From: Candidatus Latescibacterota bacterium
GTDB lineage: Bacteria > Latescibacterota > UBA2968 > GCA-2709665
Reading direction: 5' to 3'
Length of the DNA stretch: 64,000 bases
Assembly: GCA_965208835.1 (NCBI GenBank)
Contig: OZ242358.1
Location: 2,432,001 to 2,496,000 of the forward strand
Shown: positions 1-64,000 of the stretch, piece by piece
How the letters are laid out: each line of letters starts with the position of its first letter
How positions within the stretch are numbered: the first letter of the stretch is position 1
The notes under the pieces: generated by a model
What the model saw: the letters and a program-made list of their open reading frames with translations, nothing else
Databases searched by the model: none
What the model was told of the DNA's origin: nothing
Translations under genes and position numbers: made by a program

Positions 1-1
1 C

Positions 2-2551
2 ATTGTACTGGCTGGGGCGGGGCGTTGCGGTCGCGAACGGGAGAACCCGGTCGATCCGAATTTTCCCGGCGGCGGAACACTGCAACCCCCCGGAAACATT
101 CGCGCGCAAGGAGACATCGGCCGAATTCTGTTGACATGGGACGCGGTGAATATCGATGAACTCGCGGGATACGGCGTGTGGCGCGCCGCATCGGCCACAG
201 GCGATTACACCCGGCTGCGCGGCGAGTCGAACGATGCGAATGTAACCACCGGCCGCACGGTCTTTGTCGATTCCACGATGGAGGTTTCTGCTTCCAGGGT
301 CTATTTTTACAGAGTTACCACCGTGGATGTCAACGGACAATCCAGCGACAGGTCCGCCTTCGTCAGCGCCGAGGTGCGCGAAGACAAGAGGCCGCCGGCT
401 CCTCCTGCGAATCTTTCCGCCGTCAGAGACGAAAACACCGGTCGCGTGGCGCTCTTCTGGGATGCGCCCAAGGTGGACGCAGACAACCAGGACCTGACCG
501 GGCTGGACGGTTACCGGGTATTCAGGGCGAAAGACTCCGAAGATGCCTATGTCCTGATTGCCACGGTTCCCGCCTCCCAGACGACGTATATGGATACAAC
601 GCAGGTGGATACGGACGTCAGGTATTTATACCAGGTTTCCGCAGTCGACAGGTTCGACAACGAAAGCGCGCGCTCCCGCTCCGTTTCGGTGAGTGCGGCG
701 GAGACCGGGATAGCACCGCCGGGCGGCTTGCGGACCGTGGGCAAAGTTGGCAAGATCGAATTGCATTGGAACCCGTCGAACGAAGATAACCTCCTGGGTT
801 ACCTGGTTTTAAGGTCGAAGTCCACCCAGGCGCCCTTTGAGCCGGTGTCGTCAGATGCTCCGTTTACCACCGCCCAGACCGTGTATATAGATACCGACGT
901 GCAGGTAGATGAGGTTTACTTTTACCGGGTTAAGACCGTCGTACAGGATCCCGAACGTGGCATTGTCGTGGGCGATGAGTCACCCTTTGTCGATGGCACG
1001 GCCGAAGTGGATGAATCGCCGCCGTCAGCGCCGTCAGACTTGAGCGTCAGCCTCGATGATGAGAATGCGGGGGTCGTATTGCTCAGTTGGGCGCCTCCCA
1101 CAAGAGATGCCGGCGGCGACGAGCTGACTGGACTTTCCCACTACCGGGTCTTCCGATCTAAAGAAACCGCCAGCTCGTTCGTGGAGATGGCGCAGATTCC
1201 CGGCGTGCAGACCACGTACCGCGACACGTCTGTGGAGCCGCTTACTCTGTATTATTACACCGTAAACGCAGTCGACTTCGAAGAAAACGGTGGACCGCGG
1301 TCGGCGCCCGTGTCCGTCAGCACGCCTGGTCTTGCCACCCCCACCCGGGTTGCGGCAATCGCCGGCGAGGCCAAAATCACACTGGCCTGGGCGCCAAACT
1401 CAGAGGCGCAGCTGAGCGGCTACGAAGTGTTGCGCTACAGCGACCCGCTGCAGCCAGACGTGTTCTCCACGTTCAGTACCCCGTGGCCGGCCTATGTGGA
1501 TTCGCCGCTCGTCGGGGGCAAGACCTATGCGTATCGTGTTCGTGCGTTGGGCTCGGGCGGGCTTAACAGCAGATTGTCGGATTTCGTGTTGGCGACCGCG
1601 CTGGACGACGACCTGGCGCCGGCGGCCCCTGAATTCCTGTACGTGAAATTGTCGGGCAATACGGATATCGAGTTGAGCTGGCGTGCGCCCACAACCGATG
1701 AGGACGGTTCGGAACAGACGGGCCTCCATCAGTATAGGATTTACAGGTCGGAAGGTTCCGGCTCGGCCGGGTATGAGTGGATTGCGACAGTCGACTCGAC
1801 CAGGCTGAGTTATCTGGACGAAGGTCTGGAGGCATCCACGATGTACAGTTACCAGGTGCGCGCTATAGACGGCGCCGGCAACGAAAGCGAGGCTTCCAGG
1901 CCGGTATCGCTGGAGACGGGCCCAGAGGTAGAAGATGAGCAGGCGCCCGGTCCGCCGGAGTTCCTGTATGCGGAACTATCGGGTAGTACGGCGATCCAGC
2001 TGTCCTGGCGCGCTTCCACAACCGACGAGGACGGTACGCAACAGACGGGCCTTTCCCATTTCAGGATCTACCGGTCGGGGGGCACGGGATCGGCCGGGTT
2101 CTCATTGATTGCTACGGTAGACTCCACAAACCTGAAATACCGCGATTCGGGTCTGGAAACTTCCACGACTTACGTCTACCAGGTTCGCGCCGTCGATGCC
2201 CGCGAAAACGAGAGTGAGCCTTCGAATGCGGTGTCGCTGACGACCGGCGCCAGAAGACTGTTGCCGAGGCCCACAAACGTCGCAGCGGTTGTACGGGAGC
2301 TGGAGGATGAGAGCCTTGCCGTCGTCGTCACCTGGCGGGCGCCGTCGGGCATTTCCAGTTTTGGGGTTTATCGGCAAACGGCGGGCGCTTCTTCTAGCAA
2401 CCGGTTTGAAACCGTGGCATTCAGGTTGTCGAGCACGAGGTACATCGATACGGACGTCGTATCGGGCAACACCTATATCTATTACGTCTTGTCTCTTGAC
2501 GGTTCGGCACTCAGCGATCCGTCGGAGAAGGTGGTTGTAGCCGTACCGTAG
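2..2551 (+). CDS. Multi-fibronectin type III repeat surface protein, probable lipoprotein; 5' end lies outside the window
   Basis: Frame is open from base 2 (IVLAGAGRCGRERENPVDP..., a Cys after a hydrophobic stretch). About 8 FN3-like units with W..P, Y.VYR and YxYxVxAVD motifs. Confidence 0.85.
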   Translation: MVLAGAGRCGRERENPVDPNFPGGGTLQPPGNIRAQGDIGRILLTWDAVNIDELAGYGVWRAASATGDYTRLRGESNDANVTTGRTVFVDSTMEVSASRVYFYRVTTVDVNGQSSDRSAFVSAEVREDKRPPAPPANLSAVRDENTGRVALFWDAPKVDADNQDLTGLDGYRVFRAKDSEDAYVLIATVPASQTTYMDTTQVDTDVRYLYQVSAVDRFDNESARSRSVSVSAAETGIAPPGGLRTVGKVGKIELHWNPSNEDNLLGYLVLRSKSTQAPFEPVSSDAPFTTAQTVYIDTDVQVDEVYFYRVKTVVQDPERGIVVGDESPFVDGTAEVDESPPSAPSDLSVSLDDENAGVVLLSWAPPTRDAGGDELTGLSHYRVFRSKETASSFVEMAQIPGVQTTYRDTSVEPLTLYYYTVNAVDFEENGGPRSAPVSVSTPGLATPTRVAAIAGEAKITLAWAPNSEAQLSGYEVLRYSDPLQPDVFSTFSTPWPAYVDSPLVGGKTYAYRVRALGSGGLNSRLSDFVLATALDDDLAPAAPEFLYVKLSGNTDIELSWRAPTTDEDGSEQTGLHQYRIYRSEGSGSAGYEWIATVDSTRLSYLDEGLEASTMYSYQVRAIDGAGNESEASRPVSLETGPEVEDEQAPGPPEFLYAELSGSTAIQLSWRASTTDEDGTQQTGLSHFRIYRSGGTGSAGFSLIATVDSTNLKYRDSGLETSTTYVYQVRAVDARENESEPSNAVSLTTGARRLLPRPTNVAAVVRELEDESLAVVVTWRAPSGISSFGVYRQTAGASSSNRFETVAFRLSSTRYIDTDVVSGNTYIYYVLSLDGSALSDPSEKVVVAVP

Positions 2552-3102
2552 TCTAACCGACCGATCGTGCAATTGGCAGGCAGCAGAGTGCCGTTTCGTC
2601 CGGCGCTCTGCTGTTTTTCTTTTGGCGATGCCGATGGAACAGGGCATCGGATGTCCGGTTTCTGTTACGGATACGGAAATCGGCCGATGCGCCGCTCAAC
2701 TCTGATTGTGTGTACACCGTGTCGGTCCCAATCCTTGCCACGAGCACGTCACCTAAAAGTGTCGATGGGCTGACGAGTTGCTCCGGGTGAACATAAACAT
2801 CCGTACACTGTGACGAACGCGGCAAAAGCCGTTTGCAACATGCCAACCGTTGAAGGCACTTCAAGGATCTTCTTCGCGCGATCTGACGCACGGTACGTGA
2901 CGATCGAAACGTCGTCTGCCATGATTTACACGACATCCATCCGCGAACGGCGGCTCCTCCAGCCAGAGATTCAGGCACGCTTGTCCCTGTAAACTCGGGA
3001 TTTGCAGTATTTCCTTTCACAGGATTGTCGCTCCGGTACGTCTCATGCATAGCCACCAGGAGTTCGTCGGTTGTGTACGGGTCACGAAACGGAGGATGGT
3101 CT

Positions 3103-4422
3103 ATGCAGCGCGTGCTTCTGGTGGACGGCGACAGTCGATTCCGGAGGGAGATGAAGGACCGATTGACGCGGCGCGGGGTGAGTGTCGCGTGTGCGGGAAC
3201 CGCCCGTGAAGGATTGAGACTCTACAGGCGCGGTCGCCCCGCATGTGTTTTCGCCGAGGCTGAACCCCAGGACGGGGGCGGTTTTCCGGTACTCGAGGAG
3301 GCGCACCGCCACACCCCGGTGGTCGTGGTGAGTGAGGGATTCTCTCCCGATCAGGTTTATTCGGCAATCTCGGGTGGTGCTTTCGACTGTCTGACCAAAC
3401 CGGTGGATGATCCCACCCTGGACGGATTGTTGCATCGCTTGCGCAGGGAGCGAAAGACCCCGGTAGAAGCGTGCCCGCTCGAACACGTCCCGCACGTCGG
3501 CGGCGAGATGATTGTAGGACGTTCCCAGAAGATGGTCGAGGCGCTTAAGACGATTGCAGCTGTCGCCGGCACTTCGGCAACGGTACTGATTTGTGGAGAA
3601 AGCGGCACTGGAAAGGAGTTGATGGCCAGGGAAATCCATCGTGCGTCGCGAAGACCCGGGGCGTTCGTGGCCCTCAACTGTGTGGCGGTTATGGAGACCC
3701 TCACGGAAAGCGAATTGTTCGGGCACGAACGGGGCGCCTTTACGGGAGCGGCTGGGCGGCGCGCGGGATGTTTTGAGCAGGCCAGCCACGGTACGCTTTT
3801 CCTGGATGAGATCGGCGATGCGCTTCCTGGTTTTCAGGCCAAGCTGCTGCGTGTGCTGGACCAGGTCGAATTCCGTCGTGTGGGCGGCCAGGAAACGATC
3901 CGACCGGATGTACGGGTGGTCGCGGCCACGAATGCCGAATTGGAGAGTCTGGTGGCGAAAGGGACGTTCAGGGCGGATCTCTATTACCGGCTGAGCGAGG
4001 TAACCGTCCTGCTGCCGCCACTTCGCGACCGCCTTGCGGACATACCCTTGCTTGCGCGGCGCACTCTGAGCGAGGTCCGGCACCGTACCGGCCGGAGCCT
4101 GGGGGGCATCTCTCAGGAAGCCATGCACAGGCTGATGGTCCATCCGTGGCCGGGTAACGTCCGGGAATTGCAGAATGTTCTGGTGAGGGCGGCGCTCCAT
4201 TGCCGGGGGCGTACGATCCAGTGTAATCACCTGAAGGGTCTGATCTCGGATGAATCGCCCGATTCCGAAGAACCGTTGACCCTCTCTGATGTGGAACGCC
4301 GGCATATTGAGCAGGTCCTGAATGCGACGGGCTGGAACCGGGGCATGGCTTGCGAGATCCTGGGCGTGTCGCGGCCGACGCTCCGAAGAAAGATCAGGGA
4401 CTATGGACTTCTCGGTGGATGA
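3103..4422 (+). CDS. Sigma-54-dependent NtrC-family enhancer-binding protein (receiver-like + AAA+ + Fis HTH)
   Basis: GESGTGKE Walker A, ESELFGHERGAFTGA, LFLDEIG, WPGNVREL and a C-terminal HTH. GGAGGA RBS at 3091 precedes ATG 3103. Confidence 0.92.
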   Translation: MQRVLLVDGDSRFRREMKDRLTRRGVSVACAGTAREGLRLYRRGRPACVFAEAEPQDGGGFPVLEEAHRHTPVVVVSEGFSPDQVYSAISGGAFDCLTKPVDDPTLDGLLHRLRRERKTPVEACPLEHVPHVGGEMIVGRSQKMVEALKTIAAVAGTSATVLICGESGTGKELMAREIHRASRRPGAFVALNCVAVMETLTESELFGHERGAFTGAAGRRAGCFEQASHGTLFLDEIGDALPGFQAKLLRVLDQVEFRRVGGQETIRPDVRVVAATNAELESLVAKGTFRADLYYRLSEVTVLLPPLRDRLADIPLLARRTLSEVRHRTGRSLGGISQEAMHRLMVHPWPGNVRELQNVLVRAALHCRGRTIQCNHLKGLISDESPDSEEPLTLSDVERRHIEQVLNATGWNRGMACEILGVSRPTLRRKIRDYGLLGG

Positions 4423-4482
4423 GGGCGACGTTCCGGCGTAATGCATGGTCAGTGCTCCGCTGGCCAGAACACGCGCCGGTGC

Positions 4483-4511
4483 TTGACTTCGTGCAGGCTG
4501 GTGTGTATGAT
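4483..4511 (+). promoter_or_regulatory. Sigma-70-type promoter for thrC
   Basis: TTGACT-17 bp-TATGAT with a TG extended -10, about 60 bp upstream of ATG 4575. Confidence 0.6.
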
Positions 4512-4574
4512 ATGTCCGTTTCGACGCGTCGTATCGGCCTACGAATGCCCGGGTGCCCCCTCGCAGGAGGATGG

Positions 4575-5765
4575 ATGGGATATCTGGTTGACCTGATATG
4601 TACCCGCTGTGACCGAAGTCACGATAAACAGAGGCTCTGGAATCTGAGTGCCTGCTGCGAGGCGCCGCTCTTCGCCAGGTACGATCTGGAAAGTGCGTCG
4701 CGATCCGTCGACAGAGCAGATTTGCCGGGACGGGAGGCGACGATGTGGCGATACGAGGAAGTCCTGCCCGTCGAACGGGCGGCGTACCGGGTGAGCCTGG
4801 GTGAGGGATTCACGCCTCTTCTGCGGGTCGATGCGCTGGGGAGGCGGTTAGGCGTGCCCATCCTCTACGTAAAGGACGAGGGGGTCAATCCCACAGGATC
4901 TTTCAAGGCGCGCGGATTGTCGGCGGCAGTATCCAGGGCGGTGGAGCTGGGGGCGGTTGCCGTGGCCATCCCGTCGGCGGGGAATGCGGGCGGGGCAACG
5001 GCGGCTTACGCGGCGCGGGCGGGGCTGACTGCACATATATTCATGCCGGCGGATGCCCCGGAGGCAAACATGGTGGAGTGCCGGCAACTGGGTGCGCACC
5101 TGACGCTTGTGGACGGTCTGATTACGGATTGCGGGAGGCTGGTGGCCGATCGAAAGGCCGCAGAGGGCTGGTTCGACGTTTCAACGCTCAAGGAGCCGTA
5201 CCGGGTAGAGGGGAAGAAGACAATGGGATACGAGCTCGCCGAGCAGTTGGGTTGGGTGTTGCCGGATGTCGTACTGTATCCCACGGGAGGCGGTACGGGC
5301 CTGATTGGCATGTGGAAGGCATTCGACGAAATGGAAGCAATGGGATGGATCGGCTCCGCGCGTCCCCGGATGGTGGCCGTACAGGCAGCGGGCTGTGCGC
5401 CTATCGTCAGGGCATTTGAAACGGGCGCGGAATCGGCCGGCTTCTGGGAAGGCGCGGAAACCGTTGCGTCGGGCCTCCGGGTGCCCGGTGCCGTAGGTGA
5501 CTTTCTAATGCTAAATGCCATCCGTGAAAGCCGCGGCACGGCGGTCGCTGTCACCGATGGGGCCCTGTTGGCATGCGTCGATGAGATGGCTTCCGCGACT
5601 GGCATTTTTCCGGCGCCCGAAGGCGCGGCGACGCTTGCCGGTCTCAAGAAACTCATCGAGGACGGGTGGATCTCTTCCGAGGACCGGGTCGTGTTGTTCA
5701 ATACCGGTACCGGGTTGAAATACATCGAGACGATGGCAGCGGCAGGCCGCGCCGACGACAGGTGA
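4575..5765 (+). CDS. thrC: Threonine synthase
   Basis: SLGEGFTPL, NPTGSFKARG (PLP Lys), SAGNAG, EGKKTMG, PTGGGTG, N-terminal Cys cluster. GGAGG RBS before ATG 4575. Confidence 0.9.
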   Translation: MGYLVDLICTRCDRSHDKQRLWNLSACCEAPLFARYDLESASRSVDRADLPGREATMWRYEEVLPVERAAYRVSLGEGFTPLLRVDALGRRLGVPILYVKDEGVNPTGSFKARGLSAAVSRAVELGAVAVAIPSAGNAGGATAAYAARAGLTAHIFMPADAPEANMVECRQLGAHLTLVDGLITDCGRLVADRKAAEGWFDVSTLKEPYRVEGKKTMGYELAEQLGWVLPDVVLYPTGGGTGLIGMWKAFDEMEAMGWIGSARPRMVAVQAAGCAPIVRAFETGAESAGFWEGAETVASGLRVPGAVGDFLMLNAIRESRGTAVAVTDGALLACVDEMASATGIFPAPEGAATLAGLKKLIEDGWISSEDRVVLFNTGTGLKYIETMAAAGRADDR

Positions 5766-5865
5766 ACCGTTTGCCAGGGTGCGCTCCCTGCCGGCATTTC
5801 ACAGTCGCGTCGACGGTGAGTCGCTGCAGGTTGGCGCCAATGACCCCCTACATGCTGGAGGGTCG

Positions 5866-6063
5866 TTTGCCTCAATGCCAAAAGAACAGCAACGCGGCGA
5901 CGCGATAAGACCCTCCGAAAAGGGGCGCTATCGACGTATAGAGGGACGTTTTTTCTTTCACGTCCAGTGACTTGGTGTATCCTGGTAATCCGCCGTCTAA
6001 TCGCCTTTATTTACAAGCACATATTCGAACTAACGTACCCGAAGACTTGCGAATCAGGGTTAA
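5866..6063 (+). mobile_element. MITE-like dispersed repeat, family 1, copy A
   Basis: Core TGGTGTATCCTGGTAATCCGCxGTCTAATCGCC...CGAATC..GGTTAA is shared with 33676-33874 (reverse strand) and 42950-43041. Left end is degenerate. Confidence 0.7.
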
Positions 6064-6090
6064 CCGTGCACGAAAGGAGGTGTCCGGCGG

Positions 6091-6480
6091 ATGAAGAGGC
6101 GCGAGATCGGGAAGTTCCAGAGTTTCGTTCTTGAGGAAGAGGATACGGTCGTGGTGATGGGTAACCTGAAAGCCCACGCGGATTTCCTCACGGGACTCGG
6201 GTTCAGCCGTCACCCGGATACGGGCGAGTACGTTGGCACCGGCGCCAATCTCTACGCAATGGCTCCAGACGATTTCTACGATCGATTCAGTGCGCGTACC
6301 GGCGCGGATCCGGAACTGACCGCTCAGGCTCACGACGGTGAGGATTTCTATCAGATCGACGGACTGCCGCTGGCCGCGGTAGATGTCAATGGCAATCCCT
6401 ACATCGAAGGAATTACTGCCGTGGACATTGAGACCCGGGTCTATATTGAACAGGGCGTCGCGAACTTCAGGGTTGGCTGA
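6091..6480 (+). CDS. Hypothetical acidic protein, 129 aa
   Basis: Strong AAGGAGG RBS, ATG start, protein-like composition. No family recognised. Confidence 0.75.
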   Translation: MKRREIGKFQSFVLEEEDTVVVMGNLKAHADFLTGLGFSRHPDTGEYVGTGANLYAMAPDDFYDRFSARTGADPELTAQAHDGEDFYQIDGLPLAAVDVNGNPYIEGITAVDIETRVYIEQGVANFRVG

Positions 6481-6494
6481 ACCGCCCGGACGGG

Positions 6495-7820
6495 TTATGC
6501 GTTGAGGTATTCGAGAGTATGTGCCGCCGCCCGATAGCCGCTTTCCACGGCACTTTCTACCGTGGCGGGGAGGCCGGTGTCGGTCCAGTCTCCTGCAACA
6601 TAAAGTCCGGGCGCTGCCGTGCGATTCGGTGGGGGAGAATGACCCTTTGGTAGCGCGAATGTTGCATGTCGTTCCCGCACAACGAGATGGTGCTCCAGAG
6701 GTATGTTGCTGGTTTCGGGCAGGAACTTATGCAGATCACCCAGCGCAATCTCCACGAGTCGTTCGTCAGGCTGGTCCACCAGCCTTCCGGCGGCGCTGGC
6801 AACGAGGGTTACGTGCCCCGGCGACGCTTTGTCGCGACCGTTGTAGAGCATCGGCTTGTTGAATATCCAGTCCATACGTCCCGTGAGAAGGCCGGCGAAA
6901 GGCATGTTGAGTACGGGCGCTCTGAACCATAGGTTAACGGAAAGGATCGGGGAAGGATAGAAGGACTTCAAACGAACCTTGAGATCTTCGAGCCCCTCCG
7001 GCAACAGGCGAGACAGCGCGGGTGGTGTGATGGCGCAGATGGCGGCATCGGCCGTCACAGCCGGCCCCGACTTCAGCCGGATCCGTATCCGGCCGTCTTC
7101 GGCAACGCGCAGTTCAGTGGCCGCCTCGCCAACGTGGCACGCACCTCCGTGCCTGTGGATGAAGCGCCTTGCCGCGTCGGTGTACATCGCGCTGAGCCCG
7201 ACGCCGGGATAGCCCATCAGGGTTGAATCGGAGCGGCCGAGAAACGCAAGCTTCAGGACGGAAGCCAGGTGGCTGGCCGGGGCGGCATCGGGATGCTGGT
7301 TCAGCGCGGAGATGCAGAGCGGGTCCCAGAACGCCTTCCGGATGGCTGGAGATTGCCTGCATTCCTCCAGCCATTCGTTAACCGTTACCCAGGACTGCAA
7401 CGGTGTCGCCAGAGCCGTCCTGACCCGCCGTAGCCGAACGACGTCCCTCAGGCTGACAGGTCCGTAACGCATGAATCCGGCAAGCAGATTGAGGGGAGGC
7501 GGCAGCAATCGGGGAAACTTGAGGGCGGTATGGCCCAGCCCGGGGCGCAGGAAGTCCAGCCGGAACTCTTCCTGAAACCGCAGGCGGTCTCCTGTACCGA
7601 TGGTTTCCAGAAATTTCCTGGTCTGGAGATAACATTTCATGAAGAGGTGCTGGCCGTTGTCTACTGTATCGCCTGTTGCTCGATCGGTAAATGAATAGGC
7701 TCGCCCACCCAGGTGTTTCCTGCGCTCAAACAGGTTGACGACGCAGGTTCCCCGTTCCGCAAGGCGAACTCCCGCGGCGAGACCCGCAAACCCGCCGCCG
7801 ATAATAACGATACGAATCAC
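6495..7820 (-). CDS. hpnE: Hydroxysqualene dehydroxylase (FAD-dependent)
   Basis: GGGFAGLAAG dinucleotide motif, LGGRAYSF, DNGQHL, AGDWTDTGLPATVESAVESG. Follows hpnC and hpnD. Confidence 0.9.
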   Translation of the reverse strand: MIRIVIIGGGFAGLAAGVRLAERGTCVVNLFERRKHLGGRAYSFTDRATGDTVDNGQHLFMKCYLQTRKFLETIGTGDRLRFQEEFRLDFLRPGLGHTALKFPRLLPPPLNLLAGFMRYGPVSLRDVVRLRRVRTALATPLQSWVTVNEWLEECRQSPAIRKAFWDPLCISALNQHPDAAPASHLASVLKLAFLGRSDSTLMGYPGVGLSAMYTDAARRFIHRHGGACHVGEAATELRVAEDGRIRIRLKSGPAVTADAAICAITPPALSRLLPEGLEDLKVRLKSFYPSPILSVNLWFRAPVLNMPFAGLLTGRMDWIFNKPMLYNGRDKASPGHVTLVASAAGRLVDQPDERLVEIALGDLHKFLPETSNIPLEHHLVVRERHATFALPKGHSPPPNRTAAPGLYVAGDWTDTGLPATVESAVESGYRAAAHTLEYLNA

Positions 7821-8677
7821 GGCGATTTCTCCCGTATGCCAATCCGGTTGCGAAGGCAGAGTTCAAGCGCGATGCCCAGTTTTTTCAGGTTGTTCACGCG
7901 AATCGGATGTTGGTACACGTTGTAATTTAGGGCTTCGATACGGCTGAGAAGACGGCTGTAGATGCAACCCATGATTTCGGCCGGAAAGAGGCTCTGGCGA
8001 TCCTCTCTTGGCAGGCACTGCGCCGCTTTTTTGTAGAAGCTCCACGCCCGTCCGCATTGGAATTGCATCAGGTTCCTGAAACGGGTTGTGGTGATCCCGT
8101 CGAAGAGGTCTCTTTCAGTGTAATTGAACCGTCTCAAGTCTTCCAGTGGAAGGTAGATGCGGTCTCTCATTGCGTCGGACTTGATATCGCGGAGGATGTT
8201 CGTGAGTTGCAATGCAATGCCAAGGTTGACGGCGTAATCCCGGGATGCCCGCCTGGTGTAGCCGAAGATCTCGATGCATATCAGGCCGACTACGGAGGCG
8301 ACACGGTAACAATATTCGTATAGATCGCCGAAGGTCTGATAGCGATTCTTGACAAGGTCCATCTCCACGCCGTCAATCAACTTGAGAAAGTGTTCTTTCG
8401 GGATCCTGAAGCGCTTCAGGGCTTTGTGCAGGTTGGCGGTAATCGGGTGTTGCGGCCTGCCGTCGAAACACGCGTGGGTTTCGGCCCGCCACTTCGCGAG
8501 GTTCCGGACGGCGGCTTCACGCGATGACGCGTCGTCGACCAGGTCGTCGGTGTGGCGGCTGAAGGCGTACGTGGCGAAAATCGCTTCTCGCTTTGGCCGG
8601 GGCAGAAAGACGAATGCGTAATAGAAGTTGCTGCGCGCATTGCGCACGAGTGCCGCGGTGTAAGATTTGATGTTCAT
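7817..8677 (-). CDS. hpnD: Presqualene diphosphate synthase
   Basis: SNFYYAF, DDLVDD, YCYRVASVVG, LQLTNILRD, RIYLP. 4-bp overlaps with both neighbours. Confidence 0.88.
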   Translation of the reverse strand: MNIKSYTAALVRNARSNFYYAFVFLPRPKREAIFATYAFSRHTDDLVDDASSREAAVRNLAKWRAETHACFDGRPQHPITANLHKALKRFRIPKEHFLKLIDGVEMDLVKNRYQTFGDLYEYCYRVASVVGLICIEIFGYTRRASRDYAVNLGIALQLTNILRDIKSDAMRDRIYLPLEDLRRFNYTERDLFDGITTTRFRNLMQFQCGRAWSFYKKAAQCLPREDRQSLFPAEIMGCIYSRLLSRIEALNYNVYQHPIRVNNLKKLGIALELCLRNRIGIREKSP

Positions 8678-9603
8678 AGGGTTGGGAAACGGGATTCCTT
8701 GCAGGCACGCGGGTGCCGGAAGAGGGCGTTGAGGAACAGGCCTGGAATATCCCGTTTTTCAATCTTCGGGCGACAACTGAAGACGTCGTATCCGTTGGTA
8801 TGGATCTTGTCGAGGATTCGCATCCCGCCCAGCCAGGTAAGCCGTAGTTCGTATTTGAGTCGGCCGGAGACCAGGTCCGGCAGTTCGGCACCCTTCTGGA
8901 AAAGCAGCCTCGTGCGTTCGATCTGGCAACCCAACAATGCCCTGAAGCCGTTGGTGGGCCGGCCTTTCGCCAGGTCGTCTTCGGTAACGCAGAAACGTTC
9001 CATATCGTCCCGAGGCAGGTAGATGCGACCCCTGGAGAAGTCAATAGCAATGTCCTGCCAGAAGTTGGCCAGTTGAAGTGCCGTACAGATCAGATCGGCA
9101 AGATATCTACGGCGCGCGTCCGTGTAGGAAAAGAGGTGCAGAATGAGGCGTCCCACCGGCGCTGCGGAGTACCGGCAGTAGGACAGCAGGTGGTTGAATG
9201 TCCCATGCCGGTGCGTGACCACGTCCATTTTGAATGCGTGGAGTAGATCGTGCAGGTGTCGGCGGGGAAGTTGCTGTGATCGGATCGTCTCGGCGAGAGC
9301 GGTCAGTATGGGGCCTTCAGGCGCAACCGTGCAGGAGGCGATTTTCGCATCCCATTCATCCAGCCTCCGCGTGCGTTCGGTCGGAGCCAGGCCGGGTTCA
9401 TCGGCCAGGTCGTCGGCAGTACGCGCGAAGGCATAGATGCTGTACACGTGGGGCCGTATACTGGCGGGAATCAGACGGGAACCCACGGGGAAGTTTTCGT
9501 AGTGCCTGCGGGTTAGGGCTTCGCAATAGGCGAACGCGTCATCAAGCGACGTGGCCGCGGACATCGAGGATGACACGACGGCCGGATTTGCGAGCGTTTC
9601 CAT
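8674..9603 (-). CDS. hpnC: Squalene synthase-like hydroxysqualene synthase
   Basis: HYENFPVGS, YAFARTADDLADE, LQLANFWQD signature motifs. Confidence 0.92.
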   Translation of the reverse strand: METLANPAVVSSSMSAATSLDDAFAYCEALTRRHYENFPVGSRLIPASIRPHVYSIYAFARTADDLADEPGLAPTERTRRLDEWDAKIASCTVAPEGPILTALAETIRSQQLPRRHLHDLLHAFKMDVVTHRHGTFNHLLSYCRYSAAPVGRLILHLFSYTDARRRYLADLICTALQLANFWQDIAIDFSRGRIYLPRDDMERFCVTEDDLAKGRPTNGFRALLGCQIERTRLLFQKGAELPDLVSGRLKYELRLTWLGGMRILDKIHTNGYDVFSCRPKIEKRDIPGLFLNALFRHPRACKESRFPTL

Positions 9604-9703
9604 ACCTATAAGATAATTGATAATATTCGAATCCGCCAGAAATAGGCGCCCGACGGACAGAGATCGAGTTCGAGTTCACGTTTTCTCACGAGGCGATATA
9701 CAG

Positions 9704-10315
9704 ATGACAAAGCGTAAGCGAACATCAGTCCGGCCGCGCGTCATTCCACCGGCGCGGGCCGAAGACCGGATTCACCAGGTCCATGTCTATTACGGTTACG
9801 GAAAGGGCAAAACCACCAGTTGCATCGGGCTGGCCGTCCGTGCTGTCGGTGCCGGCAGGAAGGTGGACCTGGTACAGTTCGACAAGGGTTACGATGGAGA
9901 GACGGAGCACTACTCCGAACGCCACATCCTGAGGCAACTCGACCGGGTGAGGTTGCATCCGACCGGATGTGAACGCATGATGCCGGATGGGACGTTTCGA
10001 TTCGGCGCGGAGCCGCAGGACATTCAGGAAGCGCGGCGCGGACTCGAAATCGCCCGGATGCTGCTTCGGGAAGGCACTCAGGATCTGCTGATACTGGACG
10101 AGATTCTCGCTGCGACCGCCTACGGGCTGCTGGAGCGGGAGGACGTGACGGGTCTTCTGGATCTGTACGACGGGGACCGCCGGTGCGAACTGGTGCTGAC
10201 AGGTCACAAGGTGTGGGACGCGCTTGTCGAACGCGTCGATCTGGCGACGGAGATGCGCAAGGTCAAGCACTATTATGCCCGGGGGGTTCCCGCGCGGGAA
10301 GGAATCGAATTCTAG
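9704..10315 (+). CDS. cobO: Cob(I)alamin adenosyltransferase, CobO/BtuR family
   Basis: YYGYGKGKTT P-loop, VQFDKG, LILDEI, ELVLTG, KHYY..G..AREGIEF. Confidence 0.85.
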   Translation: MTKRKRTSVRPRVIPPARAEDRIHQVHVYYGYGKGKTTSCIGLAVRAVGAGRKVDLVQFDKGYDGETEHYSERHILRQLDRVRLHPTGCERMMPDGTFRFGAEPQDIQEARRGLEIARMLLREGTQDLLILDEILAATAYGLLEREDVTGLLDLYDGDRRCELVLTGHKVWDALVERVDLATEMRKVKHYYARGVPAREGIEF

Positions 10316-10351
10316 CAGCCCGTTGAAAGAGCCCATCCGGGCTACGGCCGG
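10313..10351 (-). repeat. Partial or decayed copy of MITE family 4, starting at the cobO stop codon
   Basis: TAGCAGCCCGTTGAAAGAGCCCATCCGGGCTACGGCCGG matches the reverse complement of the right end of 38624-38728. Confidence 0.55.
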
Positions 10352-10485
10352 TATTTCGTTTCGCCGGGGGGACCGGAAAAGTGTTTGTCTGGCCCTGACC
10401 GCAGGTTTATCTTGAAGTCATACCGTCCGATGTGTTGTGTTGCCAATAAAACAGACCCCCGGATCCACGTTCCAGAGGTCTGTTT

Positions 10486-12936
10486 TTGGTGTATCGCGGC
10501 TCGTACACGTACCCGAATGACTGGGGATGCCGGCCAATGCGGAACAAGAACCTGGTTCACACCGGTCAGGTGAAGATCATCGGAGCCGCCGCCCCCGACC
10601 TCGCGTGCCTCAGCGACGGCGACATCGAAACCGCGGTAAACTGGTCGTCGATGTCAGGAGAATGCGGGTTCGAAGTCCGGTTTGACGGCCCCGTGGTCTG
10701 CCGGATGGTGGTGCTGAGATGGAAGGCGATGCCCGCGGATTACGATGTCGCCATTCGCGGATCCCGTTCGTGGCAGGTTCTGGATTCGATACGTGACAAC
10801 GTGATTCTGGGCCCAAGGGTGAAGCTCCATCTGCTCGACGATGTGAGGACAGACGGGCTGCGCGTCCGGATTACGCGTCCCGTCAGGGAGGACCTGCACG
10901 GCAGAGAGGCGGATCCACGCGGGGTTGTCGCCCTGTACGGAGTGGAGGCGTACGCGGCGAACCGGGTTCCTGCATATATTCAGACGTTTCTCGATCGGGA
11001 AACGCCGAGGCTGGCGGCCATGCCGTACGATCTGTCGAAACGCAGCCACCGGACGCCGGACCCTTCACTGCTGGATGTCGAGGTCCCCACGTGGGAGCCC
11101 ATCCCGAAGCGTCTTTACAACGGGCAACCAACCGGGCGGGCGGTCAACGAAATGGATTCCGCGAGACGCACGGTGCTTCAGGGGTGCGCGGCCGCTTTTT
11201 CAATTACAGGCGATCGTCGGTATGCATTGAAGGCGCGGGATGTACTGCTGTCAAATCTGGACCATTACGACCGTTACCAGTCGTTCCGGTTTACCGGAAT
11301 CGACTGGAAAGCCGTCACCTTTCAGGATCCGGCATACAACCTCAGGGAGATGATGGAGTCGTACGACTTGCTCGTCGATTCACCACACCTTGAGTCTTGT
11401 GACCGCCTGCGTTTTCTGTTCTTTCTGCTGGATCTCGGTGAGTTCCAGTACCTGGCCATGCGGGACCGATTCGAGGCGCGGGAGAACTGGGCGTCGTGTT
11501 CGCTGGCGGAAATGGTCTTTCTGGCATACTATCTCGAGGGTTTTCCGGAGGTGGGCCGCTGGTTGAAGTTGGCGGATGAGCTGTATGGGTCCTGTTTCGA
11601 GCCCTTCCTGGATGACGGATACTGGTGGGAATGTTCGCCTTCGCACTCGGTCTATATGATCAGGGGAATGTGCAGGTACGCGCTGGGCAGACATCTGATT
11701 GGAGATGCGGTGTGGTCGAAGGCGTACAACGGCAAATCCCTGGAGGATGTGCTGGAGGCGCTGTGCAAGACCATGACGCCCTTCGGGGAAGTTCCATCCA
11801 TCAACGACTCCAACGGAAACGACGGCCATCTGCTGACAGACTTTCCGGAACTCCGGGTCCCGCTTTATCTGATCGGGCGAGGTGATCTGTTGCGGATGGC
11901 GGGGGATTCCGGGGTCGCGCCCGCACTGCAGGGCGAGGAGCTCGCGACCGTCCCGCAGGAGGACCCTCCCTATACCTCGGTACTGTTGCCGGACGCCGGA
12001 CTGGCGGTGATGCGGGACGGGTGGTCGAGAGACGACGCGTATCTGATTTTTGATTTCGGCCCGCACGGAGGCGGACACGGCCACCCCGACAAGCTGAGCT
12101 TCGTCATGTTCGCCAACGGGCACCACTGGATTCCGGATGCGTCGAATTCGCCGCATTACTCCATTTTTCCGGAACAGTACACCTGGCACAAACAGACGAT
12201 ATCGCACAATACCGTGCTGGCGAACAACACGAGCCAGAACGAATGCACCGGTCGGCTGGTATTCTGGCATACCGATGACGACGTCGATATGGTCTGTGCG
12301 TATCACGACGAAGGCTACGAGGGCCTCGTGCACCGCCGTACGATTGTTCATCCCAGGCGCGGATATTTCCTCATCCACGACGAGCTTCACGCCGAAGCCG
12401 ACGGATTCGACCTGGACTGGCTGTTGCACGTCTACGGCGACGTCGAGTCTCAGCCGGCTGGCAGCGTGTGTTTCCGGTGTGGTTGCGGGAACCAGGGTCT
12501 GCTGTGGTGTTCCGCGGATATCGGATCAACGCCCCTGCCCGTACACCGCGGCCTCTGCGGCGGGTTCCGAAAACAGGAATGGAAGGGCCGAGGATACCCG
12601 CCAAAAGGGGGGCCGGGCTGGGTCTACATTCCGTATTTCCGGCTGCCTGGCCGGATTGAGCCGGGAGGCGGGCGGGCCGGGTTTTTTTCGGTTCTCTATC
12701 CATTTACGGAAGACGTACCGGACGTGGCCGTCGAACGGGTCGACGACGGACGGGGTCGAGCGTCGGGAATCAGAATCGCCCACAATGGCGTGGAAGATGT
12801 GTATGCCGGCGCCGTTTCTGACTACGACGCCGCACGGGACGGTGATTTCAGCTGCGGCAACCTGACCGGTGGTGCGAAAGCCGTATTCACGCGGCGTTGC
12901 GGCGCGGAGACGGTCTATCGCAAGGAATGCAACTGA
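10486..12936 (+). CDS. Heparinase II/III-family polysaccharide lyase-like protein with an N-terminal discoidin/F5-8-like domain; start may be ATG 10537
   Basis: DG.WWE.SPSH, AGLAVMRDGW, GPHGGGHGHPDKLSF, HNTVL, HRRTI motifs of the alpha-barrel plus Hepar_II_III architecture. Confidence 0.75.
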   Translation: MVYRGSYTYPNDWGCRPMRNKNLVHTGQVKIIGAAAPDLACLSDGDIETAVNWSSMSGECGFEVRFDGPVVCRMVVLRWKAMPADYDVAIRGSRSWQVLDSIRDNVILGPRVKLHLLDDVRTDGLRVRITRPVREDLHGREADPRGVVALYGVEAYAANRVPAYIQTFLDRETPRLAAMPYDLSKRSHRTPDPSLLDVEVPTWEPIPKRLYNGQPTGRAVNEMDSARRTVLQGCAAAFSITGDRRYALKARDVLLSNLDHYDRYQSFRFTGIDWKAVTFQDPAYNLREMMESYDLLVDSPHLESCDRLRFLFFLLDLGEFQYLAMRDRFEARENWASCSLAEMVFLAYYLEGFPEVGRWLKLADELYGSCFEPFLDDGYWWECSPSHSVYMIRGMCRYALGRHLIGDAVWSKAYNGKSLEDVLEALCKTMTPFGEVPSINDSNGNDGHLLTDFPELRVPLYLIGRGDLLRMAGDSGVAPALQGEELATVPQEDPPYTSVLLPDAGLAVMRDGWSRDDAYLIFDFGPHGGGHGHPDKLSFVMFANGHHWIPDASNSPHYSIFPEQYTWHKQTISHNTVLANNTSQNECTGRLVFWHTDDDVDMVCAYHDEGYEGLVHRRTIVHPRRGYFLIHDELHAEADGFDLDWLLHVYGDVESQPAGSVCFRCGCGNQGLLWCSADIGSTPLPVHRGLCGGFRKQEWKGRGYPPKGGPGWVYIPYFRLPGRIEPGGGRAGFFSVLYPFTEDVPDVAVERVDDGRGRASGIRIAHNGVEDVYAGAVSDYDAARDGDFSCGNLTGGAKAVFTRRCGAETVYRKECN

Positions 12937-13044
12937 TCGCCGGCCGCGCACCGGGTTCCCCCGGATACCCGCGTCGGCTATGGAATACCGGAACCGGTGT
13001 TGTCGGCCTGCCGAATCCGTTTAACGGCGAGGGGGGTGTGCATA

Positions 13045-13836
13045 TTGAGCGATATTCACGTCTTTGGAGGACTGGACGGCCGCCAACGGTCGCGAAAGCC
13101 CCGGGATCTGGGGCTGACGATGGTCGTGGACTGGGGTCTTGGGTACGGGGCGCAGTCCGATCTGATTGAGACCGCGGCCCCCTTTCTCGATTTCGCGAAG
13201 GTGGCCGTCGGCATTTCGAGGCTGCTGACCGACGATGTGCTCAAAGCGAAAATCAGGCGTTACCTGGATCATGACATCGAACCGTTTCCGGGTGGGCAGT
13301 ACCTGGAGTACGCGCAGGTGCAGGGCGCGACCGACCTGTACTTTCCCGCCGTGGCGGAAGCGGGCTATCGTTGGGTCGAAGTGTCGGACAATCTGGCGGG
13401 GGTGACGCACGAATGGAAGTTGAAGATGATCCGGCAGGCGGTCACGCGGCATGGACTGACGGTGCTGGGCGAAGTGGGCCAGAAGGAAGGGTTGGATGCG
13501 GGAATCCCAATGGCGGACGATGTGATGGCATGCCTGGAAGCGGGGTCCCGGATCGTACTTCTGGAAGCGGCCGAACTGGTTGACGAGGATCCGGACAAGG
13601 CGCGGCAGGTCGAGCAGGCCGTGGAGGCGGCCGGTCTGGAGAACGTCATGTTCGAATTGCCGGGACCATGGATCCCGGGGGTGCATCCGCACGACGTTCA
13701 CCGGATGCGGCGGACCCTTGTAGACCGATACGGTCCGGACGTGAATCTGGGCAACGTGCTGCCGGATGACCTGATGACGCTGGAAGCCTATCGCCGGGGG
13801 CTGGGTGTCAACGCGGGACACCGGGAGGAGGAGTGA
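13045..13836 (+). CDS. comA: Phosphosulfolactate synthase (ComA family)
   Basis: RSRKPRDLGLTMVVDWG, DFAKV, VEVSD, EVGQK, FELP, GPDVNLGNV, LEAYRRGL. TTG start after a G-rich RBS. Confidence 0.85.
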   Translation: MSDIHVFGGLDGRQRSRKPRDLGLTMVVDWGLGYGAQSDLIETAAPFLDFAKVAVGISRLLTDDVLKAKIRRYLDHDIEPFPGGQYLEYAQVQGATDLYFPAVAEAGYRWVEVSDNLAGVTHEWKLKMIRQAVTRHGLTVLGEVGQKEGLDAGIPMADDVMACLEAGSRIVLLEAAELVDEDPDKARQVEQAVEAAGLENVMFELPGPWIPGVHPHDVHRMRRTLVDRYGPDVNLGNVLPDDLMTLEAYRRGLGVNAGHREEE

Positions 13837-13839
13837 TCG

Positions 13840-15030
13840 ATGAGACTCGTGGATGACGATGCCGGAATTGAGATCGACGACGAGTTTCCGTGCAGCAGCG
13901 CGGGCGAGATGCGTATCACCAACGGCGGCCGCTATGAAATCGGCTATCAGCCGGAGGAGATTCCACAGTGGTTTCAGGACCTGCTGGATGAGTTGTTCGA
14001 CGGGGCCGGTGTACCGAAAGAATACATGGCCCATGTGCGCGTGAGCAATTCGGGCGATGCCGCGAGGCGGGTAAAACTCCGGTTTCTGCTCAGCCGAAAG
14101 GGTTCCAATTATTTGTATCCGCCGTGGTGGGTGTGGCGGCAGGATACGGGCTGGGCCTGGCTGCCGCCGGAAGACGAGGACTATCACGAGCATGAGTATA
14201 TGGACGCGCACGTGGACATTGTTCCGGGCGAAGCCGTTCGCGTGGCCTCAGCGCCCTATGAAACGCCTGATACGGTGCTCGAGAAGGCGCGGCGGCTGGC
14301 GGAGCGTTCAGACATCTGGACCTTCCGGGAGATCGGGACGTCCGCGCAGGGGCGGCCCCTACCGGTCCTGGAGTCGCCGCCGCGCGAACTGAAACTCCTG
14401 GTGGACGCAACCATGCAGTCCTGCGAGCCTGTTTCCTGGGGTATCATGCACGTCGCCCACTGGTTGACCATCCCCACGGCGCGAGCGCAGCGGCTTCTGG
14501 ATCAAGTGCAGTTCTGCCTTATGCCGATGCTGAATCCGGATGGCGTCTACGTGGGCCACAGCGTGACCAACGCGGTCGGGGAGGTGCCCAAATTCGGGAT
14601 CAACAACCTCGTTGAAGGCAAGGGCGCCGCAAGGGAAACCGAGGCCCTCTGGAATTACCTGCTTGACATACGTCCGGATGCCTCGATCGAGGTACATGCC
14701 CACTATACCCGGGAGGGGTTCACCCGGAGTATCGGAATGCACGACAAGGATACCATGCCTCGGCATCTGCGGGAAAAAGGCGCCGTGGTCGAGGCGGCGA
14801 TCATGGAGAATTATCACGTTCAGCCTCTTGAAAACCGGCGTGTACTGATTGATCCCCGAGAGCCGGAACTCGACGTGTATGGAGACCGCAACGTCATCGA
14901 GCATGCGGGTACGGTCCGGACATTTCTTCAGGCCGTTCCCGACAGCATCGAGTCCCATGGCGCCGACGTGAGAGAAATGACGGAGACCATCGCGAACGCC
15001 CTGATCTCGTGGAAAGCGCAGCGCGCATAG
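13840..15030 (+). CDS. M14-family zinc carboxypeptidase-like hydrolase
   Basis: IGTSAQGRPL, PMLNPDG, ETEAL, IEVHAH. The first Zn motif is altered (QSCE instead of HxxE). Confidence 0.7.
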   Translation: MRLVDDDAGIEIDDEFPCSSAGEMRITNGGRYEIGYQPEEIPQWFQDLLDELFDGAGVPKEYMAHVRVSNSGDAARRVKLRFLLSRKGSNYLYPPWWVWRQDTGWAWLPPEDEDYHEHEYMDAHVDIVPGEAVRVASAPYETPDTVLEKARRLAERSDIWTFREIGTSAQGRPLPVLESPPRELKLLVDATMQSCEPVSWGIMHVAHWLTIPTARAQRLLDQVQFCLMPMLNPDGVYVGHSVTNAVGEVPKFGINNLVEGKGAARETEALWNYLLDIRPDASIEVHAHYTREGFTRSIGMHDKDTMPRHLREKGAVVEAAIMENYHVQPLENRRVLIDPREPELDVYGDRNVIEHAGTVRTFLQAVPDSIESHGADVREMTETIANALISWKAQRA

Positions 15031-15098
15031 CCAGCATGCAGGAGAACCGCACCGCACACATCGGGAGTCGGGCATCGGTTTATTATGAGGAGAGAAAA

Positions 15099-15890
15099 AT
15101 GAAAATTGGCGTGACGCAGATTATCCTTGGCCGGTATTCGCTGGACGAAACGCTGGAGCTGTGCCGGGCCGCGGGCTATGAGGCGCTGGAACTGGTGTTC
15201 AGCGAAGGCGGCGATCCCGATGTCAATATGAGCGACGACGAGATCCGGAGAGTGCGCGAAAAATGCGATGCCGCCGGCATCGAAATCGGCAGTTCGATCG
15301 CGCAATATGGGGATCGGGGGAACTTCCTCAGCCTGAATTCGGAAGACAGGGGACAGGGCGTCAGGTGTCTCGCAAGGTCCATAGAGATCGCACACGTTCT
15401 GGGGGTCGACGCGGTGCTGCTGCACCCGGGCCAGCTAACGGCCGAAGGAACCTATGAACAGGCCTGGGACCTGATGCTGGGCGCAATCAGGGATCTGGCG
15501 CCGATGGCCGAGGAGAAGGGCGTGTCCGTGGGCATCGAGAATGTATGGAACAAGTTCCTGTTGAGTCCGCGGGAAATGGCCGCGTTTGTGGATGCCGTGG
15601 GGAGCCCCCGCGTGGGAACCTATCTCGACACCGCGAATATGATGGCGTACGGTTTTCCGGAACACTGGATTCGGGGCCTCGGCAGCCGCATAGTACGGGT
15701 GCATTTCAAGGATTTCAGCCGCGGCGGGCACCAGTTCGTGGATCTGATGGACGGCGATACCGATTGGCCCGCGGTTATGGCCGACCTGCGCGCGGTCGGA
15801 TATGGTTCTCCGGTTGTTCATGAGGTCTCGGGAAGTCGCGAGGCGCAGATCGAGACGGCAAGGCGTATGAGGAAGATCGTGGCGCTGTAG
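15099..15890 (+). CDS. Sugar phosphate isomerase/epimerase (xylose isomerase-like TIM barrel)
   Basis: GIENVWNKFLLSP, YLDTAN, RVHFKDF, GDTDW. GAGGAG RBS. Confidence 0.85.
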   Translation: MKIGVTQIILGRYSLDETLELCRAAGYEALELVFSEGGDPDVNMSDDEIRRVREKCDAAGIEIGSSIAQYGDRGNFLSLNSEDRGQGVRCLARSIEIAHVLGVDAVLLHPGQLTAEGTYEQAWDLMLGAIRDLAPMAEEKGVSVGIENVWNKFLLSPREMAAFVDAVGSPRVGTYLDTANMMAYGFPEHWIRGLGSRIVRVHFKDFSRGGHQFVDLMDGDTDWPAVMADLRAVGYGSPVVHEVSGSREAQIETARRMRKIVAL

Positions 15891-15958
15891 TTCTGATGAT
15901 CGGTGCATCGGGAGCTGATTGAGGATCCCCTGTCTTGATGGTTGATCCGGGAGTGTCG

Positions 15959-17971
15959 ATGGCTGAACCGAACAGGATTTCCACGCGGGGTCTGGCCCGT
16001 CTGGCGAGAAACCCCGTGGACGTGGCCGTCGAAGACCGCGGAACGACGGTTCGGGCGCTGATTTTCGGGCTGTGCCTGTCCCTGGTCATCAGCGTTCTGG
16101 GAAATGTCGTACGGTATATACTCCATTCGTCGTTTATGGCATACAGCCATATGCCGATGGGGAACCTGATTGTCTGGCTGCTGTCGATTCTGGTCTGTGC
16201 GGCGCTGGCGAGGGGGTTCGGCAGAGCGTTCGTATTCTCGACCAGTGAGTGGATTACGATCTTTGCAATGGGGTTTATCGCGTCGCTCGGCCCGACCTAC
16301 GGCGTGAGCGGTTACCTTGTGGGTGTCATCGTGACACCCTATTATTTCGCCACGCCCGAGAACCGTTGGGCCGAATTCCTGCATCCGTACCTCCCGGAGT
16401 GGATGATCCCCACCAACAAAGACGGGGCGATGACCTGGTTCTACGACGGTCTGCCCCATGGCGCACCCATTCCGTGGGAAGCCTGGACGATGCCCCTGTT
16501 CTGGTGGTTTACGTTCGTCTGTGCAGTCGCGCTCGCCTGTCTGTGTGCGTCGGTAATCATCCACAGGCAGTGGTCGGAGAACGAAAAGATCGTCTTTCCG
16601 GCGATGGAGCCCATTGTGGAGATGGCGGCGAACGCAGGCAGGGGCAGAGGATGGCTCCCGGAGTTCATGTCCGGCAAGGCCTTCTGGACAGGTTTTGCAA
16701 TCGTCTTCTTTGTCTTCAGCTGGAATATTATCGGGTGGTTCAAACCCGGTTTTCCTGTCTTCCCCACGGCGAGGGGAACCTGGATTCCACTGGGAAGAGC
16801 GTTCCCGCCTCAGTGGATCTTCGTCAGTACGGTGGTCATCTGTTTCTCCTATTTTGCAAGCCTCGAAGTGTTGTTCAGTCTCTGGTTCTTCGACCTGGTA
16901 TTCATCTTCGAGGGTGGGTTTCTGAACCGGCTCGGGGTCGAGGCGATTTCACCTCACTATATGACGGGGCGATACGCGTGGCAGATCTACGGGGCATTTA
17001 TCGGCATTGCCGTCTGGTGGCTGCTGGTTTCCCGGACCCATCTCTGGCAGGCGTTTCACAAGGCGCTCCGCCCCGAAAGCAGTCCTATTGACGACCGGCG
17101 CGAACTGATATCCTATCGGGCGGCGTTTATCTGGCTGGGCATCTCGACGGCTTATGCCGTCGCGTGGTTGTGGCAGGCGGGTATGGACCTGAAGGTCATC
17201 TGCCTGCTGATTCCTACGATGTTATTGATTTACTTCGGGGTGGCGAAGATTCTTGCCGAAACCGGTCACATATACATCGGCTCGGCAACGAGGGCGTGGT
17301 CTCTGACAACGGCGGCGCTTGGCGGCGCAAGCGCCGTCCCGGCGGCCAACCACGCGCTCATGTACCCGGCGTCCGTTTCGCTCAATCATTTTCGGGCGTA
17401 TACGTTTTCGCTGGGGATGCATCTGAACCGGCTGGGAGATTTTCTTGCCGGGGGCCACAGGTGGTTTTTTGGAGGGGTTTTCGGCGCCTTCGTCGTGGGC
17501 GTCGTGGGGTCCACCCTGTTTACGATTTGGCTGGGATATACAATCGGCGGGTACAACTTCCAGCCCAACTGGCTGATCATCCGCGCGGGTGTGGGCGGAT
17601 ACCAGCGAGGTGTGAACGATATCCTCTCGCCGGAACCGTCGGAGGTGGAGGACTATTGGTTTTTTCTGGTCGGTTTTGTCGTCATGTTGGCGTTGAATCT
17701 GCTGCGATACCGATTCAGCTGGTGGCCCGTTCACCCGGTCGGATTCGCAATTTCAGGGGCCTGGCTCACCAGGCTGACGAGTTTTACGCTATTCCTGGCG
17801 TGGCTGGTGAAATTCATCCTGCTGAAGCTGGTTGGCGCCGCGTTCTACAGGAAATCGCGGCCGTTTTTCATCGGAGCGTTGACGGCATATATTCTGGTTA
17901 CCACGCTGGGATTGATCGTCGACGCGGTATTCTTTGGCAAACAGGGGCACACGCTGCATAAGTGGTATTAA
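15959..17971 (+). CDS. DUF6785/DUF6784-type polytopic membrane protein (putative transporter), copy 1
   Basis: Many hydrophobic segments. PYYFATPENRW, RQWSENEK..FP, WWPVHPVG, AWLVK, RPFFIG motifs. Confidence 0.75.
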   Translation: MAEPNRISTRGLARLARNPVDVAVEDRGTTVRALIFGLCLSLVISVLGNVVRYILHSSFMAYSHMPMGNLIVWLLSILVCAALARGFGRAFVFSTSEWITIFAMGFIASLGPTYGVSGYLVGVIVTPYYFATPENRWAEFLHPYLPEWMIPTNKDGAMTWFYDGLPHGAPIPWEAWTMPLFWWFTFVCAVALACLCASVIIHRQWSENEKIVFPAMEPIVEMAANAGRGRGWLPEFMSGKAFWTGFAIVFFVFSWNIIGWFKPGFPVFPTARGTWIPLGRAFPPQWIFVSTVVICFSYFASLEVLFSLWFFDLVFIFEGGFLNRLGVEAISPHYMTGRYAWQIYGAFIGIAVWWLLVSRTHLWQAFHKALRPESSPIDDRRELISYRAAFIWLGISTAYAVAWLWQAGMDLKVICLLIPTMLLIYFGVAKILAETGHIYIGSATRAWSLTTAALGGASAVPAANHALMYPASVSLNHFRAYTFSLGMHLNRLGDFLAGGHRWFFGGVFGAFVVGVVGSTLFTIWLGYTIGGYNFQPNWLIIRAGVGGYQRGVNDILSPEPSEVEDYWFFLVGFVVMLALNLLRYRFSWWPVHPVGFAISGAWLTRLTSFTLFLAWLVKFILLKLVGAAFYRKSRPFFIGALTAYILVTTLGLIVDAVFFGKQGHTLHKWY

Positions 17972-18040
17972 CGTCAGGGTTGTTCTGACGGGCCGCGAGG
18001 GTGGGCGACAACCTCTCTGGTCCATATCGGGGGCTGTTCG

Positions 18041-20044
18041 ATGCCTGAAAGCGGTGCGGCGGTTACGCAGGCCGCACAACCGGATAACGATACGTTCGCA
18101 GCAGCAGGCGACCGGCGCGTCACGCTTCGATCGATCGCATTCGGACTCTGTCTGGCGGTGGCGGTCAGCCTCCTGGCCAACACGGTACTCTATCTTGTTC
18201 ATGGCTCATTGATGGCCTACAGCCACATGCCCATGGGCAACCTGATTTTGACCATGCTGTCAATGGTCGTCTGTTCGGTACTGGCCTTTCGATTCGGAAG
18301 GCCCTTTGTGTTTTCGAGAACAGAGTGGCTTACCGTCTTCACCATGGGGTTCGTGAGTTCGCTTGGGCCCACGTATGGCGTGAGCGGATACCTGGTGGGC
18401 GTAATCGTCTCTCCGTACTATTTCGCCACGCCGGAAAACCGCTGGTCGGAGTTTTTGCATCCGTATCTTCCGGATTTTATCTTTCCCCAGAACAGGATGG
18501 GGGAGATGAGCTGGTTTTACAACGGATTGCCCCCCGACACGGCCGTGCCATGGGAAAGCTGGGCCGGGCCGCTTTTCTGGTGGTTCACGTTTATTGCGGC
18601 GGTGGCATTCGCCTGTTTTTGCGCGTCCATCATCATCCACCGCCAGTGGTCGGAATACGAAAAGCTCGTTTATCCGGCCATGGAGCCGATCGTGGAAATC
18701 GCAACCCAGGGAGGCTCCGGGAAGCGGTTGTTGCCGGAACTGATGCGGGGCCGGATGTTCTGGACAGGATTTTCAGTCAGCGCCTTCATCTACTGCTGGA
18801 ATATGATCGGCTGGTTTTTCCCGGCCTTTCCGAGTTTTCGCATGACGCCGGGTTGGTACCTTCCTCTGGCCAGGGACTTTCCCGCCCTTTGGATTTCATT
18901 CAACACGTTTGTGATCTGCTTTGCCTATTTCGCCAGTCTCGAAGTCCTGTTCAGTCTCTGGTTCTTTGACCTCTTCTTCGTGGTTGAATCGGGAATCCTG
19001 ACGCGGCTGGGAATGCCGTCCTGGCATTCCTACCGTTCTGCCGGACCGTATACGTGGCAGACCGCCGGCGCGTTCGTCTGTCTGGCCGTTTTCTGGGTGC
19101 TGATTTCGCGGCGTCATCTCAGGGATGCGTTTATGAAAGCGCTGAATCCACGCAGCGAACATATAGACGACAGCCGCGAACTCATTTCCTACCGTGCCGC
19201 GTTTCTGGGGCTGGGCATCGCCTGCTGTTACGCCATCGCCTGGCTGTGGAATGCCGGAATGGATACCGGCGTGATTGCGCTGACGATACCGACCATGTTT
19301 CTCGTCTACCTGGCGATGGGGAAGATTCTGGCGGATTCAGGGCTGGTTTTTCTGAGTTCGCCGACGTCGGCCCGGAGCCTTGTACAGGCTGCGTTCGGGG
19401 GGCCCAGGGGCATACCGGCGGCGACCCACGCCATATTCTACCCGACCGCGGTGGCATTGAGCCATTTCAAGGGAACCATATTCACATTCGGCATGCATGC
19501 CAACCGGCTGGGCGATTTCGTCACAGGCAACAAGAGACGGTTGTTCTGGTCCGTATGCGCCGCGTTTCTGGTGGGGCTGGTGGCGTCCACCCTGTACGTC
19601 GTCTGGCTCGGATACACGGTCGGCGGATACAATTTCGAGCCGAACTGGCTGGTGACGCGGGCCGGACACAGCGGTTTCCAGGGTGCGGTCAGCGACATCA
19701 TCTCTCCCAAACCGATGCAGTCCAGCGAGTATGTGTTCTTCATCGTCGGTGTGATCGCCATGGGGGTAATCACGTTCATGCGTTACCGGTTCACGTGGTG
19801 GCCGTTTCATCCCATCGGATTTGCGCTTTCCGGGTCCGCCCTTTCACACCTGACGGGATTTACGATTTTTCTGGCGTGGAGCCTGAAGGCGATTCTGCTG
19901 CGTTTTTTCGGCGCCGCGTTCTATCGGCGTTCGCGGCCGTTTTTCATCGGCCTCCTGATCGGGTACGTCTTTGCGATAGCGCTTGGACTCGTTCTGGACG
20001 CCGTCTGGTTCATGCCGCAGGGCCACAGAATCCATGTGTATTGA
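18041..20044 (+). CDS. DUF6785/DUF6784-type polytopic membrane protein, copy 2 (tandem paralog)
   Basis: Co-linear with copy 1: YSHMPMGNL, LGPTYGVSGYLVG, PYYFATPENRW, GGYNF.PNW. Confidence 0.75.
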   Translation: MPESGAAVTQAAQPDNDTFAAAGDRRVTLRSIAFGLCLAVAVSLLANTVLYLVHGSLMAYSHMPMGNLILTMLSMVVCSVLAFRFGRPFVFSRTEWLTVFTMGFVSSLGPTYGVSGYLVGVIVSPYYFATPENRWSEFLHPYLPDFIFPQNRMGEMSWFYNGLPPDTAVPWESWAGPLFWWFTFIAAVAFACFCASIIIHRQWSEYEKLVYPAMEPIVEIATQGGSGKRLLPELMRGRMFWTGFSVSAFIYCWNMIGWFFPAFPSFRMTPGWYLPLARDFPALWISFNTFVICFAYFASLEVLFSLWFFDLFFVVESGILTRLGMPSWHSYRSAGPYTWQTAGAFVCLAVFWVLISRRHLRDAFMKALNPRSEHIDDSRELISYRAAFLGLGIACCYAIAWLWNAGMDTGVIALTIPTMFLVYLAMGKILADSGLVFLSSPTSARSLVQAAFGGPRGIPAATHAIFYPTAVALSHFKGTIFTFGMHANRLGDFVTGNKRRLFWSVCAAFLVGLVASTLYVVWLGYTVGGYNFEPNWLVTRAGHSGFQGAVSDIISPKPMQSSEYVFFIVGVIAMGVITFMRYRFTWWPFHPIGFALSGSALSHLTGFTIFLAWSLKAILLRFFGAAFYRRSRPFFIGLLIGYVFAIALGLVLDAVWFMPQGHRIHVY

Positions 20045-20322
20045 CGTCAATTCGAGAAGAGATAAGCGGAAAATTGGCCACAAAAGCTTGAGTGCGGGTA
20101 GAGGGAAGAGGTGAGAAAATCGGGTAGACGCAAGACGTAAGGCGGTAGACCAAGAGCGGTGAGACGGGAGCCGGTAGACGGTAGAAGAAATGCGGGGAGA
20201 CGTTAGAGGGAAGACGGTAGATGAAGTCCTTGCCCGATATTTCGTAACTTCATGCCTTCGGCACGAAAAGAACCCTCACAAGGCAGGAAATCTCTCCCGT
20301 CTTGCGTCTCCCCTCTCACCCG
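20042..20322 (+). repeat. Family-1-type left end followed by a heptamer-repeat palindrome (purine arm / pyrimidine arm)
   Basis: Aligns with 42759-42942. GGTAGAC/GGTAGAG/GGGAGAC-like 7-mers on the left, complementary CTCTCCCGTCTTGCGTCTCCCCTCTCACCCG on the right. Confidence 0.7.
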
Positions 20323-20409
20323 GTGGTGGGGCGGGATGTGGTCCTCTCCCCCTCTCCCCGCTTCTGAGAGGCCGGAGGGGGGAAGTCCCGTAAAATAAGG
20401 AGAAATGTA

Positions 20410-21456
20410 ATGCCAAAAGGTATTCGCAAGGTAGCGGCCAGAGACGGCGCCGGTCGGATTGTTGTGATCGAGGAGCCGATTCCACGGCCGGGCCCCGGAC
20501 AGCTTCAGGTCGAGGTACGGGCGAGTTTCGTCAGTCCGGGCACAGAGCTCGGCGGCATGAAGAGGATTCGCGAACAACCGGGAGACGCTCCGCCCCGCCC
20601 GTTCGGGTATTCCAACTCCGGCGTCGTGATCGGTCATGGAGAAGGGTGCGACGATGTTCCAAAGGGTACCCGGGTGGCCTGCATGGGCGGCGGTTACGCC
20701 CAGCACGCGAGTCACGTCTGCGTACCCCGGAATATGGCCGTCCCGATGCCCGATGCCGTGCACTTTGAGGATGCGTCGTCCATTCATCTGGTCGCGACGG
20801 CGTTGAACGCCGTTCGCCGCGCCGAGTTGACGCTGGGCGAATACATCGCGGTGGTAGGACTCGGGCCGGTGGGGCAGTTCGCCAGTCAGTGGGCGCGGCT
20901 TGCCGGCTGTCACACGCTAGCACTGGACAGGCTCCCGATGCGTCTTTCGGCGGCGAAGAAGACCGGCGTGGACCGCATCGTGAACGTGAGCGAGGAGGAC
21001 CCCGTCGAGGCGTCACGGGATTTTACACGGGGATATGGTCTGGATGCGGGCATACTGGCATTTGGCGGCGACGGGACCGAGGCGTTCAAAACGATCGTGG
21101 CGATGATGAAGCGGGCGCCCGATACCCACCAGATGGGCAGGATCACGATCGTCGGCGGGGCGAAGATCGAGCACGTCTTCGCATCGGGGCTGGGTAACCT
21201 GGACGTACGGAGCGCTGCCCGGACGGGACCGGGATACCACGATGAGGCCTGGGAACACGGAAGGGACTATCCGCCCGTGTTCATGCAATGGACCACAAGG
21301 CGGAACCTCGAGGAGTGTCTCGAATTCATGGCGTCCGGCGGAATGCTCGTCGAACCGTTGATCACGCACCGGGTCGGGCTTTCCGATGCGCCGGAGGCCT
21401 GTGAAGACCTCATTCAGCGACCTAACGAAGCGCTTGGCGTGGTACTGTTGCCTTAG
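20410..21456 (+). CDS. Medium-chain dehydrogenase/reductase (zinc-binding dehydrogenase family)
   Basis: SPGTE, GYSNSG, VVGLGPVGQ Rossmann motif, PLITHR. AAGGAG RBS. Confidence 0.82.
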   Translation: MPKGIRKVAARDGAGRIVVIEEPIPRPGPGQLQVEVRASFVSPGTELGGMKRIREQPGDAPPRPFGYSNSGVVIGHGEGCDDVPKGTRVACMGGGYAQHASHVCVPRNMAVPMPDAVHFEDASSIHLVATALNAVRRAELTLGEYIAVVGLGPVGQFASQWARLAGCHTLALDRLPMRLSAAKKTGVDRIVNVSEEDPVEASRDFTRGYGLDAGILAFGGDGTEAFKTIVAMMKRAPDTHQMGRITIVGGAKIEHVFASGLGNLDVRSAARTGPGYHDEAWEHGRDYPPVFMQWTTRRNLEECLEFMASGGMLVEPLITHRVGLSDAPEACEDLIQRPNEALGVVLLP

Positions 21457-21492
21457 TCCACAGGAAACCACGAAGAAAAAGGGGAATCGCAA

Positions 21493-22575
21493 ATGTCTGA
21501 TAAACGGTATCGAGGCGGTGCGATCGGCCGGACGGGCCGCGGCAATTACGGACACGGCCTTCATCTGGGACTGGCCGGTGCGGACGCGGTGGACCTGGTG
21601 GCCCTGGCGGACCCGGACCCGCGGGGGCGGCGTGAAGCGGCCGAGGCGGTTGGCGTGGAACGGACCTACGAAGACTACCGGGAGATGCTGGACAAGGAAG
21701 CGCTGCAGATTGTAACAGTGGGACCCCGCTGGGTGGATTGTCATGAAGAGATGGTACTGGCGTGCGTGGACGCGGGCTGCCACGTCTACTGCGAAAAGCC
21801 GATGGCCCACAGCCTGGCGTCGGCCGACCGCATGGTGGACGCGGCGGAACGGGCGGGCGTCAAGCTGGCCGTGGCGCATCAGGGCGTCTATCTGCCTCAG
21901 GTTCAGGCAGCAAAACGCATGCTGGACGCCGGCCACATAGGTCCGTTGCAGGCGATTTACGCAACCGGAAAGCAGGACCATCGCGGCGGCGGCGAGGATA
22001 TGATCGTCCTGGGTACGCATCTGTTCAATCTGATGCGGTTCCTGGCCGGCGACGTGGCCTGGATGAGCGCTCAGGTCACGGTGGGCGACCGGGAACTGCG
22101 TCCGGGGGATGCCCGCGAGGCGGCGGAACCCGTTGGACTGATCGCAGGTGACCGCATACACAGCTGCTTCGCGTTTGAGAACGGCGCCGCCGGGTATTTT
22201 GTATCCCGGGCGGATCAGCCCGGTAACGGGGAGTGTTTCGGCCTGGAACTGGTGGGGCGGGATGGAAGGTTTATGATGCGGGGCGGGGCGCCAACCCTGA
22301 TTGCCGCTTATCCGTACAGCGTATGGCTTCCGGAGGACGAAACCCGGGTCTGGAACGTGCTGGATCTGGAAACCGTTCCATTCGCCGACGGAAACCGGTT
22401 GGCGGTTCTGGACCTGATCGAAGCGATCGAGCACGACCGGCAGCCCCTCTCCAGCGGTGTGGATGCGGTGAAGGCCCTGGAAATGGTGCTGGGAGCTTAT
22501 GCATCGCAGATTTCGGGCGCCCGGGTGGCGTTTCCGATGTCCGACCGGACCCACCCGCTGGAAGGACATGCATAG
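21493..22575 (+). CDS. Gfo/Idh/MocA-family oxidoreductase
   Basis: IGRTGRGNYGHG, HVYCEKPMA, GTHLFNL. Confidence 0.88.
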   Translation: MSDKRYRGGAIGRTGRGNYGHGLHLGLAGADAVDLVALADPDPRGRREAAEAVGVERTYEDYREMLDKEALQIVTVGPRWVDCHEEMVLACVDAGCHVYCEKPMAHSLASADRMVDAAERAGVKLAVAHQGVYLPQVQAAKRMLDAGHIGPLQAIYATGKQDHRGGGEDMIVLGTHLFNLMRFLAGDVAWMSAQVTVGDRELRPGDAREAAEPVGLIAGDRIHSCFAFENGAAGYFVSRADQPGNGECFGLELVGRDGRFMMRGGAPTLIAAYPYSVWLPEDETRVWNVLDLETVPFADGNRLAVLDLIEAIEHDRQPLSSGVDAVKALEMVLGAYASQISGARVAFPMSDRTHPLEGHA

Positions 22576-22677
22576 CCCGAACCGCGAATCCAACAGATTC
22601 ACCGCTGATGAAGGCCTGCCGGGATGAACGGAAGCCGGTTCAATCCGGATTGAGCCGCCTGCTCAAGTTCGGATGCG

Positions 22678-22706
22678 TTGGACATACAGCGGGATTGTCG
22701 TATATT
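22678..22706 (+). promoter_or_regulatory. Possible sigma-70 promoter for the PAC2 gene
   Basis: TTGGAC-17 bp-TATATT, about 70 bp upstream of ATG 22777. Confidence 0.35.
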
Positions 22707-22776
22707 ATCGTGAGCGGATCCGGTTTGACCCGAACTGCAACGATTTCCGGGCTGCCAGGCGGGAGGTGGAATCAAG

Positions 22777-23739
22777 ATGAATGCAAGAATAACCAAAGAC
22801 ATCTCGGATCGGATGCGCCCTTCGGTCATGCTGGCGGCATGGCCGGGTATGGGAAGCGTAGGCGTCGGGGCATTGGATTACCTGCGACGGAAACTCGACG
22901 CGATGCCGTTCGCGGAGATTGACATGAGCGAGTATTTCGCCCCGGAGGCGGTGGTTGTGGAAAAGGGACTCGCCCGGTCGTTTTCGGACTTGCCGAGCCA
23001 TGTGTTCTACTACGTTGAAGAACCACCGTTGATCATATCCGAAAGTGAAGCGCAGATACCGGGCATGGGAGGCACGGTCCTCATGGGCCATATGCTCGAC
23101 CTCGCACAGCGGTTCAAGGTGGAAACCATCTACACCGGTGCGGCGTACGCAATGCCCATCAGCCACAACGAACGCGTTCAGGTCCTCGGCGCGGCCAACC
23201 AGGAGGCCTTGCGCGATGCGCTTGAGCAGTACGGCGTGGAAATCCTGCAGGAAGGACACATCGCCGGGCTGAACGGGCTGTTGCTGGGAACGGCCGGGCT
23301 TCGAAACATCCGTGCGGCATGCCTGTTGGCGACAATGCCGATGTACGCCCAGATGATGCCGAATCCGAAAGCGTCCCGAGAGATCGTCCGCGTCTGGGCT
23401 AAAATGCTGGACCTGGATGTGAACATGGAGGAAATCGACCAGGCGGTGGAACGCATGGACGATACCATGTCCCAGATAGAAGAAAAGATTCGCACCACCT
23501 TCTCCACCATGGAACACGAGAACGAGGACGAAATCGAACTCGAGGAAGTGGACGAGGAACAGGTGCCTCAGGTCGTCATGGAGCGGATCGAGCGCCTGTT
23601 TGGAGAGGTCGAACACGACACGTCCAAGGAGAAGGCCGCACTGTTGAAGCGTGAACTGGACCGCTGGAACCTCTACGGACTCTACGAGGACCGGTTCCTG
23701 GGGCTGTTTCGAAAGGACAGCGGCTCCGGTCGAGGTTAA
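22777..23739 (+). CDS. PAC2-family (proteasome assembly chaperone-like) protein
   Basis: AAWPGMGSVG, GHIAGLNGLLLG, ACLLATMP.Y, PNPKAS. Acidic helical tail. Confidence 0.8.
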   Translation: MNARITKDISDRMRPSVMLAAWPGMGSVGVGALDYLRRKLDAMPFAEIDMSEYFAPEAVVVEKGLARSFSDLPSHVFYYVEEPPLIISESEAQIPGMGGTVLMGHMLDLAQRFKVETIYTGAAYAMPISHNERVQVLGAANQEALRDALEQYGVEILQEGHIAGLNGLLLGTAGLRNIRAACLLATMPMYAQMMPNPKASREIVRVWAKMLDLDVNMEEIDQAVERMDDTMSQIEEKIRTTFSTMEHENEDEIELEEVDEEQVPQVVMERIERLFGEVEHDTSKEKAALLKRELDRWNLYGLYEDRFLGLFRKDSGSGRG

Positions 23740-23778
23740 GCAGTCACCCGCCTGCCATTCTATCGTTTACCAGATTTC

Positions 23779-23935
23779 AGTGTTCTGGCCCATAAATAGG
23801 GTGCCTGAATTCGGCCGTCGAGTCGCCCGGCTCGCAAGGCGCCACCGACCTGCGTAGGGTCTGCGAGCGAAGGCAACGCAGCGAGACGGGATGAATCGGC
23901 GGTCGAATAGTGAGAAATTTATGGGACAGGACACT
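23779..23935. mobile_element. MITE family 2, copy A
   Basis: Terminal inverted repeats AGTGTTCTGGCCCATAAAT / ATTTATGGGACAGGACACT (17/19 match). Non-coding, 157 bp. Confidence 0.75.
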
Positions 23936-24070
23936 TCGTGACGATTTCCGGATTCATCGGTCCGGATCTCACGAGCCGATTGCCCCGCGTCAATCCGCTG
24001 AATCCTGCCTGCGGCAGATCCGGCCGCCGCGTTTCAACCCGTCACAACCGCAGCATATAAGGAGACTAAT

Positions 24071-25147
24071 GTGTATCCGGAACCTGCCGACAGTTCCCTG
24101 TTGAAAATCGATCTGTACAGCGATACGGCAACCATACCGACCCGCGGAATGCGCGAGTTCATGTGCGCGGCGGAAGTCGGCGATGAGCAGCGCGGCGAAG
24201 ACCCGTCCGTGAATGAGCTGCAGGAGACGGTGGCGGGAATGCTGGACAAGGAAGCCGCACTGCTGCTGCCGTCCGGCACGATGTGCAACCAGATCGCCTT
24301 TGCGGTGCATTGCCGCCCCGGCGATATGGTTCTGATTGAAAGGAACGCCCACCCCCTGCATTCCGAAGCGGGCGGCGCGGCGGTTCTCTCAAGCGCAACC
24401 CTGTACCCGGTCGACGGGGACAAGGGGCAGTTTACAGCGGAACACGTGGCGGAGGAGGTTCAGCCCGCGACCCGCTACTGGCCCGGCTTTCGCCTCGTGG
24501 CGGTGGAACAGACCACGAACCGGCCGGGTGGGCGCGTCTGGCCGTTGGAGCAGATGCGCGAGGTGTGCGATGCGGCGCACGAGCGTGACCTGCAGACGCA
24601 CATGGACGGCGCCCGCCTGTTCAATGCGGTCGTTGCGTCCGGAGTCTCGGCGCGGGACTACGCGGCGACGTTCGACTCTCTCTGGATCGATCTCAGCAAG
24701 GGGCTGGGTGCGCCTATCGGGGGTGTGTTGGCCGGCTCGAGGGGTTTCATCGAAGCCGCATGGCAGTGGAAGCAGAGGATCGGCGGCGCCATGCGGCAGG
24801 CTGGCTTTGTGGCGGCAGCGGGGATATACGCGTTAAGGCACAATATAGAACGGCTGGCGGAGGACCATGCCAATGCCAGGAGGCTGGCGGTCGGTATATC
24901 GGATGCGCCCGGCATCCAGGTGAATCCGGACGAAGTCGAAACCAATATGGTGAAGTTCGATATGAGCGGGACGGGAGTGAGTTCGAAGGAGTTCGCAAGC
25001 CGGCTGCTTGCCGAGTGGGGTGTCCGGGTGAGTACGCCTGGGCCCACGGCCATCCGAGCCATACCGTACCTCGGCATCAGCCGTGACGACGTCGACGAGG
25101 CCACGCGCGCGGTCTGCTCGCTTGCCGAGGAACTGGCGCAGAACTGA
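24071..25147 (+). CDS. ltaE: Low-specificity L-threonine aldolase
   Basis: DLYSDT, GDEQRGEDPSV, PSGTMCNQIA, HMDGARLFNA, LSKGLGAPIG, GGAMRQAG. Confidence 0.88.
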   Translation: MYPEPADSSLLKIDLYSDTATIPTRGMREFMCAAEVGDEQRGEDPSVNELQETVAGMLDKEAALLLPSGTMCNQIAFAVHCRPGDMVLIERNAHPLHSEAGGAAVLSSATLYPVDGDKGQFTAEHVAEEVQPATRYWPGFRLVAVEQTTNRPGGRVWPLEQMREVCDAAHERDLQTHMDGARLFNAVVASGVSARDYAATFDSLWIDLSKGLGAPIGGVLAGSRGFIEAAWQWKQRIGGAMRQAGFVAAAGIYALRHNIERLAEDHANARRLAVGISDAPGIQVNPDEVETNMVKFDMSGTGVSSKEFASRLLAEWGVRVSTPGPTAIRAIPYLGISRDDVDEATRAVCSLAEELAQN

Positions 25148-25239
25148 TCAATGACTCACCATCATCGTGTAGCGGCGTTCCTCGAAGGCGCCCGGCTAAA
25201 ATTGCACATGTCGGCGGCATGCCGGCAGCCTGATTCCAT

Positions 25240-26058
25240 ATGCGCACAATCGATCCTCACGTTCACGTCTGGGTGAACGACCCGGCGTACCCCTGGGCGC
25301 CGGACAATCCGAATCCGCCCGCGGAAGATGCGTCCTGCGAGCAGTTGCTCGCACAGATGGCGCGGCACGGTACGGACAGGACCGTACTTGTGCAGGTGAT
25401 CCACTACAAGTGGGACAACCGGTACGCGGGCGATTGTTTGAAGAAATACCCCGATCGCTTCGAAGGCGTCTGTCGCGTGGACCCGGAGAGTCCGGCCGCG
25501 GCCGACGATCTGAGCCGATGGGTGGAGGAGTACGGATTCCGGGGCGTTCGGTTGAGCCCGTGGCCCGGTCCCGAAGGAGACTGGTTTAAGCGCCCGGACC
25601 TGGATGCCCTGTGGCGGCGCACGCGCGACCTGAAGGTGCCGATGTGCATCCTGACGGCGCAGGAGCGTCTGCCGGACCTGGAGCGCTGGATTCAGAGATA
25701 CGAAGACGTGCAGGTCTGCGTGGACCACATGGCATGGCCGCCGGTCGACCGGCCGGATAGCGCCGCGAATCTGCTGCGACTCGCACGATATCCGGAGGTG
25801 TACGTGAAAATATCGGGCACCTGGGCCGTTTCTCGCGAACCCTATCCGTACCGGGACACCCACGCCGTCGTCAAACAGGTTTACGACGCATTCGGGCCGG
25901 AACGGCTCATGTGGGGCACCGACTGGCCCCTCGTCGAACAGAAGTGCGGCTACGCCGGTGCGCTGGATCTGGTCAGGAGAGAGTTTGCGTTTCTGAGCGA
26001 CGCGGACAGGGAATGGATTCTGGGCGGGACCGTACTCAGGCTCTGGCCGTTCGACTGA
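25240..26058 (+). CDS. Amidohydrolase_2-family protein (sugar lactonase-like)
   Basis: IDPHVHVW, VDHMA, VYVKISG, FGPERLMWGTDWP. Confidence 0.85.
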   Translation: MRTIDPHVHVWVNDPAYPWAPDNPNPPAEDASCEQLLAQMARHGTDRTVLVQVIHYKWDNRYAGDCLKKYPDRFEGVCRVDPESPAAADDLSRWVEEYGFRGVRLSPWPGPEGDWFKRPDLDALWRRTRDLKVPMCILTAQERLPDLERWIQRYEDVQVCVDHMAWPPVDRPDSAANLLRLARYPEVYVKISGTWAVSREPYPYRDTHAVVKQVYDAFGPERLMWGTDWPLVEQKCGYAGALDLVRREFAFLSDADREWILGGTVLRLWPFD

Positions 26059-26082
26059 CGGACGGACACACGGGAGGCGTCC

Positions 26083-26901
26083 ATGTACAAGGTGTCGTAC
26101 GACGGTACGAACAAGAAGGTCCTCTGGCAGGAGATGTGGCGGCACGAGTTCGAAGCCGCCCTGAAACACGATCCCGTGGTGATTCTGCCCACTGGTTCGG
26201 TGGAACAGCACGGCCCGCACTGCCCGATGGACGTGGATATTGTGGGCCCGTTCTATATGGCAGTTCGAGTGGCGCAGCGGGTGGATGAGTTCCCGGTAAT
26301 CGTCGCGCCGCCGATCTGGTCCGGGTTTACGCACTACAACAAGGGGTTTGCCGGAACGATCAGCCTGCGGATCGAGACCTACCTGAACCTGGTCGGCGAC
26401 GTCTGCAGGAGCATTCACGACAATGGGTTCCAACGAATCGTCATGGTAAACGGACACGGCGGGAATATGGCCCCCAATCACGTGGTTCGGGACACCATCG
26501 CGGAAGAGAACGTGTTTGTGGTGGCTTACAGCTGGTGGCAGTCCGTCGAGGACGAAATGCTGGCGTGGAGCGATGCGGACAACGGGAGCGTGGGACACGG
26601 CGGGGAGTGGGAGACATCGGTCATGCTGTACCTGCGGGAGCATCTCATCGCGAAGTCCCTGATGAACGACGACATCTTCCCGAATCCGTTCAGCGAGGAC
26701 CTGCAGCACTTCGGCGGGTTCTCAGAACGGCGCAGGGATACCCGCGACGTCACCGGCACGATGGGCAGTTCCAGCGCGGCCAGCGGGGAGAAGGGCGAGA
26801 AGGTCTTCAACCTGGCCGTGGACCGTCTTGAACGCCTGGTCAGGGAGTACCACGAACAGCCGGTCAGGCAGTACAGGGAGTTCGGATCGCACTGTCCCTG
26901 A
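26083..26901 (+). CDS. Creatininase-family protein
   Basis: GSVEQHGPHCPMDVD, GTISL, NGHGGN, HGGEWETS. Confidence 0.88.
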   Translation: MYKVSYDGTNKKVLWQEMWRHEFEAALKHDPVVILPTGSVEQHGPHCPMDVDIVGPFYMAVRVAQRVDEFPVIVAPPIWSGFTHYNKGFAGTISLRIETYLNLVGDVCRSIHDNGFQRIVMVNGHGGNMAPNHVVRDTIAEENVFVVAYSWWQSVEDEMLAWSDADNGSVGHGGEWETSVMLYLREHLIAKSLMNDDIFPNPFSEDLQHFGGFSERRRDTRDVTGTMGSSSAASGEKGEKVFNLAVDRLERLVREYHEQPVRQYREFGSHCP

Positions 26902-26925
26902 GGCGCATGGCAGGAGGCGAACGGC

Positions 26926-28542
26926 ATGTCGAATCTGCTCTATTTTGATTGTCACGCGACCGTCGGTCAACGGCCCATGAAACACCCGCGGGTGCGCTGG
27001 TCCACGGAGCATCTTCTCAAAGACATGGACCTGGCCGAGATATCCGGCGCGCTGGTCACGCACGGCGTCGCCCGTAGTTACGATCCGGTGTACGGAAATC
27101 GGCGGCTGAGGGCGGAACGGGCAAAGGCTCCGGACAGACTGTTTACCGCGTGGTGCATCGTTCCGCTGGGTGACCCCGGTTTCTTTGCCGACGGGGACGC
27201 GCTGATCGCGGCGATGGAGGCGGAGGACGTCCGCGCCGTGCGTCTGATGCCGGGCGGTTTCTCCATGCATCCGGAAATGGTCGGCCCCACGTTTGAGGTG
27301 CTGCAGCACCACAGCATCCTGACGCTGCTGGAAGTGGGGTGGGGAATGCCCGATATATTCGGGTTCTTCCACGAATTTCTGTCCCGGTACCCGCTGTTGC
27401 CGGTGCTGTTGACCGACCACGTTTGGAGCCAGCAGCGCCACGTCTACGCGTTGATGCAGCGACACGAGAACCTGCACCTGGAATTCTCATCCTACCAGAT
27501 CAACCGGGGGATTGAAAAATACGTGGCCGATTTCGGAGACGAACGCCTGCTATTCGGCACCGGAGGCACCGAAAAGTCACCCGGCGCGGCGCGTTTTTAC
27601 GTGGATTACGCTCAGATTTCGGAGGGTTCCAGACGCCGGATCGCGGGAGAGAATCTGAAACGCCTGCTGAAGGGGCACGGGCCGGTCCAACCGGCGCCGC
27701 CCTCGGGCAAGGCGGATGGAATCATGGCGGAAGCCAGATCGGGTCGGCCGCTGTCCGTCCCGGTACTCGACGCGCACTCCCACGTGCTGCACGAAGGCGG
27801 TCAGACGGCCGGCGTGAACTATCTCATGTACGATGGCGATGCCGAACACATGCTGGCTTTGAACACGCGGTGCGGCATCGACCGGACGGCGATGATGAGC
27901 TGGAACGCGCCGGTCTGCGTGGATGCGCACGACGGCAACGAGATCGTCAGACGCGCCATGCGACAGTTCGGCGACCAGGTGATCGGCGTGGCGGTAATCG
28001 ATCCCACCCACATGACCCCGGCGGAGATCGAGTCGGAGATACGCCTGAGGCATATCGACCAGGGATTCGTTGGAATGAAACCGTACGTGCGGATGAACCT
28101 GAACTATGAACACGACGGATTCACACCCTGGTGGGAGTTCGGAAACGAGCACAGCCTGTACGCATTGATGCACGTGGCCGGTCACACGGGCGGGGTGGCC
28201 GGCATCGGACGGCTGGCGGATCGGTTCCCGGAGGTGAGCTGGCTGATCGCGCACGCGGGTGGGAGCTATCCGTTCGCGGAAGAGGTGGCCGCGTGTATTC
28301 GGGATCACCCGAACGTGTACGCCGAGATTACGCTCACGCCCGTCACGAACCGAGTGGTGGAGTTTCTGGTTGCGGCAACGGACGAGGACCACGTGCTGTT
28401 CGGCACGGATGCGCCGATGAGAGACCCCCGGCAGCAGCTCGGCTGGGTGGTCTGGGCTGAGCTGCCCCTGGAATCAAAAAAGAAAGTCCTGGGCGGGAAT
28501 TTCCAGCGGATACTGGACCGTGTGACGCTGCCCGGGCCCTAG
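26926..28542 (+). CDS. Tandem two-domain amidohydrolase-family protein
   Basis: Two barrels: FDCHAT...RLLFGTG and LDAHSH...IAHAG...VLFGTDAP. Confidence 0.8.
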   Translation: MSNLLYFDCHATVGQRPMKHPRVRWSTEHLLKDMDLAEISGALVTHGVARSYDPVYGNRRLRAERAKAPDRLFTAWCIVPLGDPGFFADGDALIAAMEAEDVRAVRLMPGGFSMHPEMVGPTFEVLQHHSILTLLEVGWGMPDIFGFFHEFLSRYPLLPVLLTDHVWSQQRHVYALMQRHENLHLEFSSYQINRGIEKYVADFGDERLLFGTGGTEKSPGAARFYVDYAQISEGSRRRIAGENLKRLLKGHGPVQPAPPSGKADGIMAEARSGRPLSVPVLDAHSHVLHEGGQTAGVNYLMYDGDAEHMLALNTRCGIDRTAMMSWNAPVCVDAHDGNEIVRRAMRQFGDQVIGVAVIDPTHMTPAEIESEIRLRHIDQGFVGMKPYVRMNLNYEHDGFTPWWEFGNEHSLYALMHVAGHTGGVAGIGRLADRFPEVSWLIAHAGGSYPFAEEVAACIRDHPNVYAEITLTPVTNRVVEFLVAATDEDHVLFGTDAPMRDPRQQLGWVVWAELPLESKKKVLGGNFQRILDRVTLPGP

Positions 28543-28793
28543 TGCCCCGTCCCAAGAATGTCTCACCATTTGACCGCCAGTTCATCCCGTCTCGTTGAAA
28601 CGTGGTCATTGAGCTTGTCGAAATGCCCGCGTTTCAATATCGCTCGACGGCCAATCGAAAACCCTTCGCCGACCCTTCGACAAGCTCAGGGAGCGGCTCA
28701 GGGCTCACCCGCCGTTTCCTGAGCCTGTCAAAGGATGCGAGACGGGCGACTCGGCGGTCGAATTCAGGCAGTTTATTACCGGGACAGAATACG
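28541..28793. mobile_element. MITE family 2, copy B (inverted), carrying nested REP-like CTTCGACAAGCTCAG units
   Basis: Both ends align with the reverse complement of 23779-23935. Interior contains TGAGCTTGTCGAA, CTTCGACAAGCTCAGG and CCTGAGCCTGTCAAAGG. Confidence 0.7.
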
Positions 28794-28957
28794 AGCTGTA
28801 CCGGTTTGATCTGCCACCGAGTCGCTGACCGGATGTGCACTTTAACCGTGGACCGAAACCTTCTGCAGCAGAATAGTTTGCGCGAAGACGAATTTCGCTT
28901 CCCGGGATCCACGACGTGCAGCGGGCCAATCGTCGCACGGGAGGAAAGGCCGGAATT

Positions 28958-30031
28958 ATGGACAGGATTCGAGTGGCGCTGTTCGGGTTGACGCACCCGC
29001 ATGCTCTCGGGCACCTGAAGACACTGCAGTTGTCCGATATGGTGAGTGACATTGTCCTGTTTGACGACGACCCACGGGTTGTTGCGGATGTTCAGGAAAA
29101 ATCGGGTACCAAGGTTCAGGGCGGTTATGACGACCTTGATGAGTTGCTCGATGCCGAATCCTTCGAGGTGGGGGTCGCGGATTTTCAGAATCACCTGAAC
29201 GGGGCGCTGTGCCTCAGGCTGATCGAAGAGCGCGTCCACGTGATCAGCGAGAAGCCGATTTCCAACTCGACGGAGGAACTGTCCCGGATTGTCGACGCAG
29301 CGTCACGGAAGGGCGTGAAGCTGGGTGTGATGTACCAGAACCGGTATCATCCGGTTGCCCGGGAGGCGCGCCGCCTGGTGGACGATGGCGTCATCGGGCG
29401 TGTCACCGGGTGTGAGGCCAGGATGATTACGTCCCAGGTCAAATTCAGAAATCCCGGTCACTGGTTGTTCGACAGGCGGAAAGCGGGCGGCGGGATTCTC
29501 TCCTGGCTCGGGTGTCACTATATCGATCTGTTGCGTTACGTGCTGGACGACGACGTGGTGGAGGTGTCCGCGATTGCCGATACCCTCAGCGGCGAGGACA
29601 TCGACGTGGAAGACGTGGCATCGCTTGCGTTCAGGTTCGGAAAGGGCGCCATCGGCAGCCTGCACGCCGGGTACCAGCTTGCGATGAGTATTCCCGGTTA
29701 TTCCGGCGCCACGTACGACACCTACGTGGGCTTTCGCGGGACGGAAGGGCGGGTGTACTGGAATCCTGTCGACCGGCCGCCGGTCTTGCACGCCGAGAGT
29801 GCGGCAGAGGGCTGGCGGGCCTCGCCCGCGCGCTCGTTTCATTACGCGCTGCCCGAGCTTGACTGCTACGGGGGCGCGTTCGGACTTGCGTTTCTGGAAC
29901 GGTTTTTCCACTCCGTGAACGGAGACGGTGAGCCGCCGGCCACCGGCGAAGACGCGCTCAGGGCGGCCAGGATCATCGAGGCGGCATACGCGTCCAGCGA
30001 GACCGGCCGCCGGGTCGAAATCACTTCCTGA
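28958..30031 (+). CDS. Gfo/Idh/MocA-family oxidoreductase
   Basis: HVISEKP, AGGGILSWLGCHYIDL, DVEDVA. Confidence 0.88.
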   Translation: MDRIRVALFGLTHPHALGHLKTLQLSDMVSDIVLFDDDPRVVADVQEKSGTKVQGGYDDLDELLDAESFEVGVADFQNHLNGALCLRLIEERVHVISEKPISNSTEELSRIVDAASRKGVKLGVMYQNRYHPVAREARRLVDDGVIGRVTGCEARMITSQVKFRNPGHWLFDRRKAGGGILSWLGCHYIDLLRYVLDDDVVEVSAIADTLSGEDIDVEDVASLAFRFGKGAIGSLHAGYQLAMSIPGYSGATYDTYVGFRGTEGRVYWNPVDRPPVLHAESAAEGWRASPARSFHYALPELDCYGGAFGLAFLERFFHSVNGDGEPPATGEDALRAARIIEAAYASSETGRRVEITS

Positions 30032-30052
30032 GCTTGATATTCCGGGCGAATC

Positions 30053-30883
30053 GTGAACGACTCCAATGAAATGAAGACGTTGGCCGGAAATGCGGTCCAG
30101 CCGCTGGGCCTTGCCGGTTCGCCCGACACGCGGAGCGGGTTCGCATCCATCGCACGCCGTGCCGGCGTGGATTTCTACTTCTTCTACGGTCTGCACATTG
30201 ACGGGATGGTAGACGGCGTGAACCGGCTGCTGCGCGAGCGTCGGGACGATGTATTCGTCGCCACCGGGACAGAGTCCCGCGACCCGTCCGAGATGCGGGA
30301 CTGTCTGAACGCTGTACTTGCGGCGCTGGGTGTGGATGCGATCGACCTGTTTTTCGCGGAATACGTGTCGCCTGCCGACGACCTGGATGACGTGCTGGGC
30401 GAGGGCGGCGCGATCGAAGAAATCTGGAAATGGAAGAACGAGGGTAAGGTCCGCTACGTTGGCGCAACCGCGCACAGCCGTCCGCTTTCGCTGTCCCTTA
30501 TCAGCAGCGGTCGGGTCCAGGTACTGATGCACCGGTACAATATGGCGCACCGGAAGTCGGAGGAGGAGGTGCTTCCCGCCGCCAACGACGCGGGCATCCC
30601 CGTGGTCGCGTTCACCTGCACGCGCTGGGGGTCGCTGCTCGAGGGGCATGCCAAATGGCAGATGCGGGTCCCCTCAGCGGCGGATTGTTACCGGTTCGCG
30701 CTGCGACACCCGGCCGTCCACGTGGCATTGACCGCGCCGGCCACCGAGAATCACCTGCGACAAAACCTCACGGTGTTGTCTGAGCCCCGCGAACCGGCGC
30801 CGGATGAGATGTCGACGTGGAAGGCGTACGGCGACCTGGTTTACGGAGAAGGCGGCGATGCATTTGAAACGCGTTGGCCATAG
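30053..30883 (+). CDS. Divergent aldo/keto reductase
   Basis: LGVDAIDLFF, EGKVRYVGATAH, RYNMAHR, YRFALRHPAV. Confidence 0.75.
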   Translation: MNDSNEMKTLAGNAVQPLGLAGSPDTRSGFASIARRAGVDFYFFYGLHIDGMVDGVNRLLRERRDDVFVATGTESRDPSEMRDCLNAVLAALGVDAIDLFFAEYVSPADDLDDVLGEGGAIEEIWKWKNEGKVRYVGATAHSRPLSLSLISSGRVQVLMHRYNMAHRKSEEEVLPAANDAGIPVVAFTCTRWGSLLEGHAKWQMRVPSAADCYRFALRHPAVHVALTAPATENHLRQNLTVLSEPREPAPDEMSTWKAYGDLVYGEGGDAFETRWP

Positions 30884-31664
30884 ATCGAAATACCTTATGG
30901 GCGCATTATGGCTCATTCTGTTTCTGCTCGGCGCGGCCGCGTTTGCGCCTGGTGCAGGGAACTCTCCGGCGGACGGCTTCGATTCAGCCGGTTCGGACCC
31001 CGAAGCGATTGAAATCGCAGACGCCGTAATGAAAAAAATGGGCGGACGGGGGAACTGGGACCGTACCCGGTACCTCACCTGGAGATTCTTCGGCAGGCGG
31101 CTGCACGTTTGGGACCGGTGGACCGGCGACGTTCGCTTCGAAGAGGCCGATCGCATCACGCTGATGAACGTCCACAGCAGGACCGGGCGCGTCTGGAAGG
31201 CAAGTGTGGAAGTCACGGAGCCGGATTCTCTGAAGAAATATCTCAACAAAGGGTACCGCGCCTGGATCAACGATTCCTACTGGCTTGTGATGCCCTACAA
31301 GCTGAAGGACTCGGGGGTGACGTTGACCTACGCGGGGGAGACGAAGATGGAAAGCGGGAGGGACGCATACGTATTGACGCTTACGTTCGAAGACGTGGGC
31401 GTGACGCCACAGAACAAATACGACGTCTTCGTGGACAAGGAACGCATGCTGGTGGAACAATGGGCGTTCTATAGAAACGCGTCAGATGAGAAGCCGCGCT
31501 TTGTCGGGCCGTGGACCGGATGGGAACCTCACGGCAGGATACTGCTTTCCGCGGGGCGCGGCACAAGGGCGCATACCGACGTGGCGGTTTTCGACGACCT
31601 GCCCCGTGCCGTTTTCGAAAACCCCCATCCGGTGGATATGATGGCGTTCGACAAATCCAGGTGA
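30858..31664 (+). CDS. Secreted protein of unknown function (DUF6503-like); start 30858 or 30897
   Basis: Signal-peptide-like N-terminus. MGG..NW, WINDSYWLVMPYKL.DSGV.L, GVTPQNKY. Confidence 0.65.
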   Translation: MHLKRVGHRSKYLMGALWLILFLLGAAAFAPGAGNSPADGFDSAGSDPEAIEIADAVMKKMGGRGNWDRTRYLTWRFFGRRLHVWDRWTGDVRFEEADRITLMNVHSRTGRVWKASVEVTEPDSLKKYLNKGYRAWINDSYWLVMPYKLKDSGVTLTYAGETKMESGRDAYVLTLTFEDVGVTPQNKYDVFVDKERMLVEQWAFYRNASDEKPRFVGPWTGWEPHGRILLSAGRGTRAHTDVAVFDDLPRAVFENPHPVDMMAFDKSR

Positions 31665-31733
31665 AGAAGACGGCGCGGATTTCACGAGTCGCTCTTGGCC
31701 CTGCGCTCACCGTTTTGGAATCCGGTTAGAGAG

Positions 31734-31763
31734 AAAGGCCCATCGTTCAGAAGGGCCTTTTTT
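31734..31763 (+). terminator. Rho-independent terminator
   Basis: AAAGGCCC-11 nt-GGGCCTTT followed by TTT, downstream of the 28958-31664 gene run. Confidence 0.6.
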
Positions 31764-31811
31764 CTGTATCGGGGATTCGCGGATACGTATTCCTGTGAAC
31801 GGGCGGGCGTC

Positions 31812-31840
31812 TTGACTTGCGTAGTCTATTTGCTTATGTT
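31812..31840 (+). promoter_or_regulatory. Sigma-70-type promoter
   Basis: TTGACT-17 bp-TATGTT. Implies a leader of about 155 nt before ATG 32004. Confidence 0.55.
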
Positions 31841-32003
31841 GTGAAAACTCGGTGGCGGCGCAAAACGCCGCGGAGAACTGGTGTTTTCCGTCGGCGAAAA
31901 ACCACGCTGCCAAGCCTCTGGTACCGAGAACTAAGTGGACAATCGCGAAACTCAATCACCGGGTCATCGCGACTGTCAATAACTAACTCAAGGGAGGGCG
32001 GAT

Positions 32004-32783
32004 ATGCGTTTCGTAATGAAGTTGATTCTGATTGGATTGCTGTTGTCGTGGCCGGCGATCGGAAAGGCGCAACTTATGGATCCGGGCGCCGAGAAACCTG
32101 AAGCAGAAGGCGGAGATCCGGCGGGCGCCTGGATGGCGGACTCGACGGCATTGCCGGTTTGGGCGTCTCCCGCCCTGCTGGCTCTCGTCGAAAATGAGTC
32201 CATCGACGGAACCGTAACCGGAACTGTGAAACTGGATGCCGGATCCGGCGCATACGAGACGGACTACGTCACATCGGTAAAGGTAGCACTGACGATACCC
32301 CTCCTGGGTCAGAGCATCGACAGTACTTTTGTCGACACATTCAAGCAAGCGGGTGCGTTCAGCGTTGAGGATGCCAATCTGATTCTGGTGCCGACGGTTG
32401 AGGAAGGAGAAACGGCGGTCAGCGATACGCTTGGCTTTTCCACCAGGAACGACTCGCTGTTTTTGATACAGGTCGTACCTCTGCCACCGCAATACGCGGG
32501 AATTATGGCGAATTTCGGGCTGGAAGCACCGCTGGCAATCCTGGGCTTCGCGAAGGTGGAGGGGGAATCCGATCCACCAACTCCCCCTGAACCACCGCCG
32601 ACAGGAACGTCGGCTGACTTCAATGGCGACGGGAGCGTGGACTTCTCGGACTTTTTAGCGTTCGCCCGACAATACGGGCGAAGCGAGGGTGATGAAGGTT
32701 ACGATGCACGGTTTGACCTTAATGGTAACGGATCGGTCGATTTTCAGGATTTTTTGGCCTTCGCCCAGCAATACGGGCAGTAG
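32004..32783 (+). CDS. Secreted protein with Pro linker and C-terminal dockerin/EF-hand-like pair
   Basis: Signal peptide, PPTPPEPPP linker, DFNGDGSVDFSDFLAF and DLNGNGSVDFQDFLAF. Confidence 0.82.
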   Translation: MRFVMKLILIGLLLSWPAIGKAQLMDPGAEKPEAEGGDPAGAWMADSTALPVWASPALLALVENESIDGTVTGTVKLDAGSGAYETDYVTSVKVALTIPLLGQSIDSTFVDTFKQAGAFSVEDANLILVPTVEEGETAVSDTLGFSTRNDSLFLIQVVPLPPQYAGIMANFGLEAPLAILGFAKVEGESDPPTPPEPPPTGTSADFNGDGSVDFSDFLAFARQYGRSEGDEGYDARFDLNGNGSVDFQDFLAFAQQYGQ

Positions 32784-32806
32784 CAGCGAGCGTGGTACCG
32801 TCTTAT

Positions 32807-33577
32807 CTACGGGACGCCGGTCAAGAGTAGGCCGCCGTCCACGGGCAACGAGACACCGTTGACATTGGCCCCGTGTGGGCCGCAAAGGAAGACCACGGTG
32901 CGTCCGATATCCTCAGGAGTGCCATACCGATGTGTGGGGATGAAGCTCTGGAGACGTTCCGGTGCGCTGCCCCGCGCGGGTGGTGGCTCGCCGAAGACGT
33001 GTTCGGTATCCATATATCCTGGCAGGATCGCGTTACAGCGAATGCCGAGGGCGGCCAGTTCAAAGGCCATGCTCATGGTAAGCCGCAGAATCCCCGCTTT
33101 GGCTGTGCCGTAGCAGGTGTCGTTTGCCCACACGGACTGTGCGTGTACCGAGGAAATGCTCACAATGCTCCCGCCCTCGCCCCGTTCCGCCATGTTACGG
33201 GCGGCCGCCTGGCTGCAAAGGAAATACCCTTTCAGACAGACGTCCAGCGTGCGGTCCCAGATTGCTTCGGTGATTTCCAGAAAAGGCCTGCTTTCGGATG
33301 CGTACGGGTTGTTGACCAGGATGTCGACGCGGCCGAAGCGATCCAGAAATGCCTCAAACATCCGATTCACCGCCTCCGCGTTTGAGATATCGGCATCAAA
33401 ATAGGCTGCCTCGCGTCCCGCTTTCCGAACGAGGTCCAGGGTTGTCTCGGCATCGGCGTCGCGCTCGATGTCGTTGATACCCACGTCGCATCCGGCATCC
33501 GCCAGAGCCTGGGCTATCCCCCGGCCGATGCTGCGCCGGGCGCCTGTAACGAGTGCTTTCCTGCCTTCGAGCATCAT
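32807..33577 (-). CDS. Short-chain dehydrogenase/reductase
   Basis: TGARRSIG, DILVNN, SISS, YGTAK, NAILPG, VDGG. The upstream extension in the ORF track runs through a repeat element. Confidence 0.88.
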   Translation of the reverse strand: MMLEGRKALVTGARRSIGRGIAQALADAGCDVGINDIERDADAETTLDLVRKAGREAAYFDADISNAEAVNRMFEAFLDRFGRVDILVNNPYASESRPFLEITEAIWDRTLDVCLKGYFLCSQAAARNMAERGEGGSIVSISSVHAQSVWANDTCYGTAKAGILRLTMSMAFELAALGIRCNAILPGYMDTEHVFGEPPPARGSAPERLQSFIPTHRYGTPEDIGRTVVFLCGPHGANVNGVSLPVDGGLLLTGVP

Positions 33578-33675
33578 AAACGTACCCCGCTGGATAAGGA
33601 ACCGGGAATGGCATGCGATATTGACGCATGAAATACGAACTCGATTTTCGCCTGTCAAACGGAAAAAGGGGGAGG

Positions 33676-33874
33676 TTAACCTGGATTCGTCTTTTTTCGG
33701 GGACGTCAATTCGAATGTGTGCGAGTTAATAGAGGCGATTAGACTGCGGATTACCAGGATACACCAGGTCACTGGACGTGAACGGAAAATACGTCCTTCC
33801 TGACGACCGTTTCGGCCCGTTTCGGAGAGTCTCGTCGCGGTGCCGTGTTGCGGCTTTTGCGGATTTAAGATTAA
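33676..33874 (-). mobile_element. MITE-like repeat family 1, copy B
   Basis: Reverse complement aligns with 5866-6063 over about 190 bp. TTAA at both ends. Confidence 0.72.
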
Positions 33875-33937
33875 CGATGCCTTCCCCTCTGATCTGAACG
33901 ATGGTTTCACTCGCGGCCTTACTGCAGGAGAACGCCA

Positions 33938-34639
33938 TTGAAACAGACGGTGACGGTTGCGTTTACTTTCCTTGTGATATGGTCACACCCGGCGACCCCG
34001 GAGTCGAATCCAAACGTAACGGCATTGGAAGACAGTCTGTACGTTGCCGCGGATTCCGTGGTCACGCTGCTTGCGCCCGAACTGCACGTTGCCGCGGCCG
34101 CTATGGAAGCGGGAGAGTATTCGTTGGCGGCGGCGAAACTCAAGGCGCTCGCCCGGAAAGACACCGCAAACGTCGGCGTGCTGCGCATGCTCGCGAGCGC
34201 CTATCTGAGGCGCGAGGCGTACGTAGCGGCCGTTCCGGTTTGCGAAAGGATTGCCATGCTGGACTCCACGGACGCGGGGATCAGGGTGGCGCTGGGTTTC
34301 ATGCATGGGAAGCTTGGAAATGCGGACCGGGCCCTGGAGGCGTATCGGGACGCGATCGACGCGAATGCAGAAACGATTCAGGCATATCAGGGTCTGGGAT
34401 GGATTCATCTGCAGCGGCGCGAATTTCAGGAAGCCCTGAACATGATCGCGAAGTCCACGGAGCTTGCGCCGGAGTACGCCCCGAATTACGTGCTTATGGG
34501 GCGGGTCCTGACGGCGCAGGGATTTTACGTTAATGCCCGGCAGGCCTTTCAGACCGCGTTCAGGCTGGACCCCGGATTGAGGGAACAATACGGCATTCTG
34601 CTTCAGGAGATTGTCCTGAGGCACGGGCTTGAACGGTGA
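33938..34639 (+). CDS. Exported tetratricopeptide repeat protein
   Basis: N-terminal hydrophobic signal. TPR-type units (LG..H..LG...AL..Y..AI; AY.GLG; A..AF..A.RLDP). Confidence 0.78.
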   Translation: MKQTVTVAFTFLVIWSHPATPESNPNVTALEDSLYVAADSVVTLLAPELHVAAAAMEAGEYSLAAAKLKALARKDTANVGVLRMLASAYLRREAYVAAVPVCERIAMLDSTDAGIRVALGFMHGKLGNADRALEAYRDAIDANAETIQAYQGLGWIHLQRREFQEALNMIAKSTELAPEYAPNYVLMGRVLTAQGFYVNARQAFQTAFRLDPGLREQYGILLQEIVLRHGLER

Positions 34640-34758
34640 GGGACCCGCGAGGATGTTTTCCCGGGTCGCCAATTACGCCGTTTTCTGCAAACGAATTTTC
34701 GGGGGAAGCGGGTTTGGCGCACGTGGGCGGGACGCCGTCCGGAAGGAACGGGCAGGGG

Positions 34759-35517
34759 TTACTTGAGGGAAAAACCGATGGGCATGATCATCCAGACGTT
34801 GCGTTTCTCGCCTTCGTGCTTTCCGGGGCGGAAACGGAACTGGCGCGCGGCTGCGATGGCGTTGTTTCGAAAGACCTCGGGCCCGCTCACGACCTCCACT
34901 TTCACCACGCGCCCCCGCTTGTCCACGAGCACACGGACTTTTACTATGCCTTCCAGCTTATTCTTGGTGGCCGCCGGCGGATATTCGGGTGCCACGATCC
35001 GGATAGGGTGAGGTTTGTACTCAATGTCAAACTCGTCCATCGGCGCATCTGACGGCGGGCCCGTGGCAATCGGCCCCCGGAGGCGAAGATCCAGGGGGAG
35101 CGAATCGAGATCCAGTTCGGTCGTCTCGATCGTGACGTCTTCGGGCACCTCCTCCCCTTCAACCTCGATCGGCACGGCCGGTCGGGGCGGGGGCGGCGGA
35201 CGTTTGGCCTGGGATGTTTCGGGAATCTGTGCCCACTGGACGACGTCGATCTGCGGTTCGTTCAACACCACGGTGGGGATATGTTCCGGGTAGATGAGAA
35301 CGGTGATCAGCATGCAGAGAAAGGATGCACCCAGCGACTTCAGAAGACGGGCCCGGTAGTCGCGCTTGAGGTCCACGTCGGGATTCTTGGAGCGAACCGA
35401 AACCCGAACACCTGTCGGATGATCCTTCAGGAGACGCAGGAACCTCTCCTGGCGCTCACGAAATCGCGCCAGCTGTGCCAGAAGCGAATGACTGAAGCGA
35501 TGGTGAACGATATTCAT
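34759..35517 (-). CDS. TonB-family energy transducer
   Basis: Single TM segment, PPPPPRP linker, PEYP..A...LEG.V.VRVLVD..G.V, FRPG. Confidence 0.85.
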   Translation of the reverse strand: MNIVHHRFSHSLLAQLARFRERQERFLRLLKDHPTGVRVSVRSKNPDVDLKRDYRARLLKSLGASFLCMLITVLIYPEHIPTVVLNEPQIDVVQWAQIPETSQAKRPPPPPRPAVPIEVEGEEVPEDVTIETTELDLDSLPLDLRLRGPIATGPPSDAPMDEFDIEYKPHPIRIVAPEYPPAATKNKLEGIVKVRVLVDKRGRVVKVEVVSGPEVFRNNAIAAARQFRFRPGKHEGEKRNVWMIMPIGFSLK

Positions 35518-35805
35518 TGTTCAGATGAATGGGGTTATGGTTAAATTGAGCATATGCCGGCGTCTGGTACCGATTCGTCTGTCGTAATGGCACTCGCTTC
35601 GGTGGATTGGACGCTCAGAACAACGCTGCAGGAGGTTGGACGGATTCGGAATTCTTCCATTTTATACCCGCAGAACGGGAAAAGGTTCCGGGCCGACGGC
35701 TTCCCCCAGCCCGGCCCGGCATATGCTGAGACGACACGAAGATACTCTCGTGAACCATCGATCCATCGCAGTTCCGCAGGTGTCTCTGAAGTGGCAATTC
35801 ACCAG

Positions 35806-35967
35806 GAAGTTGTTTTAAAATTACCGGTGAGTTCCCGAGCGCGAGCGAAAAAGTGGCGGTCAAGGCGGGAAAATCCGCTCATATTAGTCTACACGGGTGG
35901 GTTTGACCAACGCCGACCGGCGCTTTTGCAGCTGGGCGAAGACCGCCGGGAATTTTCAGACAGCATC
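35806..35967. mobile_element. MITE family 3, shorter decayed copy
   Basis: Aligns with both ends of 59385-59594 and lacks about 50 internal bp. TIRs are imperfect. Confidence 0.72.
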
Positions 35968-36052
35968 TAAATTAGCCCAGACGTATGAAAAGTCAAGAGC
36001 AAACTTGAAAAAAGGGTCGTGGGTCCATCATTACACGGCATGTCGCGGCGTT

Positions 36053-36388
36053 ATGAACGATAGAACGGGCGTACCGGTTCGCATCGACGTGAACAGGGAC
36101 GACGGCGAGATGGAAATCGAGTGGCGCGGCGGCCGCGTCGACCGTCTGCCGCTCTCCGGGCTGCGGCGCTGGTGTCCATGCGCGCTGTGTTCGGACCGTC
36201 GTGAACAGCAGGTTCGGGGCGCCGGCTTGCACATGTTGACGCCCGAGGAGCGCGATGCGACCGCCGAAGTTACAGATGTGGTTCCGGTGGGCCGGTACGC
36301 CATACAGATCAGGTGGGGAGACGGGCACGATACGGGAATCTATACGTACGACTCCCTGCAAAGAATGGGTGAGGAGCTGACGGGTTGA
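36053..36388 (+). CDS. DUF971 / gamma-butyrobetaine hydroxylase-like N-terminal domain protein
   Basis: LRRWCPCALC, VGRYAIQIRWGDGHDTGIYTY. Confidence 0.88.
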   Translation: MNDRTGVPVRIDVNRDDGEMEIEWRGGRVDRLPLSGLRRWCPCALCSDRREQQVRGAGLHMLTPEERDATAEVTDVVPVGRYAIQIRWGDGHDTGIYTYDSLQRMGEELTG

Positions 36389-36561
36389 ACGGCGCCAGCC
36401 AGGACAGCGTCAGTCGCATCTGTGTTTGACGGTTCCGGCATTGTGACGTCATATTCGAGGTACGTCAGGGGAAGTCCGCGGGGAAACCTCATATACGGGA
36501 GAACGGCATGGCTCAGTCCGTTGAGAGTGGTCTGATCGAAGAGGAGACCGGGAATCAAACA

Positions 36562-37431
36562 ATGCAGTTACCCCACAGGGTTCTGGGCAAAACCGGTGTG
36601 CGGGTGCCCATTCTTGGCTACGGTTCGGCACCCGGCGGTATCGGGATGGATGATGATGAAGCCATTTCGCTCTGTCACATGGCTATCGATCACGGCGTGA
36701 CGTTGATCGATACCGCACCCGGGTATGGCCGGGCTCATCTCCAGCTGGGGCAGGTCATGGCCAGCCGCAGGGACGAGGTCTTCCTCGTCACAAAAACGCC
36801 GGCCGACGACGCGGCCAAGGCGCTCTCGATGTTGGAGAAAGGCCTGAAAGACCTGCAGACCGATCGCGTCGACCTGGTTTACGTGCATTCGATGGGCAAT
36901 CGTGACGTGGACCAGGTGCTGGACTCCGATGGCGCGCTCGAGGGCCTGCGGGAAGCGCGCCGGCGAGGCTGGACCCGGTTCATCGGAGTGACGGCGCACA
37001 ACGCGCCCTGGCGCACCGCCCGGGTATTGAAGGAAGCGGAGCTCGATGTGGTGATGCTTGCCATGAACATTGCGGACCGGTACACGTATAACTTTGAGAA
37101 CGAGGTACTCCCGATCGCTCATGAACAAAACGTCGGCGTGGCGGCCATGAAGGTTTACGGAGGTGCGCTGGACATGAACTATGACAAGCCGACGCTATCG
37201 GCCCTCGCCGCGCATGGGCCGCACGATCATGAAGCGGCGTTGCGGTACGCGCTTGGGCTGCCCGGGGTCGGTACAGCGGTTGTGGGGGTATTCTCCGAGG
37301 CCGAATTGGTGCAGAATGTGGAATGGGCGCGGCGGATTACGCCGCTGGATGCGGCGGACAGCCTCGCTGCGGAACGCGTCGGGCGGCAGGTGGCAGCAGA
37401 CTGGGGTCCGCATTACGGAGCAGTGGAATAG
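36562..37431 (+). CDS. Aldo/keto reductase
   Basis: RVLGKTG, IDTAPGYG, FLVTK, LQTDRVDLVYVH, AMKVYGG. Confidence 0.88.
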   Translation: MQLPHRVLGKTGVRVPILGYGSAPGGIGMDDDEAISLCHMAIDHGVTLIDTAPGYGRAHLQLGQVMASRRDEVFLVTKTPADDAAKALSMLEKGLKDLQTDRVDLVYVHSMGNRDVDQVLDSDGALEGLREARRRGWTRFIGVTAHNAPWRTARVLKEAELDVVMLAMNIADRYTYNFENEVLPIAHEQNVGVAAMKVYGGALDMNYDKPTLSALAAHGPHDHEAALRYALGLPGVGTAVVGVFSEAELVQNVEWARRITPLDAADSLAAERVGRQVAADWGPHYGAVE

Positions 37432-37447
37432 AGAGCGATCGGGACAT

Positions 37448-38578
37448 ATGACAATCGACAGCCGTGCCCGCGTGCGGATCGCACATAACGGCCGGCGGAT
37501 TCTTCCCATTGTGTCGTCCTCGCTTGTGGTGGTGATTCTGTGTGCATGCGGGGTCGACGAAACAGGGTCGCCGCTGGGAAGTGTGGCGCCCAGGTCCTTT
37601 GGGGCCGTCGGTTCGATGGTCGAACCCAGGCGGGACCATACGGCAACGCTGCTGCCCGACGGCACCGTGTTGGTGGCCGGAGGGATACACGTGGTGACCG
37701 CCGGCGTCGAAGAACCGCTGAAGAGCGCGGAGGTCTTCGATCCTGTCACCGGGCGGTTTCGGCAAACAGGCAACCTGCCCGACGGGCGAAGCGGGCACGT
37801 GGCCGCCTTGCTGAGTAACGGCAAGGTGTTGATCGCCGGGGGAGGCCGGCAATCGCTGGTCCTGTACGATCCCGAGTCCGGTTCCTTTGCTGGCAGTACG
37901 GCCGGCAGCAGAATCCAGCGCCCGAGATCGGCGACGGCGCTTCCGGATGGAAGGGTGCTGTTGCTGGGCGATCTCACCTTCACGGCGGAAATCTACGACC
38001 CGTCAAAAGACGAAATCGTAAAGACCCTCCTGGTGGGCACGAGGCGCATTCAACAGACCGCGACGCTGCTGAACAACGGAGACGTACTCATCGCGGGCGG
38101 CGCCAGGGGACTTACCGAACGCTTCGATCCCGATACCGACCTGTTCTCGGCGCCGGGAAGTGCCAGCCTGCAGGTCGTGAGATTCGGGCATACGGCAACG
38201 TTGCTGAACGACGGTCGTGTGCTGCTGGCCGGCGGCAGCGCCGAGTTCGGGGCGGGCGTTTTCAGCCCCGTGAGCAGCACGGAGATTTTCGATCCCGATC
38301 TCCCGTCATTCCTGGATCAGAGAAGCATGCAAGTGCCAAGGTTCGGACACTCGGCCACCAGGCTGCGCGACGGAAGGGTGCTCATTGTCGGCGGCGCGGC
38401 GGCTGATGCCGAGATCTACGATCCCAATACGCGTGTGTTTCAGTTTGTAGGCGGAGACGCAGGCCGGATCAGGAGCGGCGCAACCGCCACCCTGTTAAAC
38501 GACGGACGGGTACTCGTGGCCGGGGGTGTGGACGAGGATTTCCTGTATCTCGAGCATGCGCTGGTGTACAATCCATAG
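37448..38578 (+). CDS. Kelch-repeat beta-propeller lipoprotein
   Basis: Lipobox-like LCAC. About 7 repeats of R..HTATLL.DG.VL.AGG...AE.YDP. Confidence 0.85.
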   Translation: MTIDSRARVRIAHNGRRILPIVSSSLVVVILCACGVDETGSPLGSVAPRSFGAVGSMVEPRRDHTATLLPDGTVLVAGGIHVVTAGVEEPLKSAEVFDPVTGRFRQTGNLPDGRSGHVAALLSNGKVLIAGGGRQSLVLYDPESGSFAGSTAGSRIQRPRSATALPDGRVLLLGDLTFTAEIYDPSKDEIVKTLLVGTRRIQQTATLLNNGDVLIAGGARGLTERFDPDTDLFSAPGSASLQVVRFGHTATLLNDGRVLLAGGSAEFGAGVFSPVSSTEIFDPDLPSFLDQRSMQVPRFGHSATRLRDGRVLIVGGAAADAEIYDPNTRVFQFVGGDAGRIRSGATATLLNDGRVLVAGGVDEDFLYLEHALVYNP

Positions 38579-38623
38579 AGAAACCAATACGGGCGGATAC
38601 AGCACAACCGAGGCTGAATCACG

Positions 38624-38728
38624 TAGCAGTCCGTTGAAAAAGTCGCTCTGCAGGCGAGGCCGCGCAACGCAGTATTTCGACCACAATGGCCGGCCGCAGA
38701 CCGGATGGATTTTTTCAACGGGCTGGTA
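38624..38728. mobile_element. MITE family 4
   Basis: TA-GCAGTCCGTTGAAAAA ... TTTTTCAACGGGCTGG-TA (14/16 inverted match, TA flanks). Confidence 0.7.
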
Positions 38729-38919
38729 GGGACGGCCTCTGTTTTTTGTTCCATAGCTCTGGAAGACAGGCCAGCGGTGCCGCAGTTTCCCCGGCTGCCA
38801 TTTCTTCCGGACATCACGGCGGTCGTGTCGGCGACCTCGCCGGTCCTGCAGGGTCGAGCTCCATCCGCTGACGTGACCGTTATCGTCCGTTTGTTTACTT
38901 CAATCCGGTTCAGAATGCC

Positions 38920-40914
38920 ATGAGTCAGCCCGATTCCCGCATCCGACCCCCGGCGGAAGATTCCCCGGTCTCAGACGCGGAAGGATTGCGCGGAACCGTA
39001 GTCGCATTATCGGTTGCGATGCTGGTTTTCGCTTGTGTGGCGGCGACGTTTCTGGAGTTCAGGTCCCGTTCCGCGCATATGGCCATGGCGAATCTGCCTC
39101 TGGCTGTGTTGTTGCCCTTTGTCGCCTGGCTCCTGGTCAACGCCCTGCTGAAGCGGTTTGTTCCCTGGCTCTCCCTGACTTCGGCGGAATTGAGGCTGGC
39201 CCTGAGCATGCTCTGGGTGGGCGGTTCATTTGCCGGATACAACTGGATCACTCAGTGGGTGGGCGCAATGGCGGCTCCAAGGTACTACGCCTCCCCTGAG
39301 AACAGGTGGCGCGAGTTGATATTCGACTACCTGCCCTGGTGGATGTTTCCATCTGATTTTCCCGGAGTCACCGAGGGGTTCTTCCTGGGAATCGAAAAGG
39401 GCGCGGGCGTGCCCTGGGGGGCATGGCTGGGGCCGGTTTTCTGGGCGATGTCCGCCGGCGCCGCGATGACGGCGATCGGGGTGGGGTTGACCGCGGTGTT
39501 TCAGAAGCAGTGGGTCCGGCACGAACGGCTCACCTATCCGCTGGCGCAGGTGCCGATCGATCTGACGGAAGGATTCGACCGGAAGCGAGGCTGGCCCCCG
39601 TTTGCGCGTCAGTGGTTGTTCTGGACGGGCTTCGCGATTTCAGCGGTCCCCCTGCTGTGGAACCTGATTGAATATTGGAGTCCCGGGTTTCCCCGGCTGG
39701 CGATCTTTGACGCGTATTATGGTCCAACCGGGCCCAGGGGCGCGGAGCTGTCCCGCTATCTGCAGCCTTTCTCCTACCGTATGTTGCCCACCTTACTCGG
39801 CTTTACGTTCCTGTGCGACCTGGATATCCTGTTCAGCATCTGGTCGTTGTGGCTTTCCGGACAGCTGGGTCTGTATGCGATGTCCAGGGTTGGATTCTCG
39901 GTGGGCCTCGTGGGGCAGGAGGCGAAACCGCCCACAATTCTCGGTCTGTTCACGCACGGCGTCAGCATGGGCATGGTGGTCTGGACCCTGTGGGCCGCAC
40001 GGGGCCACCTGAAGAGGGTCTTTCGTCAGGTGTTAAGGCCGCGAGACCGCGAAGAGCCGGAAACCGCGATTCTTCCTCCCAGACTGGCCCTGCTTGCAAT
40101 TCTGGCCGGCGGCGTCTATATGGTTTTCTGGCTGAGCCGGGCGGGTTACAGCGTCACTGTCGGCCTGTCCTGGTTATTGCTTTTCTGGGCAAGTATCCTG
40201 GTTGTGATGAAATTTCTGGCCGCGAGCGGGTTTGCCTATCTGTTTCCCAGTTTTCCGACTTCGATCCTGAATATGACCGTGGGCGCGAACCGGATGAACG
40301 AATCCACGCTCGTGGGGCTGCGCCTGGTGAACTGGAGGCTGCTGGCCGGGTGGCGGCTGCCGGCGGCGCTTCCTCACGTGGAACGCCTGGCCGGGCGGCC
40401 GGGCCGTACGGGATGGGTCGTGGCTTTCAGCCTCGTAGCGGGCATGCTGGCGGCGATCCTCTATACGGTATCCATCTGTTACCAGGAGGGTGGAAGCACG
40501 TTTCGCACGTGGTCCCTGGTAGGCGCGCCGCGAGGGATGTACGAGGGGATCGCAAAAGCGGTTGCGGATACGGACCCGGAGGTTACCGATCCGGGAAAGA
40601 TAGGCGTATGGCTCCTCGGCGGTCTGGCCGCGGGCGCTATACAGATAATGCAAAGCCGATTCTCCTGGTGGCCGTTTCATCCCCTGGGCGTCATGCTGAT
40701 GTCGAGTGGCTACGTCCGTCTTTACGTACTTGACATTTTCCTGGTCTGGCTGGCCAAGTTGATGGTCCTCCGCTTCGGCGGCATCTCCCTGTACCGGCGG
40801 GTGAAGCCGGTCTGTTACGGGTTGATTGTGGGTTACGTATTCGCCGTTGGCTGTTCCTTTCTGGTGGACCTGATCTGGTTCCCAGAAGGTGGCCACTATA
40901 TTCACGGGTACTAA
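38920..40914 (+). CDS. DUF6785/DUF6784-type polytopic membrane protein, copy 3
   Basis: PRYYASPENRW, KQWVRHERLTYPL, WWPFHPLG, WLAK. Same architecture as copies 1 and 2 but more divergent. Confidence 0.75.
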   Translation: MSQPDSRIRPPAEDSPVSDAEGLRGTVVALSVAMLVFACVAATFLEFRSRSAHMAMANLPLAVLLPFVAWLLVNALLKRFVPWLSLTSAELRLALSMLWVGGSFAGYNWITQWVGAMAAPRYYASPENRWRELIFDYLPWWMFPSDFPGVTEGFFLGIEKGAGVPWGAWLGPVFWAMSAGAAMTAIGVGLTAVFQKQWVRHERLTYPLAQVPIDLTEGFDRKRGWPPFARQWLFWTGFAISAVPLLWNLIEYWSPGFPRLAIFDAYYGPTGPRGAELSRYLQPFSYRMLPTLLGFTFLCDLDILFSIWSLWLSGQLGLYAMSRVGFSVGLVGQEAKPPTILGLFTHGVSMGMVVWTLWAARGHLKRVFRQVLRPRDREEPETAILPPRLALLAILAGGVYMVFWLSRAGYSVTVGLSWLLLFWASILVVMKFLAASGFAYLFPSFPTSILNMTVGANRMNESTLVGLRLVNWRLLAGWRLPAALPHVERLAGRPGRTGWVVAFSLVAGMLAAILYTVSICYQEGGSTFRTWSLVGAPRGMYEGIAKAVADTDPEVTDPGKIGVWLLGGLAAGAIQIMQSRFSWWPFHPLGVMLMSSGYVRLYVLDIFLVWLAKLMVLRFGGISLYRRVKPVCYGLIVGYVFAVGCSFLVDLIWFPEGGHYIHGY

Positions 40915-41688
40915 ATGACAGATCGCGCGATGAACAGTCCGGCCATCGACGTCCGCGGCGTGAACAAAGTGTTCGAAAGCGATACCGGGCGGGTGGAGGC
41001 GCTGAATGACGTGAACCTGCAGGTGCCTCGGGGCGTTTTCGTGAGCGTTGTGGGACCGTCCGGTTGCGGAAAGACCAGCCTGATGCGCATTGTCGGCGAC
41101 CTGGAGACGCCCACGTCCGGAACCGTACGAGTGAATGGAAAGTTGCCCGCGGAAGCCAGGAATGCCCGGGAAATAGGTGTGGTGTTTCAGAGTCCCGCGT
41201 TGCTGGGCTGGCGGACGGTCGAAGAGAACGTCGGGCTGCCTGGGGAGATATTCAACGATTCCGAAGTGGCGGCCAGGGCCCTTGAAATGGTTCGAACGGT
41301 AGGACTTGAGGGCTTCGAATCCGCCTATCCGAGGCAGCTGTCGGGGGGCATGCAGTCGCGAGTGGCCATCGCCAGGGCGCTGACGTACCGACCTGCGATA
41401 TTGCTGATGGACGAACCGTTCGGCGCGCTGGACGAGATGACGCGAGAGCGCATGCAACTGGAGTTGCTGCGCATCTGGAGGGGTGCAAAACCGGCCGTGC
41501 TGTTTATTACACACAGCATCCCGGAGGCCGTTCTGCTTTCGGACCGCGTGGTGGTGATGTCGCCCCGCCCCGGCAGGCTCGTGGGAGACGTCGCTGTGGA
41601 TTTTCCAAGACCCAGAAACGTAGAACTGCTTTCTCAGCCACGCTTCGTCGAGATGGTGGCGCACCTGAGAACCCTGATGTCTGGCTAG
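40915..41688 (+). CDS. ABC transporter ATP-binding protein, NitT/TauT family
   Basis: GPSGCGKT, VVFQ, LSGGMQ, LLMDEPFGALD, FITH, SPRPG. Confidence 0.92.
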   Translation: MTDRAMNSPAIDVRGVNKVFESDTGRVEALNDVNLQVPRGVFVSVVGPSGCGKTSLMRIVGDLETPTSGTVRVNGKLPAEARNAREIGVVFQSPALLGWRTVEENVGLPGEIFNDSEVAARALEMVRTVGLEGFESAYPRQLSGGMQSRVAIARALTYRPAILLMDEPFGALDEMTRERMQLELLRIWRGAKPAVLFITHSIPEAVLLSDRVVVMSPRPGRLVGDVAVDFPRPRNVELLSQPRFVEMVAHLRTLMSG

Positions 41689-41752
41689 GTCTTCACCGGC
41701 GTCTGGCAAGAGGGACACGGTGCCGCCCGCCAGAGTACGCCCATTGCCCCGG

Positions 41753-42724
41753 TCAGGGAGCCGCGGGAAGCATATCGGAAACGAAGAGCCCGGAAACGTC
41801 GATTTTTCGGTCGATCAGCCCCAGATCGAACAGAATATCCTGGGTGTGCGACCACCGTTCCGCGGTTTGTGCGCCCAGCCCCATGCGTTCCACGTCCGGG
41901 CTCATCAGGATTGGCATGAGCTTCTGGAAATTCGCGCGGTTGAATTCGGCGTCGCTCTCCGGACGCTCGGCCATATATGCCGCCACCGCGTCTTCCGGGT
42001 TGTCCACGGCGTAGCGCCAGCCCTTCATACTGGCGTGTACGAATTTTCGCACGACGTCCGGGTTCTTCTTCAGATAGTCGGAATTGACAATGATATTTGT
42101 GCTGTAGAGGTCGATGCCGTATTGGGCAAATGAGATACGGGTTACCGCTCGACCGCGGAGCTCAACGGTGACGGGCTGGTCTTCGGTATAGCCCAGCATG
42201 GCGTCGACCTTGCCGGCAAGGAGGGGTGCGGGACTGGATTCCGTCATTCCCATCACCTGCACGCGTTCTTCTTCGATACCCACCTTTTTGAGAAAAGCCT
42301 GAAATTCCCGGTGCTTGGTGCCCCCGATATTGACGCCGACCCGTTTGCCAATCAGATCCTCCGGCTTTCGGATGTCATTCTCTTCCAACGCATAAACCAC
42401 CACCGGCGAATGCTGGTTGATCACAGCGAGGGAGACCACGGGGATGTCCCTCGTACGGGCGATCAGGGTGGCCGATCCGCTGGAAACCCCGATATGATAC
42501 TTTCCGCTGCCCACGAGACGCGCCGTGGTAGGCGCACCGGTACCTTCGAGAATCTCAACGGATATCCCCTCGGCTTCGTAGAATCCCTTCGCCTTCGCCG
42601 CGAAGAAACCGGCGTGTTCCATCTGCGCTTTCCAGTCCAGAAGCAGCTGGACCCGTTGTAGATTCTCGGGTGATTCGCCGCAGGCAGCCAGTATTGCAAT
42701 GAAGAGCCAGACCAGACGTTTCAT
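41753..42724 (-). CDS. ABC substrate-binding lipoprotein, NMT1/THI5-like
   Basis: LAAC lipobox, LDW...HAGFF.A..KGFY..EG, PEDLIGKRVG. Confidence 0.85.
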   Translation of the reverse strand: MKRLVWLFIAILAACGESPENLQRVQLLLDWKAQMEHAGFFAAKAKGFYEAEGISVEILEGTGAPTTARLVGSGKYHIGVSSGSATLIARTRDIPVVSLAVINQHSPVVVYALEENDIRKPEDLIGKRVGVNIGGTKHREFQAFLKKVGIEEERVQVMGMTESSPAPLLAGKVDAMLGYTEDQPVTVELRGRAVTRISFAQYGIDLYSTNIIVNSDYLKKNPDVVRKFVHASMKGWRYAVDNPEDAVAAYMAERPESDAEFNRANFQKLMPILMSPDVERMGLGAQTAERWSHTQDILFDLGLIDRKIDVSGLFVSDMLPAAP

Positions 42725-42758
42725 AGGATTCCCCCACTGAACGGTTCCGGATTGATGT

Positions 42759-43041
42759 TTAACCTCAGTTCGAAAATGAATACAGTCAAAATGGCCATGA
42801 AGAGTCTGAATGCGGGTAGAGGGTAGAGGGAAGACGGTAGATGAAACCCTTGCCCGATACTTTATTCCTTCTTGCCTCCGGCAGGAGAAGAGACTCCACA
42901 AGGCAGGATATCTCTCACGTCTACCGTCTCCCTTCTACCCGCTTCCGATTGGTGTATCCTGGTAATCCGCAGTCTAATCGCCTTTATCAACTTGCATATA
43001 TTCGGTTTAACGTCCACGAAAAGCATACGAATCATGGTTAA
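42759..43041 (+). mobile_element. Composite MITE-like element, family 1 copy C, with internal heptamer palindrome
   Basis: Ends TTAACCTCAGTTCG ... CGAATCATGGTTAA. 42759-42942 matches 20042-20322 and 42950-43041 matches copies A and B. Confidence 0.72.
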
Positions 43042-43829
43042 CGCCGGAGCGGTTCGTGGAAATCGCCCCAGCGTTTGAGCAGAAGTTTTTCCAGACCTTC
43101 CACGATCAGGAAGAGGAGCGTGCCCATCGCGCCAAGCACAATCAGTGCGGCGAACATGAGATCGGTAGCCAGTTCTGAGTTGGCCAGCCGCGTGAGATGC
43201 CCCAGACCGGCGCTGGCCCCCACGAATTCTCCGACAACCGCGCCGATCACACTCAGGGTTATACAGATTTTCAATGCGGCGAACAGGTAGGGAATGGCGT
43301 GCGGCAGGCGGACTTTGATCAGTATCTGGCGGCGACCAGCGGAGAGCGCCCGCATCAGATCCAGAATGAGCGGGTCCACGGCCAGGAGGCCGCGTGTGGT
43401 GTTGATAATGACAGGGAAAAAGGAAATGAGCGCCGCGATGATCACCTTGGGGAACAGGCCGAGGCCGAACCAGACGATAAACAGCGGTGCGAGCGCTTCT
43501 TTCGGAAAGGTCTGGGATGAAATGACGATGGGGTACAGCATGCGTTCGATTATTGGAGAGCGAGCCATGACAATCGCGCCTGCCACGCCGGTGCCAGCGC
43601 CGAGAAGAAAACCCCAGAGCGCTTCCTGCAGCGTCACCCACGCATGGGACAGGAGCGTGTAGCGCGCCGAAACCAGTTTGCCCAGGATTCGCGACGGCGC
43701 GGGCAGGATATAATCTGCGACGTCCCACGCATTGACCAGCAGTTCCCAGATCCCGAGCGTGACGAGAACGAATACGAGGGAGAGGCCGTACTCTCGGATG
43801 AGGACGCGAACGACGGAGACGGGGATCAC
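43038..43829 (-). CDS. ABC transporter permease, NitT/TauT family
   Basis: LPAPS, QTFPK.ALAPLF.VWFG.G, FFPV, GAVVGEF..ASAGLG. Confidence 0.9.
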   Translation of the reverse strand: MIPVSVVRVLIREYGLSLVFVLVTLGIWELLVNAWDVADYILPAPSRILGKLVSARYTLLSHAWVTLQEALWGFLLGAGTGVAGAIVMARSPIIERMLYPIVISSQTFPKEALAPLFIVWFGLGLFPKVIIAALISFFPVIINTTRGLLAVDPLILDLMRALSAGRRQILIKVRLPHAIPYLFAALKICITLSVIGAVVGEFVGASAGLGHLTRLANSELATDLMFAALIVLGAMGTLLFLIVEGLEKLLLKRWGDFHEPLRR

Positions 43830-44203
43830 CGTTCAAACAGAATGATCTGGGCCTGAATCGACCCGGCCTGGTTCTGGTATTCGGGGTTTTCGTTCATTGC
43901 CATAAACAGCGGTCCTTCGTAAGGTGAGAACAGGTCGAAATAGACGCCTGCCGCCAGGGGCGGATTGTCCTGACCGACCCTGCAGATCAGGGCGCCGACG
44001 TTGGTGCCGGGCAGCAGGTACCCGTCACCGGCCAGGAAGCCTTCGATTCCATTTGCGCCGCACCAGTTGATGGTTGCGGGACGCATCTCCGGCGACCAGA
44101 TGCCTTCGGCGGAGATGACGAGCCGTTGGCCCTCCCGTATCCGCAGATACATCTCCTGCCAGATCGCATTTGGCCTGATCGTCTTGTTGATCGTCAGCGG
44201 CAT
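43826..44203 (-). CDS. LecA/PA-IL-like lectin-fold protein
   Basis: 125 aa with I.AEG.WS, GALICRVG and GPLFMAMNE...YQNQAGSI, recalling the PA-IL pattern. 4-bp overlap with the permease. Confidence 0.55.
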   Translation of the reverse strand: MPLTINKTIRPNAIWQEMYLRIREGQRLVISAEGIWSPEMRPATINWCGANGIEGFLAGDGYLLPGTNVGALICRVGQDNPPLAAGVYFDLFSPYEGPLFMAMNENPEYQNQAGSIQAQIILFER

Positions 44204-44414
44204 GGGGGCTTCTTTCCTCTTCGCGGGTCTGACAAACCCACCCTGATGGCAGATCGTGTTCCAACCCGGAGACAGATTGCCGGACAGCAACCTGTTTTCG
44301 TGACGGGATACCAGAAGATAGGATCACTGATCGCGAATGTCAAGGCGGGTGGTCGCCCCGAGAGGGGCTGTCGTTCGCATTTGAGAGTTCGCCGGGACTT
44401 CGAAAGGGCGCAGA

Positions 44415-46169
44415 ATGGAATTTCATATGACCCTGGATTTCAGGGACGACTTCACCGCGGCGTCGGTCCCCTGGACCGCCGAACGGCTCCGGGAATATAT
44501 CCGCCTCGTTGCTGATCTGGGTATGCAGGGTATTCATTGGATTGAGATGGGGGACAAGGAGATGGGCAAATGGGATCGGGGTTCGTCCACCGATCTCACG
44601 GGCGGGGCCAGGGCATTTGTGGATTCCGTTCCCGATCCGCTGGCGTTTGTGTGTGAAGAGGCGCACAGCGTCGGATTGAAAGTATACGCGGTACACAAGA
44701 TCAACGATATGGCCAGCTTTGGCCCCGGACGTTTTTATCCATTGGGTACGGCGCCCGACGTGCTGCCCGGCATTCCACAGATCGGCGGCTCGGGCCAGAT
44801 GGCGTTCCGATGGCTGCGCGAGCATCCGGACCGGCGCGTGGAGATTCACCCGTCGTTACTGGAAGCGGAAGGCATTCGAAAACCCGTGCGGACCATTCGC
44901 CTCTGGCACGAAACCGATCGCCTGCAAGGGAATCCGGACATCGAGCTGTTCGTCAGTGAGACGAACGCACGATACACGCCCTACCGGGGCAGCAGCCGGG
45001 TTGACGTTTCCGTGCGGAGGAGAACCCCGCCGGTATTTGCGCCGGCGCCGGAGAGGCGTTTCGCAAAGGAAGGGGAATTCGCCTGTATCCAGATATCCGG
45101 CCTCGAGATATCCCAGCCGTACTTTGGTATCCGGTTTGCCGGTGCAGTCGGCCTTACGAACACACTGACCGCACTCGTGGAAGTCGAAGACGTCTCGGGA
45201 GCGCCCGTGGTCTTTACATGGGGATTCTTCCCCAGGTCCGATTATTCCACGTCTCTCGGTACGTTTGAGGAGGCCGGCATCGGATTTGACGCCAACTGGC
45301 TCATTCCGTTCGAAAACCATCCCGGGGGACACGACTGGCAGCACTCCGCGGGGAGATACCGGCTGAACGTGGACAAGGTGCCGTTTATAGGGATCGCCCG
45401 TGGAAGAAACCGGTTTCTTACGTCCTCGGTCGAACTCGCGTACCCGGACGTCAGGCGCTGGTTGCTCGACATCGTAGCGTATGAACTCGACGCCGGCTGT
45501 GACGGCGTGGACATCCGGGTCGAAAGTCATACGCAGAATATGGATTTCGAGAATTACGGGTTCGGGAAGCCGGTTGTGGAAGCGTTTCGCAATCGTTACG
45601 GCGTGGACATAACGCGCGAGTCGTTCGACAGGGGCGCCTGGAGGGAACTGCGCGGGGAATATTTCGATCTGTTTCTGAAGGACGCATCCGAACTGATCCG
45701 GTCTCGAGGAAAGGAAACATGGATCCACCTCACGGCATATCCAAACATGGACCGGGAGCCACGGCAGCCGAGCCTGTCTCAGATATACTGGAACTGGCGA
45801 AGATGGATGACGGAAGGCTGGGTGGACGTCGTGAATTTCAAGAGGTTTCAGGCGAGAAACCTCTCACCCGGGCATCAGCAGGTAATCGACCGTTTCTATC
45901 GAAAGGCGTTGAACTTCTGCAGTGAACTTGGACTGCGAACGGCCTACACGCCCAATCCGAGATTCGAGGGCATGCGCGAGGAGGATTTCGTCGACATGGA
46001 AATGCGGACGATCCGCCGTATCGCCGGAGACGGTTTCGAAGTCTACAATTTCTATGAAGGTTGCACCTATATTCGCCTGACCGAAAACGGCTTCAATGTC
46101 AACGCGAACCAATTGTGGCGAGAGGTCCGGGAATGGAACCGGAAGGCGGGCCTCCCGCCGCGTTCGTAA
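44415..46169 (+). CDS. Putative glycoside hydrolase-like TIM-barrel protein (GHL10/DUF187-like) with an inserted domain
   Basis: DPLAFVCEEAH..GLKVYA, LAYPDVRRW, DGVDIR, FGKPVVEAFR.RYGVDI, WRRWM.EG.VD. Confidence 0.5.
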   Translation: MEFHMTLDFRDDFTAASVPWTAERLREYIRLVADLGMQGIHWIEMGDKEMGKWDRGSSTDLTGGARAFVDSVPDPLAFVCEEAHSVGLKVYAVHKINDMASFGPGRFYPLGTAPDVLPGIPQIGGSGQMAFRWLREHPDRRVEIHPSLLEAEGIRKPVRTIRLWHETDRLQGNPDIELFVSETNARYTPYRGSSRVDVSVRRRTPPVFAPAPERRFAKEGEFACIQISGLEISQPYFGIRFAGAVGLTNTLTALVEVEDVSGAPVVFTWGFFPRSDYSTSLGTFEEAGIGFDANWLIPFENHPGGHDWQHSAGRYRLNVDKVPFIGIARGRNRFLTSSVELAYPDVRRWLLDIVAYELDAGCDGVDIRVESHTQNMDFENYGFGKPVVEAFRNRYGVDITRESFDRGAWRELRGEYFDLFLKDASELIRSRGKETWIHLTAYPNMDREPRQPSLSQIYWNWRRWMTEGWVDVVNFKRFQARNLSPGHQQVIDRFYRKALNFCSELGLRTAYTPNPRFEGMREEDFVDMEMRTIRRIAGDGFEVYNFYEGCTYIRLTENGFNVNANQLWREVREWNRKAGLPPRS

Positions 46170-46223
46170 CTGCTCCTGGCCGATGGCGTTTGTCATCGCC
46201 CAGGAGCAGGGGAAGGTTGAGCC

Positions 46224-47771
46224 ATGCCGAAACAGGCAATCGACGTGGGATCCGGAAAGCAATTGTTCGTGGATTCGAAGTTCGTCGAATCCAGCGAGGG
46301 TGTCACATTTGTCATGAATCCGCCCTATCAGGCTGACGAACCGGTACTGATGCCCGACGAAACATGGGAACGGCGGCCCGGAGCAAGTTACGGGATCTAC
46401 AGCAGCATTCTCAAGGACGTGGACGGGAGGATTCGCGCCTGGTATCACGTTCGCATCGGCGACTACCGGTCCGGCCGGGACGAAGCCCACGTCGGGTACG
46501 CCGAGTCCGCAGACGGCATCCACTTCACCAAGCCGGTCCTGAATCTGTTCGAATCCGGCGGAACAACGCGGAATAATATCGTCATCCCGGGCAAAATCGG
46601 GGGAAGTTCCGTCTGGATCGATCCTCACGCGGAACCTGAATCCCGTTACAGGAACCAGGCGAAGGTATATTCGCCGCCCGAGGTATGGGGCCACCTGCAC
46701 ATGCACGGATCGCCTGACGGGATTCACTGGAAACTCGCGAGCGACATCCGGCTGAGCCGCGGCGGGTGGGATACGCAATCCATCGTCTTCTGGGACCCGC
46801 CGGTGGGGCGCTACGCGATGTACACCCGGCACTGGTTTGCGCAGCGGCACGGCACCGCCCCGGGCAATCTCAACTACCGCACGGTTCGCAGGCTGGAGTC
46901 CGATGATTTGCGTGAGTGGGGCAATCAGCGAATCGTCATGCGGCCCGACGACGCGGACATGGACACCTATGAAACGCCTTCTCCCCTTTGCCCCGAAGGA
47001 CCGGAAAAACCTTACGGACGGGTACCGGTGGACTATTACGGCGCGTTGGTATTCAAATATCCGGACCCCGACGGTGTGTATATCATGCTGGCCAACGCAA
47101 ACTGGTACTGGTACGACCGCGAGCCGATTGTCACCGTCGTGCGGGACGATATGGGGGTCCCGCGGGAAGAAACCCAGAGAATCTACGGCCCCAGTCGTTT
47201 CGACGCCCGGCTGTCCGTCAGCCGGGACGGCATCGACTTTCAGCGATGCGGCGGCCGCCGGGCCTTCCTGAAGCCCGGCAGTGAGGGCAGCTTCTCTTCC
47301 AGAATGGTGTGGGCGATGCCGCATCCCGTACCGATGGGGGACGAGTTGTGGCTCTATTACAGTGGGAACAACAGGGATCACGACGGCATTGTCGATCCCG
47401 CCGCGGGGAGGCATCTCAGCGGAATCGGCCGGGCCGTTATGCGCCTGGACGGGTTCGTATCGGTGGATGCCGGCTACGGCGGCGGCGAGCTTGTCACTCC
47501 GCCGATTCGGTTTGAGGGGACGCAGCTGGAGTTGAATCTGGATACCGGCGGGGGAGGTTCCGTCCGGGTGGAGTTGCAGGATGATCTCGGCCGGCCGATC
47601 GGGAATTTCGCCGAAACGGACGCGTCCTATCTCTGCGGAAATTCTGTGCGGATGCCCGTGCGATGGCGCGGTGGAACGAACGTCGGCGAATTGTCAGGAA
47701 GGTCGATCAGGATACGTTTCGTCATGCGAGACTGCAAGCTGTATGCGTTTCAGTTCACGGCGCCCGTGTGA
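46224..47771 (+). CDS. Putative beta-propeller glycosidase-like protein (GH32/43-like) with C-terminal beta domain
   Basis: QLFVD, YAESADGIHF.KP, SPDGIHW, SRDGIDF (Asp-box-like motifs), RLDGFVS, LYAFQF. Confidence 0.6.
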   Translation: MPKQAIDVGSGKQLFVDSKFVESSEGVTFVMNPPYQADEPVLMPDETWERRPGASYGIYSSILKDVDGRIRAWYHVRIGDYRSGRDEAHVGYAESADGIHFTKPVLNLFESGGTTRNNIVIPGKIGGSSVWIDPHAEPESRYRNQAKVYSPPEVWGHLHMHGSPDGIHWKLASDIRLSRGGWDTQSIVFWDPPVGRYAMYTRHWFAQRHGTAPGNLNYRTVRRLESDDLREWGNQRIVMRPDDADMDTYETPSPLCPEGPEKPYGRVPVDYYGALVFKYPDPDGVYIMLANANWYWYDREPIVTVVRDDMGVPREETQRIYGPSRFDARLSVSRDGIDFQRCGGRRAFLKPGSEGSFSSRMVWAMPHPVPMGDELWLYYSGNNRDHDGIVDPAAGRHLSGIGRAVMRLDGFVSVDAGYGGGELVTPPIRFEGTQLELNLDTGGGGSVRVELQDDLGRPIGNFAETDASYLCGNSVRMPVRWRGGTNVGELSGRSIRIRFVMRDCKLYAFQFTAPV

Positions 47772-47797
47772 ACGCCGGATAACCCCGGGAGGATGAA

Positions 47798-48256
47798 ATG
47801 GCCGGTTACAACGTCGAGATCAGGACGGTCGGACCCGTCCTGGTGGCCTCCAGGCGCGAATCCATTCCGGACTTCGGCGCCATCGGTTCGTCCATGAACC
47901 GCATGTACAATGAGGTCGTCTCTTATATCGGGGAACAGAACGGGAACATCGTCGGGCCGGGAATCACAATCTGGCACGATTCCCTGGACGCGGAGGCGGC
48001 ACTGCCGGTTGACAAACCCCTGCCGGGTGGAGACGGCGTCGGGATACGGGAGTTGCCGGGTGGCGAAATGGCGTGCCTGGTTCACCATGGCCCTTTCAAC
48101 GGGTTCCGCGGCGCGTACGAGGCCATACGAAATTGGATCCGGGAAAACGGTTATCGGATTTCCGGACCCGGCCGGGAAGTCTACCTGAAGTTCGCGCCCG
48201 ATGGAAATCCGGAGGACTTTGTGACCGAAATCCGGTTTCCGGTTGCGAAAACCTAG
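47798..48256 (+). CDS. GyrI-like small-molecule-binding domain protein
   Basis: LPGG.MA..VH.GPF, AY.AI..WI.ENGY...GP.REVY, TEIRFPV. Confidence 0.85.
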   Translation: MAGYNVEIRTVGPVLVASRRESIPDFGAIGSSMNRMYNEVVSYIGEQNGNIVGPGITIWHDSLDAEAALPVDKPLPGGDGVGIRELPGGEMACLVHHGPFNGFRGAYEAIRNWIRENGYRISGPGREVYLKFAPDGNPEDFVTEIRFPVAKT

Positions 48257-48275
48257 TGCCCTGTCCCCATCAATC
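48253..48275. repeat. Solo terminal fragment of MITE family 2 at a stop codon
   Basis: CTAGTGCCCTGTCCCCATCAAT resembles the family-2 TIR (AGTGTCCTGTCCCATAAAT). Confidence 0.45.
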
Positions 48276-48289
48276 TTTCCGTTGCTTCG

Positions 48290-49120
48290 TTATTCGGACA
48301 TCCCGGCGTGTTTTTCGAGGAGTGCCTTGCTCTTCAGCACGCCCTCGTGGTCGTCGGTCCTGCCCTCGTATTCAATGCCGTAGGGGTTGTCATAGCCCGC
48401 TTCCTTCAGGATCCCGATGGCGGCGGCGCAGTCGATTTCCCGCGACTCACCGTCCGCGGAGAAGCTGAGGAATTTCGCGTGGGTCGCCCAGGCGTACGGG
48501 GCGACCCTCTTCAGGTTTTCCAGCTTGTCGTCGTCCGGCGGCCAGTTGAGGAAATCGGCGAGGACGCGGCAGTAGTCGCTTCCGACGGCTTCCATGACCC
48601 GCAGGATGTTGTCCGCCGATACCGATACGCCCCCGTGATTCTCCATCAGCAGCCGGATACCCGCCTGGGCGCAAAGTTCCGTGAGTTCGCCAAAGCTCTC
48701 GATACACTGTCCTATATGGGTTTCGGTGACCGGTTCGCCCCCGCCGGGGCCGCTGTTGGCCCGAAACGCGTTGCAGTCCAGCGCCAGGCAGGCATCGATC
48801 CATTTCTTGTGGTTGTCAACGGCCAGTTTTCGGTCCGTTTCGTCTGCCGACGCAAGGTCTCCATGGCCGTCTACCGCGACATTCAGGAACCGAACGCCCG
48901 AATCCCGTGCGCGTTGACGCAGTTCGACGAGAAACCCGGCGGCCAGTTGACTCGCAGCGGGGTTGCCCGGGTCGGCGTAGTCGAAGAATGGGCTGTTGAG
49001 TTCCAGCAGACGAATGTCGAATTCTTCAACGGCAAGAGCGGGAAAGTCGAGGAGACGCAAGGGGTTCTCGGAATCCCTGAACCGCCGGTGAATACTCCAG
49101 CCCGCGAGTGAAATCTCCAT
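48290..49120 (-). CDS. Sugar phosphate isomerase/epimerase (TIM barrel)
   Basis: ISLAGWSIHR, HKKWID, MENHGG, DFLNW, HAK, IEYEG. Confidence 0.82.
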   Translation of the reverse strand: MEISLAGWSIHRRFRDSENPLRLLDFPALAVEEFDIRLLELNSPFFDYADPGNPAASQLAAGFLVELRQRARDSGVRFLNVAVDGHGDLASADETDRKLAVDNHKKWIDACLALDCNAFRANSGPGGGEPVTETHIGQCIESFGELTELCAQAGIRLLMENHGGVSVSADNILRVMEAVGSDYCRVLADFLNWPPDDDKLENLKRVAPYAWATHAKFLSFSADGESREIDCAAAIGILKEAGYDNPYGIEYEGRTDDHEGVLKSKALLEKHAGMSE

Positions 49121-49280
49121 GGGGTTGCCTCCGTCGTTGAATCGGGTTTGCACTTGCTTTTGCAGTGGCACGGGAATATAATAACCCGCCGTATGCTTTG
49201 CCAGCGCTTCCGGCTCGTTCGTGACGAGGCCCAGCACCGGGATGGGTAGCGCCATTAGTCGGATTCCGAAGAATTGCCGG

Positions 49281-50915
49281 ATGCCTCGTCAGAGCGGTCT
49301 TCCTCATCCTCGTCGTTCGTCGCCCCCGCTATTGAAAGGACGTCCATTGAAAGGCATGGTTACCGCGCCACAGCCGCTGGCGGTGGATGCCGGGGTCAGG
49401 GTTCTGGCCGATGGCGGGAACGCCGTCGACGCGGCCGTGGCGGCGGCATTCGTCCAGATGGTGACAACGCCGCGCAGCTGTGGCGTCGGCGGCTTCGGGA
49501 TGATGTACATCCATACGCCTGAAACGGATACGATTCTGGATTTCCACGGCAAGGCGGGAGCACGGGTCCGACCTGAAATGTGGGAGCATGAAATCGTCCG
49601 GGAGAACACCACGGGATACGGATACACGCTTCAAGGGCAGGTCAACGAAGTCGGATACCGCTCGGTAACGACACCCGGTACGGTCGCGGGTCTCCACAAG
49701 GCCCAGACGGACTTCGGGACAATGCCGTGGCGGGAGGTGCTCCAGCCGGGCATCGCGGTCGCAACCCGCGGATACGAGGTGACCCGTGCGGCGGCGGCCG
49801 CCTGGAAGCGGATACCCGCTCCTGAAACCACTCCGTGGATAACGGTAGCTGCGCCGCCCCACGAGGGCGGGGGCGAGCTGATCGCCAACCCGGATATGGC
49901 CAGGACGTTTTCGGTGCTGGCCGAGGGCGGCGCCGAGGTATTCTATCGCGGGGATATTGCGGGGACGATAGCCGAAGATATGGAGCGGGGCGGGGGGTTT
50001 GTTACGCTGGAAGACCTGAACAGGTACGAGGTGACGGTAACCTCGCCGCTGGTCTCACAGTACAGGGAATTTGCGGTCGCATCCAACCAGCCTCCCGGCG
50101 GGGGATTGACGATTCTGCAGATGCTCAGGATCCTTGAGGGATACAACCTTTCGGATATGGCCCACCATTCGGCGGAATACGTGTATACCGTGTCGATGGC
50201 AATGAAGGCTGCATGGGCAGACCGGGCGAGTCTGATCGGAGACCCCGCATTTGTGGACGTGCCGGTGGAGGACCTCTTGTGCGATGAACGCGCAGCGTCC
50301 TGGCGCCGGCGCATCGATGCCAGGGACGAGATCACGATCCCGCGATGGCACCCCCAGGAGCCGCCCTGTACCACGCATATCTCCGTTGTGGACCCATGGC
50401 GCAACGTGGTGGGGCTCACCCACTCGCTGGGATCGGGATCGGATGTGATCACGCCTGGATTGGGTTTCATGTACAATAACTGCATGAACTGCTTCAATCC
50501 CGTGCCCGGGCAGGCGAATTCGATCGAACCGGGCAAGTCGAGAACGACGGGTATGGCGCCGACGCTGGTGAAAGCGGGTGACCAGCCCTTCTTCACCGTG
50601 GGTGCGCCCGGGGGTACGCGGATTGTAACAGGGATTCTGCACGCCATTCTGAACGTGATCGACCACGGAATGTCGGCCACCGAGGCGGTCGCCGCCCCCA
50701 GGTTCGATTGTCAGAGCGACGTGATCGTCGCCCACTCCAGAATCGCGCCTTCCGTCTGCGAGGGCGTCAGGGCGATGGGCCACGAAGTCCAGTCGCTGCT
50801 GGACGGCTACGGCGGGATTGCGTCGGTTCACGGCATCATTCTCGATCCGGATACGGGAACCCTCGACGGGGGAGCCGATCCGGGTTCCCCCGGAATGGCG
50901 ATGGCCGTAATCTGA
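49281..50915 (+). CDS. ggt: Gamma-glutamyltransferase-family Ntn hydrolase; start uncertain (49281 or 49356)
   Basis: GGNAVDAAVAAAF, TPGTVAG, FYRG.IA, TTHISVVD (Thr nucleophile), GAPGG.RI, GGADP. Confidence 0.9.
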   Translation: MPRQSGLPHPRRSSPPLLKGRPLKGMVTAPQPLAVDAGVRVLADGGNAVDAAVAAAFVQMVTTPRSCGVGGFGMMYIHTPETDTILDFHGKAGARVRPEMWEHEIVRENTTGYGYTLQGQVNEVGYRSVTTPGTVAGLHKAQTDFGTMPWREVLQPGIAVATRGYEVTRAAAAAWKRIPAPETTPWITVAAPPHEGGGELIANPDMARTFSVLAEGGAEVFYRGDIAGTIAEDMERGGGFVTLEDLNRYEVTVTSPLVSQYREFAVASNQPPGGGLTILQMLRILEGYNLSDMAHHSAEYVYTVSMAMKAAWADRASLIGDPAFVDVPVEDLLCDERAASWRRRIDARDEITIPRWHPQEPPCTTHISVVDPWRNVVGLTHSLGSGSDVITPGLGFMYNNCMNCFNPVPGQANSIEPGKSRTTGMAPTLVKAGDQPFFTVGAPGGTRIVTGILHAILNVIDHGMSATEAVAAPRFDCQSDVIVAHSRIAPSVCEGVRAMGHEVQSLLDGYGGIASVHGIILDPDTGTLDGGADPGSPGMAMAVI

Positions 50916-51039
50916 GGATTCGAAGGGACGGGTGTTGGCAGAATACCGACAATACCGGGCTCACTCACAGTCCGGTATAGGCAACCTCTGCATTTGCTCC
51001 CCATCTCCCGCGTCTCGTTCGCGTCCGATTACCTTGAAT

Positions 51040-51125
51040 AACCTTGAAATCGCGACGTCGAATCGCCAGTACTCATTTGCATCAATTCGATTCAACATGT
51101 CCGAAAGTTGACGAGTCAAGGTTAA
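51040..51125 (+). repeat. Highly decayed copy D of family-1 repeat
   Basis: AATCGCC...TTGCA..ATTCG...CGAAA...ACGAGTCAAGGTTAACC has the same order and spacing as the right part of copies A-C. Confidence 0.5.
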
Positions 51126-51197
51126 CCGTCCTCAATCACGCAGGTCAACCTGAAGTCTTCCGGCAAAACAACAGCCAAAACCCGGAAAGGAAAAAAG

Positions 51198-52397
51198 ATG
51201 TTCGATACGCTGGAGATGGCGCCCGCGGACCCGATTCTGGGATTGACCGCGGCATACAACGAAGACACCAGCCCCAATCGAATCAATCTCGGCGTGGGTG
51301 TCTACAAGGACGGCGAGGGCAACACGCCGGTTTTCAACTCTGTGAAGGAAGCGGAAGCCCGGATCCTGGACGGTCAGACCACGAAAGACTATCTGCCGAT
51401 TTCGGGCGGGCCTGAATATGCGGCGGCTGTACAGGCCCTGTTATTCGGCCCGGAACACGAAATTGCCACCGGAAAGAGGGCGGCGACGGTTCACGCGCCT
51501 GGGGGGACCGGCGGACTTCGCGTTGCGGGCGATTTCATACACAAGCTGTATCCGCAGGCGAGAATCTGGCTGAGCGATCCGACCTGGGCGAACCATCCAA
51601 ATATCTACAATCACGCCGGGGTGGCCGTTGAGACGTATCCTTATTTCAAGAAGGAGACGAACGATCTCGATTTCGACACAATGCGCGATGCACTGAAGTC
51701 CGTTCCCAAAGGAGATGTCGTCCTTTTGCACGGCTGTTGTCACAACCCCACAGGGATCGATCCCACGCCCGGGCAATGGGAGGAGATCGCAGACGTGGCC
51801 GGCGCGCGCGGCTGGATTCCTCTGGTGGACTTTGCCTATCATGGGCTCGGGGACGGCCTCGAACAGGACAGACGGGGATTGATGGCGTTCTGCCGATCGG
51901 ACATCGAGTTGATGGTGTCAAGTTCGTTTTCGAAAAATTTCGGCCTTTACAACGAGCGTGTCGGCGCGCTTACTCTCGTTGCATCCTCTCCCGAGGCGGC
52001 AAGCGTGTTGATGAGTCAGGTGATGATTTGTATCCGGGCGAACTATTCGAATCCGCCGGCCCACGGCGCGGCCATCGTGACGGAGGTACTCAACGACTCA
52101 GGACTTCGTCTGCAATGGGAGGGCGAAGTGGCTGAGATGAGGAACCGGATCAACCGCATGAGGGCTTTATTCGTGGATACCCTGGAGCGGAGGGGCGTGC
52201 GTCGTGATTTTTCCTTTATCGCCCGGCAGCGGGGGATGTTCTCCTTCTCGGGACTGGACAGCCGGCAGGTGGACACCCTGCGGGAGGAATACGCAATCTA
52301 TATGGTGGGTTCCGGGCGGATAAACGTCGCGGGCATCACCGAGGCGAACGTCGACTATCTCTGCGAATCGATCGCCGCCGTGCTTCGGCAATCGTAA
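51198..52397 (+). CDS. aspC: Aspartate/aromatic amino acid aminotransferase (AspC/TyrB type)
   Basis: DPILGL, INLGVGVYKD, GGTGGLR, HGCCHNPTG.D, SFSKNFGLYNERVG, GRINVAG. Confidence 0.9.
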   Translation: MFDTLEMAPADPILGLTAAYNEDTSPNRINLGVGVYKDGEGNTPVFNSVKEAEARILDGQTTKDYLPISGGPEYAAAVQALLFGPEHEIATGKRAATVHAPGGTGGLRVAGDFIHKLYPQARIWLSDPTWANHPNIYNHAGVAVETYPYFKKETNDLDFDTMRDALKSVPKGDVVLLHGCCHNPTGIDPTPGQWEEIADVAGARGWIPLVDFAYHGLGDGLEQDRRGLMAFCRSDIELMVSSSFSKNFGLYNERVGALTLVASSPEAASVLMSQVMICIRANYSNPPAHGAAIVTEVLNDSGLRLQWEGEVAEMRNRINRMRALFVDTLERRGVRRDFSFIARQRGMFSFSGLDSRQVDTLREEYAIYMVGSGRINVAGITEANVDYLCESIAAVLRQS

Positions 52398-52486
52398 TGC
52401 CCGCGAGGCGCATCACGCGGCGTGTCTGTTTCCACGTCGGATTCGACCGTGGCGAGACCACCGAAAAAAGCGTGAGTGAGTGAAAG

Positions 52487-53989
52487 ATGGACGATTCGCT
52501 GTACTGGGGAGATCTGCACACGCACTGTGCGATCAGCTATGGTTACGGCAGTCTCGAGAGGGCATTCAGGCTGGCGAACGAGCATCTGGATTTCTGTTCG
52601 GTGGTGGGACACGCGACGTGGCACGACATGCCGGTCGACCGGGCGCGTCACGGCTTCATTATCGACTATCATCGGGAGGGTTTCGACAGGCTGAGGCGAA
52701 ACTGGGCGCAGGTGCAGGAAACGGTTCGGCAAAATAACCGGCCGGGCCGGTTTGTTTCCTTTCTGGGATACGAGTGGCATTCCTGCGCTTTCGGCGACCA
52801 CAACGTCTACTATCTGGACGATGGCGGTGAAATCGTCGAGCGCGACAGCCTGGAGGAGCTGGACGAGGCGTTTGCAGGGCAGGATGTCATGATCCACCCG
52901 CACCATATCGGCTATGGTGCGGGATTCAGGGGAATAAACTGGTCGCATTTCAACGCGGGACGATCGCCGGCCATCGAGGTTTTTTCCGGGCACGGCGGGT
53001 CCGAACGGGACGGCGGCCCCTACCCGATGTACCATACCATGGGCCCCAGACAATACCGCGGTACCGTGGCGCACGGACTTGCGCTTGGTCACCGGTTCGG
53101 GTTCCTGGGAGGTACGGATCATCATGGGGGATATCCTGGGCACTATGGCGAGGGAAGAACCGGCGTGTATGCTCCGGAACTCACCCGGCAGGCGATCTGG
53201 GACGCGATTCGGGCGAGGCGATGTTATGCGGTAACCGGGGATCGCATCGGGTTGCGGTTTTCCGTCAACGAAGCGGAAATGGGCGAGGAAACCAGGGGCA
53301 CAGGCGTCCGCGAAGTCAGGGTGTCCGTCAGTGGAGCCGACGCGCTGGACCGGATAGAGGTCATCAAGAACAACCGTCCCCTGAAACGGGTCTTCGGGCC
53401 CCCGCCCGCGGCGGAACCGCCCGACCCGGTACGTGCGAAGGTCCGGGTTGAATGGGGATGGGGCGACAAGGAGGAGTGGGTGCGGTGGGACGCGGGTGTG
53501 CGTCTGTCGGATGGCCGGCTGCTGTCCGTGGAACCCTGTTTCACCGGCGATCCCGTTCTGGCGCCGTCGGCGGACGGAGCGATTCTGGCACCCGGCGAGG
53601 AGCCCGTTCACGGGATCGTGGCTCAGGAAGAACGCCGGGTGGCGTGGTTTTCCCACACCCGGGGAAACGAGCATCCATATCTGCGTGGCACGAACGCGCT
53701 GGTTCTGGAACTGGACGCCCCGCGCACTGCGGCGCTGGAATTCAATGTCAACGGTACGGCCTGTCGATACCTGCTGGCGGATCTCCTGGCGGGTTCCAGG
53801 AGCGTGTTTATCCGGGGATGGCGTTCCGAGGCGATGCTTGTGCACCGGGCGGTGCCCGAGGCACAGCTTCGGACGACGCTGGAATTCGAAGACGCCGGAC
53901 CGGAGCGTGAGACAGACTTCTATTACGTACGGGTGGCGCAGGAAAACAACCAGTGGGCATGGGCAAGCCCCATCTGGGTCTCGAGTTGA
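52487..53989 (+). CDS. DUF3604 / PHP-like metallohydrolase
   Basis: YWGDLHTH, LGYEWH, HPHH, GFLGGTDHH, FYYVRV.Q.N..WAWASPIW. Confidence 0.78.
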   Translation: MDDSLYWGDLHTHCAISYGYGSLERAFRLANEHLDFCSVVGHATWHDMPVDRARHGFIIDYHREGFDRLRRNWAQVQETVRQNNRPGRFVSFLGYEWHSCAFGDHNVYYLDDGGEIVERDSLEELDEAFAGQDVMIHPHHIGYGAGFRGINWSHFNAGRSPAIEVFSGHGGSERDGGPYPMYHTMGPRQYRGTVAHGLALGHRFGFLGGTDHHGGYPGHYGEGRTGVYAPELTRQAIWDAIRARRCYAVTGDRIGLRFSVNEAEMGEETRGTGVREVRVSVSGADALDRIEVIKNNRPLKRVFGPPPAAEPPDPVRAKVRVEWGWGDKEEWVRWDAGVRLSDGRLLSVEPCFTGDPVLAPSADGAILAPGEEPVHGIVAQEERRVAWFSHTRGNEHPYLRGTNALVLELDAPRTAALEFNVNGTACRYLLADLLAGSRSVFIRGWRSEAMLVHRAVPEAQLRTTLEFEDAGPERETDFYYVRVAQENNQWAWASPIWVSS

Positions 53990-54103
53990 TGCCATTGGCA
54001 GTCGAGAATCGGATGGGGGATCTCGGTGAGACGGGTCGATGCGGCCGGGTGCAATTCACTTTTCGTTCGGCTGCCGGTGTGTCGTTAGATATGGAGGGCC
54101 ATA

Positions 54104-54877
54104 ATGGTACTCAAAGACCGGGTGGCCATCGTGACGGGCGGGAGTTCGGGCATTGGCCGCGGCGTTGCCCTTGAATTCGCCAAAGAGGGCGCGACTGTTG
54201 TCGTAGCCGACGTCCGGGAGGCGCCGAAGCAGGGCATATATCACGAACAGGAGGTCCGGACACCCACCCTTGAGGAGGTGCAGAGCCTTGGCGGTGAAGG
54301 AACGTTTGTCCAGACCGATATGGGCGATGCCGCTGCCGTCGATGCGCTGGTGCAGCGAACTGTCGACGCGTACGGCGGCCTCGATATACTGGTGAATAAC
54401 GCCGGCATACACATTCCCGGTGACAGCCAGACGCTGTCGCTTGAGGCGTGGGACCGGGTGACGGGCGTCAACATCAGGGGCGTCTTCGTCGCGTCGAAAG
54501 CCGCGATCCCTCATCTGAAACGATCTCAGGCAGGGAGAATAATCAATATCGCATCCGTGCATTCTTTTGGCGGCGGCGGCGGGCCGGCCTATGCGCCGGC
54601 GAAAGCCGGTGTGGTCAACCTCACGCGGGATCTGGCGATGGAGGTGGCGCCGGACGGTGTTACGGTGAATGCAGTATGTCCCGGGTATATAGAAACCGCC
54701 ATTCAGGATTATCTGACCGAAGAACAGATCCGGGATGCGCTGGAGAGGACGCCGCTTCCCCGATTCGGTTTGCCCCGGGATATCGGTCGGGCATGTGTCT
54801 TCCTCGCGTCCTCGGATGCGGAATGGATCACGGGCGTTGCGTTGCCTGTGGATGGCGGCTGGCTGGCGCCCGTGTAG
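54104..54877 (+). CDS. Short-chain dehydrogenase/reductase
   Basis: TGGSSGIG, NNAG, YAPAK, VDGG. Confidence 0.92.
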   Translation: MVLKDRVAIVTGGSSGIGRGVALEFAKEGATVVVADVREAPKQGIYHEQEVRTPTLEEVQSLGGEGTFVQTDMGDAAAVDALVQRTVDAYGGLDILVNNAGIHIPGDSQTLSLEAWDRVTGVNIRGVFVASKAAIPHLKRSQAGRIINIASVHSFGGGGGPAYAPAKAGVVNLTRDLAMEVAPDGVTVNAVCPGYIETAIQDYLTEEQIRDALERTPLPRFGLPRDIGRACVFLASSDAEWITGVALPVDGGWLAPV

Positions 54878-54939
54878 GGAATCAGGGATGCTGTGCGCTG
54901 CGGATGCAACGCTTCCGCGCGGGACCGGTCTTTGGAGAG

Positions 54940-56007
54940 ATGATGGAAATTCGAGCCGTCCGAGAGGACGAAATCGAGAAGACGCTGGAGCTCCAGCGGA
55001 TGGTATTCCGGCCGGACGAGGGGGCGGGTGCGCTGGAACGGTACCGGACCTACGTGCGGGACGATCCGGGCTATCGGATGGATCAGTCGCGGGTTCTCCT
55101 GGCAGACAGGCGAATCGTGGCGCATCTGCGGGTATGGGACCGGGAGATCCGCGTGCGCGGTTCCGTGCTTCGCGCGGGAGGCATCGGCAGCGTGCTGACC
55201 CATCCCGATTATCGGGGCAGGGGATATGCGCGCGCACTGATGCGGGATACGGAAACGTACCTGCTGAACGCCGGTTACGACGTGGGGCTCCTGTTCACGA
55301 TCATCGGGACGCCGTTCTACCAGGCGCTGGGCTGGACGCCCATCCCGCTGCCGACGTTTGCAATCGATCTGGAGTCTGAGCCCGGCAACCGCCGGTCTAC
55401 CCACGCGCGTGCTCTGGACGTCGACCGGGACCTGGACGCCGTGATGGCGATATACGAGCAGTGTTCCGGTTCCCTGACGGGCCCCGAAGTCAGACCGAAA
55501 CAGTACTGGCGTGCCGGCCCCTCCCGAATACGGGGGGTTTTCCCCGGATGGGGCATCAAGGTGGACTCGGAACTTTGCGGCTATGCAACGTTCGACGCGT
55601 CCGAAGACCGGATCTGGGTGAAAGAAGGATGCGTCAAGCCATCGGGTGACGGCGTGTTTGTCGACCTTGCGCAGTTGATTTGCGAGCGCGCCCGCGGTGA
55701 CGGATTGAAGCGGATAGAGGGCAGTCTTCCCGCCGGACACGGACTGGCAAGTGCGCTCGAGGCGGTCTGTAATTCCACCGCAGCGTGGGGCAGCCACGAT
55801 GAAATGATGTTGAAGGGGATCAACTGGCGTACAATACGGGAAAAGTTGCACGGGGAACCGCGCGGTGGCGCACCGGAGGACGAGGGGACGTTCTGGCGCG
55901 CGTTGTACGGCCAGAAGGCGGCCGAAACGGATGCATCCGTCTCGGGCTGGATGGCATCTCTCCCGAAGTGCGAAGGCCCTTTTTACTGGTGGAGCGATAT
56001 CTTCTAG
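54940..56007 (+). CDS. GNAT acetyltransferase, Eis-like tandem GNAT
   Basis: GGIGSVLTHPDYRGRGYAR acetyl-CoA motif, FYQALGW. Start after GGAGAG RBS. Confidence 0.8.
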   Translation: MMEIRAVREDEIEKTLELQRMVFRPDEGAGALERYRTYVRDDPGYRMDQSRVLLADRRIVAHLRVWDREIRVRGSVLRAGGIGSVLTHPDYRGRGYARALMRDTETYLLNAGYDVGLLFTIIGTPFYQALGWTPIPLPTFAIDLESEPGNRRSTHARALDVDRDLDAVMAIYEQCSGSLTGPEVRPKQYWRAGPSRIRGVFPGWGIKVDSELCGYATFDASEDRIWVKEGCVKPSGDGVFVDLAQLICERARGDGLKRIEGSLPAGHGLASALEAVCNSTAAWGSHDEMMLKGINWRTIREKLHGEPRGGAPEDEGTFWRALYGQKAAETDASVSGWMASLPKCEGPFYWWSDIF

Positions 56008-56039
56008 AAACGCCGCCGGGCGGACGGAAGGTGCGCGTT

Positions 56040-57896
56040 TCAGGAGTTTGCCCCACTGATGCGTGACTCGGCCTCGCCGACCATGCCTTCGAGGATTCGC
56101 GCCGCCAGTCGGTCGATTTCCTTTTTCGTCTCCGCCAGACCGTGGCCGTGAAGGTGGGGATTGTCCACCGACGCCGCGGAGACGTAGTATTTGATTTTGG
56201 GTTCGGTTCCCGACGGTCGGGCGGTTACCCGGGAATGGCCGGCGGGGGTGAACGTGAAGGCGATGACGTCGCCCTTCAGGCCCTCGATCGTTCGGATGGA
56301 TCCCGTACTCGGGTTCAGCGCCTGCCCGTTCCTTCTGTCGATGATCTCCACGATGTCGCATCCGCCGATCTGTCGTGGCGGGTGGGAACGCAGGGATTCC
56401 ATGATGTGAACGGTATCCCGGCTGCCCTGTGCGCCGGTTCTGAGTACGGACCGCTGGATTTCACGAAAGTAACCGTATTTCTCATAAATATCGTCCAGGT
56501 AATCCCTCAATGTGCGGCCACGGGCTTTGAGGGTCGCGGCGCATTCGCACAGGAGGACGGCCGCAACCGCGGCGTCCTTGTCTCTCGTGAACGTCCCCGC
56601 CAGATAGCCGTGGCTTTCTTCGGCCCCGAACAGGAATTCGGCGGCCGGCGGAAGATCGGCGATCAGCCTGCCGATATGTTTGAATCCCACAAGCAGTTCG
56701 TCTACGACCGTTGCGCCGAAGGCGCGTGCGATGAGGGACGTCAGGTCGGTTGTGACGATCGTTTTTGCGACAATGGCGCCGTGGGGCAGTTCTCCTCGGC
56801 ATTTTTTTTGTTCAAGGATGTAGTGGCACAGAACAGCCGCGATCTGGTTGCCGTTGAGGGCAAGATCCTCGAGGGGGGCGTTCCACCCGGATCCTGAATC
56901 CGGAACGGCGCAACCGAGCCGGTCCGCATCCGGGTCGCTGGCGATGACCATATCGGCGCCGGACCCGGCGGCTTCCCGAACGGCCGCGGCCAGCGCGCGT
57001 GGATCTTCGGGGTTGGCGACCCCACCCGGAACCGTGGGAAAATCGCCGTCCGGTTTCGCCTGCGACGGGACAACGTGCAGGTCTTTATAGCCGAGGATTT
57101 CCAGCGCGGGCAATATCGACGTCAATCCAACGCCGTGCAGCGGGGAGTAGACCACCCGAATCCCGCGCTCGGGCCTCAGGGTGAGCCCGGCCAGGTGGCG
57201 ATGATAGAGGGTATCGACGGTGGAATCCAGGATTCCGACGAGACCCTGATCAACCGCGTGCTCGAAGTCGATCTTTTCGATCGCGGATACGGAGTTGACC
57301 TCGGCCATGATGCTTCTGTCGTGAGGGGGTACGACCTGGCCTCCGTCGGACCAGTATACCTTGATCCCGTTGTCGCCCGGCGGGTTGTGACTGGCGCTGA
57401 TCACAACGCCGGCCACCGCGTTGGTCGACCTGACCGCAAACGAGAGTTCGGGAGAGGACCGACAGCTTTCAAAAATACTGGCGCGGATACCGTTGCCCGC
57501 AAGAACGGCCGCTACCTCGTTGGCGAAGCGCTGTGAATTGTTCCGTGTGTCGTGCGCGATTACCACGCCGCGGCAGGGTGCGTCGTCGCCGGATTTCAGG
57601 ACGTACCGGGCAATGCCCTGTGCGGCTTCGCCGACGGTACGCAGGTTGATACGGTTCGGACCCGGGCCCATCGAGCCGCGAATGCCACCCGTGCCGAACT
57701 CGATTTTCACGCGAAACGCGTCTTCGAGTTCGTTCAGGTCTCCCGTACGGATCAGGCTTGTAATTTCGTCCATTGAAACGGCGAAACGGGGGTCGGTGAG
57801 CCAGAGCGCGATTTGCTCACCGGCGGTTTCGGACAGTTCCCCCGAAGCGACCCAGAACCGGATTTTTTCCAACAAGCCCATCGGCGTCTTGTTCAC
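56040..57896 (-). CDS. Phosphoglucomutase/phosphomannomutase
   Basis: FGTGGIRG, SASHNP, DPDADR, GAEESHGY, RPSGTEPKIKYY. Confidence 0.93.
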   Translation of the reverse strand: MNKTPMGLLEKIRFWVASGELSETAGEQIALWLTDPRFAVSMDEITSLIRTGDLNELEDAFRVKIEFGTGGIRGSMGPGPNRINLRTVGEAAQGIARYVLKSGDDAPCRGVVIAHDTRNNSQRFANEVAAVLAGNGIRASIFESCRSSPELSFAVRSTNAVAGVVISASHNPPGDNGIKVYWSDGGQVVPPHDRSIMAEVNSVSAIEKIDFEHAVDQGLVGILDSTVDTLYHRHLAGLTLRPERGIRVVYSPLHGVGLTSILPALEILGYKDLHVVPSQAKPDGDFPTVPGGVANPEDPRALAAAVREAAGSGADMVIASDPDADRLGCAVPDSGSGWNAPLEDLALNGNQIAAVLCHYILEQKKCRGELPHGAIVAKTIVTTDLTSLIARAFGATVVDELLVGFKHIGRLIADLPPAAEFLFGAEESHGYLAGTFTRDKDAAVAAVLLCECAATLKARGRTLRDYLDDIYEKYGYFREIQRSVLRTGAQGSRDTVHIMESLRSHPPRQIGGCDIVEIIDRRNGQALNPSTGSIRTIEGLKGDVIAFTFTPAGHSRVTARPSGTEPKIKYYVSAASVDNPHLHGHGLAETKKEIDRLAARILEGMVGEAESRISGANS

Positions 57897-58021
57897 AGTT
57901 CGGTTCCCGATGATTACGCGCCAATCCCGTTGAACACAGCAACTCGCATGCCTCGCGTGCGACAGCCGGCACCGCGCTTTTTAATATATCGGATCAGACG
58001 CCGCAATCAACATAAAACAGT

Positions 58022-58186
58022 TTGATTTTCGGAAGCCATTGCGCATATTTTCGACTTGACGTGGGTGTAGCGGTAGATGCAGTCGTGGTTACACCGGCGC
58101 AGATGGAACTTTACAAGGATAATCACGCGCTCGTGATGAAACCCGCATTCCGGGAGGGAAGGGTTGTATATGAGAATAGAAACTGA
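58022..58186 (+). pseudogene. 3' remnant of a minimal nucleotidyltransferase (MNT antitoxin-like) gene
   Basis: Translates as ...VGVAVDAVVVTPAQMELYKDNHALVMKPAFREGRVVYENRN*, typical of an MNT C-terminus. No GS/DxD N-terminal half is present. Confidence 0.5.
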
Positions 58187-58370
58187 TCGGGAAGAAGACG
58201 GCAGGTGGATTGCAGAAGTGCCTGATTTACCCGGTGTGATCGTTTACGGAGACAATAAAGAAGATGCCATTCTGAAAGTTAAGGCATTGGCATTGCGGGT
58301 TCTTGCCGATCGCATAGAACATGGCGAGGAAATACCGGAAATCCGTGATGTCTTCGCAGGATCGGTATGA
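58170..58370 (+). CDS. hicB: HicB-family antitoxin (short form)
   Basis: EEDGRWIAEVPDLPGV..YG....A, GEEIP. ATGA overlap with hicA. Confidence 0.82.
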   Translation: MRIETDREEDGRWIAEVPDLPGVIVYGDNKEDAILKVKALALRVLADRIEHGEEIPEIRDVFAGSV

Positions 58371-58582
58371 ATCGATGGCCTTCAACAAGAGCACGTCAGG
58401 TCTTGGCTGCCTTGTTGCGGATTGGTTGGACGATAAAGCGTCAGTCTGGTACTTCTCATCGCATACTGACGCGGCAGGGTTGGCCGAATTACGTATTCGC
58501 TTTCCATTTGCGGGAAGAAATAGGGCCTCGTATGTTGTCCCGTATTGCTAAGCGTACCGGATTGACTCCCGATGATCTATGA
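58367..58582 (+). CDS. hicA: HicA-family mRNA interferase toxin
   Basis: LAALLRIGW..KRQSG.SH, FH..EEIGP.ML.RIAK.TGL. AT-richer than the flanks. Confidence 0.85.
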   Translation: MNRWPSTRARQVLAALLRIGWTIKRQSGTSHRILTRQGWPNYVFAFHLREEIGPRMLSRIAKRTGLTPDDL

Positions 58583-58695
58583 GGTGGGATCGTTGGAGCA
58601 CAGCAATCCTTGCAGACACGACTTCAGTGAATCCGCTCGACGCTCAAGGGAAGGTAAGTGGCCGGAGTGAGGTGGCGGCATAAGGAGTTGGTCAT

Positions 58696-59385
58696 ATGAC
58701 GATGCTCTATCTCCTGCTGTTTTTGTGCGCCCTGATCGTCCTCCTTCCCGTGAGGCTGTGGGTGTGTGGCCGCAACGACGCGGGGCGGGGACCGACCCTG
58801 GATATCCGCTTGAGGCCGTGGATCGGTCTGGCGGGTATCCGGCTCTTCTACATTGACGACGGTTGGCGTGCAGGCCTGCTTCTCGGTTGGTGGACCGTGT
58901 TGGCGGTACCGTTGAGAAAGCGGGAGGTCCGGAAGAAGCAGCAGGGGCCGCGCGCGACAAAGAAGACGGAAGCGGACGTACCGGATGGGTTTTCGGCAAC
59001 GGTTGAACGGTTCGTACGGTCCGGACGGCGTTTGAGGAAGCTGTCATTGCCCCTGCGGCGGTCCGCGTTGCGACTTCTGAATGGCTTCCGGCTTCGCCGC
59101 ATAGAATGCAAGATACAGTTCGGCGCATCCGATCCGGCCACGACCGGCCGGATTTACGGATATTTCATGGCTGCCTCTTCTCTCGTGGGAGCCAGGGGAA
59201 GCGTCAACGTGACGCCCGATTTCAAGACACAGCGTCTGGACGGAGAAGCCCGGGTGGGAATCCGGGTTTATCCCCACAGGTTGATGCTGGCATCGGCTTA
59301 TTTCGGGTGGCGTGTTGCGCTTGCGTGGTATTCGGAACGACGCAGCCGTAGACACCCTGATGAGGGCATTGTCGGGGCTGTTTAG
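58696..59385 (+). CDS. DUF2953-domain (YtfI-like) membrane-anchored protein
   Basis: N-terminal TM, FG..DPA.TG..YG, .V.PDF. Lies upstream of a YtfJ/GerW gene. Confidence 0.72.
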   Translation: MTMLYLLLFLCALIVLLPVRLWVCGRNDAGRGPTLDIRLRPWIGLAGIRLFYIDDGWRAGLLLGWWTVLAVPLRKREVRKKQQGPRATKKTEADVPDGFSATVERFVRSGRRLRKLSLPLRRSALRLLNGFRLRRIECKIQFGASDPATTGRIYGYFMAASSLVGARGSVNVTPDFKTQRLDGEARVGIRVYPHRLMLASAYFGWRVALAWYSERRSRRHPDEGIVGAV

Positions 59386-59594
59386 AAGCTGTTTTAAAAT
59401 TACCGGTGAGTTCCCGAACGCGAGCGAAAAAGTGGCGGTTATGAGGCGCGAGGGGCGCGCAGCGCCGACGGGAAAATCCGCCTATGAGAGGCGAGCAGGC
59501 GCAGCCTCGATCTCGTAAGACGGGTGGATTTGACCAACGCAGACCGACGCTTTTGCAGCCGCGCGAAGACCGCCGAGAATTTTAAAACAGCTTC
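59385..59594. mobile_element. MITE family 3, intact copy
   Basis: Perfect TIR GAAGCTGTTTTAAAATT / AATTTTAAAACAGCTTC, flanked by a TTA direct repeat. Confidence 0.85.
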
Positions 59595-59607
59595 TTAGGA
59601 GGGTTTT

Positions 59608-60009
59608 ATGTCAGTTGAGGATCTCATCAGGACGGTGATGACGGAATTCCGGCAAATCGTCAAGGCGGAGACGGTCGTGGGGGAGCCGATCGAAATCGGA
59701 GGCACCGTTGTGGTGCCCGTCTCCAGGATTTCTTTCGGGTTCGGCGCCGGTGGCGGTGCGGACAAGTCGGACGGCGGCGGGAGCGGCACCGGCGGCGGCG
59801 CATCCGTGGAACCCCTGGCATTTGTCGTGATTCGAGACGGAAAGGCCCAGATTCTTCCCGTCCAGGAAAAGGAAGGATCCATCAAGGGATTGTTGGACCT
59901 GGCGCCCGACCTTCTGGCGAAAGTGAAAGCCCTTAAGGAGAAGCGAGACCGGCGAAAAGCCGAGGCGGAAGCCGACGCGGATTCCGGTGACGACGACGTG
60001 AGCGCGTAG
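59608..60009 (+). CDS. GerW/YtfJ-family protein
   Basis: TVVGEPI, VPVSRISFGFGAGGG, GGGASVEP.AF.VI. Confidence 0.88.
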   Translation: MSVEDLIRTVMTEFRQIVKAETVVGEPIEIGGTVVVPVSRISFGFGAGGGADKSDGGGSGTGGGASVEPLAFVVIRDGKAQILPVQEKEGSIKGLLDLAPDLLAKVKALKEKRDRRKAEAEADADSGDDDVSA

Positions 60010-61238
60010 TGAACCGGCTTCTGCTGCTCATTCCGACGTCAACCTACCGAACCCGCGATTTCATGGCCGCGGCGGCCGCACTCGACGTCGCCGTAGTCGT
60101 GGGTTCGGACCGCCGGCAGGCGCTCGCGGGTCTGACACCCGGAAAGACGCTTGCGCTGGACTTCGCAAGACCGGCGGCCTCGGTCGAAAAGATCGTCGCC
60201 TTTTCGAAACGGTACCCTGTCCGGACGGTGGTGGGCGTCGATGACGAGACCGTCGTGCTTGCCGCGATGGCCTGCAGCGCGCTCGGACTTCCGCACAATC
60301 CGGTTCCGTCCGTCAGGGCTTCCCGCTACAAACACCTGATGCGCCAGATGCTTGCCGAGAAAGGCCTGCCCTCGCCGGGGTTCAGGCTTTTTTCAGTTCG
60401 GGACCAACCCGCCGCCGCCGCCGCGGCCGTCGACTATCCGTGCGTACTGAAGCCCGTTTCTCTCTCCGCGAGCCGCGGTGTGATTCGCGCGGATCAAAGA
60501 GCGGAATTCGTGACTGCATTCGATCGGATTCTCGAGTTGATTTCGGAGTCCGCAGACAGCTCGCACGAGGCCGGTGATTGCATTCTGGTGGAGGACTACA
60601 TCCCCGGCCGGGAGGTCGCGATGGAGGGACTGCTTGTCGACGGTGAACTGCAGACCCTCGCATTGTTCGATAAACCGGACCCGCTATGCGGGCCCTATTT
60701 TGCCGAGACCCTTTACACGACGCCGTCCCGGCTTCCTGAATGCGTTCAGGCGGGGATTAAAGGAACTGCGCAGGAAGCAACGCGCGCGCTCGGATTGACC
60801 GTGGGCCCGGTCCACGCGGAACTTCGGCTGAACACGCGTGGGATCTATGTCGTGGAGATTGCCGCGCGGTCCATCGGCGGGCTGTGTTCGCGGGTGTTGC
60901 GGTTTGGCGCGGGCGTGTCGCTGGAAGAACTGATTCTGCGCCAGGCGACGGGTCACGCTCCGGGCGATCTACGCAGGGAAAACGCCGCTGCCGGGGTCAT
61001 GATGCTGCCGGTGCCACGGGCGGGAACCCTACGGCGCGTCCGGGGTGCGGCGGGCGCACGGCGCGTGCCGGGAATTGTCGACGTCACGATAACCGTTCCA
61101 CGGGGCCAGCCCGTTCAGCCGCTGCCCGAGGGGGACCGGTATCTGGGGTTCATTTTTGCGCGCGGGAGGACACCCGAGACTGTGGAAACCGCGCTCCGGG
61201 AGGCCAACGGACTGCTCGAGGTCGTGATCGAGGGATGA
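60009..61238 (+). CDS. ATP-grasp ligase (amino acid ligase-like)
   Basis: YPCVLKP...SASRGV, LVEDYIPGREV..EG, HAELR, EIAARSIGG, GDRYLG. Confidence 0.85.
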   Translation: MNRLLLLIPTSTYRTRDFMAAAAALDVAVVVGSDRRQALAGLTPGKTLALDFARPAASVEKIVAFSKRYPVRTVVGVDDETVVLAAMACSALGLPHNPVPSVRASRYKHLMRQMLAEKGLPSPGFRLFSVRDQPAAAAAAVDYPCVLKPVSLSASRGVIRADQRAEFVTAFDRILELISESADSSHEAGDCILVEDYIPGREVAMEGLLVDGELQTLALFDKPDPLCGPYFAETLYTTPSRLPECVQAGIKGTAQEATRALGLTVGPVHAELRLNTRGIYVVEIAARSIGGLCSRVLRFGAGVSLEELILRQATGHAPGDLRRENAAAGVMMLPVPRAGTLRRVRGAAGARRVPGIVDVTITVPRGQPVQPLPEGDRYLGFIFARGRTPETVETALREANGLLEVVIEG

Positions 61239-61252
61239 GTGGCTGCGAACAG

Positions 61253-61292
61253 GCCGGTGGACCCGGGACAGGTTCGATCGGTTTCTTTCTTT
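61253..61292 (+). terminator. Possible intrinsic terminator between the convergent ATP-grasp and radical SAM genes
   Basis: Imperfect GCCGGTGGACC / GGTTCGATCGGT stem followed by TTCTTTCTTT. Confidence 0.35.
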
Positions 61293-61305
61293 ATGATCCT
61301 TCAGG

Positions 61306-62742
61306 TCAGACAAGAGCGAACTGCTCTTCGGTGGGCTCCGCTCAGCAGTACCAGGGTTCGGTGAGGCGGGGAAGCGATCGGCGGGTCGGGTCCGCATCGA
61401 TAACGACCCTTGGTGCCGGCCGGTCCAGCATCCCGTGCACATGCGACCTGATCCTGCGGAAGATCTCTCGCCGGGGGGCGTCGCTTTTCTGGAGCCGGGC
61501 GACCAGCCGGGTCAGTTCATTCTGGAGCCGGTCCAGACGGGCGTCGGGATGCGCCCACGGGTACAAGAGGGCTTCCGGCGTGAATGTGCCCACCAGATTG
61601 CGGACCTCGGCAAGTTCCAGCAGCCTTGATTCCCCGGGGATAAGCAGCCGGATGGTGAGTTGAACGGGCGAGACGTGTTCGATCAGGTCCAGTTCGGCGA
61701 GTGTGTTCAGAAAACGGGCATACCCCTCCAACGTGATCCAGGGCGTGAACGGGATAAACGTCGGATTCATCACGAGCCGATGTCTCTTGAAGAGCTCGAC
61801 GACCTCGAAGAAGTCGTCGACCGTGTGCCCTTTGTCCAGCAGCGCGAGAACGCGGTTGTCCAGAGACTCTACGGCGGTCGTAACGAGTGCGCACCCGGTA
61901 TCTCTGAGGAGGGGCAGATAGCGCCCATTCTTCAGCAGATGTTCGATCTTTACGGTGATGTCGTAGGTTAGGTCGGGAAATCTGTGGTGCAGTTTTTCGA
62001 CAAGCGGTACGGCGTGGCCGATTCCGTTGAAGAAGTCGGGATCGCCAAACGTGATGTGTTCCGCACCCGTGGCAACCTGTCTCGCAACGTCGTCCAGCAC
62101 GATCTCCGGTTGTACAATCCGGAACCTCCCGCCGTATACGGGCACAACCGGACAGTGGCGACAGAGATGCTTGCAGCCGCGGCTCGCCTCGGTATAGCCG
62201 ACGGTTTTCAGATGCCCGTCGCCCGTGGACAGCCGTGCGTAGCGGGAAAGGTCCGGAAGGCCTGCACGGTCGGGCGGAAGAAAACGCTGCCTGGCAACGG
62301 AAACGACCGGGTCTTCCTGGTCTCCAAGGGCGCCAGAATCCTCCCGCAGGCGATTGCACAGCTGAAGCAGTCCGTTTTCGAATTCACCACCAAGTATGGT
62401 CTGTGCGCCCATGCTTCTCAGGAAGGACTCGTTGACCGAAGCATAGAGACCGTAGAAACAGAGATGTGCGTCGGAATTCAGTTTACGTACCCTTGAGACC
62501 AGTGGAACAGCAAGGCGCGTCGCGGTATGCATTGGCACGTAAAAGGCCACCAGATCGGCGTCGCGAACGTCGTCAGAAGGGAAGTCGACTATGGAAACGT
62601 CGGCCTGGACCACATCGATGTCCGCCCTCCGCAGCCACGCAGCCGGCGAGGCCAGACCGAATGGCTGTCGACCCAGTTCGTAGGTGGACACGAGTACGGC
62701 TTTGAACGGACGCGATTGGCTTGTGGTCGTCATGGGTCGCAT
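61306..62742 (-). CDS. CUAEP-tail radical SAM selenoprotein; in-frame UGA (Sec) at 61344-61342; start 62742 or 62733
   Basis: B12-binding-like N-terminal domain and CKHLCRHC motif. Tail reads TAC TGC TGA GCG GAG CCC ACC GAA GAG CAG TTC GCT CTT GTC TGA = YC-U-AEPTEEQFALV*. Confidence 0.88.
61312..61328 (-). promoter_or_regulatory. Candidate bacterial SECIS hairpin
   Basis: AAGAGC-AGUUC-GCUCUU stem-loop starting at +14 after the UGA, with a G-containing loop. Confidence 0.55.
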
Positions 62743-62745
62743 ACC

Positions 62746-62798
62746 AAAACAAACGGCAGACGACGGGGAGGTGCCCCTTGAAGTCTGCCGTTTGTTTT
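62746..62798 (-). terminator. Long hairpin between nfuA and the radical SAM gene (terminator, attenuator or stabiliser)
   Basis: Perfect 16-bp inverted repeat AAAACAAACGGCAGAC / GTCTGCCGTTTGTTTT with an inner GGGG/CCCC stem. Confidence 0.6.
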
Positions 62799-62807
62799 CT
62801 GCCGATA

Positions 62808-63392
62808 TTACTTCGAGGTCTGGTAGTAGGGGTTTGTGCCGTCCGCGTGTTCGGTAATGTCGAGAATCTCTTTGATTTCCGGCACGGCCTCCTTGATCAG
62901 GACCTCGACACCCTGCTTGAGTGTCACGTCCACCATGCCGCAGCCCTGGCATCCGCCTCCGAACTGGATGTACGCTTTGTCGTCCTTCACATCGATCAGC
63001 GAGATATGGCCGCCGTGCATGGCCACGCTGGGATTGATCTTCTCGTCGATGATGTTCTGGATCTTCTCGGCGGCCGTGCCTTTCAGATGCGGAGGAACTT
63101 TGTTGGGATTCTCGATTTTGAATCCTCTGCCCATCAGGCTGTCCACAAAGTCCAGCGTAATGTCCTCGGCATAGGGAGCGCTTACCGGGTCAATGTAGAT
63201 ATTGAACCCTTCGAACGGCGTGACGGCGTCGTCGTCCTCTTCCTGACCGCGGGCGACGAACGCGAGCCGGTAATTGGCCTGCAGCGGGGACACCGCCTCG
63301 GCCTTGACGCGAACGCCAACGATGTCCGTTTCCTGGCTCCCGATCAGGTTGACAACTTCCTTCTGCGCGGCTTCGGTAACGGTAATATTCAT
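62808..63392 (-). CDS. nfuA: Fe-S cluster carrier NfuA (degenerate A-type domain + Nfu domain)
   Basis: ITVTEAA, GFKIENPN, INPSVAMHGG, FGGGCQGCGM, D.TEHA.G.NPYY. Confidence 0.88.
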   Translation of the reverse strand: MNITVTEAAQKEVVNLIGSQETDIVGVRVKAEAVSPLQANYRLAFVARGQEEDDDAVTPFEGFNIYIDPVSAPYAEDITLDFVDSLMGRGFKIENPNKVPPHLKGTAAEKIQNIIDEKINPSVAMHGGHISLIDVKDDKAYIQFGGGCQGCGMVDVTLKQGVEVLIKEAVPEIKEILDITEHADGTNPYYQTSK

Positions 63393-63432
63393 ATCGACCT
63401 TCCCCTCGGAGAGATTGGCAGTGGCGGGACGG

Positions 63433-63927
63433 TCAGGATTCCAGCGCCACAGCTGACCTTGCGGGTTGTTCCCGGTCTATCTTTTCCTGGATCTTCATCA
63501 GCGCGGACAGCAGATCTTCGGGTCGGGGCGGACAGCCGGGCACGTAGACATCGACCGGCAGAAACTGGTCCACGCCCTGTACCAGCGTATAGGTATTGAA
63601 GACACCTCCGGACGACGCGCACGCGCCCATCGAAATCACCCATTTCGGATCCGGCATCTGGTCATATATCTTCTTGAGTACCGGCATCATCTTGATTGAT
63701 ATCCGGCCCGATACGATGAGCAGGTCGGACTGGCGGGGCGAAAACCGCACGGCTTCCGCGCCGAACCGGGCCATGTCGAAGCGCCCGGAGAGTGTCGCCA
63801 TCATTTCGATGGCGCAGCAAGCCGTGCCGAATGGCATCGGCCACAGAGACGACTTGCGCGCCCAGTTTATCATCTTTGAAAGCGTGGTAGTAATTACGTT
63901 GTCGCCAAGGCCCGTTTCAAGTCCCAT
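63433..63927 (-). CDS. nuoB: NADH-quinone oxidoreductase subunit B
   Basis: [52 protein letters not shown]. Confidence 0.92.
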
Positions 63928-64000
63928 TGAACACCTCTGAAAGGATGTCTGGATTCGTCCTGTATCTCTTACGACGGCGTGGGCGGGTCCCCGCGATACG

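Follow-up and report, generated by a model that had tools for sequence, protein, structure and literature searches.

A radical SAM selenoprotein and an ATP-grasp ligase, encoded by neighbouring genes in the window (the whole 64,000-nucleotide stretch of DNA that was analysed), make up a two-gene module that is gained, lost and kept as a pair. No published account of this radical SAM-ligase pairing was found in the literature, and in several bacterial phyla the pair would point to a two-enzyme pathway, so far unstudied, that is related to the arsenic-antibiotic (arsinothricin) pathway.

Gene content of the locus

All six genes that the initial annotation had described were confirmed in their positions (Table 1). 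The true stop codon of the radical SAM gene lies at 61306-61308, which leaves a convergent gap of 67 bp to the stop of the ATP-grasp gene, in agreement with the earlier figure of about 70 bp, and the GTG start of the ATP-grasp gene has one base in common with the GerW stop codon. The run sufBCDSU-sufT-rrf2-nuoB'-nfuA-rSAM, with gaps of 40-65 bp, ends with the radical SAM gene. The NuoB paralog (NuoB') had been described as a lone NuoB. This stands insofar as neither nuoC nor nuoD follows its gene in the window, but the gene lies within the suf operon, and a canonical nuoABCDH cluster with its own NuoB begins ~7 kb past the end of the window. NuoB' is 56% identical to this canonical NuoB, which is ~7.5 kb away.

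Table 1. Genes and sequence elements of the locus, with positions in the window.
Feature	Position	Strand	Assignment and status
DUF2953 protein	58696-59385	+	PF11167, 29 bits; flank, outside module
GerW/YtfJ family protein	59608-60009	+	PF09579; flank, outside module
ATP-grasp protein, L-amino-acid-ligase type, 409 aa	60009-61238	+	PF13535 + PF18603 (LAL_C2) + PF18130; core member 2
Radical SAM selenoprotein, CUAEP tail, 478 aa	61306-62742	-	NF040546, 607 bits; core member 1
In-frame TGA, predicted selenocysteine, residue 467	61342-61344	-	Reading frame and related loci
SECIS-like hairpin	61312-61328	-	6-bp stem, loop with invariant C-A-G-x-U
NfuA-like Fe-S carrier	62808-63392	-	PF01521 + PF01106, GGGCQGCG motif; resident housekeeping gene, recurrent module neighbour
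NuoB paralog (NuoB') in suf operon	63433-63927	-	NF005012, 241 bits against a cut-off of 116; flank, outside module

Linkage and co-inheritance of the two enzymes

We analyzed the neighbourhoods of 80 related radical SAM loci, 65 of which have at least 2.5 kb of sequence on both sides. An ortholog of the ATP-grasp gene is present in 51 of the 80 loci. Its distance from the radical SAM gene is no more than 3 kb in 43 of the 65 fully flanked loci and in 50 of all 80, and 42 of those 50 have both genes on one strand. Judged by their record titles, the loci span Gemmatimonadota, Latescibacterota, Acidobacteriota, Methylomirabilota, Actinomycetota and Proteobacteria, and gene order varies by lineage: the two genes converge in the window, the radical SAM gene precedes the ligase gene in most, and the order ligase-NfuA-rSAM is found in four loci (L009, L010, L019 and L042).

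Among 168 genomes of the window's phylum, the radical SAM family is found in 33, and the same 33, and no others, have a strong ligase ortholog (378 bits or more), i.e., 33 of 33 carriers and 0 of 135 non-carriers; the other 16 ligase matches score at most 181 bits. In a second phylum (251 genomes), 40 genomes have both genes, 1 has only the radical SAM gene, 5 have only the ligase gene and 205 have neither. The ligase is thus present in 40 of the 41 carriers of the radical SAM gene, and by our reading of the place tables 17 of these 40 pairs are unlinked. Of nine genomes in which no ligase gene adjoins the radical SAM gene, eight have an ortholog elsewhere (380 to 635 bits). Five of 45 genomes, among them G195 (unpublished), have the ligase but no radical SAM gene; Nonomuraea and G205 have the radical SAM gene but no ligase, and Bryobacteraceae loci carry a methyltransferase in the ligase's place.

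Thus, the two enzymes neighbour each other and co-occur in other genomes, as the initial annotation had expected. Because they are neighbours across phyla and co-occur genome-wide even when unlinked, a functional link between them is supported. The genes are convergent in the window and therefore not co-transcribed, which would suit unrelated neighbours brought together by chance or synteny. However, the complete match between carriers of the two genes in the window's phylum and the nearly complete one in the second, the adjacency in several phyla with differing gene orders, and the retention of the ligase even where it is unlinked leave that reading with next to no probability; barring an artefact of the genome sample, it is already refuted by the distribution.

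Boundaries of the module

The initial annotation had presented all six genes as parts of one system. The tight packing in the window, where the GerW stop overlaps the ligase start, and the same arrangement in five related loci (L001-L004 and L025) would be expected if NuoB', NfuA, DUF2953 and GerW were dedicated components. However, NuoB' adjoins the module in 6 of the 65 fully flanked loci, GerW in 5 and DUF2953 in 4, all within the window's own clade, and GerW and NfuA are nearly ubiquitous across the phylum (152 and 129 of 168 genomes, respectively). Furthermore, the flanking genes are in place in relatives that lack the module: there, the GerW gene converges directly on nfuA, and NuoB' is found in one such genome, G070, with 89% identity. 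None of the 31 genomes of a sister family (f2) has the radical SAM family, and its sufBCDSU-rrf2-nfuA run converges on gerW with ~170-215 bp between them and neither enzyme gene. Because the synteny suf-rrf2-(nuoB')-nfuA / gerW is kept in this sister family without the two enzymes, the module consists of exactly the radical SAM and ligase genes, and NuoB', GerW and DUF2953 are resident flanks and not members as had been claimed. A dedicated six-gene system is largely refuted, and we consider it very improbable.

Selenocysteine and the tail of the radical SAM enzyme

The radical SAM protein belongs to NF040546, a family of selenoproteins with CUAEP or CCAEP tails, its score being well above the cut-off of 500 bits. 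The ArsL model NF040542 matches it with 280 bits over residues 16-408; membership of ArsL itself was rejected, as this score is below the cut-off of 450 and the RCCLKC tail is absent. The radical SAM cluster motif reads C190-x3-C194-x2-C197. All 81 sequences compared have C284, C466 and U/C467, and 80 of the 81 have C95.

The reading frame ends in EPWYC-TGA-AEPTEEQFALV-TGA. An in-frame TGA follows W-Y/F-C in 73 of the 80 related loci, the other 7 having Cys-Cys (TGC/TGT), and one in-frame TGA is present in all 33 family matches of the window's phylum. The hairpin lies 14 nt 3' of the TGA and overlaps the last tail codons. In alignment A4 (74 sequences), where covariation must be read with the caveat that this is coding sequence from related genomes, columns 17-22 and 28-33 pair in 83.8% of cells, compared with at most 59% when the pairing partners are shifted, and 48 cells show double changes; the pair 17-33 occurs as AU (32), GC (23) and CG (4). 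The same genome has tRNA-Sec, selB (361 bits) and selA (564 bits) clustered at 3.536-3.540 Mb. Because the TGA/Cys position is conserved, the hairpin pairs and the genome contains selA, selB and tRNA-Sec, decoding of the internal TGA as selenocysteine is supported. The tail is also conserved after CU in the related loci. However, the sequence beyond AEPT covaries with the SECIS stem (EE..AL versus GD..A/V-P), so that much of this conservation is at the RNA level.

The ATP-grasp ligase and the nature of its substrate

The ligase profile (A2) matches BL00235 (3vot) over its full length at 1.3e-69 and BacD at about 1e-29. By these profile matches, the ATP-grasp enzyme is classed among the L-amino-acid ligases and is nearest to BL00235. 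Enzymes of the BL00235 and BacD types use free amino acids.

ATP-grasp systems elsewhere, i.e., graspetides, PGM1, RimK and LysX, work on peptides and proteins. Together with the conserved tail after CU, this would be consistent with a peptide or protein modification, in which the substrate is a ribosomal peptide, NfuA, YggX or the enzyme's own tail. Three database proteins that read as radical SAM-ligase fusions would also fit, but they look like frameshifted read-through. Against such a modification, the ligase is of the free-amino-acid type, the post-AEPT residues covary with the SECIS stem, and the small ORFs shared between loci resemble alternative frames of neighbouring genes. No conserved small ORF or precursor peptide was found in the 80 loci, the largest cluster covering 5 of them, in line with the earlier statement that no precursor peptide was seen. 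We regard this possibility as improbable.

Recurrent neighbours of the module

Genes that recur around the 80 loci are those for YggX (29), aconitase (19), DUF169 (15) and NfuA (15), and in 15 loci the NfuA gene is immediately upstream of that for the radical SAM enzyme. Within 3.5 kb, 39 of the 65 fully flanked loci have NfuA or YggX, as do 37 of the 43 with an adjacent ligase. Beside the 17 unlinked ligase genes, NfuA is found in 8 cases and YggX in 2, including two genomes without a radical SAM ortholog; this would be odd if NfuA served only the radical SAM cluster. No arsenic, metal-resistance, efflux or transporter genes recur as neighbours in the 80 loci. In two loci (L034 and L053), three genes come after that for the radical SAM enzyme: DUF169, CpaM (254 bits) and an HgcAB-like fusion (329 bits). 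Overall, gene context points to Fe-S or oxidative-stress biology over metalloid resistance. The NfuA of the system first proposed holds up as a recurrent neighbour, but not as a dedicated part, being a housekeeping gene.

The pair might accordingly work with NfuA or YggX in Fe-S or oxidative-stress housekeeping and not in secondary metabolism: C95, C284, C466 and U467 would hold either a consumable auxiliary cluster or some species of iron or sulfur, with the ligase producing a ligand or acting on a carrier and the module being part of a Suf/Rrf2 stress response. The available text on LipA and HydG describes NfuA as resupplying these cluster-consuming radical SAM enzymes. In favour of such a role are the place of the radical SAM gene at the end of the suf run, the proximity of NfuA or YggX both to the module and to unlinked ligases, the four extra invariant Cys/Sec residues, the match of YggX to NF003817 ("oxidative damage protection protein"), and, in Acidobacteriota loci, aconitase upstream and G6PD and glucokinase downstream. 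However, NfuA and GerW are resident and the module is a clean insertion beside them, so that adjacency may reflect shared regulation or a permissive site, and a large share of the YggX and aconitase signal stems from a single phylum, where it may be no more than synteny. Moreover, the free-amino-acid preference of this ligase type fits such a role poorly, and we know of no step in Fe-S biogenesis that requires an ATP-grasp ligase or an ArsL-like enzyme. We judge a housekeeping role unlikely, though a serious contender.

Proposed pathway

Our preferred reading, tentative and at somewhat less than even confidence, is a short small-molecule pathway composed of the ArsL-sister radical SAM selenoprotein and the BL00235-like L-amino-acid ligase. 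With its [4Fe-4S] cluster and SAM, the radical SAM enzyme would form a carbon-heteroatom bond, with the heteroatom held at a site formed by the Cys-Sec tail and the invariant C95 and C284; C95, C284, C466 and U467 could equally be ligands of an auxiliary Fe-S cluster. The ligase would form an amide bond from the resulting amino acid, or its precursor, to a second amino acid, and either radical chemistry or ligation might come first. The NfuA, YggX and Suf neighbours would service an oxygen-sensitive or self-consumed cluster and be regulated together with it. What the tail does, which substrate is used and how the steps are ordered are inferences, and so is the chemistry: by analogy with ArsL, transfer of a SAM-derived aminocarboxypropyl (ACP) group might precede ligation. 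With regard to organometalloid chemistry, the radical SAM enzyme is a sister to ArsL and HgcAB-like and CpaM genes occur in 2 of 80 loci, whereas no ars, efflux or resistance gene recurs and the recurrent genes are those for NfuA, YggX, Suf and aconitase.

Comparison with known systems

ArsL, which acts with ArsM in arsinothricin biosynthesis, represents a sister family of the radical SAM enzyme. Both enzymes share the canonical CxxxCxxC motif, have thiol or selenol residues side by side in a C-terminal tail, and are sometimes encoded upstream of a methyltransferase gene. In the available text of the ArsL paper, ArsL moves ACP onto As(III) bound by tail cysteines. Unlike ArsL, the window's enzyme has the tail C-U-A-E-P instead of R-C-C-L-K-C, an amino-acid ligase instead of ArsM as its usual partner, and no ars operon context; C95 and C284 appear to be extra invariant cysteines, the same text giving only six conserved ones for ArsL. 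A search of the second phylum's 251 genomes found no true ArsL.

The ligase resembles BL00235 (PDB 3vot) and BacD of bacilysin synthesis in its profile match and in having the same three Pfam domains. BacD joins a specialised amino acid to alanine and offers a model for a ligase that finishes the product, and BL00235 favours methionine as N-terminal substrate. Unlike these enzymes, the module's ligases form a distinct subfamily whose distribution follows that of a radical SAM selenoprotein and whose genes lie beside NfuA or YggX.

The rare Cys-Sec dipeptide is shared with HgcA and SAO proteins, according to the available text of a preprint (Haft 2022), which takes the motif to indicate an interaction with heavy metals and places NF040546 among the uncharacterised families. 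HgcAB-like/CpaM context is limited to the two loci named above, and the window is without such genes. LipA and HydG, in the available text, depend on NfuA for replacement of a consumed cluster; here, an NfuA-type carrier is encoded next to a radical SAM gene, and the extra conserved cysteines are a candidate second-cluster site. The enzyme has no sequence relation to LipA or HydG, and NfuA remains the neighbour of the ligase even in genomes where the radical SAM gene lies at another place. Finally, mammalian thioredoxin reductase carries a C-terminal Gly-Cys-Sec-Gly redox arm, i.e., an adjacent Cys-Sec on a flexible C-terminal tail, in an enzyme of unrelated fold and chemistry. By this analogy only, the tail of the radical SAM selenoprotein could shuttle electrons or a bound atom instead of holding a substrate statically.

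Gene content of the locus

All six genes named in the initial annotation were found in the window where it had placed them, and their positions are collected in the table together with an RNA hairpin described below. The radical SAM protein matched NF040546, the model for the 'CUAEP/CCAEP-tail radical SAM (seleno)protein', with 607.4 bits (cut-off 500), the match covering positions 2-467 of the 468 in the model. On NF040542, the model for the arsinothricin-pathway enzyme ArsL, it scored 280.1 bits, under the cut-off of 450, and on PF04055 it scored 47 bits. Among solved structures it has no close relative (best match 8e-6). NF040546 is a large family: all 8000 scored candidates of a database search belonged to it, giving at least 8000 members, and in contigs representing one genome per species 590 of 600 pattern matches were confirmed, which puts it in the genomes of at least 590 species. 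The 80 loci compared below are the best-scoring of these at least 590 and are biased to close relatives of the query.

Positions of the six genes and the RNA hairpin in the window
Feature	Position	Strand	Basis
DUF2953	58696-59385	+	
GerW/YtfJ	59608-60009	+	
ATP-grasp enzyme	60009-61238	+	PF13535 108 bits, PF18603 (LAL_C2) 67, PF18130 (ATPgrasp_N) 43
SECIS-like hairpin, 6 bp, 14 nt past TGA	61312-61328	-	covariation, alignment A4
Radical SAM selenoprotein, 478 residues	61306-62742	-	NF040546, first TGA read as Sec
NfuA-like	62808-63392	-	A-type N-domain and Nfu C-domain (both Pfam domains), GGGCQGCG motif
NuoB-like (NuoB')	63433-63927	-	NF005012 241 bits, cut-off 116

The ATP-grasp gene converges on the radical SAM gene, with 67 bp between the two stops. 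A profile of this ligase family (A2) matched the solved L-amino-acid ligase BL00235 (3vot) at 1.3e-69 over its full length (profile positions 23-415) and BacD at about 1e-29. At locus L100 (5227-7380) and in genomes G009 and G010, the ligase matched as two pieces in different frames (e.g., 380 and 263 bits), which points to a frameshift or, alternatively, to a gene split in two.

The in-frame UGA encodes selenocysteine

The radical SAM frame ends as EPWYC-TGA-AEPTEEQFALV-TGA and thus contains the C-U/C-A-E-P motif with an in-frame UGA. The initial annotation had read this end as a selenocysteine tail, and three lines of evidence bear it out. First, the position after W-Y/F-C was TGA at 73 of the 80 related loci and a second Cys codon at the other 7. 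Of 13 aligned database homologues, 11 end at WYC, as expected if the gene caller halts at UGA, and 2 run on as CCAEPT. Second, an alignment of the region after the TGA (A4, 74 sequences) revealed a SECIS-like hairpin whose pairing held in 83.8% of cells, versus at most 59% when the partners were slid, in what is coding sequence from related genomes. Pair 17-33 occurred as AU (32 sequences), GC (23) and CG (4), and the loop letters C-A-G-x-U were invariant. The last 11 codons (61306-61341) also form the SECIS stem, and the residues past AEPT switched together with it, from EE..AL to GD..A/V-P, with the hairpin kept, indicating that part of the tail conservation lies at the RNA level; a second hairpin register fits the GD-type tails. 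Third, tRNA-Sec, selB (361 bits) and selA (564 bits) lie side by side in the genome. Rfam gave no SECIS match at E <= 1 and nothing relevant in 58000-64000, and folding the single sequence downstream of the UGA gave no significant structure (z = -1.27); the signal came from the alignment. Altogether, our results show that the UGA in the radical SAM gene is a selenocysteine codon.

The cluster motif CxxxCxxC (C190, C194 and C197) was invariant in 81 of 81 sequences. Beyond this motif, C284, C466 and U/C467 were likewise invariant in all 81, and C95 was present in 80. These four Cys/Sec residues would offer four thiol or selenol ligands, compared with three in the tail of ArsL, and would be equally compatible with the binding of a soft atom or of an auxiliary cluster.

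The radical SAM and ligase genes form a two-gene module

The initial annotation had made its case depend on the two enzymes neighbouring or co-occurring in other genomes, and they proved to be adjacent in several phyla and to co-occur genome-wide. An ATP-grasp ortholog was found at 51 of the 80 best-scoring loci. Among the 65 loci flanked on either side by 2.5 kb or more, it lay within 3 kb of the radical SAM gene at 43. The figure for the full set of 80 is 50, of which 42 have both genes on one strand. Record titles assign these loci to Gemmatimonadota, Latescibacterota, Acidobacteriota, Methylomirabilota, Actinomycetota and Proteobacteria. The gene order is convergent in the window's clade, radical SAM then ligase in most others, and ligase-NfuA-radical SAM at L009, L010, L019 and L042. 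Of nine genomes from the 80 loci without an adjacent ligase, eight have an ortholog elsewhere (380-635 bits), and only that of a Nonomuraea, whose protein has a Cys-Cys tail, has none.

In Latescibacterota, the radical SAM family occurred in 33 of 168 genomes, about a fifth, with a patchy spread by family (21/21, 0/31, 3/3, 6/76 and 2/2). The same 33 genomes, and no others, had a ligase ortholog scoring 378 bits or more, and the 16 other ligase matches did not exceed 181 bits. In a second phylum, that of locus L014, both genes were found in 40 of 251 sampled genomes, the radical SAM gene only in 1, the ligase only in 5 and neither in 205, so that about a sixth (40-41/251) carry the module; genomes within one phylum are not independent samples, and many are metagenome assemblies in which single absences may be gaps. 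The five ligase-only genomes, including the unpublished genome G195, gave a best radical SAM match of 62 bits and contained no ortholog. In 17 of the 40 second-phylum pairs, the recorded positions place the two genes on separate contigs or over 10 kb from each other. Taken together, adjacency and co-occurrence indicate that the two genes very probably form one functional unit.

Three database proteins (P0129, P0131 and P0138) were considered as Rosetta-stone fusions of the two enzymes and were dropped. In the stretch corresponding to the tail, their sequences are VVLLRRA, LVLLRGA and LVLLSG, which we recognise as the PWYC-TGA DNA translated in the +2 frame; the apparent fusions thus probably reflect a frameshift with read-through from one gene into its neighbour. 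P0129 and P0131 scored 557 and 597 bits on NF040546, only up to model position ~430, and P0132 and P0134 contain obvious out-of-frame stretches. From these reading frames, it is likely that P0129, P0131 and P0138 are selenoprotein genes mis-called as fusions through frameshifts that skip the Sec codon.

Other fused forms (P0122, P0123, P0126-P0128 and P0139) are rare. An N-terminal sulfotransferase domain is fused to a ligase ortholog in P0123 and P0126-P0128 (four clusters, 454-483 bits on profile A2), and P0122 carries a ligase ortholog followed by a sulfite reductase in one protein, the five fused ligases scoring 454-553 bits. In P0139, an AMP-binding enzyme precedes the radical SAM part. 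The sulfotransferase and sulfite reductase fusions may hint at sulfur-oxyanion chemistry. None of the fusion-partner domains had a match at any of 103 loci, and there were just weak matches (64 and 66 bits), far from the module, in genome G000.

The flanking genes are resident and lie outside the module

In genomic context followed to about window coordinate 72000, the minus-strand array extends past the window end and comprises sufB, sufC, sufD, sufS, sufU, a SufT-like gene, rrf2, the NuoB' gene, nfuA and the radical SAM gene, with final gaps of 40 to 65 bp. The NfuA-like protein scored 163 bits on TIGR03341, below the cut-off of 269. NuoB' retains the CC...C...C cysteines of NuoB. It had been described as a lone NuoB, which is correct in that no nuoC or nuoD follows its gene. 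The gene sits between rrf2 and nfuA and encodes a paralog within a suf operon, and a canonical nuoABCDH operon with its own NuoB (56% identical to NuoB') lies about 7-7.5 kb off on the other strand.

The initial annotation had also counted NuoB and NfuA as parts of the candidate system and noted DUF2953 and GerW beside the ligase gene, and the comparative evidence speaks against membership of any of the four. In f2, the sister family in which none of 31 genomes carries the radical SAM family, sufBCDSU-rrf2-nfuA converges on gerW at a distance of ~170-215 bp with neither enzyme gene present; carriers thus differ from non-carriers here by precisely the two enzyme genes. NuoB' was found at one of three f2 loci examined (the module-free L101, 89% identity) and was absent from the other two. 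Across the phylum, GerW occurred in 152 and NfuA in 129 of 168 genomes, and the NfuA profile was not co-distributed with the module. Adjacency of NuoB', Rrf2, GerW and DUF2953 to the module was restricted to between 4 and 6 of 65 loci. We conclude that GerW, NfuA, NuoB', Rrf2 and DUF2953 are resident flanks. A promoter and terminator scan gave no promoters and 5 terminators against 5.3 expected.

Upstream of DUF2953, positions 58164-58582 of the plus strand carry a toxin-antitoxin pair of HicB-like (26.6 bits, cut-off 27) and HicA (42.5 bits) genes, with a GC content of 0.49 versus about 0.60 around it.

Recurrent neighbours point to Fe-S and oxidative-stress biology

All ORFs around the 80 loci were clustered, named by Pfam/NCBIfam and counted within 3 kb. 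The most frequent neighbours were YggX (PF04362; NF003817, 'oxidative damage protection protein') at 29 of 80 loci, aconitase at 19, and DUF169 and NfuA at 15 each. NfuA or YggX lay within 3.5 kb at 39 of 65 loci; among the 43 loci with an adjacent ligase the count was 37. YggX is either convergent after the ligase, in Acidobacteriota, or directly upstream on the same strand (L008, L016, L037, L056 and L080). In some acidobacterial loci, G6PD and glucokinase come next. At L014, L020, L059, L072 and other acidobacterial loci, aconitase lies upstream, and YggX, then G6PD and glucokinase, lie downstream, a set that we take to resemble the superoxide-response genes of enteric bacteria.

This neighbour theme favors the main rival to a biosynthetic pathway, namely housekeeping, with the module serving Fe-S or oxidative-stress biology. 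The same role is favored by the ligase remaining beside NfuA in genomes that lack the radical SAM gene: at 17 loci with an unlinked ligase, which include two genomes without a radical SAM ortholog, NfuA was beside it at 8 and YggX at 2. The other neighbours of the unlinked ligase (TLC transporter, DsbA, glycerate kinase and MetH-like) were lineage-specific. No arsenic, efflux or resistance gene was recurrent around the 80 loci.

The module might instead modify a peptide, the ligase and radical SAM enzyme acting on a precursor encoded nearby. Small ORFs (25-90 aa) that lie outside the named genes formed no cluster shared by more than 5 of 80 loci, which agrees with the earlier reading that no precursor peptide is present. 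A peptide-modifying role is unlikely because a conserved small ORF was not found.

Some loci without the ligase have other partners. In the Bryobacteraceae loci L031 and L058, the partner is a methyltransferase. Two acidobacterial loci (L034, 11169-13903; L053, 10363-13042) encode the radical SAM protein, DUF169, the corrinoid-protein methyltransferase CpaM (254 bits) and an HgcAB-like fusion (329 bits), an arrangement that links two orphan 'metal alkylation-like' modules. In one paper, DUF169 is set beside an HgcA-like gene of Nitrospina, and another, on candidate selenium-metabolism genes, lists it in a gene table.

Proposed function of the module

We tentatively propose that the two genes constitute a short small-molecule pathway, a reading that, with its mechanism included, we rate slightly below even. 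In the manner of ArsL, the radical SAM enzyme would alkylate an atom bound at the candidate Cys/Sec site, the ligase would form an amide either after or before this step, and the Fe-S genes would service the module as co-regulated neighbours. A more specific version, a widespread pathway in which the selenoenzyme would make an ArsL-type carbon-heteroatom bond on a soft non-arsenic atom at a candidate three-Cys-plus-Sec site, followed by dipeptide ligation, is unlikely. Its candidate substrates would include selenite, sulfite, antimonite, or iron- or sulfur-bound species from NfuA or YggX. If it were true, the module would yield organo-element amino acids of a new class or else a cofactor linked to Fe-S. 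The product of the module, once identified, would reveal either a new organo-element amino acid or a so far unrecognised connection of selenium and radical SAM chemistry with the homeostasis of Fe-S clusters in soil bacteria. The orphan family now becomes a defined, expressible target, and natural Cys-Cys pairs (e.g., L072 and L075) spare the need for Sec insertion.

Comparison with ArsL and published work

NF040546, the large sister family of ArsL, has no assigned function, and most of its members are selenoproteins truncated at Sec by gene callers. The term 'CUAEP' led to one relevant text in the literature, a 2022 preprint (10.1101/2022.07.06.499078), which describes NF040546 as uncharacterised and suggests that the rare Cys-Sec motif hints at interaction with heavy metals. 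A description of an ArsL/CUAEP-type radical SAM enzyme paired with an ATP-grasp ligase was not found in a literature search covering few subscription journals.

ArsL is reported to be the only known canonical radical SAM enzyme that cleaves SAM to aminocarboxypropyl (ACP) and makes a carbon-metalloid bond, and its ACP transfer is described as proceeding via an Fe-C intermediate. Only six conserved cysteines are reported for it, half of them serving the cluster and half in the As(III)-binding tail. No true ArsL scored above the cut-off in the 251 second-phylum genomes. No arsM, arsQ or ars operon gene recurred in the clustered neighbours of the 80 loci; the methyltransferase at L034 is CpaM and scored at most 52 bits on arsenite methyltransferase models with cut-offs of 263 to 575. 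The tails also differ: that of ArsL reads RCCLKC, in which three Cys are reported to bind As(III), whereas that of the enzyme described here reads WYC-U-AEP. What this analysis adds is a fixed L-amino-acid ligase partner, a two-gene module boundary and the company of Fe-S carriers.

Follow-up and report, generated by a model that had tools for sequence, protein, structure and literature searches.

The analysed window, a 64,000-nucleotide stretch of a Candidatus Latescibacterota genome, carries close to its end a minus-strand gene whose product is a full-length member of the NF040546 family, known in the NCBI names of its database relatives as "CUAEP/CCAEP-tail radical SAM (seleno)protein" (Table 1). 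Membership was defined as an end-to-end alignment in which the HMM score of the whole protein reaches the curated cut-off of 500 bits. When its in-frame TGA was read through, the 548-aa open reading frame scored 606.7 bits (E 2.7e-182), its residues 86-546 aligning with positions 2-467 of the 468 of the profile. A six-frame search of the genome with the same profile found a single copy (600.8 bits, one TGA). The ATG at 62733 was taken as the start codon, an alternative ATG lying at 62742; the start methionine of the two closest relatives (L047 and L048) aligns with 62733, and the long frame, which opens at 62952, holds 70 extra residues outside the profile coverage. The N-terminal domain of the protein is of the Rossmann type (B12-binding-like) and is followed by a radical SAM core with the CxxxCxxC motif (Pfam Radical_SAM PF04055, 46.6 bits), a linker of variable length and an invariant EPW(Y/F)C(U/C)AEP tail. 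It shares with the family the CxxxCxxC motif, the tail and the alternation of selenocysteine (Sec) and Cys at the same codon, no family-defining feature being different here. No PDB chain was retrieved by sequence at E <= 0.01.

Table 1. Features of the locus, in window coordinates
Feature	Position	Strand	Remarks
ATP-grasp ligase, L-amino-acid-ligase type	60009..61238	+	convergent with the radical SAM gene; Pfam ATP-grasp_4, LAL_C2, ATPgrasp_N
CUAEP-tail radical SAM protein (predicted selenoprotein), full CDS	61306..62733	-	475 aa including Sec, then terminal TGA
Second TGA, predicted true stop	61306..61308	-	end of the profile; TGA, TAA or TAG in relatives
AEPTEEQFALV, eleven sense codons after the Sec codon	61309..61341	-	AEP invariant; conserved at protein level, DNA changes synonymous
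SECIS-type hairpin, 6-bp stem, loop AGUUC	61312..61328	-	local fold, covariation, Sec/Cys distribution
In-frame TGA, predicted Sec, residue 464 of 475	61342..61344	-	aligns with TGA, TGC or TGT in homologues
Cys codon TGC adjoining the Sec codon	61345..61347	-	invariant column C465 in an alignment of 27 members
CxxxCxxC motif (C-K-H-L-C-R-H-C), radical SAM [4Fe-4S] cluster	62152..62175	-	invariant C189, C193, C196
Strong hairpin, 16-bp perfect stem and U run	62746..62798	-	between nfuA stop and radical SAM start
NfuA-type Fe-S cluster carrier	62808..63392	-	directly upstream of the radical SAM gene, co-directional

The best solved relative of the ATP-grasp gene is the L-amino acid ligase BL00235 (3vot, E 5.1e-35). 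A homologue lies within 3 kb of the radical SAM gene in 39 of the 56 loci with full flanks and is missing from this range in the remaining 17, and no ATP-grasp gene stands beside the CUAEP gene of Thermomicrobium roseum. Judged from gene order, an ATP-grasp ligase is a conserved partner of the family. The NfuA-type protein scored 163.3 bits with TIGR03341, below the cut-off of 269.35, and has a further match to TIGR00049, an accessory family of Fe-S assembly; 10 of the 56 loci have an NfuA homologue no more than 300 nt upstream. The hairpin between nfuA and the radical SAM gene (-33.6 kcal/mol, z -3.82, none of 200 shuffles as good) has a stem core that recurs in relatives of the same genus while the loops differ, and it looks like a terminator or attenuator. 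A scan of positions 61100-63500 gave no promoter-like and two terminator-like sites, no more than in shuffles, and it missed this hairpin because the loop exceeds 8 nt. Compared with other NF040546 loci, the ATP-grasp gene is here convergent instead of co-directional, NfuA takes the place of YggX as Fe-S helper, and a hairpin resembling a terminator stands ahead of the radical SAM start. The annotated neighbours in this genome include NfuA, NuoB, Rrf2, SUF genes, the ATP-grasp gene and a YtfJ-like gene, and the recurrent neighbours in other loci are housekeeping-like (aconitase, YggX, G6PD, glucokinase).

Decoding of the in-frame UGA

The initial annotation had described a frame that ends at ...LTEPWYC before a TGA and goes on with AEPTEEQFALV to a second TGA, and this arrangement was recovered on the minus strand. 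The WYC-U-AEP motif occupies positions 61333-61353, its Cys-Sec pair being vicinal and twelve residues from the C-terminus, and the tail columns are invariant in 27 members; beyond the second TGA, the frame continues with PEGS and then TAA. An open stretch of eleven codons after a stop is commonplace and not above chance in one sequence. The hairpin said to start at +14 was also found in place, with the arms AAGAGC (+14 to +19, 61323-61328) and GCUCUU (+25 to +30, 61312-61317) and a local fold of -7.4 kcal/mol. However, the fold of the 66-nt region around the UGA is not significant in the single sequence (z = -1.07; 29 of 200 shuffles reached an equally good fold), and the structure of minimum energy favours a different helix. 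Since neither the tail frame nor the hairpin beats chance in this sequence taken by itself, their significance rests on comparison, which was therefore relied on.

Each of the 22 related genomes in which a family match exceeded the cut-off has exactly one in-frame TGA, and the 20 loci of these genomes all read WYC-TGA-AEPT(E/A)EQFAL(V/T/A)-stop. In the same 20 loci the changes within the tail are synonymous, the terminal stop is TGA, TAA or TAG, and conservation collapses directly after it. Among loci from other phyla, W(Y/F)C(U/C)AEP was found in 79 of 80, with AEP following in every one of the 79 and a Sec/Cys codon of TGA in 61, TGC in 13 and TGT in 5. The alternation expected for homologues aligned across the UGA, with Sec or Cys ahead of a conserved AEP, is thus what the alignment gave (61 TGA, 18 TGC/TGT). 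The family tree requires at least 7-10 switches between the two states. The sample of Cys forms is small (18), and its members are mutually related.

Standard gene calling and the public 463-aa proteins end at the first UGA, and a hairpin lies just downstream of it, as would be the case if this UGA were a genuine stop, the enzyme ended at ...WYC, and the conservation that follows reflected an RNA element such as a terminator or regulator. Such an explanation is very improbable in view of the comparison. Indeed, what is conserved in the eleven codons is the protein sequence, the changes being synonymous, the 18 homologues with a Cys codon among the 79 run on into the same AEPT..Q tail, the NF040546 profile covers the tail up to 467 of 468, and conservation ends exactly at the second stop, itself variable between TGA, TAA and TAG.

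The initial annotation had deduced that the organism owns Sec machinery, and the genome search located it. The genes selA (563.6 bits) and selB (361.2 bits) and the tRNA-Sec gene selC (73.4 bits) are adjacent at C1:3536434-3539955, and selD (358.6 bits) itself contains one in-frame TGA, within C-G-U-A-A-K. All four are above their cut-offs, and ARAGORN called a tRNA-SeC with anticodon tca. Over the family, selA was found in five of five sampled genomes with a Sec form versus two of five with a Cys form.

A bacterial SECIS element is a hairpin that closely follows the UGA and has G/U in its apical loop (the spacing being that of the bSECISearch model). The hairpin of the tail agrees with this description, its stem spanning +14 to +30 and its loop, from +20, carrying A-G-U-U. 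The mean local dG was -10.0 in 62 Sec forms versus -4.3 in 18 Cys forms, at least five contiguous pairs were formed in 51 of 62 versus 1 of 18, and A-G-(U/G)-U stood at +20 to +23 in all 62 versus 8 of 18. A hairpin at dG <= -7 was present in 58 of 60 Sec forms versus 3 of 18 Cys forms. Five of the eight stem pairs change on both sides among 37 sequences, a covariation score reached by none of 500 shuffles. In seven phylogenetically independent Sec/Cys pairs, the hairpin was associated with Sec in 5.6 pairs on average, and the opposite association averaged 0.0 (median p 0.031). By these comparisons, the hairpin tracks the TGA and is lost in the TGC and TGT forms. Part of its conservation is at the protein level because it lies in coding sequence, and the Gln encoded at the loop is conserved to 90% or more. 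An Rfam scan of positions 61150-61500 at E <= 10 returned no SECIS family, only chance-level hits (cold-seep-1, mir-207, sR42).

Cys is tolerated at the site in 18 of 79 homologues, which would suit a UGA read through by other means, either because a near-cognate tRNA inserts Cys or Trp or because the code is reassigned. This is nevertheless very improbable, the genome encoding selA, selB, selD and a tRNA with anticodon tca, and the hairpin with bacterial-SECIS spacing and loop following TGA and vanishing with TGC or TGT. The code is not reassigned, since TGA also terminates the radical SAM gene itself and the adjacent ATP-grasp gene. Nor can the locus be a pseudogene disabled by a nonsense mutation, given that most homologues across phyla carry TGA.

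Because the family match, the Sec machinery, the 61 TGA and 18 Cys-codon loci with AEP next, and the hairpin pattern all point the same way, the gene is, on this comparative evidence, a real selenoprotein gene truncated by gene callers, and the reading of UGA as Sec in a C-U-A-E-P tail holds. The best explanation of the locus is a 475-residue NF040546 radical SAM enzyme with a Cys-Sec tail, in which the UGA would be decoded as Sec by means of the hairpin (probability of roughly 0.88). SelB and tRNA-Sec would decode this UGA under the direction of the small SECIS hairpin inside the last eleven codons, and translation would stop at the second UGA, yielding a product with a vicinal Cys-Sec tail. 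The tail had also been called flexible, a description that goes no further than being consistent with the variation in linker length and with the AlphaFold2 model, whose pLDDT is 65-73 in the last four blocks of ten residues versus mostly above 90 in the core.

Annotation and distribution of the family

The prediction that gene callers truncate the enzyme was confirmed in public databases. Among the best 10 of at least 8000 database clusters with a match at E <= 1e-10, seven measure 463 aa, the length left when the UGA and the codons after it (12 in all) are taken from 475, and the RefSeq CDS of T. roseum stops at the same TGA. The correct annotation would be a 475-residue selenoprotein, and public predictions, even the RefSeq record of a cultured species, are cut at the UGA. 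The Haft 2022 preprint, which mentions the CUAEP family, describes CU-motif selenoproteins as often truncated in databases.

The existence of a CUAEP/CCAEP-tail family with an uncharacterised reaction also stands: NF040546 is named and has no reaction assigned. The family and its selenoprotein status were already named and curated, and the earlier reading overrated their novelty. A literature search for "CUAEP" gave the Haft preprint as the only relevant mention, "CCAEP" added nothing relevant, and "RCCLKC" led, among the matches listed, to the ArsL papers. The main text of a 2026 review of the prokaryotic selenoproteome (PMC13188914) contains neither "NF040546" nor "CUAEP", and "radical SAM" does not occur in the main texts of the deep-Sep and BSepDB papers; the supplements of these publications may list the family.

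The family is very large and strongly conserved. Identity across phyla is 55-60%, and 583 of the 600 pattern-matching stretches among the matches listed from species-representative genomes encode a relative. Carriers include Acidobacteriota, Latescibacterota, Methylomirabilota, Chloroflexota and others, with T. roseum DSM 5159 (Sec form, locus TRD_RS12835) and Nonomuraea and Virgisporangium aurantiacum (Cys forms) among the cultured ones.

Relation to ArsL and candidate functions

The second-best family of the read-through protein is ArsL (NF040542), which matched residues 86-478 of the 548-aa frame with 279.5 bits, below the cut-off of 450. By sequence, ArsL is the closest characterised relative: the domain layout is the same, homology extends over about 390 residues with 30-32.5% identity to plasmid-borne members, and in both proteins a Cys-rich motif follows a variable linker within the last dozen residues. 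However, the ArsL tail R-C-C-L-K-C offers three thiols whereas C-U-A-E-P offers two chalcogens, one of them selenium; the arsenite-binding motif is absent from the tail ...WYCUAEPTEEQFALV, the Bacillus cereus member ending with ...KRCCLKC. The genomic context also differs, ArsL-type clusters being set among arsenic genes whereas no arsM, arsQ or MFS, ArsR, aquaporin or ArsN gene lies nearby here, and no ars gene is among the annotated neighbours. Homologous ATP-grasp genes occur in RCCLKC-tail clusters of five of six sampled genera. According to two preprints, ArsL is the RCCLKC-tail radical SAM enzyme of arsinothricin biosynthesis, whose C-terminal cysteines bind As(III) and which makes a 3-amino-3-carboxypropyl species from SAM, forming carbon-arsenic bonds on the tail-held arsenic (10.1101/2024.02.01.577332; 10.64898/2026.04.29.721666). 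The radical SAM chemistry of this only studied relative is unusual and takes place on an atom bound to the tail, and the predicted selenium would sit exactly where ArsL binds its substrate. Solving the reaction could bring to light a metabolite not seen before and a novel role for selenocysteine.

The AlphaFold2 model resembles in overall fold the Rossmann ("B12-binding-like") radical SAM enzymes AprD4, TsrM, OxsB and MgmA (6fd2_A, E 4.9e-17, TM 0.66; 6wte, 5ul3 and 9ccb, TM 0.55-0.63), and some family members have a precomputed PF02310 match. Sequence identity to these enzymes is only 15-19%, and none has a Cys-Sec tail. A vicinal Cys-Sec pair near the C-terminus is found in other CU-motif selenoproteins (KCU-star NF033934, some MerT, HgcA/SAO-system proteins; Haft 2022 preprint), but their folds and families are unrelated and the motif is the sole link to the CUAEP enzyme.

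By analogy with ArsL, a two-step function can be proposed, tentatively: transfer to an atom held on the tail, then ligation. The enzyme would cleave SAM at its [4Fe-4S] cluster and attach a SAM-derived carbon fragment, most likely 3-amino-3-carboxypropyl, to a soft atom that the Cys-Sec tail either holds or provides. The neighbouring ATP-grasp enzyme of the L-amino-acid-ligase type would then couple the resulting unusual amino acid to another amino acid, and maintenance of the Fe-S cluster would fall to NfuA or, in other lineages, to YggX. Several observations speak against this proposal: the score below the ArsL cut-off and the tail with two chalcogen ligands rather than three, the missing ars neighbours and the housekeeping-like recurrent neighbours elsewhere, the 17 of 56 full-flank loci without an ATP-grasp gene within 3 kb and T. 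roseum without one beside its gene, and, at this locus, a ligase that is convergent and not co-transcribed, with a terminator-like hairpin before the radical SAM start.

The Cys-Sec pair may instead form a redox-active selenenylsulfide on a swinging tail, delivering electrons or a hydrogen atom to complete a canonical 5'-deoxyadenosyl-radical reaction whose substrate is an amino acid, the tail carrying no substrate atom; this possibility, too, is held with limited confidence. The C-terminal Cys-Sec of animal thioredoxin reductase is such a redox-active selenenylsulfide. Fe-S and redox-stress neighbours recur (NfuA, YggX, aconitase, G6PD), this genome has a SUF operon, and the top fold match is AprD4 (see above), which belongs to the radical SAM enzymes and generates the usual 5'-deoxyadenosyl radical. 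Besides, redox enzymes make up most selenoproteins (PMC9312934). On the other side, ArsL, the only characterised sequence relative, holds its substrate atom with a Cys tail, and the pairing with a ligase is common to ArsL-type clusters.

A role in detoxifying a soft element that is toxic, be it a metal or a metalloid (Hg, As, Sb, Se, Te), or in forming an organometal, as Haft suggested for CU-motif proteins, is improbable. The Haft 2022 preprint groups the CUAEP family with CU-motif selenoproteins that it links to heavy-metal interaction, and the sister family ArsL acts on arsenic. Nevertheless, no metal-resistance gene was found among the annotated neighbours here or among the eleven annotated recurrent neighbour clusters (81 loci; cluster c14 is without a Pfam family), and the identity across phyla and the number of database clusters look like those of a housekeeping enzyme.

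Should the transfer-and-ligation proposal apply to the whole family, CUAEP enzymes and their ATP-grasp partners might make a widespread metabolite, in which 3-amino-3-carboxypropyl would be placed on a tail-borne chalcogen or metalloid and the organo-element amino acid converted to a dipeptide. This extension, again drawn by analogy, is more speculative. The amino acid could be of the selenohomocysteine or arsinothricin type, and the links to NfuA, YggX, aconitase, G6PD and SUF would place the metabolite in Fe-S or redox homeostasis. RCCLKC-tail clusters with an ATP-grasp gene would in turn be predicted to yield undescribed arsinothricin-containing dipeptides.

Reading frame and family of the radical SAM gene

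On the minus strand of the window, the table-11 open reading frame (ORF; 61342-62952) ends in LTEPWYC at a TGA (61342-61344), past which the frame continues as AEPTEEQFALV (61309-61341) to a second TGA (61306-61308), followed by PEGS and TAA. Read with the first TGA as selenocysteine (Sec), the protein matched NF040546, “CUAEP/CCAEP-tail radical SAM (seleno)protein,” with 606.7 bits (E 2.7e-182; curated cut-off 500 bits), and the alignment pairs profile positions 2-467 of 468 with residues 86-546 of the read-through ORF, which is 548 aa long. Because the alignment reaches position 467, the profile extends over the tail as far as the second TGA. The initial annotation was thus right that such a family exists and that the frame runs past the UGA into its tail. 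Since the profile leaves the opening 70 residues of the long ORF uncovered and, in the family alignment, the Met matching the ATG at 62733 is the start in the nearest relatives, the gene was placed as listed in the table. TGA is also an ordinary stop in this genome, ending both the radical SAM gene and the adjoining ATP-grasp gene.

Radical_SAM was the only Pfam domain detected. In the family alignment, the three cysteines of CxxxCxxC and the two of the tail are invariant, and C94 and C283 nearly so. Truncation by standard gene callers, as had been predicted, is illustrated by a protein search giving at least 8000 database matches (all E ≤ 1e-10), in which seven of the best ten were 463 aa long, equal to the query ended at the UGA. 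Likewise, the RefSeq CDS TRD_RS12835 of Thermomicrobium roseum ends in TESWFC at an in-frame TGA, the codons beyond it reading AEPLED. The gene is a new member of a named but unstudied family, which is already curated in NCBIfam together with its selenoprotein status. In the literature searched, the motif name was found in Haft’s 2022 preprint alone, and the family is absent from the table of prokaryotic selenoprotein families in the main text of a 2026 review (PMC13188914). The remaining value of the gene lies in the reaction of its family.

Features of the CUAEP-tail locus and of two further selenoprotein genes (window coordinates unless a contig or plasmid is named; C1, contig of the window’s genome)
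Feature	Position	Strand	Remarks
CUAEP-tail radical SAM gene	61306-62733	-	475 residues, predicted Sec at position 464
ATP-grasp ligase	60009-61238	+	downstream, convergent; ATP-grasp_4, LAL_C2 and ATPgrasp_N domains
Strong hairpin	62746-62798	-	between nfuA stop and radical SAM start
NfuA-type carrier	62808-63392	-	upstream, same strand as radical SAM gene
SUF operon, Rrf2 regulator, NuoB homologue		-	upstream of radical SAM gene
selD, itself a predicted selenoprotein gene	C1:4401300-4402223 (L013)		outside window; in-frame TGA in C-G-U-A-A-K near N-terminus
Sec-form member, TRD_RS12835	plasmid NC_011961.1 (L126 5947-7440)		Thermomicrobium roseum DSM 5159, cultured species

Selenocysteine at the variable tail codon

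A match over the NF040546 cut-off was found in 22 of 41 related genomes (all 21 of the same taxonomic family and the window’s own), each with exactly one internal TGA, and in none of 19 genomes of the sister taxonomic family. All 20 loci fetched from related genomes read WYC-TGA-AEPT(E/A)EQFAL(V/T/A)-stop; within the tail the DNA differences are synonymous, any of TGA, TAA and TAG serves as the final stop, and beyond it similarity is lost. A one-genome-per-species scan matched at least 600 stretches, at least 583 of them encoding relatives. The best 80 of these 583, from Latescibacterota, Acidobacteriota, Chloroflexota, Methylomirabilota, Actinomycetota, Pseudomonadota, Entotheonella and others, carry W(Y/F)C(U/C)AEP with one exception (locus L057). 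The variable codon among the 79 is TGA in 61, TGC in 13 and TGT in 5, in agreement with the claimed alternation of Sec and Cys before a conserved AEP. On a FastTree phylogeny of 78 of these loci, one 182-residue fragment being left out, 10 Sec/Cys switches are needed, no fewer than 7 of which are required by branches with good support.

The 6-bp hairpin reported at +14 is present, AAGAGC (+14 to +19) pairing with GCUCUU (+25 to +30) around an AGUUC loop (local fold -7.4 kcal/mol). As a single sequence, the 66-nt UGA region gave a z of -1.07, with 29 of 200 shuffles as good, its minimum-energy structure was a different helix, and no Rfam family matched there. Because neither the read-through nor the hairpin is remarkable in the window alone, the case for them rests on comparison. 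Among TGA forms, the hairpin keeps a constant position and comes in two registers, with a 5-nt loop as in the window or a 4-nt loop (GGGACC-AGUU-GGUCCC type). Mean local dG was -10.0 kcal/mol in Sec forms (n = 62, own locus included) against -4.3 in Cys forms (n = 18); at least five contiguous pairs were present in 51/62 against 1/18, A-G-(U/G)-U at +20 to +23 in 62/62 against 8/18, and a local dG ≤ -7 in 58/60 against 3/18. Ten of the remaining 11 Sec forms had one internal mismatch. For the 5-nt-loop register (37 sequences), the share of paired cells is 78.8%, compared with 44.8-58.3% after sliding the partner; both-sided changes occur in five of eight pairs (e.g., G-C 24, A-U 9), and the covariation score was reached by none of 500 shuffles. 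As kin are not independent, seven independent Sec/Cys pairs on the tree were used, of which a mean of 5.6 have the hairpin on the Sec side and 0.0 show the reverse (median sign-test p 0.031). We take the hairpin spacing and loop G to fit the published bacterial SECIS model.

Profile searches of the window’s genome, a single 5.18-Mb contig, recovered the anticipated machinery in full: selA (563.6 bits), selB (361.2 bits) and tRNA-Sec (73.4 bits; tRNA-SeC with anticodon tca in ARAGORN) adjoin at C1:3536434-3539955, and selD (358.6 bits) holds one in-frame TGA, presumably the known Sec/Cys site of SelD. selA was found in 5/5 sampled Sec-form genomes and in 2/5 Cys-form genomes, whose completeness is uncertain. 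Both the read-through and its interpretation as selenocysteine are confirmed at the sequence level.

Ligase neighbours and the candidate reaction

Neighbourhoods were compared over 81 loci (the window and the best 80 relatives), with neighbours identified by Pfam and counted on the 56 whose two flanks each extend 3 kb or more. An ATP-grasp ligase lies within 3 kb in 39/56 (within 300 nt in 29), a YggX-type Fe(2+)-trafficking protein in 27 (5), NfuA in 10 (10) and DUF169 in 6 (5), at least one of the four being within 3 kb in 42/56. The ligase follows on the same strand in most phyla and is convergent in the window’s lineage. The best solved relatives of the window’s ligase are the L-amino acid ligase BL00235 (3vot, E 5.1e-35) and BacD. 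Aconitase, G6PD and glucokinase also recur at acidobacterial loci, and the T. roseum gene lacks an ATP-grasp neighbour, its surroundings holding a PLP aminotransferase and an MFS transporter.

The second-best family was ArsL (NF040542), the RCCLKC-tail enzyme of arsinothricin biosynthesis, which residues 86-478 of the read-through ORF matched with 279.5 bits, under its cut-off of 450. Two preprints (10.1101/2024.02.01.577332; 10.64898/2026.04.29.721666) describe ArsL as cleaving SAM to methylthioadenosine and a 3-amino-3-carboxypropyl species, which is joined to As(III) bound by the three cysteines of the C-terminal RCCLKC motif. Plasmid-borne RCCLKC-tail genes (36 of 37 plasmid records) showed 30-32.5% identity to the window’s protein. 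Among six genera sampled with one locus each, the RCCLKC-tail cluster includes an ATP-grasp gene in five, Bacillus cereus, Alicyclobacillus, Priestia, Pantoea and Klebsiella (loci L127, L129-L132; compare L128), the canonical arsQ-arsL-arsM cluster of Pseudomonas amygdali being the sole one without. Comparison of three of these ligases (B. cereus, Alicyclobacillus, Pantoea) with the window’s showed homology in each case, the identities being 23% over 377 aa (E 4e-19), 25% over 360 aa (E 9e-25) and 24% over 181 aa (E 2e-7). The Alicyclobacillus, Pantoea and Klebsiella clusters also hold arsM and an MFS transporter, and ArsR is common to most RCCLKC/ATP-grasp clusters, as are an aquaporin-type channel and a GTP-binding protein. 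These clusters hint at undescribed arsinothricin-type peptides. No relevant paper joining arsinothricin with ATP-grasp was found in the literature searched, and the pairing on plasmids is a new point of this analysis.

Since the pairing of a radical SAM enzyme with an amino-acid ligase is common to the CUAEP family and its ArsL-type sister, we infer by analogy that the CUAEP enzyme may attach a fragment of SAM to an atom that its Cys-Sec tail holds, the resulting amino acid then being coupled by the ATP-grasp ligase, a reading to which we give a probability of about 0.3. Its main rival, in which the tail would act in redox as in thioredoxin reductase and serve ordinary 5'-deoxyadenosyl chemistry, is held to be about equally likely. 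A role in metal detoxification seems less likely than either, and improbable, given the housekeeping-like neighbours and strong conservation.

No PDB chain matched the protein by sequence. In an AlphaFold2 model built with 27 family members (mean pLDDT 88.2, pTM 0.88), the last four 10-residue blocks scored 69, 73, 68 and 65, consistent with the flexible tail initially proposed, as far as a predicted structure can indicate. The best solved Foldseek match was AprD4 (6fd2_A, E 4.9e-17, TM 0.66), followed by TsrM, OxsB and MgmA, then MiaB; the first four are radical SAM enzymes with a Rossmann domain, like the predicted fold of the CUAEP protein.

Upstream hairpin and other observations

The hairpin between nfuA and the radical SAM gene has a 16-bp perfect stem and an inner GGGG/CCCC stem (-33.6 kcal/mol, z -3.82), followed by a U run three bases ahead of an ATG at 62742. 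Its stem core is kept with differing loops in six same-genus relatives and was not found in six loci examined from other genera. It could be a terminator or attenuator controlling the selenoprotein gene.

A 292-codon ORF antisense to nfuA (62721-63599, +) is a shadow frame of GC-rich DNA; in five loci, simple ORF picking took such frames for genes (cluster c12). A pair of short ORFs that overlap (68 and 71 aa; 58164-58582, +) look by eye like a HicB/HicA-type toxin-antitoxin pair and match no NCBIfam family at E ≤ 1e-5. Among the public runs listed, 14 contain half or more of the words sampled from 61000-63400, marine and sponge metagenomes included, which gives no more than a hint of habitat.
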